The notes under the pieces: model-generated
What the model was told of the DNA's origin: nothing
The model's input: the letters and a program-made list of their open reading frames with translations, nothing else
Database searches by the model: none
In this document: positions 1-64,000 of the stretch, piece after piece
How the letters are laid out: the number at the start of each line of letters is the position of its first letter
Position numbering within the stretch: position 1 is the stretch's first letter
Position numbers and translations under genes: made by a program
Origin: Phyllobates terribilis
Taxonomy: Eukaryota
Assembly (NCBI RefSeq): GCF_046119375.1
Contig: NW_027362762.1
Coordinates: 733,150,001 to 733,214,000, forward strand
Direction of reading: 5' to 3'
DNA: 64,000 nucleotides

Positions 1-1204
1 TGTGATTGCCCCCCAGGCTAAAATTTGCCAGCCAGGTAAAGCACACTTCGGCTCAGCATTGTAAGGACTAATACGGTTGTGTGTATGAGGCTTAAAGATA
101 CAGTAAATCATTATTACTCAGAATTCCTTTTGCAAAGCAGGCAGATTGTTCTTAGAAGGTTGGATTTGGATTCAATAGCGGATGCCAATTTATATCATGA
201 AATGCTCAACCTGCAATACAAATGCTGAGGATTCATGAACTGCTCATTATTTTCCACTTTTGGAACAGTGACAGGCGTGATATTTACCTCTACAGTTACA
301 ACACTTTGCTTCCTTTTTAAAAATCCAAATGTAATTAACTAATAATAATTAGAGGAAGTGAAGCGCAATTCTGCACGAGCTCTCGGAAAGATTACAAATG
401 CAATGTAAAATGTGTCCAAATATAATTACAACAGGTTCTACTCTCTCGATTTACCTTTTATGATTGAGAAGAATAGCAAAAGATCTGGCTTCTCTTGAAC
501 AGGAATACAAGCGACAGAGAAGACTTTTGATTAGGCAAATTACAAGCACTCGTCCACTATCTGCAATGAATGATCTGTGTTGAAAGGAAGCTGTACTGTT
601 TGATGCTTGTGATAGTTTTAGCTTGATTCATTCTATCAGATATAGAGGAGTGTGCTGAATCTCAAGCACATTATCACACCGGCCCGATCGGCTCAGCTTG
701 CACCATGCTATTTCTTTCAGTCATTGACAAAAGACTTCTTACATTGAATTTTTGATAATAAAGCACCAACATATGAAGCAGTGCTGTACAGAAAATGCAA
801 TCATTAGCATCAGCTCTCTGACCTCATTGTGACTCACCATCTAATTTATATTAGAGCCAATTGTATAGTAAATCAATTAAAAGAGTTTTCATGGAATTAA
901 ATAAAAAAGCTGATGGCAGAAAATGTGATAAAATGCTAAAAACAAAATCATCAGGCAAAACCCTCTCATCTAGCAGTCCCTGACAGTCTTATGGACATGT
1001 CTTGCAGTGATGACATGTCATACATTGTGGCTTCTACAGCTGCATGCCATGCATTCAGACATCTCGGCCAGTCCAGTGATTGGCTGCAGCGGTCACATGC
1101 ACATTTGTATATACAAAACACTATGCAAAAGCATTCTAAAATGATTGAATGCATGAATAACAATATTATTAAACATGTAAAAAAAGGTGAGGTACATGTG
1201 CATG

Positions 1205-2251
1205 TGTGACACCCCAGGGGTCTGGTTGCCACAGTAATAGAGATATTATGTCTGAGAGCAAGTGGGAGGTTTCTCTGGTCAGGAGTCCTAAGCATGCAAC
1301 ACGGCCCACCCAGACCTGGGAGGGGAGGAATCTGCCCTTATAAACTGGGTCTGGGGCGGGATTAGGTGAGACAGAGCCTGCAGAACAAGCAGAGCAGTCA
1401 GAGCCTGGAGAGGGAAAGTGAGAACAGGAGCTCTGTAGGAGCAGAGGCAGAAGGCCAGGGGCTGTGAGCAGAGATATAGCTTGCCCTGGCTGAAGTTACT
1501 AAAACCGGACACAGGAGTCCGAGGCTGTGGGGACTGATATATACCCAGCAGCAGAAACCAGCCGGCAGGGGATTCCAGGTCCTCTGGCCATAGAAGCCCG
1601 GAGGCTCAGTCACAAAGAAGGGACCAGCGCCGCCATCCAGGAGCGGAGGCTAACAGAAGGCCCCAAGGCACCAGCCATACGGGTGAGCACCACACGGTAT
1701 ACTCAGGGACGTGGGCTACTTGTAACCGCTGAAAGCAAGGTAGCCAGGAAGAGTGCAGATAAACGGGGAGGCCTACAACTCCACCTGGCCAGGGGAACTC
1801 CTGCTTGCTCGCAGACTGACCAGGCCCCTTATACTAGCCAGTACTCCCGGGAGGGTCTGCCTTGTACCATCAGTAAAGACCCTGAACTGCACCTCACGTC
1901 TCTGTGATTCCTTGCCGCACCAGCACCATTAGCACTGGGACCCTCACACCATCACTCCCATCATCTCTCACATTAGCTGCCCTGAGGCAATACTTCTCCC
2001 GTGGGGAGTTATCCCATACTCGGCTGCGCAAACAACATCAGCCTCAGCGGTCGGCAGCGTAGCGGCGGTCCCCACTGACCGCAATCCACGAGTGGCGTAG
2101 TCGGACATTTGCTATACATTAAGACTGCCACTGGTTTGACCACCCTGGGCACGGACCGGGTCACCGCCACACGGAGACTACAACCCCCAGCATTCTAGAA
2201 CAGGCCCGGTTCCGGGTTCCCCTGCACAACACAGGCCCAGGGGGCACGTCA
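1205..2251 (+). mobile_element. Solo LTR, family 1, copy 1 (Gypsy-like, ~1.05 kb)
   Basis: Starts TGTGACACCCCAGGGG and ends CACGTCA, flanked by CATG at 1201-1204 and 2252-2255. TATA-like ttataaa near 1338, AGTAAA near 1873. Highly similar to 10802-11826. Confidence 0.8.
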
Positions 2252-2530
2252 CATGTATGGCAGATCATCACTGCAGAGCCTGTCAACCACTGGAGTGTCA
2301 CCGCTAGAGCATTGGGGAAGCCACCCGGTGAGGCCACATGACCACTAAGGCCAATCAGTGGCCTCAGGACTCATAAGCCAAACATGCTGGTTTTATACTA
2401 AGTCTACAGAGGTCATGTGAGCATGTATCACTGTAGGACAGGTCAGCAAGATCAATGGTGACCACTGAAGTGGAATTCAAGACCCCATGCACTAGAAGGA
2501 AATTGAGTAAACTGCTAGCAACATATTTAA

Positions 2531-2790
2531 AGGGAACCTGTCATGTAACAAAAATGCTATTAACCTGCACATAATGGGTAATCTGCAGGTTAATAGCATT
2601 CTGAACCTACCCAGTGCCCGCACTTAGACCCTAGCTGCTGGGAGGAAATGAACTTCATTTCTCCCACTAGCCTAAGACTTTCAGTCATAGGGGTGGGCAG
2701 GCGCGGCTTCAGTCATCACTCTGTGCATATTGAGCTGTACCCATAGTCCTGCCACTGACTGACAGCTGGCTCAGCATTAGAGTTGCCCAC
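2531..2790. mobile_element. Kolobok/T2-type MITE fragment (right end approximate)
   Basis: TTAA followed by AGGGAACCTGTCA, a terminus typical of anuran T2 MITEs. Confidence 0.45.
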
Positions 2791-3217
2791 AAAGAACAAT
2801 GTACTTTTAATTCTCTTTATGATATATAAATTATGTGAAATTATAAAAAAAATATGGCATCCGAATGATCTGTGTAAATGGGTTGTGGTAAATTTATTTT
2901 GAGATTTAGCCCTTAAAATGATATCATCAGATGAGGTCTAAGTACACCAGCCTGACACTGCGCACACCACAAACTTCACCTGTGGCTACAAAATAAATGA
3001 TTGCAGATGATGACCATAAAAAACATGATGAGCTGTTGATAGCGATTTTTCCACCAATTAATCTTTGAAGATGGTTTTCTGCTTTTTTTATACTTGTTGT
3101 TTCCTCTACAAATCCAACGCTAAAGAACATAATGTTTTTATTCTTTTACACAGCTTGTAATAATATGATGACAATTATTATAGTAACAATACATGGTTTT
3201 TTTTTTCCCTTACACAG

Positions 3218-3319
3218 AAAGCTAGACTTGCCAGGATAAAAGTGGCCAAGACAGGAACTTCATCTGCCTACCTGCACAGTAAACGGAACGGCTTACTGAA
3301 TGAAGCACTGGAAATGGCG
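3218..3319 (+). CDS. KCND3: KCND3 (Kv4.3) internal coding exon, 102 nt, phase 0/0: [34 protein letters not shown]
   Basis: Polypyrimidine tract and acceptor (ttttccct tacacAG) at 3216-3217, GTGAGT donor at 3320. The translation matches my recollection of the Kv4.3 post-S6 segment [34 protein letters not shown], with the same 34-codon length. Confidence 0.96.
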
Positions 3320-3542
3320 GTGAGTACAGTGGCTATTGTCAAGTACTTGCTTTACAGAAATGTAAAGGGTATATTAAATGTATATTATTCGGGGAAGTGC
3401 ATCTAACATTAGATATCTGGGATACCCATAAGTGGATATAGAAGACTAGAGAATTATATCACTGGTAATGTTCTTGAAGGTGACATATGTGATGGAATTC
3501 CTGTCTTTTGTCTTTGAATATTTAGCATCATTGTAAAGTTAA

Positions 3543-4002
3543 AGGGTTTGTTTCATATTAGTTCTTCAGAAGCGCATTGCTCTGCTGCCTCCAAGCCTCC
3601 TGGTTGACAGGGGCGGTGCACTCCTGAAGATTGACAGTTCCGGCCATCAGCATGGCAGAGCTGCCGGCCTGAACTGTGCACTCTTCAATGCTGCTAGAAG
3701 GGGCAGCTTTGCTTCTGCAGCATCAGAGAAGCTCGGTGGCTCGGAAGCTAACAAAGTAGAATCTTCAAACCAGCACTTACAAACCCTATAGGAAACAGCT
3801 TGGATGCGCGAGCTCTTTGCCTTGGAAACCAGACCAATGCAGAGGTGGCAGGTAATCTAGGCAATGAGCTGTAAACTCTAAAATTAAAAATCCCTCTGTT
3901 CTTGAAAACAGAGAAGATTTTTAATAAAATGAAAATTGCAAATATGTTTAATCTTCCAAGCACATTGCAATTTTAAGAACTTATGTATGTGATACAACCC
4001 CT
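3543..4002. mobile_element. Kolobok/T2-type MITE
   Basis: TTAA-AGGGTTTG left end and ACAACCCCT-TCAA right end (degenerate inverted termini and TTAA site). Confidence 0.5.
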
Positions 4003-6062
4003 TCAAAGCCGGACCTAAGCAATTTTTTTGCACATATAACAGGGCAATATTCGAGCTATATACCTCTGACCTCTTTTATTATGAGTACATTTGTAATGTA
4101 ATTTCAGTCTCACACTCAGTCCAGTACATGCCCTCTGAATTCAGTTCATGTGAACTACAGGACAACATGATCACGTAATGAATCCATCCTGGCAGCTCTC
4201 AAAGCCCTCCTTCTGCACTTAGCTACACCTTCCTTGTTTCTCCATATGCTCTTACATACAGCCAAAATATAATGTTTCATTTTGTATAAAAGAGCATTAA
4301 TGAGTCTATACAATGATAAGCTTCACCTTGTTTCCCCTGTCTCCTGCATGTAAAATCTGACAGGGAGAAACCTATGACAAGCAGGAGGCAGATGAGACAG
4401 GATAAAGCTGCATCTTACAAAATACACACAGTGTACATTGTTAGGAGACAGCTGTTTTATGTCACTCAGCTATCATTACTGTCATTAGATAGGAATTAGA
4501 GCAAGAGCAGTCTGATGATACACTACCACCTTGGCAAAGTAGGATCGTAGAGGACAATCCAAAAATTGCACTTAAAAACAGTTATACAAAAACCTCTGAA
4601 ATAGTCTTCAAAAGACTAAATAATCATAAAAAGATATGCTGCCTTACCTGGAACATGGGGACAGGCAAAAATGTAATGCTAGATTAGCAATATAACTGAT
4701 AGACAAGAGAAATCATTCATGATTACTGCATAATGGGTACACTTGGTACCCGCTAACAGCTTTTTGTGGAAATCTTACTTTAAAGGTGCACATTCTCAGA
4801 TTTGACATGCAGAAGATAAAGGCAATTGTGTACATTATTTTTTTTTTCATTTTTAAGTGTAATTGAAATCACTTTTTAATGACAATATCTGGATGTTTGC
4901 CAGCGCTTGCCGAGTAGGAAAGATTCAGTTTGCAGCCCTATTTCTGCCCAGAATGACTCACCTAGCTATACCCACGTCCCAACAGACTACATATTCCCAA
5001 ATTTTGCCAGTCAATTGTTACTGCCGTACTTCTGTTCACATTCCAAAATTATCATCTTATTCAAAGTCATCAATGAGCAACAATAAATGATGAAACATAG
5101 TTCTGCCAAAAGGGAAAAAACTGGAATGATGCACTGCTTGGCAAAGAGAAATGATGAACAATTCACACCAAACTCCCAAGTGTGCCGGGATTATAGATGG
5201 AACGTGGGTGTTTAATTCAGGATTTGCAGTAGATATGCAATAGGGATACAGTCATTAACCGCAGCATATTTCTCATTATTTCATTTATCTCATTAGCTAT
5301 CACGAGAGGCTGAAGAATTTCTTTCCCATTGCATCACCAAAACAATTTAATAGAAAAGTCTATGCAGTAACTACTATGAAATTAGCTCTGTAATGGACAT
5401 CTTATGAAGTTTAGCATAGATTATTAAAAGGTTTACTTCCATTGTATGTCCAGTAATGACAGTGCATTAACCCCTTGCACTCTCCTTGGCAACTTGTATC
5501 CATTACTCCAGAAAATCTTTTTTCTTTCTTTCAAACACCTAGAAATGTATTTTGTACTGAAAAAAAAAAGATTTACATTTTGGTTTCTGCAGTTGTTCTG
5601 CACATTCTCAATAGCCACTTGTGAACTATGCAGTCCTAAAATATATTACTGCCATCAAACTAACCTTTACATCGGGATTCTACAGCTTTATCATCCATTT
5701 CTAATAGGAACAATGTGATCCAACATCTTTTCAGTAGCCTGCAAAGGTATTACAGTAAAATGGAGATGAGATAGGAAACATAACTTTTACTGTAACATAA
5801 CTTTTACTGTTCCTCAAAATCTGGGCATTAAAGATTAACAGCCCCTGGGAATCTTTCTACCGATCCATAGTGCTCTTACCTCATTTGGTTTATGGTAGAG
5901 GGTCAAGTCACAAGTAATACCAATCCCACTATTATTACTTTATGTTCACTGCTTAGCCAGGAAGTCTATATGTGTACAGTACACCCTGACTAAGCATTGA
6001 ACATAAAGTCATTTGTAATTTGACCCGTGACTTAGCGGAAAATGCTGCAACTATTATATTAT

Positions 6063-6320
6063 TAGGAGAAAAAACTGGAAAGGAATGGGTTAACCTGCTC
6101 TGCCATCAATAATGAGGAGAAGACCGAGTTCCAAAAACACGTTTCGAAGTATACAACTTCATCATAAGGACAAACCATGATGATCACCGTGTTTTGTCCT
6201 GATGAAGAAATTGTATGCTTCGAAACGCGTTGACTATCAAACTGCATATTTTTGGAACCTGGTCTTCTCTTCATTATTGACGGCAGAGCAGGTTAACCCA
6301 TTCCTTTCCAGTTTTTCCTC
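6063..6320. repeat. Inverted repeat pair (~85-bp arms) with Penelope-type minimal hammerhead motifs
   Basis: ggagaaaaaactggaaaggaatgggttaacctgctctgcc is the reverse complement of ggcagagcaggttaacccattcctttccagtttttcctcc. The interior contains CTGATGA...CGAAACGCGTT at 6199-6231 and a degenerate copy on the minus strand. Confidence 0.7.
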
Positions 6321-7162
6321 CTGATTTCTCCTGTGGTCTGCAGCAGCCTAAGCCTCATTAGTGGTTGTGTGGACACAACCCTACCAGGTGAGCACAATTG
6401 TGCAGTGTTATCCTCCTTTTCTACCCAAATAAGACTCTATTGCACTTTTTGGTCTAGTTTTTTTTCGGAACTATTATGTTATTGGCTCAGCAGTTTTGCA
6501 GATAAAACTACAGCTTTACCACCTAAAATGTGCCACTAATTAACACTTTACTTGAAAACTCCACCTGTAACATGTGGATGTCATTTCAGCCTCACGAGAA
6601 TCCTACTTATGGAAATCTTTCCTTATATTGTGCCAATATGCAGCACATGAACAAAAGTATGCAGCCAAAAATTTAACCTAGAAAACATTGGTAGTAAAAT
6701 GGGTCATACAGAAGAGCTCAGTGACTTTAAAAGTGGTACTGTCTTAGGACGCCACCTTTGCTACAAGTCACTACTTGATACATGTTATCTAATAAATCTG
6801 TCCTAATGAACTGTAGTAAAGGCCCCTGTACCCATTAAACTACAGTCAGGCTAATCCACTAATATCAGTGGGATCGTCCGACATTCTAATGTATATGGGG
6901 GCTTCCTGACTTTCCCCCGACAAGTGATGTCGAGGGAGATAAGAGTCGAGCACTTTGCACTTTGAATTTTAACACCTGACCTTCTTATAGATCAGTAGAT
7001 AAGCCATGGCCAGAAGTTTCTTGCAGTGGCTTTTACTATCCTCCCCTTCAAAAGCACATGAACCTTCAGCCGAGTGGAGTGTTCCTGTGTATAGCAGGAG
7101 AGAAAGTTTTCTGTCGAATAATCGTTTGTCAGATGGCTATCTAGTGAGTATGGAGACTTTAA

Positions 7163-7520
7163 AGGGGTTGTCCCCTTAAAGAAAATCTCAGCCCCTGGGT
7201 GCAGTTTGTTATAAAAAAACAAACATTTTTTTTTACCCACCACCCCCAGGTCCAGAGCTGAGTCTCTACCACTGCTTCTGGTGTCTGATATTGGCTGCAG
7301 CACTACAGTCAATCAATGAGGTCAGTAAATCTTAGAGGGGCATTGTATCTACATGAGCTCATTAATTGGCTGCAGCACTATAGATGTGACATAAGCGCTG
7401 CAGCCAATATTAGACACTGTAAGCAGTGGCGGACCCGGGGAGGATAAGTAAGGAAAAGTTGTTTTTTTTTAATAACAAACTGCCTCTGGGGACCACGATT
7501 TTCTGAAAGGGGAAACATTT
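7163..7520. mobile_element. Kolobok/T2-type MITE with internal inverted arms (right end approximate)
   Basis: TTAA-AGGGGTTGTCC terminus. accactgctt...gatattggctgcagc is mirrored by gctgcagccaatat...aagcagtgg. Confidence 0.5.
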
Positions 7521-8919
7521 GTTAAGGTCCAAAATTGTGAAGATTAATATAGAAATATGTGGAAGTAACAAAACATGAGTTATAGCCGTGAATGCTGAAG
7601 TACGTGGTGCAGAAAAATGGCTTGAAAGCTGTCAATCAGCAGAAGGTGAATGGGGGAGCTGGGATCTCATGAATACTTGGGACTCCTTACTGAATGCATT
7701 GAAGCTGACTGTAAGCTCTCCAAAACCAATGCACACTTACACATAAGCGACAGACAGCTGAAATCGGCACTTCTGTCACTACTTTATATGGCCTCCATAG
7801 ACATCAGCAGAAAAGGGCTGACAGCTTCCCTTTAAATAAAGTTTTATGGTAATCACATAAAAAGTATTGCATATTTTTTTATTTTCCATGTCACTATTGA
7901 TTTTAAAAACTATAATATTGATCTCATATAATTACAGTTTTCATCCTGCTCATTAAGTCCTAGTATTAGGCAGATATTTTCTTTTCTGTACAGATAAGCA
8001 GTCAACTCGTTATCATCATAGACAGTATAACAAGATAACAATGACAGGTATCATCAATATATAGAGAAGACACTACATGCCACAAAATATTCCCATAGAA
8101 ATCAATAGGTTGAGTTCTCCTATATGCTGAAAATCTCAATAACTTCTTTTGCTTCAAATTAGAAAAAATGTCTGCCCCCCATAATAATTCAAAGAAAACC
8201 TGTGACCAAGTCAAAAGTCACCAATTTTGTAGTGACATTGTAATATATCTTTATTAGTGTTGAGGGAGCACTAAAATGCTCGGGTGCTCGAAGCTCGGGC
8301 CGAGCTCGCCGTGATACTCGGGTGCTCGACCCGAGCAACGAGCCCAATGTTAGTCTATGGGAGACTCGAGCATTTTTGCGGTGGCACCCCCGGCAGTCTG
8401 TAGAAAGCCTAAAAGGTACCCAAAACGATAGTGACAGTGCTCAAATGACATGGGGACAGCATGGGGATCGCCCCAGGAAGCATTTCTGACCACCAGGTCA
8501 CTTCTGTCAACAACGTGGTCAGAGGTATTAAGCCACTTTTACAGGCTCACAATAAAACGAAAGTGAAACTTTTTTCCTGTGAAATATGTTAAGGAACATC
8601 CTTCCCAGGGAAAAGACTTGTGTATAAGTTAAAATAAATGACCAAAAACAAAAATACTCCTCCACACCTTCGGCTATGTTCACAAGTAGCATTTTTTATG
8701 CGTTTTTGCACTTTTGTATTGCTTTCAACTATGACAAATGCATTCACCGGGAAATGTCATTTTAACATTTTACAACCTTATCTGGCCATGTGCTGTGTGA
8801 CACATGCATAAAGTGCTGAAAAGACATGGGAACAGCATGGGGAAGACCCCTGGAAGCATCTCTGACTCCCAGGTCACTGTCTAAAAGTGTGCCCATCATA
8901 AGTGATCCTTGCCGCATCA

Positions 8920-10330
8920 GAAGATGCAGACTTGCAACTATCCCCATGCAAGTTCTAGTCCCAGGGCAGTGTTCAATTGTACCTCCCCCATTCCTTGCAA
9001 TACAAGCGCAAGAATGCAGCCTGCCACCCACCCACCCCCAGGCTGCAATACCATACTGCTTGCTTGCTTGAACTTGAAATTGGGCCTTTTAGGCATGTGG
9101 AGGCGGAATCTGGCCACCACGTCATGGCTGTTTTGGCGGCCTGGAATCCATACTCAGTCCCCAGCCGCCCGGCGGCCGGGTGTCCATACTCAGTCTCCAG
9201 CCGCCCCGCGGCCGAGTGTCCACACGGTCCCCAGCCGCCTGGGGGCAGTCGGGTGTCCATAAACGGTCCCCAGCCGCCCCCATTTCTCCTTGGAACATCC
9301 CCCCACACACTTTTCTTAGCCCGGCCTGCTTTAGGCAGCATTGGACGAGCCCACCAGAGAACCAGACTCCTCCGGTGGGCCCTGACTTCTCCATCGGTGG
9401 AGTTGAGAGTGCCAAGGTGAGGAGCATGATGATGATGACAGAAGTTAGCATCTGCTATGTTTTCTTTTAATGCAAGTGTAAGTGTGCAGCCTGCCACCCA
9501 CCCACCCCCAGACTGCAATTCATACTGCTAGCTTGCACTTGAAATGGGGCCTTTTAGTTTAGAGAAGGCCAAAGCTGGCCACTACCTCATGGCTGCTTCT
9601 GCAGCGAGGTATCCATACTCAGTCCCCAGCCGCCCCTATTTGTCCTGGTGTGCCTTACACATAAGATTAAGCGCGTATACCAAAACATTACCTGTGCCCT
9701 CCCCAGTGCATTTAGTGGGAAGGAGAGCCTATTCCGCTGTAGTGTGTGCATGCCAAACCCCTGTTCATGGTACATGTGAAGATGCCTCCCACCTTGCACC
9801 TGTCGTTGCAGACTTGCAGCTATCCCCATTCAAGTCCTTGTCCCAGGGCAGTGTTCAATTGTACCTCTCCCATTCCTTGCAATGCAAGCGCAAGTATGCA
9901 GCCTGCCACCCACCCACCCCCAGGCTGCAATACCATACTGCTTGCTTGCTTGCACTTTAAATTGGGCCTTTTAGGCATGTGGAGGCGGAATCTGGCCACC
10001 ACGCCATGGCTGTGTCGGCGGCCTGGTATCCATACTCAGTCCCCAGCCGCCTGGTGGCTGGGTGTCCCCGCTTGCTCCCCAGCCTCCAGGGGGTGGCCAG
10101 GTGTCCATACTCGGTCCCCAGCCACCCCTATTTGTACCGGTAACCTTTCCCACACTTTTCTTAGCCTGGCCTGCTTTAGGGCAGCATTGGCCGAGCCCAC
10201 CGGACTATCAGACTCCTCCGGTGAGCCCTGGCTTCTCCATCAGGGGAGTTGAGAGTGCCAAGGTGAGGAGCATGATGAGGATGATAGAAGTTAGCATCTG
10301 CTTTGTTTTGTTGTAATGCAAGCGCATGTA
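8920..10330. repeat. Internally duplicated GC-rich subterminal segment of the hAT element (approximate)
   Basis: The block gcagcctgccacccacccaccccc aggctgcaataccatactgcttgc recurs near 9017, 9487 and 9899, with ccagccgcc sub-repeats. This explains the cluster of similar Pro-rich ORFs. Confidence 0.75.
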
Positions 10331-10801
10331 TGTAGTAGCGGCTAGGCCTGAGGAGGTCAGCGTTTTGGCGCATATCCTACCTCCTCCGAGGATTGCTGGA
10401 TGTTTTCCTGCTACTATCCAAGTTCTATGACTCCCGTTAAAACAAAGCTTCAGGTGATAAATGATGGATGAGGTAGTGGCAAAGGAGAAAGAGCAGGAGG
10501 AACAGGGACCATTCACATCAATATCAGGCCAGTCAACCAGATATGTCTTGTAGGATATGTTTCTGTAACAAAAGGAGCGGTTCGGCTACACAGTTATAGG
10601 GCATACAGTGAGTGCAATGCCTACCAAAAATTTCGAGGCACTCCAATGCCCCTTGGAAATGACATGGAGGTCAGAGGGCGTTAACTAAACCTTTTTTTCC
10701 ATTTATAGCAACTGGGTCTCCTGTGCACTGTTGGCCTAAGCAGTGAATGGAATGCTTTCCAAAAATTATGAGGTACTGCAATGCCCCTTACAAGAGCCAT
10801 G

Positions 10802-11826
10802 TGTGGCACCCCAGGGGTCTGGTCACCACAGTAATAGAGATTACGTCGGAGAGCAAGTGGGAGGTTTCCTGGTCAGGATCCCTTAAACATGCAACATCCT
10901 CCTGCCCCAGTCCTGGGAGGGGAGAATTCTGCCCTTATAAACTGGATCTGGGGTGGGGTTGAGTGAGTCAGAGAACAGAGAACAGTCAGAGTCAGAGTGA
11001 GAGCAAGGGAAAGTAACAGCAAGGAGCTCTGTAGGAGCTAGGAGCTAAAGACGAGGGGCTGGAAGCTGAGCAGAGCTCGCCCTGGCAGAAGACAATAGGA
11101 ACCGGACACAGGAGTCCGAAGCTGTGAGGACTTATATATCCAGCAGCAGAAACCAGCCGGCAGGGGATTTCAGGTCCTCTGGCCATAGAAGCCCGGAGGC
11201 TCAGTCACAAGCAAGGGACCAGCACCGCCGTCATGGAGCGGAGGCTAACAGAAGGCCCCAAGTCACCAGCCATACGGGTGAGCACTACACGGTACACTCA
11301 GGGACGTGGGCTACTTCTACCCGCTTACAGCAAGGTAGCCAGGAAGAGTGCAGACAGACGGGGAGGCCTACAACTCCACCTGGCCAGGGGAACTCCTGCT
11401 TGCTCACAGACTGACCAGGCCTCTTATGCTAGCCAGTACTCCCGGGAGAGTCTACCTTATAATCATCAGTAAAGACCCTGAACTGCACTGCAAAGACTCT
11501 GAGTCATTCCTGCTGCGCTCGTGCACCATCAACCCCATCATCGACACTCACTGCCCTGAGGCTATACTCCTCCCGAGGGGAGTTATCCCATTTTATGCTG
11601 CGCACACAACACCAGCCTCAGCGGTCTGCCTCGCAGCGGTGGTACTCCCTGACCGCAATCCACGGGTGGCGCAGTCGGACAATTAACCTCAAAACCTAAG
11701 AAAGACTGCCACTGGTTTGACCAGCCTGAGCCACGGGACCGGGTCACCGCCACGGAGACTACAGACCCCAGAGACCTGGCACCGGGTATCCCACACACGT
11801 GTACACACGGCCCAGGGGGCGCGTCA
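10802..11826 (+). mobile_element. Solo LTR, family 1, copy 2, nested in the hAT element
   Basis: TGTGGCACCCCAGGGG...GCGTCA flanked by CATG at 10798-10801 and 11827-11830. The uninterrupted target gagcCATGcagtac is visible in the adjacent tandem repeat units. Confidence 0.85.
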
Positions 11827-12742
11827 CATGCAGTACAGCATATTACAAACATAAGTCCCATTATTGGGGAGTGGGTGTCCCATAGTATTTGCTTATGCCT
11901 TGCCAGCAAAAGCTGTCAAAAATTAGGACGGAGCAACTTGCAATGCCCCTTACAAGAGCCATGCAGTACAGCATATTACAAACATAAGTCCCATTATTGG
12001 GGAGTGGGTCTCCCATAGTATTTGCTTATGCTTCCCCAGCAAAAGCTGCCAAAAATTAGGACGGAGCAACTTGCAATGCCCCTTACAAGAGCCATGCAGT
12101 ACAGCATATTACAAACATAAGTCCCATTATTGGGGAGTAGGTCTCCCATAGTATTTGCTTATGCTTCCCCAGCAAAAGCTGCCAAAAATTAGGACGGAGC
12201 AACTTGCAATGCCCCTTACAAGAGCCATGCAGTACAGCATATTACAAACATAAGTCCCATTATTGGGGAGTGGGTCTCCCATAGTATTTGCTAATGCTTC
12301 CCCAGCAAAAGCTGCCAAAAATTAGGACGGAGCAACTTGCAATGCCCCTTACAAGAGCCATGCAGTACAGCATATTACAAACATAAGTCCCATTATTGGG
12401 GAGTGGGTCTCCCATAGTATTTGCTTATGCTTCCCCAGCAAAAGCTGCCAAAAATTAGGATGGAGCAAATTGCAATGCCCCTTACAAGAGCCATGCAGTA
12501 AAGCATATTACAAACATAAGTCCCATTATTGGGGAGTGGGTCTCCCATAGTATTTGCTTATGCTTTCCCAGCAAAAGCTGCCAAAAATTAGGACGGAGCA
12601 ACTTGCAATGCCCCTTACAAGAGCCATGCAGTACAGCATATTACAAACATAAGTCCCATTATTGGGGAGTGAGTGTCCCATGGTATTTGCTTATGCTTTC
12701 CCAGCAAAAGCTGCCAAAAATTAGGATGGAGGAACTTGCAAT
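11827..12742. repeat. 133-bp tandem repeat, about 7 units, inside the hAT element
   Basis: caagagccatgcagtacagc recurs at 11953, 12086, 12219, 12352, 12485 and 12618 (exact 133-bp period). The first unit is split by the solo LTR. Confidence 0.95.
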
Positions 12743-12894
12743 GCTGGCACCCTGGTGGTATAGTGGTGGTGGAGGCTGAGGATAAGGAGAAGAAGATTAA
12801 ACAGCCGAAACGAGGAAGCGTATATCCATGTGTGGGTGTGAAGCGGTGCATGTGAATACACCTCCCGAAATAACACAGTGGATTTGACTTTATG

Positions 12895-15800
12895 TTACTC
12901 TGCTGTCATTTGGTGGTGATGAGAAGTCTGGCCAATCCAGCCCTTGTTCATTTTGATAAGGGTCAGCTTGTCAGCATTGTCAGTTAACAGGCGAGTGCGC
13001 TTATCAGTTATAATTCCCCCAGTGGCACTAAAAACACGCTCCGATAACACGCTAGCGGCAGGGCAGGCCAGGACCTCCAAGGCGTACAGAGCGAGTTCAT
13101 TCCAAGTGTCCAGCTTGGATACCCAATAATTAAAAGGCACAGAGGAATCACGGAGGACGCTGGTACGATCGGCAAGGTACTCCCTCACCATCTTTTGAAA
13201 CTTTCCACTCCTTGTGAGAGTACCCCGCGCCTCAGGGCCTGTAAGCTGGGCGGGTGTCAGAAAACTGTCCCAGAACGTTGACAGTGTTCCCCTGCCTCTG
13301 CTGGATTGGAGTTGCATCTCTCTCGCCTGTACGCCTTGGTTGGGCAACGAACTGTGACCTCTGCCGCTAGCGTGTTCAGATGGGAATTTTTTTAAGAGTT
13401 CTGCAGCAAGGGCCTTCTGGTATTGCCCCATTTTTGTAGACCTCTCCACCTCAGGAATAAGAGAGTGAAAGTTCTCCTTGTAGCGGGGGTCTACAAGTGT
13501 CACCAACCAGTAATGACTGTCACCCAACATTTTGACAACGCGAGGGTCAAGGTTAAGGCAGCGTAACATAAAGTCAGCCATGCGTGCCAGACTGGTAACG
13601 GGCAAGATTTCCGTGTCCTCACCAAGATGACGACTGACCATGCTCTCCTCCTCCTCCTCTTCCTCCTCCCCCCTGTCCTCAGGCCACCCACGCTGAACCG
13701 ACGGTATGACACTTGTACAGGTACTACCGTCTACAACGCATGATAGCAGCTCCTGTTCTTCCTCCTCCTCCTCCTCCTCTCCCTCATTGTCCCCCAATGC
13801 ACGTTGGGATGAGATGAGGCTGGGCTGTGTGTAATCGCCCGCTACGGCTTCTTGATCCATCTCATCATACTCTGGCTGCAATGCCTCCTCTTTAATTCTC
13901 TGCAGAGAGCGTTGCAAAAGACAGACAAGTGGGATGCTGACACTAATGATGGCGTCATCGCCACTCACCATCTTGGTGGCCTCCTCAAAGTTTGTCAGGA
14001 TGGTACATATGTCAGACATCCAGGTCCACTCCTGAGGTCTTATGTGTGGAGTCTGACCTGAATATCGACGGCCTTGTTGCAGCTGGTACTCCACAACTGC
14101 TCTCTTCTGCTCACAAATCCTTTGCAACATGTGGAGGGTAGAGTTCCAACGTATGGGGACATCACACACCAGTCGGTGTGCCGGAAGCTGCAAACGCTGC
14201 TGCAACACAGCAAGGGCGGAGGAAGCTGTAGCCAACTTGCGAAAATGAGCTGACAGGCGGCGTACTTTCACGAGCAGATCTCGCAACTCGGGGTACGATT
14301 TAAGAAACCGCTGAACCACGAGGTTAAGCGCATGAGCCAGGCATGGTACGTGTGTGATCTCACCTCGCCTCAGAGCCGCCACCAGGTTACGGCCATTGTC
14401 ACACACGACCATGCCGGGATGTAGGTTCAGCGGTCTCAGCCACAGATCTGCCTGCTCTTTCACAGCTGTCCACAACTCACAAGCAGTGTGAGGTTTATCA
14501 CCTAAGCTTATGAGTTTCAGCACAGCCTGTTGCCGCTTGGCGGAGGCAGTACTGCAATGCTTCTAGCTTGTAACTGATGTGGTGATATCTGAGATGGAGG
14601 CTGAACATGAGGAGGAGGAGGAGGAGGATGCGCAGGAGCTGTACACTGTGGGGGCAACTCTGACTGACATAGGGCCCTCAATCCTCGGTGTGGGGAGGAT
14701 GTGTTCCGTCCCAAGGTCCGACTGGGTCCCGGCTTCCACTATGTTTACCCAGTGTGCCGTCAGAGAGATGTACCGTCCCTGGCCACAAGCACTTGTCCAC
14801 GTGTCCGTTGTCAGGTGGACTCTCCCAGTAACTGCGTTGTTGAGGGCACGGCAGATGCTTTGGGACACGTGCTTGTGTAGTGCGGGTATGGCACACCGGG
14901 CAAAATAGTGTCGGCTGGGGACCGAGTACCGAGGGACGGCCACCGCCATAAGATTGCGGAAGGATACCGTCTCCACCAGCCTAAAAGGCAGCATTTCCAA
15001 TGCAAGCCGTCGTGAAATGTGCGAATTTAGGACTGTGGCCTGTGGGGCGTTAGCTGCGAATTTCCGCTTTCGTTCAAAGGTCTGGGATATGGACAATTGA
15101 ATGCTGCGGTGGGACGTGGACGTGGACGTTGATGCTGTTTCTTGAGAAACTGCCATAACAAGTGAAGACTAAGAGGAGGGGGCATCTTTACATGCAGTAT
15201 GGACAGGGGATTGCCTTGCACACACAACAGGGGGTTCTATTGCACGCACAACAGTGGAAGAAGCTGTGGTGACACCCGCTGACACTGGTCGTGGACCTTG
15301 GGTTTCGCCCCACAATGTCGGGTGCTTTGCTGCCATGTGCCTGATCATGCTGGTGGTGGTCAGGCTGGTAGTTTTGTCACCCCTGCTGATGCTGGCATGG
15401 CAGGTGGAACATATGGCCTTTTTGGGGTTATCAGCAGAGTCTTTAAAAAAATTCCAGACTCTGGAAGACCTACCGCTTGTACTGGCAACGTCCCTCGTGT
15501 TGGTGTTATGGGGAACGGTTGCCTGCCTTCTGTCTGCGGCCACCACACTGCTTCTTCCTGCCTGTTGGGGTACTCTGCCTCCCTCCCCCTGTGTACTGCT
15601 GGCCTCACTCTGCATGTCCTCCTTCCACGTTGGGTCAGTTACTAGATCATCCACCACCTCCTCCTCTTCCACTTGCGCACCACGATCCTCCTCCTCACTT
15701 CCTGGCAATTGTGTCTAGTCATCGTCCACCTCTTGTGACAGATTGCCAACATCGACTTCCTGTGGCCGTGGCTGTTCAAATATTTGGGCATCGCAACATG

Positions 15801-16251
15801 GGATCTCCTCTTCCACCACTTCAAGCGTATCAGGCGAGGGGCCCAAATATGGAAATGGACCAGTGAACAGCTCTTCAGAGTGTCCAAGTCTGGGATCACT
15901 TGCTGTCTGACGACACTCAGCATGGTGGGAGGAAGGAGCATCAGGGTGAGGAGGAGTATGCGGTCGAGACTCACGGCTACTAAGAGTTGACCGTGTAGAA
16001 GACAGACCGGAGGTGGTGGTGCCCAGGTAACTGGAAGTATTGTCTGCTATCCAATTAATAACCTGTTCATACTGATCAGTTCTCAATACTGGTGTTGTTC
16101 TGTGCTTCCCTAGTAATTCGGTCAAGAAGTGGGAGCGAGAAGATGTGGCTGTTGGTTGTGGCACATTTTCACCTTGGCCACGGCCCCGTCCTCTGCACGA
16201 ACCATCACCAGAACGTCCACTTCCACGTCCCTTGCCACGTGCCTTGCCCAT
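12895..16251 (-). pseudogene. hAT transposase with BED zinc finger and C-terminal dimerization domain; one reading frame with 3 in-frame TAG stops
   Basis: ORFs 15715..16251, 15169..15708, 14563..15156 and 12895..14523 are all in the same frame. BED finger: VWNFF...AICSTC...MIRHMAAKH. Catalytic motifs: LTTDTWTS, VCDNGRN, CLAH, RWNST, ASVLSERVFS. Confidence 0.92.
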
Positions 16252-16299
16252 TGTAAATGAAGTAAAATAGCTTACACTTGCACTATCAATGGAAAAAGG

Positions 16300-17880
16300 G
16301 TAATATAGAGTAGATTAGAACCGTGGAAGAGGAAAACCACAGTTATTGTTTACTGGGGTATACCACACTTTTTTAAATAGAGATATTTGCGGCTGAACAG
16401 TGAGCGACACACTCAAACTGCATTTTTTTTTAGATACCAAAGGCCCAAAACTGGATAGTACAGCGATTTGACCCATGGAACTGCGAAACCAAACTGGGAT
16501 GTCGGGCCTACACAAGACTATTTTCAACAGATATATTTTTGTGTCACAACAGTCAGGAGACACTACTGTTTTTCTTTACGGAAATAACTACCAAAACCTG
16601 AATAATAGAGATTTTTTACCGTGGAACAGCAAAACCACAGTTATAATTTACTGGTGTATACCAGGCTTTTTAAAATATATATATATTTGCGGCTGAACAG
16701 TGAGCGACACACTCAAACTGTTTTTTTTAGATACAAATGGCCCAAAAGTGGATAATACAGAGGTTTGTACCGTGGAACTGCAAAACCACACTTGTATTTC
16801 TCGGGCCTACACCAGACTATTTTCAACAGATATATTTGTGTCTGAAAAATCAGGGAGACACTATTTTTTTTTTTTTTTTTACAGCAAAAAATGCAAAAAG
16901 CAAGATAATAGAGATTTTTTACCGTGGAACAGCAAAAGCACACTTCTGTCTCTCTGGCCTACACCAGAATATTTTCAACAGATATATTTGTGTCTGAAAA
17001 ATCAGGGAGACACTATTTTTTTTTTTTTTTTACAGCAAAAAATGCAAAAAGCAGGATAATAGAGATTTTTTACCGTGGAACAGCAAAAGCACACTTCTGT
17101 CTCTCTGGCCTACACCAGACTATTTTCAACAGATATATTTGTGTCTGAAAAATCAGGGAGACACTATTATTATTTTTATACAGCAAAAAATGCCAAAAAC
17201 AGGATAATAGAGATGTTTTACCGTGGAACATCAAAACCACAGTAATAATTTACTGGTGTATACCAGGCTTTTTAAAATATATATATATTTGCGGCTGAAC
17301 AGTGAGCGACACACTCAAACTGTTTTTTTTAGATACAAATGGCCCAAAAGTGGATAATACAGAGGTTTGTACCGTGGAACTGCAAAACCACACTTGTATT
17401 TCTCGGGCCTACACCAGACTATTTTCAACAGATATATTTGTGTCTGAAAAATCAGGGAGACACTATTTTTTTTTTTTTACAGCAAAAAATGCAAAAAGCA
17501 GGATAATAGAGATTTTTTACCGTGGAACAGCAAAAGCACACTTCTGTCTCTCTGGCCTACACCAGACTATTTTCAACAGATATATTTGTGTCTGAAAAAT
17601 CAGGGAGACACTATTATTATTTTTATACAGCAAAATATGCCAAAAACAGGATAATAGAGATGTTTTACCGTGGAACATCAAAACCACAGTAATAATTTAC
17701 TGGTGTATACCAGGCTTTTTAAAATATATATATATTTGCGGCTGAACAGTGAGCGACACACTGATTTTTTTAGATACAAATGGCCCAAAGAACTGCAAAA
17801 CCACACTTCTATTTCTCTGGCCTACACCAGACTATTTTCAACAGATATATTTGTGTCTGAAAAATCAGAGGCACACTTTT
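16300..17880. repeat. Complex tandem repeat (~150-bp units within a ~600-bp higher-order duplication) upstream of the transposase (approximate)
   Basis: gatatatttgtgtctgaaaaatcagggagacactatttt recurs several times. ORFs with identical N-termini start at 16700 and 17302. Confidence 0.85.
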
Positions 17881-19329
17881 TTTTGGGGGGGGGGGGGCAC
17901 CCCGGGACCTGGAGCTAAGTCCAGCAATTTCAGCAACTGGAGCAGCACACAGGACTGTAATGCAGCGTTTGCTGGTATAACCACTGCGTCTCCTATACAG
18001 CCTGCCTGCCTGATATACCTGGGATGGATATTAGTCCTGAGAAGGACTGTTTGTTTGATCTGGCAGCCTTTACAGACCCTACACTAACTATTTTGCAGGA
18101 TATATCTCTCCCTAAATCAGCAGCGCTGTCCCTACACTGTCTGATCCGGAGCGACTGTGTCCAAGATGGCGGCGCCCGGTTTTAAATACTCGAGGTGACG
18201 CTGTGCGGCCAGCCAATCATTGTAATGCCCACAAACAACATGGCTGCGGCATTACAGTGACTGGCTGGCAATCCCTGCATGTTCATTGGCTCTGTAAAGA
18301 GCGCCAAACATGCAGGGCGGAGACCCGAGCTCCCGCCCGAGTAACCCGGAAATGCTCGGTGCTCGCCGAACATCCCGAGTAGCGTGATGCTCGGGCGAGT
18401 ACCGAGCAGTGTCGAGCATGTTCGCTCAACACTAATCTCAATGTAAAAAGATACCTAAATAGTTTCAATAAAAAGAAAAATTTTCAAAAACTCCCATACC
18501 GAAACTGATGTACTCCTTATTTAAGGAACCCCACAGTGCCTCAATTTTAAAGACTAGTAACTTATACAAACATTTTAATTCTGATATGTACATAGTGTAA
18601 GGCAGCACTAGTCATCATAATGGGGGATACTCGCTGCACCGGGTAAATTAAGCACACGTGCAATGTCCTTCCGGTATTTTACAATACAGCCGTTTATTAT
18701 TATCATAAACCGCAGTTCCCACAGTCCGTCTTTGTTTATCACCGGCATGTTTACACACTTAACATCCGGGAGTCTCTCAAGTAGCAGACAGGCCCAAGTG
18801 GCCCAAGTTACAGCCTTCAGCAAGGTAATACTATAGCAATGTCTATATAAGTGTCCATATAACAAAGTGTATTACCTTTGCCGGGTTTAGTTGCTGCAGT
18901 CCTTTTAATCCGCTACCACTGTGGCTTTAAGGCTTTCCCAGGTGGGGGTCTCTAGCCGTCGTCCCGTCTAAGGCTACTGGAATGTTTCACTCACACACAT
19001 CCAGTCTGCGCCTTTCCGGATTCTTCACTAAGCCGCTGCCTTCCAAGGCCACTGGCATCTACAAAAGATCCAGGCTCGACCTTTCAGGCTGCCAGACTTC
19101 ACGATATGACGGTGTCCCACACACACAGGGAACAGGCCTCACGCCCAACACACCGAACACACCTGTCTCCCATCAAGCAGGGTTTATATATGCATCCCGT
19201 GCACACACACACACATACTGACAGGACCTTGCTGATGTCACAGTCATGTGATCAGACTGACATTCTGTGCGTGCAGGACCTGTGCTATGTCACAGTCATG
19301 TGACCAGTCACCTGAGGGGGAAGGTACAT

Positions 19330-19650
19330 GGTCAGGTAAAACACATCCTGGACCATTACCGTAATGCCAGCAAGTCGCTGCATTACAATATAAAAAATTG
19401 GCAAAAAGATCTTGGGACAAGTTTTGAGCCCATTGTGTGGGAAAAAGCTTTAAGAATTACATACAAATCCAACAGGTATTACTCGACACGAGACACATTA
19501 CAAATTGCACACCCATTAGTACCTTAACTCCTTCAAGATGAAGAAAGATTTTTCCTTCTCAGTCACCGCTATGTTGGAGACATTCCTGTCATAATGGGAA
19601 TCTAAAGCACTTGGTGTGGAAATGTATCAAGATTTTTAACCTATCGAAAC
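19330..19650 (+). mobile_element. L1/Tx1-like LINE ORF2 3' fragment (approximate)
   Basis: Conceptual translation gives WQKDLG...VWEKAL, then W-YLTP-like and CWRHSCHNG segments, resembling the L1 ORF2 C-terminus. Frameshifted. Confidence 0.45.
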
Positions 19651-19660
19651 AGGTAGAGAC

Positions 19661-22075
19661 TAGTGATGAGCGAGCATGCTCGCCACTGCTCGGTACTCGC
19701 CCGAGCATCTCAGTACTCAAGATGCTCGGAGCTCGCCAAGTACTTTCAAGATGCTTGGGCGGGAGCTCGGGTCCCCGTCCTGCATGTTTGGCGCTATTTA
19801 GAGCACCAATCATGCAGGGGTTGTCTGCCACTCACTGTAATGTCACAGCTATGGTGGTTGTGACATTACAGTGATTGCCCAAATCGATGGGAACAGTGCT
19901 CACAGTGAAACATGAAAAGCCGGCAATTCATCAGCGACAATTTAGAACAGAAAGAATAGAACATCACACATAGATTAGATAGATAGAAACATGTCAGTCA
20001 CATATATAATAAGTTCAGTGACCGTGTTGGTTACTGTACTTGTTATTTAGTGTTAAAATAAAGGATTTATTAAAAAAAAAATAACAGTGTTTTCATGCAC
20101 CCGTCTCTTTAAAAAAGCCGGCCGGCAATTCTTCAGCGGCATACACCGGTACCTGACAATTTAGAACAGAAAGAATAGAGCTTCACACATAGATTAGATA
20201 GATAGAAACATGTCAGTCACATATATATGAAGTACAGTGACAATGTTGCTTACTGTACTTGTCATTTAGTGTAAAGGATTTATTAAAAAAAATAATAGTG
20301 TTTTCATGCACCGTCTCTTTAAAAAAGCCGGCCGGCAATTCAGCATCTGTACCCGACAATTTATAACAGACAGAATAGAGCTTCACACATAGATTAGATA
20401 GATAGAAACATGTCAGTCACATATATATGAAGTACAGTGATAGTGTTGGTTACTGTACTTGTCATTTAGTATTAAAATAAAGGATTTATTATTAAAAAAA
20501 ATTGGCGTGGGGTTCGCCTTAATTTTAGTCTCTAGCGGAGGTTAAGCAGACGGCTGGGGCAGATGTTTGAAGCCTGGGAAGGGGGTAATACCCACGGAGC
20601 TTCCCAGGCTACTAATATGAGCCCCCAGCTGAATACATAGCCTTTACTAGCTATTAAAATGGGGGACCCCCCCAAAAAAATGACGTGGGGTCCCCCCTAA
20701 TTTAATAGCTAGCAAAGGCTAGGCAGACAGCTGGGGGCTGATATTAATAGCCCAGGAAGGGTGCCATGAATATTGGCCCCCTCCCAGGCTAGAAACACCA
20801 GCCGTCAGCCGCCCCAGAAATGGCGCATCCATAGGATGCGCCAATTCTGGCACTTAGCCTCGCTCTTCCCACTGCCCTGTAGCGGTGGCAGTGGGGTAAT
20901 AGGGCTGGGGTTGATGTCAGCTTATAATGCCAGCTGACATCAAGCCCAGGTTAGTAATGGAGAGGCGTCTATAAGACACCCCCATTACTAACCCCATAGT
21001 CAAAGTTAAAAAAAACACAAACACCCAGAATAAAGTCCTTTAATTGAAATAAACACACAATTCTTTAATGTTCTAAATTAAACCATACTTACCATCACGC
21101 CCATTCCAGCTGAAGCCAATGTCTTCTACAATAAAAGTAAAATAATAAAGCAACCTCATCCTTACCTTTCCATGGTTCCCAGGACGGCTCCAGCTCTACT
21201 ACATTCACATGACAGGCTGGATCGCAGCCGAAAGCTGCCATCCAGCTTGCCATGCCGCAGACACTGAGAAGCGCAGGCATGCTTGCGCTCCTCAGTGTCT
21301 GGCTGTGACGGCATCCAGATGAGCCGATTTCATGTCCAATGAACTCAGCTCACCTCATGCACGTCACTGACAGCGTGGGAGAATTCTCCTGCGCATGCGG
21401 TGAGCATGAGAGAATTCTCCTGCGCATGCGGTGAGTGCAGGAGAATTCTCCCACGCTGTCAGTGACATGCATGAGGTGAGCTCATGTCCAATGAACTCAG
21501 CTCACCTCATGCACGTCATTAACAGCGTGGGAGAATTCTCCTGCGCTCAGCGCTTGAGCAGGAGAATTCTCCCACGCTGGGATGGCATTGAGATGACAGG
21601 CTGGATCGCACTGCGCTCTGCAGTGTCTATGAAGGATGGCATGCTGGATGGCAGCGCTCAGCTGCCTGTCATCTCAGTGGTTTAATTTAGAACATTAAAG
21701 AATTGTGTGTTTATTTCAATTAAAGGACTTTATTCTGGGTGTTTGTGTTTTTTTTTTACTTTGACTATGAGGTTAGTAATGGAGGTGTCTTGTAGACGCC
21801 TCTCCATTACTAACCTGGGCTTGATGTCAGCTGGCATTATAAGCTGACATCAACCCCAGCCCTATTACCCCACTGCCACCGCTACAGGGCAGTGGGAAGA
21901 GCGAGGCTAAGTGCTAGAATTGGCGCATCCTATGGATGCGCCATTTCTGGGGTGGCTGACGGCTGGTGTTTCTAGCCTGGGAGGGGGCCAATATTCATGG
22001 CACCCTTCCTGGGCTATTAAGATCAGCCCCCAGCTGTCTGCCTAGCCTTTGCTAGCTATTAAAATAGGGGGGAAC
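19661..22075. mobile_element. Non-autonomous hAT-ended fold-back element, copy A (left end retained; right boundary approximate)
   Basis: TAGTGATGAGCG terminus related to the hAT end at 18434, about 3 tandem ~180-230-bp units (19900-20530), and ~390-bp inverted arms at about 20700-21085 and 21680-22070 around nested hairpins. Confidence 0.7.
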
Positions 22076-23958
22076 TTGCAGGAACTTGGTCTGATCATAC
22101 CACATCTCCTGGGCAGGGAAGGAAGCAAAAGAGTATACAGACATTACAGCATCGGATAGCAGCTGATTCTTTTTGTGAGGCAAAACATGTCCCTGCCTGT
22201 TTTTACGCAAAGTTTTACCACAAAGAATCAGCTGTGATCCCCCTGCCCAGGAGATGTGGTATGATCAGACCATGTTCCTGCAAAGTCAGACACAGCCATT
22301 ACACAGTATACAGCAGGGGCACATTTATAAGATTATCTCAGCACATGAACATTTTATTTAAACACATAAATTCTGGAACTAATTATTATTCAAATATGTA
22401 TTGATTAAAATTAACTTTTTTCATGAGAAAACCCCCTTTAACTTTAGATGACAATTGACTCCTTTCCCTCCTTACCTTTCTTTCCACTTTGTTCCTTTAC
22501 CTCCCCCCTCCCCTGCCCTTTCCTTTTGTTATAAGTCAAATTATTTGCTTACTTTGTTATAACATCATACTATTATGGAAAACCTATTAAAAACTACTTG
22601 AGTAATACATCAAAAGTCACCAGTTTTTGCTCTTATTTTATTAATCATTGTTGTTGATTATTATTATTATTATTATTATTATTATTTGGCTAAACTGTTC
22701 CAGAGATGTGTGCCTATTGATTTAGTGCTACTTTATAAGATTTTTACAAGGGAATTATGCGGAGCTCATCCCCAGATAATTCTTTGGGCAAAGCTCCCTT
22801 GATAAGACCATAAAAATGAACACTAATACTCAAGGGAGCAGTCGCAATAAAATAAGAACAAAAGCCGGCCATTTTTGTCCTATTGACAGATTTTAAAAAA
22901 AAGTTGAAAAATCCAGATAATCTAAAGTTTGAAACAATCGTTGCAGCAATGACAAAAACAAAGTGCAACATCCACCAAAATACTTATTGGCCCCGAGTCA
23001 TCATTGCTGTTTCTCTAGTTTTCAGTAATAATTTGCTCCATGTTATTGACTTTAGTATATGCTCCTTATTCTCTATAAGATTTGCACCATTTTTTAAATT
23101 GTCTTGCTTTTTGAAGTGTATTTTTATTTTCCCTCGAAAACTTTGATTATCCAAATTTATGAAATGCAAATTTTACCAAATGTTACATTATTTAATACAT
23201 TTCACTCCAGTTTCTGCCTCTAGTAAGAGTTCCGGCAGGGTTATTAATTTGGTGCATTTTTAGACAAGTTGGTAAAGGATTTTTATTCTAAAAAGTCACA
23301 TAAAAAAACGCACAAAAATGAAGTGTATTTTTGATTTTGTGTCAAATTCATTAACTGTGTGCACCATTTTGAAGAATTTGGTGCAAAAAATGTCATTAAA
23401 TACCACAAGATAAAAAAAGAAGCTAAGTGGCTGCAATAATTAGCAAATGATGAATACTCTGTGACTAAGGGCACAACGAGCGCCAAAATGTTTTTATACT
23501 ATCAGCATGTGGGTTTTCATTTTATAATTTATATGGAATAAAGCTTGAAGATTTTATCTATTCGTGGATGTGCCGATCCAATTTGTCTATTCTAAGTATT
23601 TTCGGCATCGTAGCGACACCAACTATGATAAGAACAGGTTCATTTTGTCATCACGGTGAGCAACGTATCTGTTTTTTCGATGAATCGGAGTCATTGTGTG
23701 TGTTCAGAACTACAAAATGCATCTTAACGACTTTTACTTGTTCTGCATTTATTACCGGGAAACTTGTTCTGCATTTATGAGCAGTAGAAGGAACCAGTTA
23801 GAAGGGATTAGGAGGAAGGATTATCAAGTATATTCAGCTAAAAAGTAACCTGTAGCTGGACAATCCACTTTACAAGTCAGAGTGCAGAACCATTCTGATC
23901 CCTTATTTCACAGTGGGTTTTATTAAATGCATTAATGCTAAGCTCTGTCTCTGTTTAG

Positions 23959-24051
23959 GGCTCCACAGAGGAAGAGCAGCACATAGGAAAATCTGCATCG
24001 CTGATAGAAAGTCAACACCACCACCTGCTGCACTGCCTGGAAAAGACAACT
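23959..24051 (+). CDS. KCND3: KCND3 coding exon, 93 nt, phase 0/0: [31 protein letters not shown]
   Basis: tctgtttAG acceptor and GTAAGT donor. Contains the Kv4-family [14 protein letters not shown] motif and is in frame with the previous exon. Confidence 0.97.
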
Positions 24052-25389
24052 GTAAGTCCAACTGTGGCCAATAACGCCATGTGCGACGTGTGTCTCTCAG
24101 CATCTATACCTCCGTTTGTCACACAGATGAATTGGAATTCTTTTATTGTAACCAGTCCAATGCATGCAGCGAGTCTCTGTAGGTCTTCATATAGAGCAAC
24201 ACAGCACTATCCAATTTGACAATGCAGCTAGTTTGCAATCCATGAGGGCGTCTCCTATATACATCCTAATCATTCGTTCTTCTACCAGTTTTATGACAGG
24301 GTAATATAAATATTACGTCCAAGGTTACATGTTCTGTAGATATGACCTTCAAATATTCCAAGATGGAATAGTCTTGGATTGGCAGTTCTCATCTACAGAG
24401 TCTGCAACAGACTCAATTGCAGAGCAAACACTAAGTCCGAGTCAAAATCAATATGTGCAACTTCTCCTGTTAGTTTCACGGCACTTATTTTACACTAAGG
24501 CTGAATTTACCCATGTACAGACCACAGTGCTCAACCCTACAGCAGGACTCCTAACCCTAACTAACGGGCTCATATATGCCATTGAGGCAGTAAGTCCAGT
24601 CCGGACTTTGTGGCCCATATACGGACTCTGTAACACGGACATGTGAATAAAGCCAAAAAACGTGGCTTTTACGGGTCTTTTCATTAACAATTTTGCAGGT
24701 AAACAGCAGTTTTACCCACAAAATCTATAATAATCCATTTAAAAACCATACAGAACATAAGTTTTCCCAAAAGGAATCGCTGCTGTCTGGTGTACACTGC
24801 TCTTATGCAGACTTATGTGTCTCCGTGGTTACATAATACAAACTAAGTCTGTTTATTCACAAATTTTAATCAAATCTTAGCGTCTGAGAACATGGACTGA
24901 TCGGTGGCACTAAGCGCCTTTAAGCCTGTTTACATAGGCAGACCGCGGTAAACGATGTGGACTGAACAATCTCTGATTGATTGCTTAGTACACATAGGCT
25001 GCCATGGTTTACACAGGACTATGCACCGCCAAGAGCGATAATTTTTTGTGCTACGCAAGTCATTTCACCCAATGAATGTTTTGTTCGTTCATCGGGTGAT
25101 CAGCAGCCTGTTTATACTGAACTATTATCGTAAATCCAACTTTCTTAAGAATACTCGTTCACAATTATTTTATAGTGCAAATGCAGCCTCACTCTTCTGC
25201 TGTCTGTACGTTGTCAAGAAAAGTGGGCAGAATGAGTGGAATAACCACATGGTTGCAACATCTGACTACATAGAGGTTTTACTTATAGTCTGCAACTGTG
25301 GAGACACATAGATCTGCATACAGGCTGTATACACAAAGTGTTATCTACATTTGGCCCCACTTATTCAGCTGTTGGTGGGGCTGCAGTGG

Positions 25390-25670
25390 GTTGAGTAAAG
25401 AGCAAAGGAAATCCAGCTTCCGCGATCCAGTGAAAAAGGTTTTATTCAAAATTCCACGGAAAAAGAATACAACACAAGAGCAAATTATGAAATGCGTTTT
25501 GGATCACTTTGATCCTCCTTCATGGCATTCATTGTATAAAGAAGGATCATGAGTGATCCGAAACACGTTGCATATTTTGCTCTTTTGTCATGTTCTCTTT
25601 CCATGGAATTTTGAATAAAGCCTTCTTACTGGATCGCGGGAGCTGGATTTCCTTTGCGCTTTACTATTGC
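25390..25670. repeat. Inverted repeat pair (~120-bp arms), Penelope pLTR-like, with a degenerate hammerhead remnant
   Basis: agtaaagagcaaaggaaatccagcttccgcgatccagt is mirrored by actggatcgcgggagctggatttcctttgcgctttact. The interior has GGATC-atgagt-GATCC-GAAACACGTT. Confidence 0.65.
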
Positions 25671-27609
25671 TGCACACGGGCTGTGTGATCCGTGCACTGC
25701 TGGTGAGTCAGATAGACTTTTTTCTTTTTGACTCGGCATTGGGTTGACCTTCTACTAATTAAATATTGAAGATAAATCATTAATAAAAGTCCCTGAACCC
25801 CCTTATAATATTCATTATATCAGGGCTATATTAAGAGCCGCCATAGGAACATAATGTAAATATAAAGCCAAGAAACAGTTAATGTTTGCTGTAAGTAGAA
25901 CCCTCCACCCGCCCCCGCCACCACCAGAAGTTAATTAGGATTATGTACGAATGTCTCTCCTGAGGTTTTTTTTTATGAAAAATACATTTACGAGCAATGG
26001 TTCTCTGGCTTGTGAACACAAGACTGCACAATGTCCTCATGAAAGAAATGAAATCAACATAAAATTGTCTGGAACGTGGAACAATGTTTGTTTTTGCTCT
26101 TTCATTAAGTCAAGATTGGTTTATGCAGCGCACCGCTAGATGTTCTCTGCATCCTTTCATACTCCGCATTACCAAGCCTGGGCAATTTATTGCTGGCAAA
26201 TTGAAATGTATCATTTCTTTCTGTCAGCAGAGGGTCCTCTTACATTTGCCTTAACAGTGGAAATATATGGATTAAAATGCAGGGATTCTCTTTTTCAGCC
26301 AAGGTCCTTCTGGGAGTACAGTATCAATATTATGAATACAATTTTTCCAAGTGATATATTTCGGAAACCTCGGCATATAAAGACCATGACTAAAAATGTA
26401 CAATCAATAAACATCTGCCATCAGCACTATATTTTGTAGTTCTAAGATCGTTGCCACTTGTTTGACTTAGAAGCACTTGGCAATCCCTAAATATAATTGA
26501 GGTTTTATGGTCTGTACATATGTATCGAGCAGATGTGGACTGACTATTTAGGTCTTGAGGGACAGTTGCTAGTGAGGGGGTCAACAGCTTACTAGGTACA
26601 GAAAATATTCTAACAGACATTAATGGCATATTTCTACGACATACTTGAAATGTCTGATAGGAGCATAGCTGGGGAAGTTTGGCAGGTAATGGGCTCCAGA
26701 TTCTAGGTGGCACCATCAATCCACTCTGCTTTGGCTACTGTAGTCACATATAGGGACAGGAAAGCAAACTGATAGGTGGCCCCTGGTAAATGAAAGGTTA
26801 GCGAAGCTTCTGACCCCAGGGAGTGGAGGTCCATTGTCCTTTACTTTGCCAATAACATACGGCAAAGGTCAGTCATCTGCACCCCCCAATATCCATTGAT
26901 GTATGGAATATGATGGCGCTATATTAGAAATGCCTAATAAATAATAATAATAATAATAAATAGCTGTCCTGCTGGGACAAACCGCTTTAATAATTGTATT
27001 AATTGGTTTTTATGTGATAAGAAACCTAAAATAACCTTAGGGGGTGACCAGTTCATGGACTTTGTACTTTTTAGCAATCAAGTTCACCCCAGTCATTTTT
27101 TATACAACTAGTTCTCGTGATGTTATTATAATTTCTTCAAAATATCTCTTTTATTTATTGTTGTTGGCTGGCAATGGCTTGCTAAACATAAAAATGTAGT
27201 GCCATATTTCTATATGACATATATCTGTAATTTTAGGAATAATAAGTATTTATAATACTGCTTTACACAATGATTCATCAAAGACTATCAGGGTGGAACT
27301 GGCCAACTAGAGGACCAGGGAATGTTACAGTGGGCCCGGGCTCTCACACAATGATGGACCTAAAAGGTTCAAAAGAAGGCTTCTCCCATTTGGAGCTGAC
27401 TTTGGAGCCAATTACTTGCCACTAGAGTCCGTCTTTCATGTACACGAATAAAAACAAAATAGTGTTTTGTCTACCTGTACAGATGTGTTCAACTTTACCT
27501 CTGTTTTGGTAACTTCAGAAAGGATAAAGCAAGTTCAGTACAGTATTGTACCATGCTACCACAACCTTTGACAGACTGCAATTTAGATAATAAGCACTTG
27601 ATGTCCACA

Positions 27610-28398
27610 CATGAACACATTTATGCAATGACATTGCCGGCATCCCTGCTTGGTACTTTTCCCTCCTCCCAGCTGGGACACTGACATACCCACGACCCGA
27701 GCATACGGCAGTGTCCCCGTTCCCTGCTTTGACTTCCTGCTTCTCTCAGCCTGCGCACGCCGCACAGGTCTCCCGACGATGTGCCTAATGTGCGCGTGAT
27801 TCTTAAAGGGGTAGTGCACGCACTCTGGAAATGCCCCCAGCCAATAGCTAGGAGGCATGGGGTATATAAGGCACCCTCCCCAGTATGGAGGTGCCTGAGT
27901 AACCCCTGTAGTTTCCCTACTTAGTGTGTGTGCAACTAGTATGTTGCCAGGTCCCTGCCATTAAGTCCTGTGTTGTCTGAACCAGAACCTGTCCCTGACA
28001 TCAATGTTGTCTGAACCAGAACCTGTTCTTGAAACCCATGTTGTCTGAACCAGAACCTGTTCCTGAATCCCGTGTTGTCTGAACTAGGTCCAGTGTCCAT
28101 CCTGTCTGGTGAACCAGAATCTGTTCCGTCTGTACCGGCTCCAAAATCTTTTATACCAGTATCCGAATCTTGTCCTGTCAGTGACTCCAAGTCTGTGTCC
28201 ATGACTGCGATCCTGACCCTTGGGGTCAGCTGCTGAAGTACCGGGGTCTGCCCAGGCGTGGTACCTGGCGACTACCTGGAGCATAAGCCTAACGTCAACA
28301 TTACTAGCTCTAGCAAAGACCAGGTAGCCACTTAACCACGCCCCTCCTGGGTAAGCCCAGCTCGTGGCACAGTGGGTCCACGATTCACGTGTGTGACA
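27610..28398 (+). mobile_element. Probable solo LTR with an internal short tandem repeat (tgttgtctgaaccagaacc), boundaries approximate
   Basis: TATA-like ggtatataag near 27862, about 5 tandem ~20-bp units at 27970-28090, and a 3' end agtgggtccac...gtgtgaca resembling anuran LTR ends. Confidence 0.45.
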
Positions 28399-29254
28399 AT
28401 TTAGCATAGACATCTCCAGACAGGGTATCACTTTTTTTTTTAAGATGGTCATCTTGCGCCACACATCTTGGGATAGTTTGACCGAAAAAAAGGAAAGAAG
28501 GACACATCTGTAACGTGAACTCTCAGAAAAATTTCCTTCAGTGGACCCAATCAATGCTAATCAAACACAGAATACTACTGACTATAAATATGTTAGTTAA
28601 GAAGCATGGCAACGTCTACTAATGCATAGTGGCCAAGTCAGGTGATCCGCACATTTCAAAATAACGTATGCTCATTTCTGGCATTAGGTCTAATCTCTCC
28701 ATAACATCATGGTTATATAATGTGCTCATGCTGAACATTTACATCATCTATGTACATTAATATCTGTAAGGATTTCAATGGAGCAAGGTCAATTTGACAA
28801 GCACATTCGCTTACTTTTATTTGTGCTTATCCACATTACTATATGGCATTGCTTGCCAATGCTATATGAATGGTCCATGTTGTAAAAATGTTCGCTTCCA
28901 ATTGACTATACCGGAATGATTTTGCCTGTGTATCTAAAATAGATTTTTTTTTTTTATTTTGTTTTTGCTTTCTCATTAAACTATTTTCCTGCCAGAATGC
29001 AAGTGAATTGGCTATGTGTTATTTGCTGCAAATTGCCTCACTGCTGGTTTGAGATTTGCCTACTGGGAAGGAACAAAATATCTATTTAGACTGCTAAAAA
29101 CTGTCAGTCCTTATAGGAAAGGGCATAACTGATGAAGATTTCTATTTATGTATATGTATATAAAAGGAAAAAACAGATGCCGCACCAGCAAAAAATGGAG
29201 GGGTGCAAAGCTTCCCAGGTAAAGACCAGTCCCCCAAATATGGTGAAAATAGAA

Positions 29255-29425
29255 GCAGCACTCCAATGCAATAAATCAAATATAAAGTGATTTTTTAATC
29301 ACTCTTATTGGCAACGTTTCGATCTATGTGAGGACCTTCCTCACATGGACCGAAACATTGCCAATATGGGCGATTAAAAAAGTTACTTTATATTTGATTC
29401 ATTGCATTGGAGTGCTGCTTCTTTT
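29255..29425. repeat. Near-perfect hairpin (~80-bp arms), Penelope pLTR-like
   Basis: gaagcagcactccaatgcaat...ttggcaacgtttcg mirrors cgaaacattgccaa...attgcattggagtgctgcttc around atgtgagg-acctt-cctcacat. Confidence 0.7.
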
Positions 29426-29476
29426 TTTTTACCATATACATATATAGATATATCTTTATATATATATAAATATATA

Positions 29477-31109
29477 CCGTACAGACCAAAAGTTTGGACA
29501 CACCTTCTCATTTAAAGATTTTTCTGTATTTTCATGACTATGAAAATTGTACATTCACACTGAAGGCATCAAAACTATGAATTAACACATGTGGAATTAT
29601 ATACTTAACAAAAAAGTGTGAAACAACTGAAAATATGTCTTATATTCTAGGTTCTTCAAAGTAGCCACCTTTTGCTTTGATGACTGCTTTGCACACTCTT
29701 GGCATTCTCGTGATGAGCTTCAAGAGGTAGTCACCCGAAATGGTCTTCCAACAATCTTGAAGGAGTTTCCAGAGATGCTTAGCACTTGTTGGCCCTTTTG
29801 CCTTCACTCTGCGGTCCAGCTCACCCCAAACCATCTCGATTGGGTTCAGGTCTGGTGACTATGGAGGCCAGGTCATCTGGCGTAGCACCCCATCACTCTC
29901 CTTCTTGGTCAAATAGCCCTTACACAGCCTGGAGGTGTGTTAGGGGTCATTGTCCTGTTGAAAAATAAATGATGGTCCAACTAAACGCAAACCGGATGGA
30001 ATAGCATGCCGCTGCAAGATGCTGTGGTAGCCATGCTGGTTCAGTATGCCTTCAATTTTGAATAAATCCCCAACAGTGTCACCAGCAAAGCACCCCCACA
30101 CCATCACACCTCCTCCTCCATGCTTCACGGTGGGAACAAGGCAAGTAGAGTCCATCCGTTCACCTTTTCTACGTCGCACAAAGACACGGTGGTTGGAACC
30201 AAAGATCTCAAATTTGGACTCATCAGACCAAAGCACAGATTTCCACTGGTCTAATGTCCATTCCTTGTGTTCTTTAGCCCAAACAAGTCTCTTCTGCTTG
30301 TTGCCTGTCCTTAGCAGTGGTTTCCTAGCAGCTATTTTACCATGAAGGCCTGCTGCACAAAGTCTCCTCTTAACAGTTGTTGAAGACATGTGTCTGCTGC
30401 TAGAACTCTGTGTGGCATTGACCTGGTCTCTAATCTGAGCTGCTGTTAACCTGCGATTTCTGAGGCTGGTGACTCGGATAAACTTATCCTCAGAAGCAGA
30501 GGTGACTCTTGGTCTTCCTGTCCTGAGGCGGTCCTCATGTGAGCCAGTTTCTTTGTAGCGCTTGATGGTTTTTGCAACTGCACTTGAGGACACTTTCAAA
30601 GTTTTCCCAATTTTTCGGACTGACTGACCTTCATTTCTTAAAGTAATGATGGCCACTCGTTTTTCTTTACTTAGCTGCTTTTTTCTTGCCATAATACAAA
30701 TTCTAACAGTCTATTAAGTAGGACTATCAGCTGTGTATCTAACAGACTTCTGCACAACACAACTGATGGTCCCAATCCCATTAATAAGGCAAGAAATCCC
30801 ACTTATTAAACCCGACAGGGCACTCCTGTGAAGTGAAAACCATTTCCGGTAACTACCTCTTGAAGCTCATCAAGAGAATGCCAAGAGTGTGCAAAGCAGT
30901 CATCAAAGCAAAAGGTGGCTACTTTGAAGAACCTAGAATATAAGACATTTTCAGTTATTTCACACTTTTTTGTTAAGTATATACAGTAATTCCACATGTG
31001 TTAATTCATAGTTTTAATGCCTTCAGTGTGAATGTACAATTTTCATAGTCATGAAAATACAGAAAAATCTTTAAATGAGAAGGTGTGTCCAAACTTTTGG
31101 TCTGTACTG
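29477..31109 (-). mobile_element. Full-length Tc1 DNA transposon (1633 bp) with long (~230-bp) TIRs and TA TSD
   Basis: TA-ccgtacagaccaaaagtttggacac ... gtgtccaaacttttggtctgtactg-TA. Confidence 0.93.
29640..30692 (-). pseudogene. Tc1 transposase (DD34E type), 351 codons in one frame with two in-frame stops
   Basis: ORFs 29940..30692 and 29640..29834 share a frame. Motifs WSDESK, QQDNDP and LNPIEMV are present. Stops are TAA after DNDP and TAG after WPP. Confidence 0.92.
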
Positions 31110-31149
31110 TATATATACCCTTCAGTATTTTCTATATTTCTGATTAATT

Positions 31150-34100
31150 TTGATAAGATTTTTATCCAAGTTCTAGGAGTGGATAAAGATATCCAGATCA
31201 GACAAGACAGTCAATAATATTAGAGCTGTGTCTTTTTTGGTTGAAAAATGATCCAATATCTTGTCTATGAGTGATAAAATTATGTGAACCTTTGGGATAA
31301 GCAGAAAATTTGTAGGTGAAATTAGTGTGTTATGTTTTCAATCAATGGGATGACAATCAGCTGTGGGTTGGCAGCCTGTTTTACTTAAAGAACAGGAATA
31401 TATCAAAATCTTTACAACATGTTTGTGGAACCGACACAAACACAGGAGATTTCAGAAGACTAGAGGAGAAGAGTTGTTGATGCTCATCAGAATGGAAATG
31501 GTTAGAAAACCATCTATAAATAGTTGGACTGCACCAATTCACAGCCAGGCAGATTGTGTATAAATGGAGAAAATTCAAGACAATTATTATCCTTAATCAG
31601 TCCGTTTTCTGGTGTGGATCCACCTGCCTCTGTGCAAGCTGGATTATAAGTACTGGATGAGCTGGCTTTCCTTTTGCTATATGTGAATTATTATCCTTCC
31701 CAAATGTAGTTAATCAACAAAGAGAACTCTAAGGCTGCGTACCCACTATGCGTTTTTCATGTGTTTTTGCTGGGAATTTCCGCAGCAAAAACGCTTAAAA
31801 AATGCTTGGCAATACGTGCCCCATGGTCCCCAATGATAATCCGCATGTGCTGTGCACATCCTGCGGAAATTTCCGCTGCGGATTATCATTGCGGAAAAAT
31901 CCGCAGCATGTCCATTATTTTTGCCGAAATGTGGCGCAATTGCCGCCATTGACTTGCATTGAATCGCTTAATATCCGCATGACTACATGTGCAAATGCGG
32001 ATATTAAGCGATTCAATGTGCGGATGGTACCCGGGTCTGGAGAAGAGGAGACTCTCCTCCAGACCCGGGTACCATAGTACCTGTTAAAAAAAATAATTTA
32101 AAATAAAAAATATACATTATACTCACCTTCTGATGGCCCCCGGTCTCCTGTACAGTGCGTCCTGCTCCCCGGTGGCTCGCGATGGTGTAAAAGGACCTTC
32201 CATGACGTCATTTAGTCATGTGACGTTGGCGGTCGCGTGACCTGTCACATGACTAAATGACATCATGGAAGGGAGAATAATGTTTTTTTTTTATTTTTTA
32301 CCATTTTTATTCTTTTTTTAACTATTAACTTGGTCACACTATATAAATCCATGCCAGTTGCATTGATTTATATAGTGTGACCAAGTTGTTAAGCACTTTT
32401 CCAAGTGATGCTAAAATCGCTTGGAAAAGCGCTTGTTAACCCGCATGCGAAAATGCATTCAAAAACGCTTGACAAACACTTTTACCTGGCGGGAAAAACG
32501 CGTGTAAAATCCGCATGCGTTTTTCATGCCAGGGAGATGCAGAAAAAATCCGGCATTTCTGCTTCGCAGGCACATAGCGTAAAGGCCCCGTCACACTTAG
32601 AGACGCTGCAACGATCCCGACAACGATACGACCTGTCAGGGATCGTTGACGCATCGCTATGTGGTCGCTGGTGAGCTGTCAAACAGGCAGGCTCACCAAC
32701 GATCAGGGGAGCAGCGACATCGTGGAAAGAATCTTTCCACAATGTCCTGCTCCTGGTTACCAGCCTGCTGAAGCAGGCTGGTAACCATGGTAAGCATCGG
32801 GTTACTAGGGGCACACGCGCTCCTAGTAACCCGTTGTTTATCATGGTTACCACTCTGCTACAGTGAGCGGGAGGTTACCGCTCACTTTAGCAGGCTCGTA
32901 ACCATGATAAACATCGGGTTACTAGGGGCACACGCGCACCTAGTAACTCGCTGTTTATCGTGGTTACGAGCCTGCTAAAGTGAGCGGTAACCTCCCGCTC
33001 ACTGTAGCAGAGTGGTAACCATGATAAACAACGGGTTACTAGGAGTGCGTGTGCCACTAGTAACCCGATGTTTATCATGGTTACCAGCCTGATCGCTGCT
33101 CCCGCTGGTCACACACAGCGATGTGGGCTGACCAGCGGGAGGGCAACGACCAAAAAATGGTCCAGGACACTTTGCAGCGATCAGCGACCTCACAGCAGGG
33201 GCCTGATCGCTGCAAAGTGTCACACATAGCGACATCGCTGGTGAGGTCGCTGTTGCGTCACCAAAACCGTGACACAGCAGCGATCTCGCTATGTGAGATG
33301 GGGGCTTAAGTCCCAAACTAATATTAGTCTGCAAGGTCACAAAGAAACCTAAGGTAACCGCTAAGCAACTAAAGATCTCTCTCATATTTGCTACATTTCA
33401 GAACATTGATGCCCATCTACAACTTGCTAAAGATCACCTGGGCAAATCGGAAGGTTATTGGTATAATGGTTTGTAGACTGATTAGACCAAAATAGAGCTT
33501 CTTAGTTTAAATGAGAAGAGTAAAGTTTGGAGAAAACAACACTGCACTATACTATAAAAACGTCATACCATCTTAGAAACACGGTGATGGCAGCATTGTG
33601 GTTTGGGTCTGTTCTGCTGTATCTGGTCCAGGATGACTTGCCATCATTGATGGAGCAAATAAATTCTGAATTTTTCCAGCAAATTCGAAAGGAAAATGTG
33701 AGTACATCTATCAATGACCTGAATCTCAACAGAATGTGGATCAAGCAGCTACAGAATGCTCCAAAGCACACAAGTTGTTCTACAAAAGAATGGTTAATGT
33801 TCTGTAATGTCCAAGTCAAAGTGCTGGCCATAATCCAGTAGAATTGTTGTGGAAGGACCTGAAATGAACAGATTATGAAAAAAAACACCAACATTAGAGA
33901 GCTAAAGCTGTTTTGTAGTGAATAGGCTAAAATTCCTCCAAGCTGATGTGCAGCATTAATTGACAATTACCAGAAACGTCTAGATGCAGTTATTGCTGCA
34001 CAAGGAGGTCACACCAGATACTGAAAGTAAAGGTTCACATACATTTGCCACTCATAGACATGTGATATTGGATCATTTTCATCATTTAAAAAAATGACAC

Positions 34101-34200
34101 TCTAATATTATTGGCTCATTTGTTTGATTCGGTTCTTTACATTGTAGAACTTATCTAAAAATCTGATCTAGTTTTAAGTTAAACTTTCAAGCACCAATGT
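31150..34200 (+). mobile_element. Decayed Tc1-like element split by nested MITEs (approximate)
   Basis: Transposase remnants at 33330-34010 (KIEL, HGDGSIV, NPVELLWKDLK-like). TIR remnants atgtgaacctt (~31285) and aaggttcacat (~34030). Confidence 0.6.
31732..33305. mobile_element. Two PIF/Harbinger-type MITEs: about 31732-32580 and an inverted-repeat MITE at about 32584-33305
   Basis: TAA/TTA-flanked GGCTGCGTACCCAC and GGCCCCGTCACAC termini. The second has inverted arms and inverted arrays of gggttactaggggcacacgcg-type repeats. Confidence 0.55.
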
Positions 34201-34889
34201 ATACTATATACTTTAAAAAAGAATACAAAGTTTACATCGCTTAATGTGTAAAGAATTTTTAAAAGAGAATATACAAATGAACCCTATTAATCTGGAATAG
34301 TGTTCCTCAATTACCTTGACAATTAATGTTACTTGCATTGTATAATGTACTGTATGGGATGTTTCTATGGCAAATCTTTCCTTTTTTGGGGGGAAGAAAA
34401 TCTCTACGCAGAAGTGAGTCAATTCTTAAGCCAATTATTAAAACTATGGTTTGCGGATGCAAAATAATTGGGAACAGTAAAATATTGTTTTGGAGCACAA
34501 AGGCGCACCTTTATTGTCACAAGAACTCTTTTTTTTATATAGAATATAAATTATTATTAGGTGATATTAATAATGTTAATAATAGACTCAGCCTACAGGA
34601 AAATATCAGGGCAATGGTAACAACTGTTTCCCTACAACTATAGAATTCACAGGAAGATATGACCGTGTATGACAATGAAACTATTTTTATACATTTTCTG
34701 CTATTGGTGTATTAAAGGTTCCTTACTTATTATTACTTACTTTACAAACCTACAGTCTTGTGACATTGAAGCAGCTCCTTGTCCTTTAAACCCAGCATGT
34801 GCAATATGGAATGTTGGAGCTGAGAAATGGAATGCCGGAATGTACAATCAATTTGTGTTCTTATCTTCTGTTGGCATGTTGTCCTGTAG

Positions 34890-34946
34890 GGATTGTCCTA
34901 TCTTGTGGATGATCCCCTGTTATCTGTACGAACTTCCACTCTAAAG
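34890..34946 (+). CDS. KCND3: KCND3 alternatively spliced 19-aa cassette exon (Kv4.3L insert): GLSYLVDDPLLSVRTSTLK
   Basis: gtcctgtAG acceptor, GTATTA donor, 57 nt, frame-preserving. Nearly identical to the mammalian Kv4.3L insert GLSYLVDDPLLSVRTSTIK as recalled. This exon distinguishes KCND3 from KCND1 and KCND2. Confidence 0.95.
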
Positions 34947-36779
34947 GTATTACATTTACTTATTCAATTCATGTTTTAAATTAAGGATGGGCAATTTCTC
35001 AGGTTTTTGAAGTCAATAAAAAAAATTAATGAGTTAGTTATAGGGTAGATTTGCAGGGCTGCTATCAGAAATTTTATGGCCTTATATGGCCAAGGAGTCT
35101 TGGCCTTTTGGCCTCTCCATCACCAATGTGGCACATCTTACAGGGACTTTGGGGATAGAGCACAGCAGGATCTGGATAGGGAAAGGGGAGACAGTAGGAG
35201 GAGGTTCTGTTGGGGTAATATAGTGTGGTAACATAAAGTAGGGATGGGTAGAAGAGAAAATTGCATACATGATGAAGGCATCACTAGACATAAGGTGACC
35301 GAGCTCTGTGTTGGAAGTAAGGGGCAGAGGGAATAAAAAGTAGGATATAGTGAAGGGGACATAGTATTGAGACTCTGAGGAGGGACAAGAGGGTGACATA
35401 AGGCGGGAAGGTGCTCTGCTAGAGGGGGCATAAGGTTACAAGGTTTTGTAGTGGAACTAGGGGCATGAACAGGAATGTGAGCATGGACGAAAACTACTTT
35501 GTGATGGGTCAGAGGGGTGATTGTAGGTAGGAAGGTGCTTTGTTGGGCCACAAGGTTAGGAGACACTAAGTGTCAGAACAGAGAGAGCAGAGGGAGCAGA
35601 ACGTAGCATAGAAAGAATGGTGGGCAGGGACAAAACAATCAGGCAAGGACTCTGAATAAGGGCAGCGGTGAGACAGTAGGTGGGCAGGGCTCTGTGGGTG
35701 ATTTTTCCCTTTTTCTCTTTTGGTCAGGCCCCTGGCAACTGTATAGGAAGTACTACCCTGATGGCGGCTCTGTATATTTGCACATACTTTAAAATATTTT
35801 AGAAGACCCTGCTGCAATAGCTAAATCATTTCAATAATTTGCTTGGAAAGCAGCTACATTTAGCCCAAAGCACTCAGCAAACAGTGTATCAGCGTCAATG
35901 AGTGCAGAATGAATCACATCCAGTTGATATGTACAGTAACTACTGTGCCTAAGCATCGGAACCAGTGAAAATGCCCACTCTTGGTTTTAAGTTGGTTTCT
36001 GTGGTCCACACCCAGATTGCTACTGTCTAATACAGAGAAAAGGTTTGCTAAACTTGGTAAATGAGAGACAGTGTCTAACAGTTAAGAAAGTTCAACTGCA
36101 GTAGAAAGGAAATAGATCCCCAGGTGATAGATTGTGTTTTTATAGTAAACTCTATACAGTAATACTGCACAGTAGGCAGGAATTTGCAACAAAAGCATTC
36201 TGCAGAAATAATGGAAGCAAAGTTCTGCAGCAAAAATTTTATTTCTGTTTAAGTGACAAACAATATCAGCACGTTAACCTGGGAAGGCAAGATTATGCTT
36301 TTTGCACCTTTTTAAGGTTTCTACTTGCCATAAAATCAAAAAGTAAAGGATCCTTACAATTTGTCTATTCAGAAAGTGAACACATAACACCATTGCTTAT
36401 GTTCAAATCCGAATCTCAGCAACCCGTTACAGGGCTCTGCGTGGTTTGCGTCCAGCTGCAGTAGGAGAGGCCACAATTACATTGTTTGTAAAAGGAACAT
36501 GTCACTAGATTCAAGCTGCCCAAACCATAGGCAGCATGAGGCAGAGCTTGCAGTCAGATATGTATTTCATTGAAATGACACACCATGTCAGGAAAAGTAT
36601 AGTCTAAAAAGCTGGTGAAGACCAAAAGGGAGAGAAGTGACTATACCAGCGTGGCTCCCAGCAAGATTCTCCCTGCCCTGCCCCAGGCGATTGTCTTGCA
36701 GACATGCTCTGATTCATGCTGCCCGTGGTTCTGAATCTAGACACAGGTTCCATTTAAAACTGGTTTGCTTAAAGGGGTT

Positions 36780-37260
36780 TCCTTCCTTCCTTTTTCTCTC
36801 CTTCCTTCCTTATTTCTTACACTTTTTTTTTCTTACTTTTTCCCTTCTTACCTTTTTTTCATCCTTTTATTTTTCCTTCCTTACACTCTTTCTTTTTTCT
36901 TCCTTTAATTCTTTCTTTTCTTTTTTTCTTTCTCTCTTTTCTTCATTTCTTTTTATCTTCCTTTCTTTCATAGTCTTTCTTTCTTACATACTTTCCCTCC
37001 TTACTTTATTTCCTTCCTTCTTTTTATTCTTTTCTTCTTTCCATTCTTTCTTTTCTTTATTTTTCTTTCTTCCTTTCTTTCATTTCTTTCTTTCCTTTTT
37101 TTCTTTCCCTTTATTTCTTTTCCTTACTTTCCCTACTTTCTTTCTTTTCTTACTTTTATTATTCCTTCCACTTTTTCTTTTTTCATCCTTCCTTATTTCA
37201 TTCTTTCTTTCTTTTATTCCTTCCATCCTTCTTTTCCTTACTCTCTTTTTTTTTCTTCCT
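36780..37260. repeat. ~480-bp polypyrimidine (TTTC/CTTT) low-complexity tract
   Basis: Almost purely C/T on the + strand, ending about 360 nt upstream of the exon acceptor at 37623. Confidence 0.95.
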
Positions 37261-37623
37261 TGTATTGCAACTCAGACTTCACTTTAATGGCCCTGAGCTG
37301 CAATACCAAAAACAATCCATGGACAGTAGTGGCGCTGTTTCTGTAAAGAAAGCAAACCTTTTCCCAATCTCAGTTAACTCCTTTAACTCTAATTGATAGT
37401 CAAACCTTCAACAAGCTGGATATATTTCCAATTTGCCTGTTGAGAATTTGGTTTATTAATAAACTCTAGTCATTAAGTCAGCTGTGCTTGCTTTGAAGTT
37501 TAATGCCGTTACTGTGCTGTATGCCCTAGTGATAGCCGGGCCTTCTATGGAGTCAGCAGTATGCTGAATCTGCACTTTAGAAGTGTATAATCATGCTGGT
37601 ATTGATATTTTGCTTTTCCGCAG

Positions 37624-37871
37624 AACCATGAGTTCATGGATGAACAGATGTTTGAACAGAACTGCCGTGAGAGCTCCATGCAGAACTATCCATCCAGCCG
37701 CAGCCCATCTCTGTCCAGCCACCATGGAATTACATCATCTTGCTGTTCTCGTAGGAACAAGAAGACCACACATCTCCCAAACTCTAATGTTCCAGCTACA
37801 AGGCTACGTAGCATGCAAGAGCTTAGCACTATCCACATCCAATGTGGAGATCAACCTTCTCTAACTACAAG
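37624..37871 (+). CDS. KCND3: KCND3 coding exon, 248 nt, phase 0/2: [35 protein letters not shown]...[23 protein letters not shown]
   Basis: ttttccgcAG acceptor and AG/GTATGG donor. Overlaps ORF 37636..37881 and matches the Kv4.3 C-terminal segment. Confidence 0.96.
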
Positions 37872-38049
37872 GTATGGATAAAATAGCAAGGATGTAAGCA
37901 GCTGTATTGATAACGCAGTATTATGGTTACAGCCAATAAAGGGTATTATTTGTGCAATAAATATGAAAAAGTCATGAAAAGATATCAATTTGTCATTGTT
38001 TTCACATTCTCTGTTACATACAGTTACATACTTAGTGAAAAAAGACGCG

Positions 38050-38820
38050 TCTATCTCAGTCAACCAAGGGATGGGAGATATAGATAAAGCTATAATGCAT
38101 GAACCATACCTAAGTATTTATTTCCTATTAAAATGCATCTAAACCTCTTTTTAAACCATTGGCAATTTGAATTGTGACCAGCACCTGAAGAAGGAGGATT
38201 GTCTCCTCTGGAGATTGAACCTTTTTTTTCCCCAGACAGAAGTACTACCAACTGTCTTTTGAAGAGGTTTTACATAAAACGGCTTTTGACCATATTTTTG
38301 TATGGGCCATTTATGTCATTGCACAAGTTAATCATGTCTCCCCATAGATGTCTCTTCTCAGGTCTAAATAAATGTAATTTGTTTAATCTTTTCTCATAAG
38401 TAAAATTATTCATAGCAGTTACCAGTTTTGTGGCTCTCCTTTGTACCTTTTATAACTCCAGAGCACCCTTTCCATGAATTGGTGCCTAGAAACTAACTCC
38501 ATATTTCAGCATTAAAGCTTTGTAATTCGGTAGTATTGCGTCACTGTCCCACAAGTTCATGCCTCTTTTAATTTATGACAATATCTTGATGGACATAGAA
38601 GCCATTGATTGATATTGAATGTTGATATTCAATCTGTGATCTAAAAGTACACCAAGAGCCTTCTCTACAAGTGACTCTCTTAGTTCTACTTCTCCAATAA
38701 TATATGATGCCCACAGAGTAATAGCACTCTGATGAATAACATTATTTGCTAAGTGGATGACTAAACACTCAGATTGTCAGCTTGTATCTCATGAACATCT
38801 TACATGGAATGCCCTACACT
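38050..38820 (-). mobile_element. CR1-like LINE RT 3' fragment, degenerate (approximate)
   Basis: Contains tctcttctcaggtctaaataaatgtaatttgtttaatcttttctcataag and similar segments resembling antisense CR1 3' ends. Confidence 0.5.
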
Positions 38821-39877
38821 GCATAGAGTGGCTTGCAAAAGCATTCACCACACCCACATTTTTCCATTTTTCATGTCTTGCAACTTCACAACCTGGAATT
38901 TCACAGGTTTTTTTTGAGGGTTTGCATCAGTTCATGTAAAGAACATGCCCACAACTGTTAACATTTGGTTTCCTTTTAAATGTGAAGCAAACAACAAATA
39001 GGACAAATAGCTGAAAACTTCAGTGAGCATAACTATTCACCCCCTAAAGTCAGTACTTTGTAGAGCCTCCTTTTGTGGAAATTACAGTTGCAAGTCACTT
39101 TTGATAAGTCTCTTTGAGCTCTCCACAACTTGCCACTGGGATTTTTGTCCATTCCTCAAGGCAAAACTGCTCCAGCTCCTTCAAGTTAGATGGTTTCCTC
39201 TGGTGAATAGCAATCTTCAAGTCTGGCCACAGATTCTCAATTGGATTAAGGCCTGGGCTTTGGCTAGGCCACGCCAAAACATTTACATGTTTCCACTTGA
39301 ATGTTGCTTTAGCAGTATGCTTTGGGCCACTGTCTTGTTAGGAGGTGAACTTCCATCCCAGTCTCAAATCACTGACAGACTGAAACAGGTTTTGCTTGAG
39401 AATATCACTGTATTTTGCACCATAAATCTTCAAATCGACTCAAACCATTTTTCCTGTCCCTGCTGCTTAAAAATATCCTTACAGCATTATACTGCCACCA
39501 CCATGTTTCACTGTGGGGATGGTGTTCTTGGGGTGATAAATTGTGTTGTTTGGTTCCAGACATAGCATTTGCCTTTGTGGAAAAAAGTTACATTTTGGTC
39601 TCATCTGACCACAGCACCTTCCTCCATACATTTGGGGACTCTCCCACATGTCTTTTGGCAAACTCAAAACTAGCCTCATAATTTTTCTGGTAAGTAAAGG
39701 CTTTTTCTGTTCACACTTCCATAAAGGCCACCTATATGGAGTGTACAGCTTATTATGGTTGTATGGGCAGATACTCCATTCTCTGATTGGGAACTCTGCA
39801 GCTCCTTCATGGTTACCTTTGGTCTCAGTGCTGCCTCTCTGATTAATGCTTACCTTTCCCAGGCTGATAGTTTTGGT

Positions 39878-40465
39878 TTTAGCATGTCGCTCTCCGCAAG
39901 GAGAAACTTTACTTCTTAGATACCGGTCTGATGCCTCTCACCCAGTCAAACCAGAACTCACACTTTGCACTGATGAGGGGCAGTACCCCGAAACACAGTG
40001 TCTGCAAATTGAGTTTCTGGTGTTGGCTTTTATCCTAAGTCATGTGACAAGGCTCCTTAAAGGGTCAATATTGATTTTTAGGATTGCTACTACCAATAGG
40101 TGGCACTAGAGTTCTTGGTCTCTACATCTCTGAAGAGACAATTTGCATATTTCCAAGAGGAGCATTGCGGCTTGAAAGGTCTTCTCACCTTGACGTGCTT
40201 AGCATGTCGCTCTCCACAAGGAGATTCGTTACTTCTTAAATACCGGTCTGATGACTCTCACCCAGCCAAACCAGAACTCACACTTTGCACTGACGGTGAC
40301 TGACACACTCACAGTGTCTGCAAATTAAGTTTCTAGTCTTGGCATTTATCCTAAGTCATGTGACAAGGCTAGTTAAATGGTCAATATTGACTTTTACGAT
40401 TGCTACTTCCAATAGGTGGCACTAGAGTTATAGTTTTCTTCCTCTGTGAATAGACAATTTGTATA
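39878..40465 (+). repeat. 320-bp tandem repeat (~1.8 units) carrying hammerhead motifs; retrozyme/Penelope-pLTR-like
   Basis: agcatgtcgctctcc at 39881 and 40201, and cactttgcac at 39961 and 40281. A related partial unit lies at about 55320-55490. Confidence 0.85.
39964..40008 (+). ncRNA. Minimal type I hammerhead ribozyme
   Basis: TTTGCA [stem I], CTGATGA, GGGG-CAGTA-CCCC [stem II], GAAA, CAC-A-GTG [palindromic stem III], TC, TGCAAA [stem I complement]. All core nucleotides are present, with a GUC cleavage triplet at 40000-40002. Confidence 0.88.
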
Positions 40466-40564
40466 TACTGACAGGTGGACTTCCTTTCACTAAGCATGTG
40501 ACTTATGAAGGTAATTGCTTGCTCCAGAAATTTTTAGGGAATTCATCGCAAAAGGAGTGAAAAT

Positions 40565-43209
40565 AATTGTGTTTTCATGCACCGTCTCTTTAAAAAAGCC
40601 AGCCGGCAATTCAGCATCTGTACCCGACAATTTAGAATATAAGGAATAGAGAATCACATAGATTATATAGATAGAAACATGTCAGTCACATATATATGAA
40701 GTACAGTGACAGTGTTGATTACTGTACTTGTCATTTAGTGTTAAAATAAAGGATTTATTTAAAAAAAATTGGCGTGGGGTTCCCCTTAATTTTAGTCTCT
40801 AGCGGAGGTTAAGCAGACGGCTGGGGCAGATGTTTGAAGCCTGGGAAGGGGGTAATACCCACGGAGCTTCCCAGGCTACTAATATCAGCCCCCAGCTGAA
40901 TACCTAGCCTTTACTAGCTATTAAAATGGGGGACCCCCTCAAAAAAATGACGTGGGGTCCCCCTTAATTTAATAGCTAGCAAAGGCTAGGCAGACAGCTG
41001 GGGGCTGATATTAATAGCCCAGGAAGGGTGCCATGAATATTGGCCCCCTCCCAGGCTAGAAACACCAGCCGTCAGCCGCCCCAGAAATGGCGCATCCATA
41101 GGATGCGCCAATTCTGGCACTTAGCCTCGCTCTTCCCACTGCCCTGTAGCGGTGGCAGTGGGGTAATAGGGCTGGGGTTGATGTCAGCTTATAATGCCAG
41201 CTGACATCAAGCCCAGGTTAGAAATGGAGAGGCGTCTATAAGACACCCCCATTACTAGCCCCATAGTCAAAGTTAAAAAAAAAAACACAAACACCCAGAA
41301 TAAAGTCCTTTAATTGAAATAAAGACACAATCCTTTATTGTTCTAAATTAAACTCTACTTACCATCACGCCCATTCCAGCTGAAGCCAACGATCTCCTGC
41401 AATAAAAGAAAAATAATAAAGCAACCTCATCCTTACCTTTCCATGGTTCCCAGGACAGCTCCAGCTCTGCTACATCGAGATGACAGGCTGGACCGCAGCA
41501 GAACGCTGCCATCCAGCCTGTCATCCCGCAGACACTGAGAAGCGCAGGCTTGCTTGCGCTCCTCAGTGTCTCTCTGTGACGGCATAAAGATGAGCCGAGG
41601 TCATGTCCAATGAACTCGGCTCACCTCATGCACGTCACTGACAGCGTGGGAAAATTCTCCTGCACTCAGCGCTTCAGCGTGAGAATTTTCCCACGCTGTC
41701 AGTGACGTGCATGAGGTGAGCTGAGTTCATTGGACATGACCTCACCTCATTCACGTCACTGACAGCGTGAGAAAATTCTCACGCTGAAGTGCTGAGTGCA
41801 GGAGAATTTTCCCACGCTGTCAGTGACGTGCATGAGGTGAGGTGAGCCGAGTTCATTGGACATGACCTCGGCTCATCTTTATGCCGTCACAGAGAGACAC
41901 TGAGGAGCGCAAGCAAGCCTGCGCTTCTCAGTGTCTGCGGGATGACAGGCTGGATGGCAGCGTTCTGCTGCGGTCTAGCCTGTCATCTCGATGTAGCAGA
42001 GCTGAAGCTGTCGTGGGAACCATGGAAAGGTAAGGATGAGGTTGCTTTATTATTTTTCTTATATTGCAGGAGATCGTTGGCTTCAGCTGGAATGGGCGTG
42101 ATGGTAAGTATAGTTTAATTTAGAACAATAAAGAATTGTGTGTTTATTTCAATTAAAGGACTTTTTTCTGGGTGTTGTGTTTTTTTTAAATACTTTACTA
42201 GAAATTCATGGTGGTCATGTCTAATATTGGCGTGACCCCATGAATTTCGGGCTTAGGGCCAGCTGATAATGCCAAGCTGGCCTTAACCCCTTTATTACCC
42301 AGTGAGCCACCGCACCAGGGCCCTGGATGAGTTGGGTACAGCGCCAGAAGATGGCGCTTCTATGAACGCGCCATTTTCCGGGGTGGCAGCGGACTGCAAT
42401 TTGCAGCGGGTGGGGCCCAGAAAGCTTGGGCCTCCCTGCGCTGCGGATTCCAGCCCCCAGCTGCCTAGTTGTACCTGGCTGGACACAAAAATAGGGCGAA
42501 GCCCCACGTATTTTTTTTTTTAATTATTTCATGAAATTCATGAAATAATTAAGAAAAAAAGGCCTTCCCTATATTGTTGTGTCCGGCCAGGTACAAATAG
42601 GCAGCTGGTGGTTGGGGGCAGCCCGTTCCTGCCTGCTGTACCTGGCTGGACACAAATATAGTGCGAAGCCCCTACTGCTCCCATCGAGCTGATCCTGCTG
42701 GCACGAGTGGACGGGGGACAGACATAGGCCGATGGGAGTAGTAGTGTCACATCGGCCTATGTCTGCCTGCACGCACACATCCGCACACATCCCGCACACA
42801 TCGCATAGACACCGCACACACCCGCAGACATCGCACAGACACCGCGCACACCCGCACACATCGCACAGACACCGCACATACCCGCAGACATCGCACACAC
42901 CCGCAGACATCGCACACACTCGCAGACAAACCCACACACACCAATCATGACAGGCTGATCGTCTGGGAGGTGACGCTGTGCGGCCAGCCAATGACTGTAA
43001 TGCCCACAAACAACATGGCTGCGGCATTACAGTGACTGGCTGGCAATCCCTGCCTGTTCATTGGCTCTGTAAAGAGCACCAAACATGCAGGGCGGAGACC
43101 CGAGCTCCCGCCCGAGTAACCCGGAAATGCTCGGTGCTCGCCGAACATCCCGAGTAGCGTGATGCTCGGGCGAGTACCGAGCAGTGTCGAGCATGTTCGC
43201 TCAACACTA
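40565..43209. mobile_element. Non-autonomous hAT-ended fold-back element, copy B (right end retained; left boundary approximate)
   Basis: About 40565-41650 is a direct copy of about 20300-21400. A long palindrome spans about 41270-42190 and a CA-rich minisatellite 42770-42940. The last ~250 bp is near-identical to 18190-18434 and ends GCTCAACACTA. Confidence 0.75.
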
Positions 43210-43368
43210 GTGGGAAGGTGGGTTTGAATTACTGAGAAAAAAGAGACTATTTGAATATAGAGCCTTATTGACAATGCTCCATGGGAAAAAAACATGCAAA
43301 TTAACACTATCTCCCATAAGAAAAAACTGTTTTACTAGTGCTATCCATTGGAGGTAACTAGCCTTTAA

Positions 43369-45353
43369 AGCGTAACCATCATTCAAAATTTTATTTCATA
43401 AATCAATAATACCCACGAAAATAAGTAACTTTGTAATATATCTTATTAGCAAAATTCTCTTCTTTCTCCTCCTGAATTTTTATTTCACGCTTAATTCACA
43501 GGTAAAATCTGTCTTCAGTGAATTGAGATCTTCAGGGTCCATGCCCACGATGCGTTTTTCAAGCGTTTATGCTGCGGAATTTTTGCAGCGTAAACGCTTG
43601 GGAAATACTTGGTAATACGTGCCCCATGGTCCCCAATGAAATTCCGCACTTTCAATGCCCATGCTGCGGAATATTCAGCAGCGTTTTTGATGCGCTGGAA
43701 AATCCGCAGCATGTACATTATTTGTGCGCTTACGCAGGCGAAATTGCCATCTACAATGCATTAGAAAACACATGGCAATTCCGCATGTGCAAAACGCGCG
43801 AAAAACGCCTGTCAAATTCCGCACGCGTTTTTCCGGGCAAGGAGATGCAGAAATGAAGCAGAAATTTTCTGCTTCATTTTTGCATCGGGGCACAAAGCCT
43901 CACATTATTGAGATAAGAGATCACATTTGCTGCGTTTTTGAAGCATTTTGGTGAATAAAACTACATTTAGGCTGCATGCCCACAAAGCATTTTCCAAGCG
44001 TTTATGCTGCGGAATTTACACAGCGTAAACTCTTGGGAAACGCTTGGTAATCCGTCCCCCATGGTCCCCAATGACAAGCCGCAATGTCAATGCCCATGCT
44101 GCGGATTTTTATGCAGCATTTATGCTGCGCTCAAAAATCCGCAGCATGTCTATTAATTTTGCGGACACGCAGCGTAATCGCCGCCATTGACTTTCATTGG
44201 ACCGCGTGACATCCCCATCACTACATGTGCACATGCGGGTATCACACGGTTCAATGTGCGGATGGTACCCAGGTCGGGAGGAGAGGAGACTCTCATCCAG
44301 ACCTGGGTACCATAGAAACTGTAAAAAAAAAATTTAAAATAAAGATTATACTCACCTTCTGATGTCTTACCGGTGTTTTCTCCCCTTCGTCTGGTCTGCT
44401 GTATGGGTCGCGGTGTTGTGAAGGACCTGCCATGACATCATTGAGTCGTGTGACCTGTCACATGACTCAATGACGTCACCGCAGGTCCTTCACACCACCG
44501 CAAGCAGTGCAAGAGACCGGAGACGGGGGAGAAAACACCGGGAGGACATCGGAAGGTAAGTATAATCTTTTTTTTTTATTTTTTACCATTCTTATTCTTT
44601 TTTTTTTAACTAACTTGGTCACACTACTATAAATCCACGCCGGCTGCATGGATTTATAGTAGTGTGAGCAAGTCGTCAAGCACTTTTCCAAGTGATGCTA
44701 AAATCTCTTGGAAAAGCGCTTGATAACCCGCATGCAGAAATGCATGCAAAAACGCTTGACAACCGCTTCTACCTGGCGGTAAAAACTCATGTAAAATCTG
44801 CATGTGTTTTTCCTGCCAGGGAGAAGCGGAAAAAATATGCAGCATTTCTGCATCATGGGCACATAGCCTTATTAAACTGTAGACAAAGCACACAAGTAAT
44901 CTGCACCCAAAAAATGCTGCAAAAAAAATGCAACAAAAAAGCCATGAAAATGAAGCTAGAAAATGCTGAAAAATGGGTGGTCGAATGTAGTATTTTTACT
45001 GCAGATGATGCTGCAGAAATTGCTGTGTGTGAACATAGCTTAACTGTTGATTCAGATGAACATTTCTACAAAATGTCTATGTCTGCCACGATCTCTTACT
45101 CAACCTTTTCCCTCTCCATAGAATATTATGAGCAGCAACTGTCATCTCCTATCTCAGTAATGTGAACAGCTGAATTCACTATAAATGGATTTTCCCATGA
45201 ATTGAGAATAATGAGAACGAATGGTCAGTTCAGATGGAGAAAGAAGCAGATTTCTCTAATAAGATAAATTATAAAGTTTCTTACTTTCATGTGTACTATT
45301 GATTTATGAAAAAAAAAAAAAAGTAAATCGATGGTCACTCTGATGGTCACTCT
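43369..45353. mobile_element. Kolobok/T2-type element with TTAA TSD, containing nested Harbinger-type MITE pieces
   Basis: TTAA-AGCGTAACCATC...GATGGTCACTCT-TTAA. Subterminal ~150-bp arms are loosely inverted. The interior has duplicated aagcgtttatgctgcggaatt...atggtccccaatga blocks. Confidence 0.7.
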
Positions 45354-45376
45354 TTAATAACCCCTTCACGACTTTG

Positions 45377-46680
45377 TGTGACGCTCAGACGTCCGGTGTA
45401 AGCCCTTTTAGTTCACCCTGGGTGTTGGGGGACTTGGTGTCGGGTCCTGTGATGGAGAAATGGGATGCAGCCGTGGCCCGGACCCGACCCATGCTCAGGG
45501 CCGTCACATTAAAAGGAGATGGTGAGGGCTTATCCGGGTTGAGTGGCTAATTAACGACTACGCCACCTGTGGTGCCTGGTGAAGGGCCACCAGCGCCGCT
45601 GCAGTCCACTGAGGCATGGTTTTATGGCGGCCAGAGTTCTTACTACTCCCCACAGGCGGAGCAAGGCCTCAGGGCAGAGGGACAGGAGGATGGGGGTAGC
45701 AGTAGAGGAGAAGGGAAGCCGCGTACTGCGGTGTGGCGCAGAAATAACAGTCCGGAGGCCATAGGGGTGAACTTCCAAGGCTTTACTCACTTAGATGGCA
45801 AAGGAAGGCGACTCCCTGCTCCTCACGGGGTCCTGCGCTCACCAGGGGCGGGGGTCCGACAACCTCCGAGTAAGTCCAGCATTCAGTCGGGACCCTACAG
45901 CAGAGTGTTCCTGAACTACAGACCGAATCCTTTCCTGTCCGTGTGTGTGCAAATAGGCAGGGACTCCCTCTGAGCACTTCTCAGAACAAGGGTACGGGTG
46001 GCAGCTCCGCTCCGTCCGATACCCGGTGGAATCCTCAGGGCCTACCAGGCTTTCCCGTCCAGGACATAGAGTAGCAAGGTCGGGTGTCGGGGGCCGGTAC
46101 CCCTCTTGCAGCCGGAGTCCCTCTGAATATATCAGCATGGCGAGGACAGGTGGCATACTCCGCTCCGTCTGCTTCCTGCCTGGGATCCATTTGCTGTGGA
46201 GCCACACTCTTAAGCTCCGGGCCTTCTTGGTCCTGGTCATTGGCTGGGTTGAGACATTCCTTGTCTACAACCTGCCTCTCGTCCCAAGGCCGGGGTACGA
46301 GGGCTGTGTCTCCCAACCCTGCAGGCCCACACAGGATCTGCGCTCCGGGAGGGAGGTCACAGTAACACACAGTATTTATCAGCACAAAGACCAAGATCAA
46401 AGATGGCTTTCTATTAAATATGAAATTTAAAGTGTAACTAACTTGTAGGTCCTCCACCCTCACCCACTAACTGGTTCCCCTAACTCTTGGTTCCCCAGTC
46501 TCCCTGTAACCAGGGGAGCAGCACCTAGTGCATACTAGCCCCCTCTGGTGGAGAAATGTGGTGTTGGATGTAAGGGCTGGGTCACGACTATCACACTGGC
46601 CTTACCTCAGAAGAGGAACACTACACTCCATTAGAGAAGTGCAGCATCCCTGTGGCGGTCGAACCCTCAGGGGCGCCACA
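45377..46680 (-). repeat. 3' LTR of the CSD element (1304 bp)
   Basis: Preceded on the minus strand by the polypurine tract AGGGGGGAA. Near-identical to 48640-49924. Confidence 0.92.
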
Positions 46681-47233
46681 TTCCCCCCTGGTAAAACACA
46701 GCACGTCCGCGGGCTGCAAAAGAAGTAACACCCAGGAAATTTTCTTTTTAATATAAACATAACCATCTTCCCTTTATGGGAGGCACAACATATCCTTAAA
46801 AGTTGCATAACAGGGTATACAGTATAAAAGTACAAAATTACAAAAGTATAAAATTATAAAAGCATTTTTCCAGAGACATTTTGTGCAAACAAACAGGTTA
46901 AAGTGCAAGGACGCAGAGTCAGTTCAGAAGTGCGAGGGACCTGTCCTAAACCCCCAACGTGGGCCCTGGGGTGGCTGCAGGGCATAAAGATCCCAAGTTG
47001 GACCTCCCACAGAGCCACCCTGACAGGTTTTTCTTCTGAGGTCTTGAGGTAGAAGAAAAGGCACGGTCTTATATAAAACCAATATGGAGCACCTAAAAAG
47101 ATGCAAACTATTTACAATGGAAGGAGTCTGTCTGCTGCAAGTCCGCAGGGACACATGTCTCTAGAAAATCAAAATTAACATAATATAGCAAAGCAACCAA
47201 TTCAACTCAATTGTAACAGCAGCCGGAGGCTGC

Positions 47234-48259
47234 TCAGTCCATGTCTTCCTGCCGGGGAAAGGGCTCATTCCTCCCGACAGAGGCTAGCCGGTCCTCCACA
47301 GATGAGTGCGCGGGGGCCTCGCTCCTGGACACTTTATGGATATCCAGGGCGTACCAGCCTCGCACTCCATTGTGGCGGGTGTACGTTACCATGTCGCCCA
47401 CGGCGAAACTCCGGCCAGGGTGTCCCTTTTTGAACTGGGGCTCAACGTCACGTCGATTAAAGAAGACGTCCCGATCCAGCCCGGGACTCCTTATGAAGCC
47501 CCATCCTGCCACACGGTGGAAGCGGACCACCTGCCCTTCTTCACGGGGGCTTGGGTTGGACGCCTCCCTCTGGCGGGCCCTGGACTTGGCAGCTTTGGCC
47601 CGCACCTGAAGCTGCTCACAGCGGAGCTCCCGTTCCTGCTGCTCCTGACTCAGCTGCTGAATTTGTTGGAGGCAGTACTCACTCCTCCTCTGGGCTTCAG
47701 CTTGGGTTTCCCTGGGGAAGCCTATTAGGTTGCCCCCCTGGTTATCCCAGGCCCACTCTTCTGCCGCCGGGCAGGTAACTGTGGGGGCCGGAAGCGGCGT
47801 TAGGGGTTGCTGTAGCAGGCCCGAGTACGCGGACCATTCCGGGTTGGGGCCCGTGGACCCCCATGCAGATCCAGGTTCCTCTGGGACGGGAGGTGAGAGA
47901 CCACAGTGGTCTCCGGAGATGGCGGTGGTTTGGAGCTCTGCGGAGAAGGCTTCCTCCCAGGATACAGCACCTGGGAACTGGCACTCGGACCACAGGTCCA
48001 GGAGGGGCTCGGCCTGCTCCACGGCCTGGGTAAGGGCTCTAGACTCACCCGGTCCTAGGCCGCAGACACCTTCCAGGGTCTCTTCTTCTTGGGCCGTCGC
48101 TCCTTGGGTACAGGCCTCACTCCTCCGCCGCTGCTCTTCCTGCTGCCGCGCAGCTGCCTCCATGAACTCCCGGGCCAGGTTGCCCGCCGGTCCGTAGCTG
48201 GGGCCTGCAGAGGCTCCCAGGTGGGGATGGGATCTGGCTCTGTCTCCACCGGCATCCAT
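47234..48259 (-). CDS. 341-aa protein: low-complexity N-terminus, Q/E/R-rich coiled coil, C-terminal cold-shock domain
   Basis: Intact ORF with strong Kozak context (actATGG). CSD at about 47330-47545: GQVVRFHRVAGWGFI (RNP1-like), DVFFN (RNP2-like), RSFAVGDMVTYTRHNGVRGWYALDI. Confidence 0.85.
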   Translation of the reverse strand: MDAGGDRARSHPHLGASAGPSYGPAGNLAREFMEAAARQQEEQRRRSEACTQGATAQEEETLEGVCGLGPGESRALTQAVEQAEPLLDLWSECQFPGAVSWEEAFSAELQTTAISGDHCGLSPPVPEEPGSAWGSTGPNPEWSAYSGLLQQPLTPLPAPTVTCPAAEEWAWDNQGGNLIGFPRETQAEAQRRSEYCLQQIQQLSQEQQERELRCEQLQVRAKAAKSRARQREASNPSPREEGQVVRFHRVAGWGFIRSPGLDRDVFFNRRDVEPQFKKGHPGRSFAVGDMVTYTRHNGVRGWYALDIHKVSRSEAPAHSSVEDRLASVGRNEPFPRQEDMD

Positions 48260-48617
48260 AGTCGCTGCTAGTGGTGACGATGCTGGAACTCGAAAAATGG
48301 CTGCACCTCTTCGTCTCCACCTCTTTTTGGGGCGGCTCTAAGGCTGCAGGCCATCTGGCACTCCCTCGGACGTCCCCTCCGGGGTGATGGACACTACCCC
48401 GCGGACAGTCTCTAATGGAAGGGGCGGTCTGATCTCTTGGCGCCATTGGGGAGCCAGGCCCACGATAGGAGGTGCTGAGACGCTGTCCCTTACTCACATG
48501 ATGGCGTCCATTCTTCTTGGGCGGGCGCCATTTTAGGTGAAAAGGCGACAGTCTGTTTAGAAAGGCGTGCAGTACCCGGTAGCAATGGGCACTCTTCTTC
48601 ATTGCTGCGGGCACGAG

Positions 48618-48635
48618 ATCCTGCCGACTACGCCA
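48618..48635 (-). promoter_or_regulatory. Primer-binding site complementary to the 3' end of tRNA-Ser
   Basis: Minus strand TGGCGTAGTCGGCAGGAT is the complement of ...ATCCTGCCGACTACG-CCA, the 3' end of vertebrate tRNA-Ser(AGA/TGA) as recalled. Confidence 0.9.
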
Positions 48636-48639
48636 GGTT

Positions 48640-49924
48640 CGTGACGCTCAGACGTCTGGTGTAAGCCCTTTTAGTTCACCCTGGGTGTTGGGGGACTCGG
48701 TGTTGGGTCCTGTGATAGAGAGATGGGATGCAGCCGTGGCCCGGACCTGACCCGTGCTCAGGGCCGTCACATTAAAAGGAGATGGTGAGGGCTTATCCGG
48801 GTTGAGTGGCTAATTAACGACTACGCCACCTGTGGTGCCTGGTGAAGGGCCACCAGCGCCGCTGCAGTCCGCTGAGGCATGGTTTTATGGCGGCCAGAGT
48901 TCTTACTACTCCCCACAGGCGGAGCAAGGCCTCAGGGCAGAGGGACAGGAGGATGGGGGTAGCAGTAGAGGAGAAGGGAAGCCGCGTCCCGCGGTGTGGC
49001 ACAGAAATAACAGTCCGGAGGCCATAGGGGTGAACTTCCAAGGCTTTACTCACTTAGATGGCAAAGGAAGACGACTCCCTGCTCCTCACGGAGTACTGCG
49101 CTCACCAGGGGTGGGGGTCCGACAACCTCCGAGTAAGTCCAGCATTCAGTCGGGACCCTACAGCAGAGTGTTCCTGAACTACAGACCGAATCCTTTCCTG
49201 TCCGTGTGTGTGCAAATAGGCCGGGACTCCCTCTGAGCTCTTCTCAGAACAAGGGTACGGGTGGCAGCTCCGCTCCGTCCGATACCCAGTGGGATCCTCA
49301 GGGCCTACCGGGCTTTCCCGTCCAGGACATAGAGTAGCAAGGTCGGGTGTCGGGGGCCGGTACCCCTCTTTCAGCCGGAGTCCCTCTGAATATATCAGCA
49401 CGGCGAGGACAGGTGGCATACTCCGCTCCGTCTGCATCCTGCCTGGGATCCATTTGCTGTGGAGCCACACTCTTAAGCTCCGGGCCTTCTTGGTCCTGGT
49501 CATTGGCCGGGTTGAGACATTCCTTGTCTACAACCTTCCCCTCGTCCCAAGGCCGGGGTATGAGGGCTGTGTCTCCCGACCCTGCAGGCCCACACAAGAT
49601 CTGCGCTCCGGGAGGGAGGTCACAGTAACACACAGTATTTATCAGCACAAAGACCAAGATCAAAGATGGCTTTCTATTAAATATGAAATTTAAAGTGTAA
49701 CTAACTTGTAGGTCCTCCACCCTCACCCACTAACTGGTTCCCCTAACTCTTGGTTCCCCAGTCTCCCTGTAACCAGGGAGCAGCACCTAGTGCATACTAG
49801 CTCCCTCTGGTGGAGAAGTGTGGTGTTGGATGTAAGGGCTGGGTCACGACTATCACACTGGCCTTACCTCAGAGGAGGAACACTACACTCCATTAGAGAA
49901 GTGCAGCAACCCTGTGGCGCCACA
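48640..49924 (-). repeat. 5' LTR of the CSD element (1285 bp)
   Basis: Followed on the minus strand by AACC and the PBS. Lacks ~18 nt (between GGCG microhomologies) that is present near the start of the other LTR. Confidence 0.92.
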
Positions 49925-52900
49925 TTTGGACGTATCCATACGTCCAGGTTGGTAAGTTCTTCCCGACCTCGGACATATGGATACGTCCAGGCAATTTTGC
50001 GCGCACGATCGCCACCGGGTGTTCAGCTGACATGACAGTTCACACCCGCCACTCACTGCCAGAAGCGGTGCCTGGTTTTAAGGGGCAGTTTAACCCCCTA
50101 AATGCTGCGATCAATATAGATCACAGCATTTAGAAGGCAGAGGGAGGGGCTGATCATTGCCAAGGTGACCCAACGTTGTCATGACGACTTCTGGTCACCA
50201 AGCACTAGCAAGCTTGTTTGACAATGCGCAGTACATGGTCTAACAAGCTTGTGTCTGCAGCACTGACAGGTTATAAAGCATAGCATTGCTCCTGCATTGC
50301 AATGCTTTATAACTGCGAATATAGAGAGCGCAAAAGTGAAAGTCTCAAAGTGAAAACAATTTTAAAATATTTTTTCAAAAATCAAAAAATAACAAAAAAA
50401 ATATATGTATATTGTACCCATAAATAAATATTTTTGTGACAAAAAAAAGTAGATATATTTGGTATTGCCACATCCGGAGTGACCTGCCCTATAAAAATGT
50501 CATACTAGTTAACCCCTTCAGTGAACACCATAAAACAAATTAATAAAAAATTGGAATAGAAAGCGATCAAAAAATGTCATCTGCCCAACAATGATACCAA
50601 CAAAAACTTCAACTCATCCCACAAAATACAAGCCACCACATGACTCTGTTGGCAGAAATATGGAAAAATTATTGCTCTCAAATATGGTAATGCAAAACTG
50701 TTTTGTTTTTTTTAAAAAGTGTCTTTTAGTGTGTGACAGCTGCCAATCATAAAAATCCAATATAAATCTGCTACCACTGTAATCTCACCGATCCGAAGAA
50801 TAAAGTAGTCTAATCACTTATACCACACAAGGAACGGTGTAAAAAATAAATAAAACCAATTCTTCACCTGCTGTTGATTTGTTCATACTGCCTCTCAAAG
50901 ATCGCAATAAAACACGGCTCATATTCATCCTGCGCTCTGCGCTGAGCGCTTACACCGGGGTTTCCGTGTAAATCTCTGAAATACATGATTCAGACGGAAG
51001 CCCAGGGAGAAGATTCCCTGTAATGAGGCAGATGGAGACCCTGTGGACTCTGTCTGGCCTGTGATCTGGTGGTGTCCGTCTTTTTAGGCGTGCATAAAAG
51101 TGCCATCAGCCACAGTTTTGTGCACCTCTGAAAAAAAGAACACCGCTGAACAGAGGACAGACGGAGTCCAGAGTAACTCTGCTGCTTCATTATCGTGAAT
51201 GGATCCCTTGTGGGTTTCATCTAAATCATGTCACTCGGAGATTTAGATGGAAACCCCAATATAAGTGCTCAGTATAGAGCGCCAGATAAGTGTGATCCCA
51301 AATTTTATGTAAATTGTTACTAACAAAAGCTTCAAATCAATCCACAAAAAAGCCCTCTCACAGGCCCGTCATCTGTCAATGGAAATATAGGGGGATACCG
51401 CATTACTGGTAGGACAGGGGAAATTTAAAAGTGAAATGGCTCCTCGCCCCAAAAGAAATTCAGCAAATTCTGCACTACCAAATCCAAATGCCCCCCTCCC
51501 TTCTGAGCCCACAGTGTGCCTAAACCACATTTAGGTTCCACATATTTGGCATTTCTGTAGCGATAAGAGCCCACCTAATTTACGGATGCATGTCTACAGA
51601 AGCATGAGCTGGGAACTACATCGTACTGGTCACTAAAACATACTGGGGACTACAACGTTCTGGGGACTACAACAGCAATTTGCAATTTTCACTCAGACAC
51701 ATCAACTGCTGCTTGTTTCCGAAAAACACCCATGGAGTCAACATCGTCGCTACACTTGTAGATAAAATGGGGTCTCTTGAGGAGTGATTCTGCTCTTCTA
51801 GCACTTAGAGGCTCTGTATATGGAGTCCCCAAAATATTCTAGGAAAATCTGTGCTCCAGGAGGCGAATAGCGCTCCATCCCTCCCGAGTCTCGCCGTATG
51901 CCTAAGAGCCACATGTGGGGTATTCACCACGTTCAGCAGAAATTCTGTGACAAATTTTGGTCCTATTTCTACCCATTTTCCCATGTGAAAAGGTAAAATC
52001 TGAATTTTGGTGGTAAAAAGGTAATTATTTTTTCTTCACTGTCCAATGGTATAAAATTCTGTGACACATCTGTGGTATCAATATGATCACGTTCCCCCCC
52101 TAGATCAATTCATTGAGGGGTGTAGTCTGTAAAATGCGATCACTTATGGGGATTCTGCTGTTCTAGGACCTCAGGGGCTCTCCCAGTAAGTCATGGCACC
52201 TGCAAACCGTAATTGTAAAATTTGCACTATTATATGGAGCTCCTTCCCTTCTGAGCTTTTCACTGTATTGGCGCACTCAAGAGACATTTTTACAGCAAAT
52301 TAAGGTGCATTTTTACCTACTAGCTTTAGAAAAATTAAAAACTTGGGGCTAAAACAACATTTTAGTTGTAAAAATGTAATTTTTCTTTCTTCACAGCCCA
52401 ATGGTATAAAATTCTGTGAGGCACATGTGGTGTCAATAGGATCACTGCACCCCTAGATGAATTCATTCCAGCAAAATCTGAACTCCAATATGGAGCTTCT
52501 TCCCTTCTGAGCTTTGTACTGTGCCTCAAAATTAGTTTTCGACCACATATAAGGTATCGGTGTACTCAGGAGAAATTTCACAACAAATTTTGGGGTCCAT
52601 CTTCTTCTGCTATCCTTGTAAAAATGAAAAAAATTGAGGCTAAAACAACATTTTTGTGAGAAAAATATATATTTTTTCATTTTCACAGATCAACGTAGCA
52701 AAATTCTGTGAAGCACCTGGTGGTTCAAGGTGTTCACCACACATCTAGATAAATTCCTTGAGGGGTCTAGTTTCCAAAATGGCATCACTTATGGGGGTTT
52801 CCACTGTTTAGGCACATCAGGGGCTCTCCAAACGTGACAGGACACTCGCAGACCATTCCAACAAAGTCTGTGTTCCAAACATCACTCCTACCTTTCTGAG

Positions 52901-55816
52901 CCCTGCCATGCACCCAAACAGTAGTTTTCCCGCACATATGGGGTATCTGCATACTCAGGAGAAATTGCACAACAAATTTTGGAGTCAATTTTTTTCCTGT
53001 TAACCCACTGAAAATAAAAAATTTGGGGCTAAAATAACATTTTTGTGTGAAAAATTAGATTTTTTTTATTTTCATAGCTCTACATTACAAACTTCTGTGA
53101 AGCACATGGGGGGTCAAGGGGCTCACCACAAATAAAGATAAATTAATTGAGGGGTATAGTTTACAAAATGGGTTCTCTTGTGGTGAGTTTCAGGGGCTCT
53201 CCAAAAGCGACATGGCATCCGCTAACGATTCCAGCAAATTTTGCGTTCAAAAAGTCAAATGGCGCTCCTTTCCTCCGGAGCCCTGCCATATGCCCAAACA
53301 GTTGTTTTCCCCCCACATATGGGGTATCGGTGTACTCAGGAGAAATTGCACAACAAATTATGTGGTGCATTTTCTCCTGTTACCCTTGTGAAAATGCAAA
53401 ATTTGGGGCTAAAATAACATTTTTGTGGACAAAATTAGATTTTTGCTTTTCATGGCTCAATGTTATAAATTTCTGTGGAGCACCAGGGGGTTTAAGGTGC
53501 TCACCACACATCTAGATACATTCCTTGAGAGGTCTAGTTTCCAAAATGGCATCAGTTGTGGAGGGTTTCCATTGTTTAGGCACATCATGGCTCTCCAAAC
53601 AGGACATGGCGTCCGCTAATGAGTTTAGCCAATTTTGAGTTCAAAAAGTCATACGGTGCTCCCTTCCGAGCTCTGCCATGCACCCAAACAGTAGTTTTCC
53701 CCAACATATGGAGTATCTGTGGGCTAAGGAGAAATTGCACAACAAATTTTATTGCATTTTCTCTTGTTACCCTTGTGAAAATAAAAAAAAATTAAGTCTA
53801 AAGAAAAACTATTGAGAAAAAAAGTTAAATGTTCATTTTTTGCTTCCACATTCTATTAATTCTTATGAAACACCTCATGAAGGGTTAATAAACTTCTTGA
53901 ATGTGGTTTTGAACACTTTTAAGGGTGCAGTGTTTATAATGGTGTCAATTTTGGGTATTTTCTGTCATTTTCTGCTATTATGTCTCTCAAAGTCACTTCA
54001 AATGTGATGTGATCCCTAAAAAAATGATTTTGTAAATTTTGTTGGAAAAATTAGAAATTGCTGGTCAACTTTTAACTTCTAACTTCCTAACAAAAATAAA
54101 TAATGTTTCAAAAATTGTGCTGATGTAAGGTAAACATGTGGGAAATGTTATTTATTAACTATCTTGTGTGACTTAACTCTGATTTAAGGGCTTGAAAATG
54201 AAAAGTTTGAAAATTGCGAAATTATCGCCAAATTTTTGATTTTTTTTCAGAAATAAAAGTCATATCAAACAAACTTTACCCATATCATGAGGTACAATAT
54301 GTCACGAAAAAATAAACTCAGAATCGATGCGATCCATTGAAGAGTTGAATTATTACCACATAAAGTGACACTAGTCAAAATTGTAAAATTTGGCTTGGTC
54401 ATGAAGGTTAAAAGATTTTTGGGGGATAAAAGGGTTAAGTTGATGTCCAACAGTTTAACAAGTTTTACCACATGACCAATGGTGTGATGTGTGCATCATA
54501 TAATCAGGTCAGATTTTCATCCACTAGCAAAGTGGTTCTGATTGACTGCCCGCAGAAATCTTGAAAATCCTAAGAAATTGATAGAGAATGTATATTGGAA
54601 ATAGTATCACTTGCACTACACAAAAAATAACCTTTTTTTGCTGAAACTATACTAGCCCTTTAAGAATTTATCAGCGAAACATGGCTGGAAAGAATAATCA
54701 TGAAAGATGAAGCAAGGGTCTAGTTTATTGGGATCATAACAAATCTCATTTTACCGCTTGGTTAGTAAATAGAGCTGTTAGTGGAAGCAATTCTAGACAC
54801 AATAGGGGACCATGTCTCAAAGAGAGAAGAGGGATTAAGAAGTAATGAAGGTGTGTAAAAATAGAAGATTTATGTTACATCAAGGCAGCAAAATGAAGCA
54901 GAATAGACAGGAAATACAATACGACGAGGGCAAAATATTTATAAAACACAAAAGCACATTAACCAAAGGCATAAGATCAACATCTGCCTTTTAAAAGGGT
55001 GTCTAGAAGATTTTCCCTTCTAAATTCTTCTATTAGAATCCATATCCATTAACGTAAACCTCTCAGGTCCTCTGACTCTTCCCAACTGCATAAAAACCTA
55101 ATCCTTTATTCTAATAAGGTATTTTATGTGCTTAATTAGGCTGCAGGCTTTTAAAAATAAACTTTTATTCCACAGCATTACATACGCTAATGAGGCAGGA
55201 CTAGACCGGAAAGGGTCAGTAGACCTGACAAGTTTTTTTAAAAATAATAAACATCTACAAATATTGGATACCATAATAAAAAAAATGTAAAATAAATACT
55301 TCATTATTTTAATACATATAATAAGGCTTGTTAAAGGGTCGATAATATCTTTAGGATTGCTACTTCTAGCAGGCGGCAATAGAGTTCAAGTCCTCTTCCT
55401 CTCTAAAGAATATTTAATTTTGCCGAGGAGCACTGGATTGCCTATAAGCCTCCTTACACTGGCATGTTAGGCATGTCATGCTCCACAGGGGCGGATACTG
55501 ACAGCTTGGGGCCCCTGTGCAAGAAATATGTCTCGGCCCCCCTCCCTGCTCGGCAAGCTGCTTATGATGAGGGCAATCTGGCCGTGGGACTCCCAGAGAC
55601 TCGGGCTCTGAGCAACAGGCAACATCTCCGTTAGGATTCAGTTCTGCTGAGCCCAGCCATGTATATATTATATTAAATTATATGTCTGGTATCTATACCG
55701 TCTAGTATCTATATGATAGCATACTAAAAATAAAAGTATGGAATATTGTAGTAGACTGCAGTATTCCATACAATGGTATCCTGTAAAGCATGTACTTAAA
55801 ATATTTACTTTTTTTT

Positions 55817-56210
55817 CTACATTGGATGTTGCAACCACTGTTTGGCATCCATAGGATGCAACTGTGCAACATATGCATCATGGCCAAGTCTGAGGTCCAG
55901 AGCACTCTGGAAGAGGTTTTCATCCACGATATCTCTGAACTTGGCCGCATTCATGTTTCCTTCAATTGCAACCAGTCGTCCTGTCCCTGCAGCTGAAAAA
56001 CACCCCCATAGCATGATGCTGCCACCATCATGTTTCACTGTTGGGATTATGTTGGGCAGGTGATGAGCAGTGCCTGGTTTTCTCCACACATACCACTTAG
56101 AATTATCAACAAAAAGTTCTATTTTCGTCTCATCAGACCAGAGAATCTTATTTCTCATAGTCTGTGAGTCCTTCATGTGTTTTTGAGCAAACTCTATGCG
56201 GGCTTTCAGT
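55817..56210 (-). mobile_element. Tc1 transposase fragment
   Basis: [10 protein letters not shown]...[16 protein letters not shown]. Confidence 0.8.
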
Positions 56211-57666
56211 CACATAAAGTCAATTAGAACACCGGCACCTGTGCATACCATGTATTTCCCCCGTTAAGCAGGACTAAGCACCTATCCCCTGAGACCGGGT
56301 GCTAAACTTCTGTATAAAAGTTCTCGCAAATGCGCTTTGAGGGGTCAGACAAGTATGGGGGAAGTGACAAAGGTAACTACATTTAACTAATGTTCTACCC
56401 ATCTCTATCCAATCACATGACACCATACAGCTGCAAATTAAAAAGATCAATTAAAAACACAATAGAAGACATGCCAAGATACATCGTATTAAAGTATATA
56501 ACCAAGATACTGATTCATCTCCTTTGTCTTTTTAACACCGACCGGGTTTGCGGCTGAAGCCATTCTATGAGTATTATAAATCAAACTTTTATGGACCTGG
56601 AGATATCACATATGTGGGTTTTTTTAATTTTTTTGTGTTAATTTTTAATGGGAAATAGGTGGTGATTCGAACTTTTTATTTTTTTAATTTTTTCATATTT
56701 TTTAAAACTTTTTTTTAATTTATACTTTTTTTTAGTTGCATAGGAGTGCCGTCATGACAGACAGCTTCAGCAGGCCCCCTTTTGTCATGGTAACCCATCA
56801 GCTCCCCGCAATCACGTTGGGGGGGAGGTGTTATGGACACATGGAACAGTGTGTACCTGGGCAATGCACTGTAAATGCCACTTTCACTGTTGGCATTTAA
56901 ATGGTTAACAGCAGTGCGCAGAGCTCAGCTCCACCCACGACTGTTAAAGGCAGATGTTGACTGAATAACTCAGAAATCATCTTCCAGGAAAAATGCAGGT
57001 TAAGCACCTGAGCCCACATCAAAGGCAGAGACTCGAGATGTGACATAATAGTACTACAATTGGTTCTTCACCAGAACTGTGCAAGACACAGTTGACCTCA
57101 AAATTATATGTATATTTTGTATATATTGTTACTTCTGTCACTTTTTGTTATTTTCTTATATATGACTTGCACAGTTCTGATGAAAGTCCAAATGTAGGAC
57201 CAAAACTTTAACATAAAGATTGCCTATTAAACAAGTTATCATTCATGACAACCTTCGTAGTGCCAAGTATTCTCTACTATATTACTATAGGTTGGAACCC
57301 TACTTAGGCACCTTTCCATATACTATTATTATTATTATTAATTTATATAGCGCCATTGATTCCATTGTGCTGTACATAGAATATACCAGGAGTGTTGTAT
57401 ATTTATCAACGTGACATAATAGTATATCATATGTCGGACAGGGATTAAAAAAAAAATAAAATGGAGGGCATATCTACACAGAAGCATAAGCAGCAATCTA
57501 TATGGCTAATTAGTAATACATAGTAAATAAATAATCTACACTGACTGATGTATCATAGGAGGGCAGTGTGATTAAACACCCAAAATTTATACTGAATATT
57601 CGGTAAGCATAAAAACAGTATAAAGGTAAATAAAGTGAGATGCAACACAACCCCAAAGTAAACCAC

Positions 57667-60600
57667 TGTGGTAGATTGACTCACTCGGCTTCTTAAAAAG
57701 GCAGACACAGAAACCATTTCTATTTAAAGTGCGGCTGGTTTATTGCAATCCTCATAAACCACGTCACCAAAAAACGTAAATGCAGCCTTTGTCCAGCAGA
57801 AGGTAAAACATAAAATAACAAGCCCATACAATAGTGCTGGTTAGCCCACCTGGCTTAGAATCCAGCTTCCATGTCCTTTAACAAAGGCATTCAATCCAGG
57901 AGACCTGCAATCTCCATACATGCATGTGTGAAACAAACAGATCAGAGCTTTCACCTCCAGGTCCACCCCACACCAAATGCTCTAAAAGCTGTGAATTTTA
58001 TCCTCTGACCTCCTTCCTGTCTACAGGTGTTCACTCATCCTAGCACTAAAGATGGCTAATTAACCCTTATTCCTTTGTGTGCTGGAACCTTTTTCCTATG
58101 TTTAATTACTGGAGCTAACAATCTCAGTGCTACCTATCTCCCCTCCAGTACTTTGCTAGTGACTTTGTCACATATTCCACTCCTCTGCCCAAAGCCGTAG
58201 GTTTTGGCACCTTCAGGCACTAAACAGGGTAGTCTAAAGTGGCATCTGCATTACTGTGCAGCTTCCCAGTCCTGTGTGCCTCATGAAAGATGAAGACCTA
58301 TAGCCTTGATTTTCAACTCTTGGAACGCCATCCCTGCTTCAAGAGGTCATTTGGTCATTTACATCTTCGTGCCCTTAAGAAGGTCTATCAGGGGGTGTGG
58401 CTATCATGGCGAAATTCGGTATACTCCGCTGATAGTATCCCATCATTCCCAGAAATGCCCGAAGCTGTTCCTTGGAGACCGGTTTCGGCCAATTTTGGAC
58501 TGCCTCCACCTTATTCAGCTGTGGCTTTACTTTGCTTCTTCCAATGATGTAGCCCAGGTATTTTCCTTTCTTTTTCCCAATGGCACACTTCTTTGGGTTT
58601 ATGGTAAACCCCCCTTTCCTCAGTGCATAAAAGCATGGCCTGGACCTTCTGCAGATGACTTCCCCAATCTGGGCTTAATATCACAATATCATCGAGGTAA
58701 GCTGCAGCATACTTTTTATGAGGGGCTAAGATCCGGTCTATGTCCCTCCGGAAGGTAGCCGGGTCTCTTTGCAGGCCAAATGGGCTTTTAGTATACTGGA
58801 AGCAACCGTCCGGTGTAAAATTGGTCGTCGTCTTCTTTTTGGCACCTTGAGAGACGGGGATTTGCCAATAACCTTTCGTTAGGTCTAGGGAGGTGATGTA
58901 TGTGACTGACCATAGCTTTGATATGAGATCATAGTCGCGGGGTATCAGATATGCGTCAATTTTAGCCCCTTCCATTAAAAACAACTTGCGGTGGGCTTCG
59001 GGGATTCTATACGGCTTTTGGTTCACCTGTATATGTGGTTCCATCAGGATTCTATGTTCACCAACCTGCATATGTCTTGGTAACTCTGAAAACAGGTTTT
59101 GGTTCTGCTGAAGAAGTTCTTGGCACTGTTGTTTCTGGGCCGGTGACAGTGTCACCTTCTGGTCTTTCCAGCCCACGTGGAATTTCAACTTGGTTTCCCT
59201 GTTGCCCTGCCTTGATGAATAGCAGCACGAGAGGATTTTGGAATGGAGAGGTGGTAGCGATTAACTGGCAGGTGGGACAGGACTTGCAATATTTTAGGAT
59301 TTCACAGTGACATCTGCGCCAATAGTACCTCTGCATGACCCGTTGTTGAGTTTTGTCCTCCCCCAGATGGCCACCCAAGACATGTGAATGGGCCCTGTCC
59401 AACACTCTTTATCTAAAGGTTCCTGGTACCAATAATTGCTCCACTATCTCCTCCTTCACCTTAGTGACCTGGTACAGTAAGCCCCCACTCAACATGAAAT
59501 AGGGAAACCTTGTGTCAGATCCTGACTCCTGTGTTATGCCATTTATGACAGTTACCTTATTGAATGCCTCTTTTATAGTTAGGTCCCTATGTTGGGTGAA
59601 CCCCAATTTTTCTGTGGTCATCCCTATCTCAGGAATGTCTGCCTCAGGGGATACTACCGTCTCCTCTTCACCTACTACACAGAAGGGAAACTCGTCAGAC
59701 TCTGAGGTTGGTGTGACTTTTTTAGGGCCAACCCATTTCTTACCTGAGCAATTGAGGTCTCCACCCCTCCCCTACAAGTCCCAAAACTACACATATTCCC
59801 AACCTATGATAATTGAGTGCAACAAATCCTGGACCACGCTGACCTCATGGGATTCAATACCTCGGGCTGTCTCAATTACCACTCTGGCCACCGGATAGTC
59901 TTTAGCATCCCTATGAATGCAGCGGATGCCCACCTTCTTCCCAGGGATCAATTGGAGAGGGAGTGTGTCCCTTTTGAGGGTCACCAAACTCCCTGAGTCT
60001 AGTAGTCCAGTCATTTTCAGGCCATTCACTTTGACAGGACAAGCTTAGGGCCCCTTGCCGGGTGGACAGTCCACACTGCAAGCTGGATATGCGAAAAAGG
60101 AACACCGGTGTCCTATGCTGCAGTCCATTTGCTCGGTGGTCAAGGGACAATGGACTGATATATGACCTGGGCTATGACATCTCCAGCAAATTACATCCCC
60201 CGATGAGGGCCTTGGCATGACCTCTGACGCCCCCTTGGACTTTGGATGCCCCACCTCCTTTTTAACATCAGCCTCCCCAGTATGGAATGGGTTGCCTCGA
60301 CCCCCTGATACCTTTCGACCAGTCCAACCTAGTAATTGGTGTTCCAGGGATTTCCCTGGGCAACCCAAGTATGCATCGGGCTCGGTAGGGAGTGCACGAA
60401 CCGATCCATTACAATTCACTCTACCATCTGCGCTGGGGTAGAGGACTCCGGCTGTAATCACTTTTGGATGAGATGCAACAGATCAAACATTTGGGAGCGA
60501 GGGGGTTTGTCCCGGTGAAATGCCCAGCGGTGTCACCCCCAAGCGCACCAACATTTCTGTTTTCAATTTTTCATATTCTTTGGCGTCCTGTAAGGAAAAA

Positions 60601-61691
60601 TCATAGTAAGCCTTTTGTGGCTCCCCCGTTTAGTATGGCGCAAGGACATTCACTGATTGCTCTGGTGGGAGATTCTCTCTATCGGCAACCCTTTCAAAAA
60701 GGCCTCTATGTCATCACCCGAGGTCATTTTCTGCAAGGCTCTCTTCACTGCCTTCCGGACAGAGAAATGATCAGCTGACATTGGAGTCGGAGCCGCTGCC
60801 ATGCCACGAACTGCCTCTGTGAGTAAATCAATCTGCTGCTGCTGTTGTGGACTCTGTTACTGGTACTGTTGGAGCTGCTGCTGGTGCTGTTGCTGCTGCT
60901 GCAGTTGTTGCTGTTGAAGCTGCTGCTGCTCCTGGTATTCTTATTGCTGTTTGAGCTGCTGCTGCTCCTGATGCTGCTGCAGCAGCTGCTGCTGCTGCTC
61001 CCAATGCTGCTGCAGCTGTTGCAGGTGTTGCTTCTGCTTCTGGTGCTGGCTTTGGACCACGTGATTGATCAGCTCCTCAATTTTTTCTGACCTCTGTTCC
61101 ATGCTCACAACCGCCTTCACCCAGGACATGCAGTCTGTCCACAGCTGTCACACTTGTTTGTTGGGGATCTAGCCTGCACTTCTATCACCAACTGTGGTAG
61201 ATTGACTCACTCAACTTCTTAAAGAGGCAGACATAGAAACCGTTTCTATTTAAAATGTGGATGGTTTACTGCAATCCTCATAAACCACGTCACTAGAAAA
61301 CATAAATACAGCCTTTGTCTGGCAGAAGGTAAAACATAAAATAACAAGTCCATACAATAATGCTGGTTAGCCCACCTGGCTTAGATTCCAGCTTCCATGT
61401 CCTTTAACAAAGGCATTCAATCCAGGAGACCTGCAATCTCCATACATCCGGCATTTGTGGAACAAACTGCTTAGAGCTTTCACCTCCAGGCCCACCCCAC
61501 ACCAAATGCTCTAAAGGCTGTGAAATTTATCCTGTGACCTCCTCCCTGTGTACAGATGTTCAATCATCCTAGCACTAAAGATGGCTAATTCCTTCGTGCG
61601 CTGGGTTCTTTTTCCTATGTTTAATTACTGAAGCTAAGAATCTCAGTGCTACATATCTCCCCTCCAGTACTTTGTCAGTGAATTTGTTACA
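57667..61691 (-). mobile_element. Gmr1-like Ty3/Gypsy LTR retrotransposon, internally deleted and decayed (4025 bp)
   Basis: LTRs 57667-58172 and 61193-61691, CCAC TSD, degenerate tRNA-Leu(CAA)-like PBS TGGTGATAGAAGTG (61177-61190), and PPT GGCAGAGGAGTGGAATA next to the 3' LTR. Confidence 0.92.
58290..61129 (-). pseudogene. gag-pol remnants in the order gag (polyQ, CCHC knuckle), protease, integrase Zn domain, RT, RNase H region
   Basis: polyQ and KMTSGDDIEAFL gag; CWRCHSPGHISVHC; protease LLDSGS; integrase HSHVLGGHLG...CKSCPTCQ; RT LDLTKGYWQIP, PFGL and YLDDIVI. Multiple frameshifts. Confidence 0.88.
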
Positions 61692-62529
61692 CCACAAATA
61701 ACATGGATTAGTAGTAATACACAGTAATAAATATGGGATTAATTTACACTGACATAGGCAAGAATAAAAAGCAGTATGAAGTAAAACCAAGCTGGGAATG
61801 TACAGTTGTGGATAAAAGTTTTAAGATTGACATAAAAACGTAAAGAGTTGGTCCACTGCATTAACATTGATGGCCTATCCTTAGGATAGGTCACCAATGT
61901 CTGATAGGTGGGGTTCTCGGTGTTGGTGGTGACCGGAACTGACCAGTTACAGAGCTGCACAGCTCAGCTCCGTCTACTGTATAGTAGCCACAACCAGATA
62001 CTGCACATCCGCCCCTTATTCTTAGGCCTGTTCCACACATATTGATATTTCCGGTATTGGAAAAATCAGTACCGGAGATATCCGTGTCCTTGTGTCCATG
62101 TGTCCTTGTGTGACATACATGTGGCAACCATGTGCCACATCAGAATCACACGCACCGGCACCAGGGAATCAGCGGTACAATTAGCACTGTTCTCAGGTGC
62201 CAGAGGCAAGTCTCATCATTGTCCCCTGCTGGCGCTGTGATCAGCGTGAATAAGGGAAAATGTTGAGAGTTGTATTCTGCTTCTGCTGTCTCCAAGTGTA
62301 AACATAAGAATAAAATAAAAAAATCATTATACTCACATGTTCAAAGTTGAAATAATCCAGTGTCCCTCGCCATAATCTACCTGACCGACATTTTTGTATC
62401 AGTGTGCACGGTGGCTTGAGGCGACTGCACACGCTGAGGAGCAGAGGAGAATGACTGAACTGTGCGGAGCTCACTGTGTGACAGGAAACCGCTCAGTGAG
62501 CTCAGTACAGGGGCCCGCTTGCTGCAGCG

Positions 62530-64000
62530 AGTCATTCTCTTCTGTTCCTCAGAGTGTGCGATCGTCTCAAGCCACCACATATGCTGATGCAACTTGCTCC
62601 TTCTCCTCTGCCTTGTCCTTCCACTGAGTCCCCGCTGTTAGGTAAGAATACCATCAGTATTGCGTCTACCATCGTGCACTTGTGTTCCTGCATTTTCCGA
62701 TCCCGCTCCAGTGACGGAAGTAATGATGGTACATTGTACTTGTAGTGGGGATCCAGCAGGGTGGTCACCCAGTAATTAGCACTAGTAACAATCCAGGCAA
62801 CTTGCCGGTCATTGCGCCGGCACAGCAGCATGTATTGGCTCATGTGTGCCAGGCTGCCCAGAGGCAACAACAAGCTGTCCTTGGTAGCAGGTGTATCATC
62901 TGGGTCCTCTGCATCCTTCCAGCCATGCTCCAGTGATGCCAGTAACCTGCTTTGAGTGCCACCCTGCTGTGAACACGGTTCCTCCTCCTCCTCCTCCTCC
63001 TCCTCCTCATCCTCCAAAACTGTCCCCTGGCTGGACAGTTGTGTACCTGGCCGTTGTTGGTACAGGAACCCATCCTCCGAGCCATGAGTGGACAACTGAC
63101 CCGATAAGGATGTGAATGGTCATCTCATCCATCATGAAGCGTCTTTTCAAACAGGCATAGAAGTGGAATAGTAACGCTGGTGATGGTGTCATTAGTGCTG
63201 GCCATGTTGGTAGAGTACTCGAAGCAGCGCAAGATGGCACACACATCCTGCATGGAGGCCCACTCATTGGTGAAGTGGTCTTGTTCCGCAGAGTGACTCA
63301 CCTGTGTATGCTGCAGCTGGAGCTCTACTATTGCCTGCTGCTGCTCACACAGTCTCTCCAGCATATGGAAGGTGAACTTCCACCTTGTTGGTACGTCGCA
63401 TATCAGCAGATGAGCAGGAAGGCAGAAGTGAATCTACAGCACAGACAGGCAAGCAGCAGAAGAGTGAGAATGCCGAAAGCGTGCACTTTCAGCAGCAGCT
63501 CTGACATATAAGGGTAATTTTTAAGGACGCTCCGCACCACCAAATTCAGCACATGCACCAGGCAAGTTGTCAATCCGGCTAGGCCCAGAGCTGCTATAAG
63601 ATTTTGCCCGTTATCACACACCACCAAGCCAGGCTTGAGGTTCAGCGGCACCAACCACTCATCGGTCTGTTGTGGGATACCCGCCCACAGCTCCTAGGTG
63701 ATGTGGAATCTTTCCCCCAAACAGATGAGTTTCAGAACAGCCTGCTGTTGTTTCCCCCTCTCTGTGCTGAAGTTGGTAATGCAGATGTTGCGCTGACCAG
63801 ATGAAGAGGCGGTGGAGGAAGCGGAGTAGGAGGAGGAGGCAACATGGACAAAGAAACATCTGTCAATCCTCGGTGGTGGTAAGACATGCACCAGAACGCT
63901 TTCTACCACAGGCCCAGCCACCACTACATTTACCCAGTGGGCAGTTAGAGAGATGTAACGTCCCTGGCCATGCTTACTGTTCCACGTATCAGTGGTTATG
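62530..64000 (-). pseudogene. Decayed hAT transposase (second, more diverged copy), running off the window
   Basis: Fragments LVVCDNGQNL, VHVLNLVV, LLDPHYK and an acidic Glu tract, homologous to 12895-16251 but frameshifted. Confidence 0.8.

What the first reader, a model, noticed from the sequence alone, without database searches (positions are those of the whole stretch)
39964..40008. Intact hammerhead ribozyme in a 320-bp retrozyme-like tandem repeat, sense to the KCND3 pre-mRNA
Seen: a full type I core with 6-bp stem I, 4-bp stem II and a GUC site, repeated at a 320-nt period. Stem III (CAC-A-GUG) cannot close as a monomer but is palindromic. Established knowledge: newt satellite-2 and metazoan retrozyme/Penelope hammerheads have such stems and cleave as double hammerheads, producing small circular RNAs. 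The second copy has lost its core (CTGACGGTGAC...) but keeps CACAGTGTC/TGCAAA (GUC at 40316-40318). Copy 1 could therefore pair with it to form a complete active site (inference). Both copies are on the transcribed strand of a KCND3 intron, so co-transcriptional cleavage of the pre-mRNA is conceivable.
Basis: partly seen in the sequence, partly recalled or inferred. Interest (0 to 1): 0.78.

Follow-up and report, generated by a model that had tools for sequence, protein, structure and literature searches.

The report
Retrozyme hammerhead in frog KCND3 intron
A complete self-cleaving hammerhead RNA motif does sit here, but it belongs to one old, half-decayed copy of a very abundant amphibian jumping repeat (a "retrozyme") that landed inside another transposon in an intron of the potassium-channel gene KCND3, so it is an ordinary example of a known class.

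Summary
Window 39964-40008 (+) carries every conserved hammerhead position: helix I of 6 bp, CUGAUGA, helix II of 4 bp, GAAA, a 9-nt near-palindromic helix III and a GUC site. It lies in unit 1 of a 1.9-copy, 316-bp tandem repeat. Unit 2 has a destroyed core but keeps the substrate strand (GUC 40316-40318).

The repeat is a 596-bp insertion (39878-40473). It has a 3-bp GGT target duplication and splits a dead Tc1-like transposase gene. It lies 2.1 kb into the last coding intron of KCND3, in sense.

Contigs of four public runs from three coded species put thousands of 85-99% alike pieces on the 1-kb stretch laid, flanking repeats included, and the summed depth peaks over the ribozyme. A second fragment without a ribozyme lies at 55296-55490.

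Folding agrees that the monomer's helix III is unstable and that two intact domains prefer the double hammerhead. This matches amphibian non-LTR retrozymes and newt satellite 2, a known kind. The scan has already noted it on other DNA of this genome (256 hammerhead notes).

With only one core left, no circle can be released here. At most there is one weak cut. An effect on KCND3 is conceivable but unsupported.

One oddity remains. The decay of unit 2 is concentrated in its core (P about 1e-6).

The parts
39878..40473 (+). Whole retrozyme insertion (596 bp, 1.9 units, 42.8% GC, no long ORF)
   Evidence: TRF. The flanks are the two halves of one Tc1-like gene. GC.
39879..40198 (+). Unit 1 (320 bp) with the intact hammerhead
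   Evidence: Alignment A1.
40199..40466 (+). Unit 2, 3'-truncated, 86% identical to unit 1, ribozyme core destroyed
39964..40008 (+). Type I hammerhead. Helix I 39964-69/40003-08; core CUGAUGA 39970-76; helix II 39977-80/39986-89 with loop CAGUA; GAAA 39990-93; helix III ACAC-A-GUGU 39993-40001; C17 = 40002, with predicted cleavage between 40002 and 40003.
39951..40021 (+). Extended hammerhead domain: helix I continues beyond an internal loop (CAC/U) as AACUCA/UGAGUU and CCAG/CUGG
   Evidence: Best folds.
40284..40324 (+). Dead hammerhead of unit 2. Helix I strands (40284-89, 40319-24), helix III 3' strand and GUC (40316-18) are kept. The core is replaced by CTGACGGTGACTGACACACT.
   Evidence: Almost no contig depth on 40296-40329.
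40003..40318 (+). The 316-nt monomer that two cleavages would release. It is strongly structured as a circle (-93.9 kcal/mol, z -3.76, 0 of 200 shuffles).
39875..39877 (.). Left copy of the 3-bp target-site duplication GGT
40474..40476 (.). Right copy of the target-site duplication GGT
39095..39877 (-). Decayed Tc1-like transposase gene, C-terminal and middle parts (host of the insertion)
   Evidence: Pfam DDE_3 E 5e-6 and HTH_Tnp_Tc3_2 E 2e-5. ORFs.
40477..40560 (-). Continuation of the same Tc1-like gene on the other side of the insertion. The reading ..GSP|PKLSAWER.. is restored when the insert and one GGT are removed.
   Evidence: Contigs of this Tc1 family in run X9 read on ..GAGAGTTTTGGTGG beyond 39849, without an insertion. 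The end coordinate is approximate.
37624..37871 (+). KCND3 exon (human Kv4.3 residues 488-569), with donor GTATGG following; the ribozyme lies 2.1 kb downstream
   Evidence: PDB sequence search E 5.5e-42 to Kv4.3 against 1.4e-24 to Kv4.2. Boundaries.
3218..3319 (+). KCND3 exon ([13 protein letters not shown]...NEALEMA), AG/GT bounded
23959..24051 (+). KCND3 exon (...[15 protein letters not shown]), AG/GT bounded
34890..34946 (+). KCND3 19-codon exon GLSYLVDDPLLSVRTSTLK (the long-isoform cassette, from my memory of Kv4.3)
55296..55490 (+). Second fragment of a related unit: the 3' part of a unit, the unit junction and the first ~25 nt of the next unit, with no ribozyme. About 76% identity over the 107-nt blastn match.
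40141..40148 (+). Perfect octamer ATTTGCAT in unit 1 (ATTTGTAT in unit 2); a possible promoter element, untested

Best explanation
Window 39878-40473 is an old, dead-end insertion of 1.9 head-to-tail units of a very abundant frog non-LTR retrozyme, the class that includes newt satellite 2. It landed with a 3-bp GGT target duplication inside a Tc1-like DNA transposon that already lay in the last coding intron of KCND3, and it is in the same orientation as the gene.

The way the family works is taken from the literature, not shown here. Tandem units are transcribed. Neighbouring hammerheads pair through their palindromic helix III into a double hammerhead and cut after GUC. The ~316-nt monomers are ligated into circles and copied back into DNA, probably by Penelope-like-element enzymes.

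At this locus unit 1 still has a complete ribozyme, but the core of unit 2 is destroyed, so two cuts and a circle are no longer possible. Two events remain possible. One is a slow monomer-mode cut after C40002. The other is a cut after C40318, made by the unit-1 core acting on the unit-2 substrate strand. Either would be a by-product with no demonstrated role for KCND3.
For: - Motif complete and unique in the window, and its whole core is aligned by a hammerhead covariance model.
- 316-bp tandem organisation.
- 42.8% GC and no long ORF.
- Precise insertion: the minus-strand Tc1-like reading frame GSP|PKLSAWER is restored once the insert and one GGT are removed. Contigs of that Tc1 family in run X9 read ..GTTTTGGTGG, without an insertion.
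- Family size: 18,318, 16,822, 769 and 252 contigs of four runs from three coded species lie on the 1-kb stretch at 85-99% identity (flanking repeats included). Summed depth is at or near its peak over the ribozyme bins 39956-40023. Contigs join the unit end back to the unit start.
- A second fragment lies in the same window.
- Folding: helix III adds +0.4 kcal/mol in the monomer; the homodimer's best fold is the double hammerhead (-53.2 against 2 x -24.9); the circular monomer has z -3.76.
- Literature: amphibian retrozymes average 316 bp, and 43-44% of Xenopus copies overlap introns (10.64898/2026.07.22.740005). Axolotl retrozyme hammerheads cleave poorly as monomers (6% and 22% in 1 h) and well as dimers, and occur as linear and circular RNAs (PMC7229834).
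- No reverse transcriptase with a GIY-YIG nuclease lies next to the repeat.
Against: - Rfam's type I hammerhead model gives no match even at E<=10.
- No sequence of another family member was in hand, so conservation of the core in the family rests on contig depth, not on an alignment.
- The runs labelled RNA are guesses. All laid contigs differ by 10% or more from this locus, so neither transcription of this copy nor circles are shown.
- The damage to unit 2 is far too concentrated in the core for uniform decay (P about 1e-6), which plain neutral decay does not explain.
- A 3-bp target duplication is short enough to arise by chance.
Confidence: 0.8

Rival explanations
1. The hammerhead is active in the nascent KCND3 transcript. 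Acting alone, or paired with the substrate strand of unit 2, it cuts the last coding intron co-transcriptionally. This lowers or tunes production of full-length Kv4.3 mRNA, as proposed for amniote intronic hammerheads and shown for the CPEB3 ribozyme.
For: - Sense orientation, 2.1 kb behind the donor of an intron that runs at least 26 kb to the window's end.
- The core is complete.
- The conformer with the unit-1 core and the unit-2 substrate pairs at every position and is nested.
- Core damage in unit 2 is non-randomly concentrated, which could reflect selection against a fully active pair.
- Inhibiting the intronic CPEB3 ribozyme raises CPEB3 expression (PMC10919898, abstract).
Against: - The active conformer lies 13.7 kcal/mol above the best fold.
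- The monomer's best fold pairs part of the core (CACUG) with CAGUG of helix III.
- Axolotl monomers cleave only 6-22% in an hour (PMC7229834), and 8 of 9 predicted Xenopus dimers did not cleave (10.64898/2026.07.22.740005).
- Intronic copies are commonplace.
- No read evidence exists for this locus.
- From my own memory of the exon-tethering literature, which I did not check: slow intronic ribozyme cuts are tolerated by splicing.
Confidence: 0.07
2. The repeat is not a retrozyme of its own. It is the tandem terminal repeat (pLTR) left by a 5'-truncated Penelope-like element.
For: - Penelope-like elements carry hammerheads with minimal or palindromic helix III that act as dimers, and Xenopus retrozyme families are sister to pLTRs (10.64898/2026.07.22.740005; PMC7229834).
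- Earlier notes of this scan report Penelope-like hammerheads in this genome (s1-204952, s1-196776).
Against: - No reverse transcriptase or GIY-YIG ORF lies between or beside the units. The only reverse transcriptase in the window (58511-59405, minus strand) comes with an integrase zinc domain, so it belongs to an LTR element.
- The ribozyme has the canonical layout (6-bp helix I with an internal loop, 4-bp helix II with a loop) described for retrozymes, not the minimal Penelope type.
- Both ends of the insert are clean within a Tc1 gene.
Confidence: 0.1
3. The motif is a chance match inside a local duplication and has no ribozyme ancestry.
For: Rfam's gathering thresholds are not reached.
Against: - 0 of 200 simulated windows give a motif of this quality.
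- Thousands of alike contigs in several species lie on the stretch, with depth peaking on the motif.
- Helix II changes on both sides of its pairs among unrelated elements that share this core.
Confidence: 0.01

Closest known systems
Amphibian non-LTR retrozymes / newt and salamander satellite 2 (Epstein and Gall 1987; Cervera and de la Pena 2020, PMC7229834)
   Same: - Tandem units of ~320-350 bp, low GC and no coding capacity.
- Type I hammerhead with helix I of 6 bp plus an internal loop and helix II of 4 bp.
- A helix III too weak to close alone, hence dimer-mode cleavage.
- 10^4-10^5 copies per genome.
- A strongly structured monomer.
   Different: - Helix III here is ACAC-A-GUGU, a 9-nt near-palindrome. 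Axolotl HHR_Amex1 is described as a single base pair capped by a palindromic tetraloop.
- The host is a frog according to earlier scan notes, which I did not check.
- This copy is a 1.9-mer with one dead core, so it cannot release a monomer.
Xenopus non-LTR retrozyme families, e.g. REP4 (Li, Clavereau, Pollet 2026, bioRxiv 10.64898/2026.07.22.740005)
   Same: - Anuran host.
- Mean amphibian unit length of 316 bp.
- Monomers and dimers dispersed along chromosomes.
- 43-44% of copies overlap introns.
   Different: That paper finds introns depleted of copies once the size of each genomic feature is taken into account.
Penelope-like element pLTR hammerheads (Cervera and de la Pena 2014; cited in PMC7229834)
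   Same: Hammerheads that need to dimerise through helix III. These elements are the probable source of the enzymes that mobilise retrozymes.
   Different: Those ribozymes are described as minimal variants and flank an RT/GIY-YIG ORF. Here the ribozyme has the canonical layout and no such ORF is adjacent.
Domesticated intronic ribozymes: amniote HH9/HH10 (RECK, CTCL; PMC6155905) and the CPEB3 HDV-like ribozyme (PMC10919898)
   Same: A sense-strand self-cleaving motif inside an intron of a conserved gene. The amniote hammerheads are thought to derive from such retroelements.
   Different: Those are single-copy and conserved at orthologous positions over long times. This one is a copy of a high-copy repeat nested in another transposon, its partner unit is decayed, and conservation is untested. 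Rfam HH9 and HH10 gave no match.

Membership tests
Hammerhead ribozyme, type I | Conserved core: C3 U4 G5 A6 N7 G8 A9, G12 A13 A14, A15.1-U16.1, H17 (not G) | tested here: met
   CUGAUGA, GAAA, A39993-U40001 and C40002 are all present.
Hammerhead ribozyme, type I | Three helices around the core, helix I open-ended, helix II closed by a loop | tested here: met
   Helix I has 6 bp plus a distal extension. Helix II is GGGG/CCCC with loop CAGUA and a G10.1-C11.1 pair. Helix II changes on both sides of its pairs among unrelated elements with the same core.
Hammerhead ribozyme, type I | A stable helix III closing the junction | tested here: inconclusive
   As a monomer, 3 bp with a triloop costs +0.4 kcal/mol. 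As a dimer, 4+4 bp around an A.A mismatch gives -7.0 kcal/mol, and the homodimer's best fold is the double hammerhead.
Hammerhead ribozyme, type I | Score at or above the gathering threshold of Rfam RF00163 | tested here: not met
   No hit at gathering scores or at E<=10. Only RAGATH-1-hammerhead reaches 17.4 bits against a gathering score of 56.3.
Hammerhead ribozyme, type I | Mg2+-dependent self-cleavage after H17 | not testable with these tools
   This needs in vitro transcription.
Non-LTR retrozyme (metazoan) | Head-to-tail units of ~170-400 bp, each with a type I hammerhead | tested here: inconclusive
   There are 1.9 units of 316 bp. Unit 1 is intact. Unit 2 keeps only the substrate half.
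Non-LTR retrozyme (metazoan) | No LTR/PBS/PPT, no coding capacity, GC below 50% | tested here: met
   GC is 42.8%. The longest ORF across the insert is 87 aa. The units abut directly. A primer-binding site or polypurine tract was not searched for specifically.
Non-LTR retrozyme (metazoan) | Many dispersed copies in the genome | tested here: met
   Thousands of contigs at 85-99% identity in runs of three coded species lie on the 1-kb stretch laid, with depth high over the unit. A second fragment lies at 55296-55490. Earlier notes report a very abundant 332-bp family in this genome.
Non-LTR retrozyme (metazoan) | Insertion as a mobile element, with a target-site duplication | tested here: met
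   GGT is found on both sides, and the Tc1-like reading frame is restored across the site. A duplication of only 3 bp is weak on its own.
Non-LTR retrozyme (metazoan) | Expressed as linear and circular monomer RNAs | tested here: inconclusive
   Runs guessed to be RNA hold family contigs, including a 479-nt contig at depth 1297 and joins of unit end to unit start. Contigs cannot tell circles from tandem transcripts, and the RNA label is a guess.
Penelope-like element terminal repeat | Repeat flanks or adjoins an RT plus GIY-YIG ORF | tested here: not met
   Pfam on all ORFs of 110 aa or more near the repeat, and on the reverse-transcriptase region at 58-60 kb, finds only Tc1, hAT and LTR-element domains.
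Domesticated intronic hammerhead (HH9/HH10 type) | Single-copy, conserved at an orthologous intron position across taxa | not testable with these tools
   No other frog genome is in reach. The sequence is multi-copy, which argues against it.

The most novel reading that the evidence does not exclude
The core of unit 2 was not lost by random decay. It was knocked out, by selection or by one complex mutation that was then favoured, because two active hammerheads in the sense strand of the last KCND3 intron were harmful. The surviving pair of one enzyme and one substrate-only site still makes a single cut after C40318 or C40002 in nascent KCND3 RNA and modulates use of the last exon. If sense-intronic retrozyme dimers genome-wide show the same asymmetric core loss, this would be direct evidence that these ribozymes act on host pre-mRNAs in vivo.
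Probability: 0.05. Interest if true: 0.6.

Novelty: new member of a known kind. Interest (0 to 1): 0.2.

Why it matters
By itself it matters little. It is one more copy of a repeat class known since 1987 and catalogued in amphibians at 10^4-10^5 copies per genome, and this scan has already flagged it many times in this genome.

It has two modest uses. First, it is a cleanly bounded example of integration: a 1.9-mer whose ends are not at the ribozyme cut sites, with a 3-bp duplication, inside a recognisable Tc1 reading frame. That bears on how retrozyme cDNAs are made and inserted. Second, the core-focused damage in unit 2 of a sense-intronic copy suggests a genome-wide test of whether host genes select against active double hammerheads in their introns. 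Li et al. 2026 inferred such selection only from a depletion of copies in introns.

Tried and rejected
- Rfam at gathering thresholds on the whole window found nothing. At E<=10 on 1.1 kb it gave only chance-level hits to unrelated families (IRES_APC, mir-488 and others). I take these as noise.
- The search of earlier findings by sequence was blank.
- A scan of metagenome contigs for the core with its helix III found four contigs (L001-L004). They carry type I hammerheads with GCA/UGC in helix I and an ACACGUGU helix III but different helix II and unrelated flanks. The one contig tested (L002) shows no unit-length tandem repeat, and their four ORFs of 90 aa or more have no Pfam domain. They are not members of this family and only served to show helix II covariation. 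RNAalifold on these five short rows preferred a fold that is not a hammerhead, so I used only its pair table for helix II.
- No Penelope-like element is in the window.
- The last KCND3 coding exon (human residues 570-636) was sought with short peptide words recalled from memory and was not found between 37.9 and 64 kb. I conclude it lies beyond the window, but a diverged exon could have been missed.
- KCND3 exons were handled one at a time. Only exon 37624-37871 was searched by reference.
- The organism was not checked. 'Frog' and 'golden poison frog' come from earlier AI notes.

Full report
**The observation**

The stretch 39964-40008 on the + strand reads TTTGCA-CTGATGA-GGGG-CAGTA-CCCC-GAAA-CAC-A-GTG-TC-TGCAAA. 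This is a complete type I hammerhead.
- Helix I has 6 bp.
- The core has C3-A9, G12-A14, the A15.1-U16.1 pair and C17 (= C40002).
- Helix II has 4 bp with a G10.1-C11.1 pair and a 5-nt loop.

A descriptor I wrote finds it as the only hit on either strand of the 64 kb. In 200 Markov-1 simulations the expectation is 0.035 for a loose version (stems of at least 4, 3 and 2 bp) and 0 for this quality.

Helix I continues beyond an internal loop (CAC against U) as AACUCA/UGAGUU and CCAG/CUGG, so the domain spans about 39951-40021.

Rfam does not recognise the motif at its thresholds. At E<=10 only the RAGATH-1-hammerhead model aligns the whole core, and only when 81 nt are given (17.4 bits, E 0.44).

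**The repeat**

TRF reports 39879-40466 with period 316, 1.9 copies and 86% matches. In the pairwise alignment unit 2 reads CTGACGGTGACTGACACACT where unit 1 has CTGATGAGGGGCAGTACCCCGAAA. Unit 2 keeps both strands of helix I, CACAGTGTC and GUC at 40316-40318.

Outside the core the units differ at 26 of 248 aligned columns. Inside the 24-column core they differ at 11 of 20 aligned columns and there is a 4-nt gap. The binomial P is about 1e-6. The unit-2 version occurs nowhere else in the window. Almost no contig lies on bin 40296-40329. The change is therefore private to this locus and is not a family variant. I have no firm explanation for it (notebook, 'unexplained').

**Where it sits**

Four AG/GT-bounded exons of a Kv4 channel lie on the + strand:
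- 3218-3319
- 23959-24051
- 34890-34946
- 37624-37871

I found them with short peptide words recalled from memory, then checked the last one by reference. It matches human Kv4.3 (KCND3) residues 488-569 at E 5.5e-42, against 1.4e-24 for Kv4.2. That exon ends in a donor (AAG|GTATGG) with 67 residues of the protein still to come. I found no candidate for them up to 64,000.

**How it got there**

On the minus strand the flanks are a decayed Tc1-like transposase gene. Pfam gives DDE_3 at E 5e-6 for 39095-39277 and HTH_Tnp_Tc3_2 at E 2e-5 for 39679-39849.

Read on the minus strand, the gene runs ...GSP at 40477 onward and PKLSAWER... from 39876 downward. Removing 39878-40473 and one of the two flanking GGT triplets (39875-77, 40474-76) restores GSPPKLSAWER in frame. 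Contigs of that Tc1 family in another species read on ...GAGAGTTTTGGTGG beyond 39849, without an insertion (loose end in run X9).

The 596-bp block is thus a true insertion with a 3-bp target duplication, not a local slippage product. Its ends do not coincide with the ribozyme cut sites, and it has no poly(A) tail. This fits copying of a multimeric or circular template, but that step is inference.

**The family**

I laid the contigs of four public runs on 39650-40650 at 85% likeness or more.

| Run | Type and coded species | Contigs laid |
|---|---|---|
| X1 | DNA, organism A | 18,318 |
| X9 | DNA, organism B | 16,822 |
| X20 | guessed RNA, organism A | 769 |
| X15 | guessed RNA, organism C | 252 |

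These counts cover the whole 1-kb stretch, and the flanks are themselves repeats. Within the unit:
- Summed depth is at or near its peak over the ribozyme bins 39956-40023. In X9 these bins are several times deeper than most of the rest of the unit.
- Contigs join the unit end back to the unit start (for example 40153 to 39879, with about 30 letters between), which means tandem or circular forms.
- A subfamily reads GAAACACGTGTC, a perfect ACACGUGU palindrome. Most contigs keep the central A of this copy.
- All laid pieces that were listed differ from this locus by about 10% or more, so they come from other copies.

Nothing here shows that this copy is transcribed, and contigs cannot tell circles from tandem RNA.

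A second, ribozyme-less fragment of a related unit lies at 55296-55490. Earlier notes of this scan list 256 hammerhead items in this genome. One is a follow-up that classed a 333-bp copy of a very abundant 332-bp repeat as the same known kind. The scan has therefore found this before on other DNA.

**Structure predictions**

- In the 91-nt domain the hammerhead fold with a 3-bp, triloop helix III is 0.4 kcal/mol worse than the same fold without it. The best fold instead pairs CACUG of the core with CAGUG.
- Two copies of the unit-1 domain fold best as the double hammerhead. Helices I form between the two strands and helix III has 4+4 bp around an A.A mismatch. The energy is -53.2 against 2 x -24.9 kcal/mol.
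- With unit 1 as enzyme and unit 2 as substrate, every required pair exists and the fold is nested. It lies 13.7 kcal/mol above the best fold of the 588-nt transcript. That conformer would cut after C40318. The reciprocal site is dead.
- The 316-nt monomer 40003-40318 folds as a circle at -93.9 kcal/mol, with z -3.76 and 0 of 200 shuffles as stable.

**Comparison with what is known**

- Newt satellite 2 (about 330 bp) was the first animal hammerhead, and it works as a dimer (PMC6155905).
- The axolotl has about 126,000 such motifs in 331- and 353-nt retrozymes. They cleave 6% and 22% in an hour as monomers and much better as dimers, and they occur as linear and circular RNAs (PMC7229834).
- A 2026 preprint finds non-LTR retrozymes in all seven amphibians sampled, with a mean unit of 316 bp. 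In Xenopus 43-44% of copies overlap introns, with a relative depletion once feature size is taken into account. The families are related to Penelope-like pLTRs. Only 1 of 9 predicted dimers cleaved in vitro (10.64898/2026.07.22.740005).
- No Penelope-like ORF is in the window. The only reverse transcriptase belongs to an LTR element.

**Verdict**

This is a member of a known class, in an ordinary place for that class, with one of its two ribozymes dead. A role in KCND3 expression is possible in principle, by analogy with the CPEB3 ribozyme (PMC10919898), but nothing here supports it. The one thing worth following up is the core-focused loss in unit 2, by a genome-wide comparison of sense-intronic and other dimers.

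Noticed in passing
window 40290-40309 against 39970-39992: Differences between the two retrozyme units are concentrated in the ribozyme core: 11 of 20 aligned columns plus a 4-nt gap, against 10.5% elsewhere (P about 1e-6). The unit-2 version is private to this locus.
   Followed up: partly
window 40141-40148: There is a perfect octamer ATTTGCAT in unit 1 (ATTTGTAT in unit 2), in a part of the unit with high contig depth. From memory, newt satellite 2 is driven by an snRNA-type promoter, and another first-reader note (s1-220956) proposes one for the frog repeat. I did not test this.
   Followed up: no
window 40560-41389, 20289-21119, 21680-22073, 41620-41876: A young repeat family. An 834-bp block is 96% identical between 40.6 kb and 20.3 kb, with inverted partial copies and an internal 121-bp tandem/palindromic part. 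Contig depth on 40568-40635 is about 2-3 million in organism A but about zero in organism B, so it looks like a species-specific, very high-copy element.
   Followed up: partly
window 12895-15708 (-): A hAT-type transposase with long open frames: BED zinc finger (E 7e-10) and hAT C-terminal dimerisation domain (E 2e-10).
   Followed up: partly
window 29940-30692 (-): A second transposase fragment of a different Tc1/Sleeping-Beauty-like family (HTH_Tnp_Tc3_2, HTH_SB). It has no DNA similarity to the one that hosts the retrozyme.
   Followed up: partly
window 58511-59405 (-): Pol fragments of an LTR retroelement (RVT_1 E 6e-14, Integrase_H2C2 E 1e-14). It is not a Penelope-like element.
   Followed up: partly
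   Followed up: no
window 34890-34946 (+): The 19-codon KCND3 cassette exon (GLSYLVDDPLLSVRTSTLK) is present with AG/GT borders, so this genome keeps the long Kv4.3 isoform exon.
   Followed up: no
L001:84-122, L004:910-948, L002:819-856, L003:473-510 (metagenome contigs): Type I hammerheads with the same GCA/UGC helix I ends and a perfect ACACGUGU helix III, but with different helix II and flanks. They sit in unidentified AT-rich, eukaryote-like contigs, and their ORFs have no Pfam domain.
   Followed up: partly

Follow-up and report, generated by a model that had tools for sequence, protein, structure and literature searches.

Non-autonomous LTR retroelements of poison frogs encode a cold-shock-domain protein under purifying selection

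The usual cargo of non-autonomous LTR elements is nothing or a gag remnant. In the window, by which we mean the whole stretch of 64,000 nucleotides analysed on Phyllobates terribilis contig NW_027362762.1, the LTR retroelement at 45377-49924 (minus sense) had been described from its letters as a complete element whose only gene encodes a cold-shock-domain (CSD) protein. This raises the question of what such a protein does for a retroelement.

The anatomy of the element (Table 1) agreed with the preliminary description, which had listed two LTRs of about 1.3 kb, a 4-bp TSD (found as TTTG on both sides), a PPT abutting the 3' LTR, and a 1.96-kb interior free of gag, protease, RT, and integrase. 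The interior measures 1959 bp, and neither these four nor any Rfam family was matched within the element. The substitutions and the indel seen between the LTRs amount to 34 substitutions and gaps of 1 and 18 bp next to 1251 matches (K2P 0.027); 26 of the 34 are transitions (16 in CpG context), and the 5' LTR has TCACG instead of TCACA at its inner end. The primer is tRNA-Ser, as claimed, because in three related copies elsewhere the copied tRNA sequence extends beyond the PBS, in L183 as far as a TGA anticodon and a long variable arm, which we take to be those of a class II tRNA-Ser. ARAGORN and Rfam detected no tRNA gene at these three loci, which are element copies with extended primer sequence. 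The leader following the PBS is a candidate packaging or priming signal.

Table 1. Features of the element, in positions of the window
Feature	Position	Strand
TSD TTTG, left	45373..45376	.
3' LTR, 1304 bp, TG...CA	45377..46680	-
PPT adjoining 3' LTR	46681..46689	-
ORF, 341 aa	47234..48259	-
CSD, aa 241-309	47333..47539	-
Long charged helix, aa 186-234	47558..47704	-
In-frame stretch 5' of ORF, from ATG at 48499	48260..48499	-
Post-PBS leader	48570..48617	-
PBS, 18 nt, tRNA-Ser	48618..48635	-
5' LTR, 1285 bp; 18-bp deletion close to outer end	48640..49924	-
TSD TTTG, right	49925..49928	.

The single ORF, also correctly recognized before, is predicted to encode an N-terminal helix (aa 24-57), a disordered Pro/Ala/Glu-rich linker, a long helix, the CSD, and a disordered tail. 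The long helix is charged, R/K-rich, and conserved across families; the segment formerly read as a coiled coil is supported as far as this predicted helix. The in-frame stretch upstream of the ORF is closed in the window copy by stops at 48494-48496 and 48338-48340. Many B, C, and distant copies have it open, and its conservation is at the nucleotide rather than the protein level.

The expected CSD/OB fold was recovered by profile, AlphaFold, and Foldseek, and this concordance supports the modeled C-terminal domain as a genuine CSD. The Pfam profile (PF00313) scored the window copy at 22.4 bits (E=1.2e-4), under the 27-bit cut-off that was reached by three of five sister ORFs scanned; members of the distant families scored 32-37 bits (maximum 36.9). 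The AF2 model of the domain is a five-stranded OB barrel (pLDDT 80). Csp proteins headed its Foldseek matches, with probability 1.0 and TM 0.70-0.79 (normalized by target length). A single-sequence PDB search returned nothing, and the leads of an ESM Atlas search all remained below 0.9. The domain displays an RNP1-like GWGFI, an RNP2-like VFFN, and the long beta3-beta4 loop of Y-box proteins. Among 124 CSD copies, F247 was present in all, F255 in 123, and W253 and F266 in 121 each. F255 and F266 align with YB-1 F74 and F85, which contact RNA according to the consulted part of PMC7226217. The equivalents of YB-1 W65 and H87 are replaced by R/K and N/T, respectively, so that the binding specificity may differ from that of YB-1. 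A degenerate gag was rejected as the identity of the ORF (best BLASTP E against the helper Gag 0.65-0.72, no capsid fold in the model).

The likeness of the domain to known CSDs is distant and nearly equal for YBX1 (37 bits) and CspA (36 bits), and since the two score alike, they do not point to one donor. CSDE1 was discarded as donor: on the family profile, none of the host CSDE1 domains exceeded 9 bits, compared with 37 for YBX1 on a different, overlapping profile. A family tree of 13 rows, in which two of ten branches are well supported, does not place the proteins of other species. In the host YBX genes, canonical exons are separated by introns, whereas the element ORF is intronless. The ORF is not itself a YBX protein: the near-invariant vertebrate YBX CSD is absent, the match being distant, and there is no long charged C-terminal domain.

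Far from being single-copy, the element belongs to a class with about 29,000 CSD-motif copies (28,992 matches vs. 19 for the control) in the 10.6-Gb genome. These copies fall into many families, and in some the LTRs are 100% identical. Paired LTRs were present at 67 of 76 CSD loci, 36 of them with an exact 4-bp TSD, and none of the 67 LTR-bounded copies contained gag or pol, which bears out the suggested multi-copy, non-autonomous LTR family. The protein is conserved over three genera, with families 41-55% identical; all matches came from poison frogs, those in Ranitomeya and Anomaloglossus among them, and no homologues were found outside this group. Several predicted poison-frog proteins include the ORF as a fused part, a contamination of gene annotation. 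No RNA dataset was listed as containing the interior of the window copy; for a young family, all 30 bins of the interior were covered by three runs of unspecified type, perhaps DNA, and this coverage was not taken as a sign of expression.

The preliminary description had proposed a search for a gag-pol element sharing the PBS, and a co-resident Ty3/Gypsy element (L040/L090, L170) was found. It is 7.8 kb long with LTRs 99.8% identical and encodes a PNMA-like gag, with a CCHC zinc knuckle in the Gag frame, and PR-RT-RH-IN; there is no ORF of at least 200 aa, and hence no env, between pol and the 3' LTR. Its RT motif gave 39,108 matches. Three distant CSD families resemble it at 69-73% over 350-390 bp covering the 3' part of the LTR and the PBS leader. 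For the window copy, the likeness is limited to short PBS, PPT, and LTR stretches, namely 93% over 30 bp at the PBS and leader start and 76% over 51 bp at the PPT/LTR junction. Of the PBS-leader sites on C1, the first 40 comprised 22 with gag/pol, 14 with a CSD, 4 with neither, and none with both. None of the 22 Gypsy sites had a CSD within 3 kb of the PBS, nor did one full-length copy contain any. A chimera of the helper gag 5' end and the CSD-element 3' end yielded 2,387 junction matches; such a recombinant is what template switching would produce if both RNAs enter the same particles. Because the PBS, leader, PPT, and part of the LTR are common to both and the chimera is amplified, the Gypsy element is the likely helper of the CSD elements.

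Selection was assessed in an ORF-blind sample, in which copies were chosen without regard to the ORF and 14 were used for Jukes–Cantor (JC) dN/dS. Instead of the ratio near 1 expected of neutral decay, we obtained 0.13 (CSD), 0.15 (helix), and 0.88 (first 60 codons); the helper gave 0.22 for gag and 0.14 for the protease region. The third-position excess in the ORF was 0.356 vs. 0.102 and 0.058. The CSD is under purifying selection in transposing lineages. For the subfamilies of the window itself, net ratios of 0.18-0.71 indicate weaker selection; the CSD-only intervals often include 1. Individual copies, the window copy included, decay: of 79 sister copies, 46 have no stop, the 79 together carry 41 stops, and changes private to one copy show N/S of 1.65-2.70 (neutral 2.2-3.0). 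The importance attached to the intact ORF at this locus did not hold, since its probability of lacking a stop under neutral decay is 0.56-0.63, about 58% at its age.

Helix and CSD are both missing from three of the 17 copies of CSD families that the ORF-blind sample contained. Two such junctions gave 150 and 807 matches, and derivatives without the CSD have reached copy numbers in the hundreds or thousands. Therefore, the CSD is not needed in cis, and a role in trans fits equally. The earlier suggestion of a nucleocapsid substitute is rejected and that of a required packaging factor is not supported, because the helper has its own CCHC knuckle and CSD-deleted families amplify. Oocyte masking and silencing evasion, which had been suggested as well, stay candidate roles. 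The CSD is an optional, selected accessory factor.

We give an even chance to the reading that the window copy is a decaying member of a large poison-frog superfamily of non-autonomous Ty3/Gypsy derivatives whose CSD protein would favor its own RNA. Without gag and pol, the element retains cis signals of the co-resident Gypsy (LTRs, tRNA-Ser PBS, leader, PPT), and the helper Gag-Pol would package, reverse-transcribe, and integrate its RNA. The CSD factor most likely binds the element's own RNA. It would prefer the RNA that encoded it, a cis bias deduced from the population-genetic argument that selection on a gene needs a benefit returning to its own copy. Acting like a Y-box protein, it may stabilize and remodel this RNA in germ cells, which would then compete better for helper particles. 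The advantage would be quantitative, and copies without the CSD would still be mobilized temporarily as secondary parasites. That a CSD protein can serve as cofactor for the RNA of a retroelement has a precedent in YB-1, whose depletion reduces HIV RNA and virion output (consulted part of PMC6040738). A broader scheme, which we put forward tentatively at slightly below even chance, comprises three tiers that would have helped to enlarge the genomes of poison frogs: the Gypsy as helper, satellites in which a captured, much-diverged Y-box-type protein replaced gag-pol, and CSD-less cheaters on both. The satellite protein would favor its own RNA or blunt germ-line RNA silencing, and its CSD, constrained at the level of a protease, would predate the Dendrobatidae/Aromobatidae split.

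Alternatively, the protein might act in trans as a counter-defense, mimicking or competing with host Y-box proteins or shielding RNA from piRNA or decay, and thereby aid all co-expressed elements including the helper. The Y-box-like loop and profile match, the extreme abundance of both helper and CSD classes, and the amplification of CSD-less families, as if free-riding on a common product, would suit this. However, a pure public good should erode, and the low dN/dS was found in many parallel lineages; we consider this reading unlikely, at about one chance in four. Rather improbable is a DNA-stage factor binding single- or double-stranded DNA during the strand transfers of reverse transcription or activating the LTR promoter. 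The element protein has an equivalent of the long YB-1-type beta3-beta4 loop, a loop that enables CspA to bind double-stranded DNA (same part of PMC7226217, and the title of its reference 27), and the R/K-rich helix could contact DNA, but strand transfer is served by the helper's nucleocapsid and CSD-less copies complete replication. Domestication, in which the frog would retain the ORF for its own benefit, has precedents among non-autonomous elements such as zebrafish BHIKHARI Gag (available text of PMC12067270) and could appeal to the open frame of the window copy; yet this openness is expected by chance and the copies decay, which leaves it very improbable. A functionless captured fragment is largely refuted: the tolerance of CSD deletions would suit it, but the dN/dS, the third-position excess, and the conservation of the ORF among families and genera speak against it.

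A non-gag gene at dN/dS near 0.13 implies an undescribed function in the transposition cycle. If most copies are full length, the CSD class would occupy about 130 Mb (>1% of the assembly), and it contributes materially to the giant genome; in a related draft assembly, repeats are largely unclassified (consulted part of PMC12208295). The coexistence of the helper with elements that carry or have lost the CSD provides a natural test of cis vs. trans benefit. The published literature searched contained no CSD-bearing LTR element; "cold shock" does not occur in the main text of PMC11152451 and PMC6278860, nor "cold" in that of PMC4131045 and PMC12208295.

Among known systems, and going by the consulted parts of these reports, plant TR-GAG elements (PMC4350172) are likewise short, mobile, non-autonomous LTR elements with a single ORF and no pol, but their ORF is Gag, whereas ours has no Gag or capsid similarity and ends in a CSD. 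BHIKHARI (PMC12067270) and Xenopus 1a11/xretpos (PMC4585706) are LTR elements of vertebrates that likewise have an ORF but lack pol, and transposition of BHIKHARI is inferred to require a partner, as that of the CSD element would; BHIKHARI and 1a11 encode Gag or Gag-like proteins and number tens to hundreds of copies, in contrast to a CSD, the far larger motif count, and an identified Gypsy partner. The autonomous Ty3/Gypsy with PNMA-like gag shares PBS, leader, PPT, LTR ends, and the LTR 3' part with the element and recombines with it; it differs in its own gag-pol and zinc knuckle. YBX1/YBX2 and CspA have the OB-fold CSD and the RNP1/RNP2 aromatics in common with the element, the long loop being YBX-like; compared with YBX, the element is intronless, places a long helix before the CSD, has W65/H87 replaced, and lacks the long basic/acidic C-terminal domain. 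LINE-1 ORF1p is a retroelement-encoded protein that joins a helix to an RNA-binding domain (RRM) and acts as a cis chaperone essential for LINE-1. The element protein would be analogous in its helix, its RNA binding, and the cis chaperone model, with no homology implied, but it uses a CSD in place of the RRM and is dispensable in cis.

The element carries two LTRs of 1304 and 1285 bp, which differ by 34 substitutions and 2 gaps (K2P 0.027), is flanked on either side by TTTG as target-site duplication (TSD), and has an interior of 1959 bp, whose sole long sense ORF encodes 341 amino acids. The preliminary description was thus correct on the paired ~1.3-kb LTRs, the 4-bp TSD, the tRNA-Ser primer-binding site (PBS), and the single ORF. 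In three related copies (L183, L184, and L185), primer tRNA sequence was copied beyond the 18-nt PBS. Because the longest of these extensions runs to a TGA anticodon and shows a long variable arm, the PBS is assigned to tRNA-Ser; the extended-primer pattern has 28 exact matches genome-wide, 3 of which were read. A PBS-like 10-mer within each LTR also occurs in LTRs of the distant families and of a co-resident Gypsy (see below). The other transposons in the window are hAT-like frames, the decayed pol of a Gypsy, and Tc1 sequence, both as older fragments and as a copy 94% like another elsewhere in the genome.

Features of the window (window positions)
Feature	Position	Strand	Remarks
LTR retroelement	45377-49924	minus	paired LTRs, TSD, PBS, ORF
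PBS	48618-48635	minus (element sense)	tRNA-Ser
PBS-like 10-mer in LTR	45556-45565		
PBS-like 10-mer in LTR	48819-48828		
Short match to element LTR	1977-2103	opposite to element LTR	71%
Other transposon	29643-30940		
Other transposon	12898-15168		
Other transposon	58393-59260		
Other transposon	39065-39707		
Other transposon	55892-56206		

The element belongs to a multi-copy family. In the 10.57-Gb genome, a 31-base motif of the cold-shock domain (CSD) matched 28,992 times, compared with 19 matches of the reversed control; the figure is a minimum for motif copies and counts partial and tandem ones. All 118 scored protein matches (of 42,506 candidates) were ≥66% identical over long stretches, and a Pfam CSD search revealed more families, 41–55% identical in the helix–CSD region, with frames of 500–800 codons. 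When 76 CSD loci were inspected together with flanking DNA, 67 showed an LTR pair and 36 an exact 4-bp TSD; as described for the window copy, gag or pol was found in none of the 67. The LTR pairs had a median identity of 96.7% (100% in two copies), and the few at 70–80% may represent mismatched LTRs. Close single-domain relatives in protein collections were confined to Phyllobates, Ranitomeya, and Anomaloglossus, where absence elsewhere may reflect repeat masking; four remaining top matches looked up were unnamed or protist multi-CSD proteins. Six predicted poison-frog proteins (P0002, P0153, P0154, P0155, P0156, and P0158) join ORF pieces to other domains or host genes, including an R3H coiled-coil protein and a UVS.2-like partner, and are annotation artefacts or exonisation. 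Three loci (L100, L113, and L115) contain CSD fragments with unrelated repeat sequence upstream, possibly housed in another repeat type.

The C-terminal CSD assigned earlier is borne out by relatives whose profile scores exceed the Pfam cut-off and by structure prediction; the window copy itself scores below the cut-off (22.4 bits). An 18-member family profile matched YBX1/YBX2 (E 3e-8) and CspA (8e-8). AlphaFold predicted a long helix and a five-stranded barrel (pLDDT 80), whose best Foldseek matches were cold-shock proteins; no capsid fold was seen in the full-length model, which is of low confidence beyond helix and barrel. YB-1 is described as binding RNA by the surface aromatics F74 and F85 (PMC7226217), the counterparts of which are retained in 123/124 and 121/124 element copies, respectively; the equivalents of W65 and H87 are substituted. 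The long β3–β4 loop reported to set YB-1 apart from bacterial CSDs (PMC7226217) is present, which favours a putative capture from Y-box mRNA. Host YBX genes are intron-split within the CSD region, where the element has no introns. Judged by profile score only, YBX and Csp are indistinguishable as candidate donors. A processed CSDE1-like retrocopy, partly duplicated and broken by LINE sequence, lies at L121/L122 (G000:C1:734434000-734453999).

A gag-pol partner sharing LTR sequence and PBS was found as a 7.8-kb Ty3/Gypsy element adjoining one CSD copy (PNMA-like gag, PR-RT-RH-IN, LTRs 99.8% identical). Its PBS is identical to that of the CSD elements; the 3' part of its LTR and the leader are common to three distant CSD families (350–390 bp at 69–73%), and with the window copy it shares only shorter PBS, PPT, and LTR stretches. 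The common PBS-leader pattern had 48,650 genome matches and an RT motif 39,108, though the latter may also cover further Gypsy lineages. Taken in order along one contig (C1), the first 40 sites with the PBS-leader pattern, a sample skewed toward young copies, comprised 22 gag/pol, 14 CSD, 4 with neither, and none with both. One of the 22 (L177, G000:C1:9103375-9106274) is a short chimera of the helper LTR and 5' gag in frame with the acidic tail and 3' end of a CSD element, and its junction type matched 2,387 times. Because such chimeras exist, we infer that both RNAs share one particle; the Gypsy would act as helper mobilising the CSD element.

The CSD is under purifying selection. In 14 copies sampled by PBS-leader without regard to the ORF (91 non-independent pairs), JC dN/dS, anticipated near 1 for a neutral passenger, was 0.13 in the CSD and 0.15 in the helix; the helper had 0.22 in gag (21 copies) and 0.14 in the protease region (17 copies). 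Ratios were 0.31 in an upstream helix, 0.54 in the linker, and 0.88 in the first 60 codons, whose three codon positions diverge equally, suggesting conservation at the nucleotide level. Among the window copy's nearer subfamilies (46/79 distinct copies), net between-group ratios were 0.18–0.57 (kappa 1) or 0.23–0.71 (kappa 4), biased downward by choosing copies by protein score; the upper bootstrap limit was below 1 in 21/21 and 20/21 comparisons, respectively, and CSD-only intervals frequently include 1. In many relatives, the frame starts 80 codons earlier; where an ATG could be located, this extension was open in 8/21 copies of group B, 7/10 of group C, and 10/15 distant ones. In the window copy's group, it was shut just after the upstream ATG in 18/19. 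Selection persisted between two closed-extension subgroups (net ratio 0.18, interval 0.09–0.34), which makes the 341-aa protein the probable functional version in that group. After insertion, 41 stops accumulated across 79 copies, 46 of them stop-free, and the neutral no-stop chance at the window copy's age is 0.56–0.63; its intact frame, to which meaning had been attached, is therefore no evidence of host use.

Helix and CSD were deleted in 3/17 CSD-family copies of the ORF-blind sample (L142, L147, and L154). Two deletion junctions, both at short repeats, are multi-copy (150 and 807 matches, ≤2 mismatches). Since CSD-less copies amplify, the CSD is not required in cis; the helper Gag frame has a CCHC knuckle (E 1.6e-4). 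The protein would work at the RNA stage, most likely, at about even confidence, as a stabiliser or chaperone with a cis bias toward its own RNA, because lasting selection needs a benefit returned to the encoding copy. A counter-defence factor acting in trans, for which that return is the difficulty, is a tentative second choice, and a role at the DNA stage seems more doubtful still. The nucleocapsid substitute proposed earlier is ruled out by the helper's own knuckle and the amplified deletion derivatives.

The literature searched, including the main text of frog genome and LTR papers (Repbase, Dfam, supplements, and most subscription journals lay outside its scope), yielded no CSD-bearing LTR element. 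Extra ORFs are reported in autonomous LTR elements of rotifers and in crocodilian ERVs (PMC5408684, PMC4299795), and Helenus and Ajax carry small-RNA-derived sequence (PMC10886601). Pol-less single-ORF LTR elements include Xenopus xretpos and 1a11 (PMC4585706), TR-GAG (PMC4350172), and BHIKHARI (PMC12067270). The last three likewise have a single ORF without pol; theirs is described as encoding a Gag or Gag-like protein, whereas here it encodes a CSD protein.
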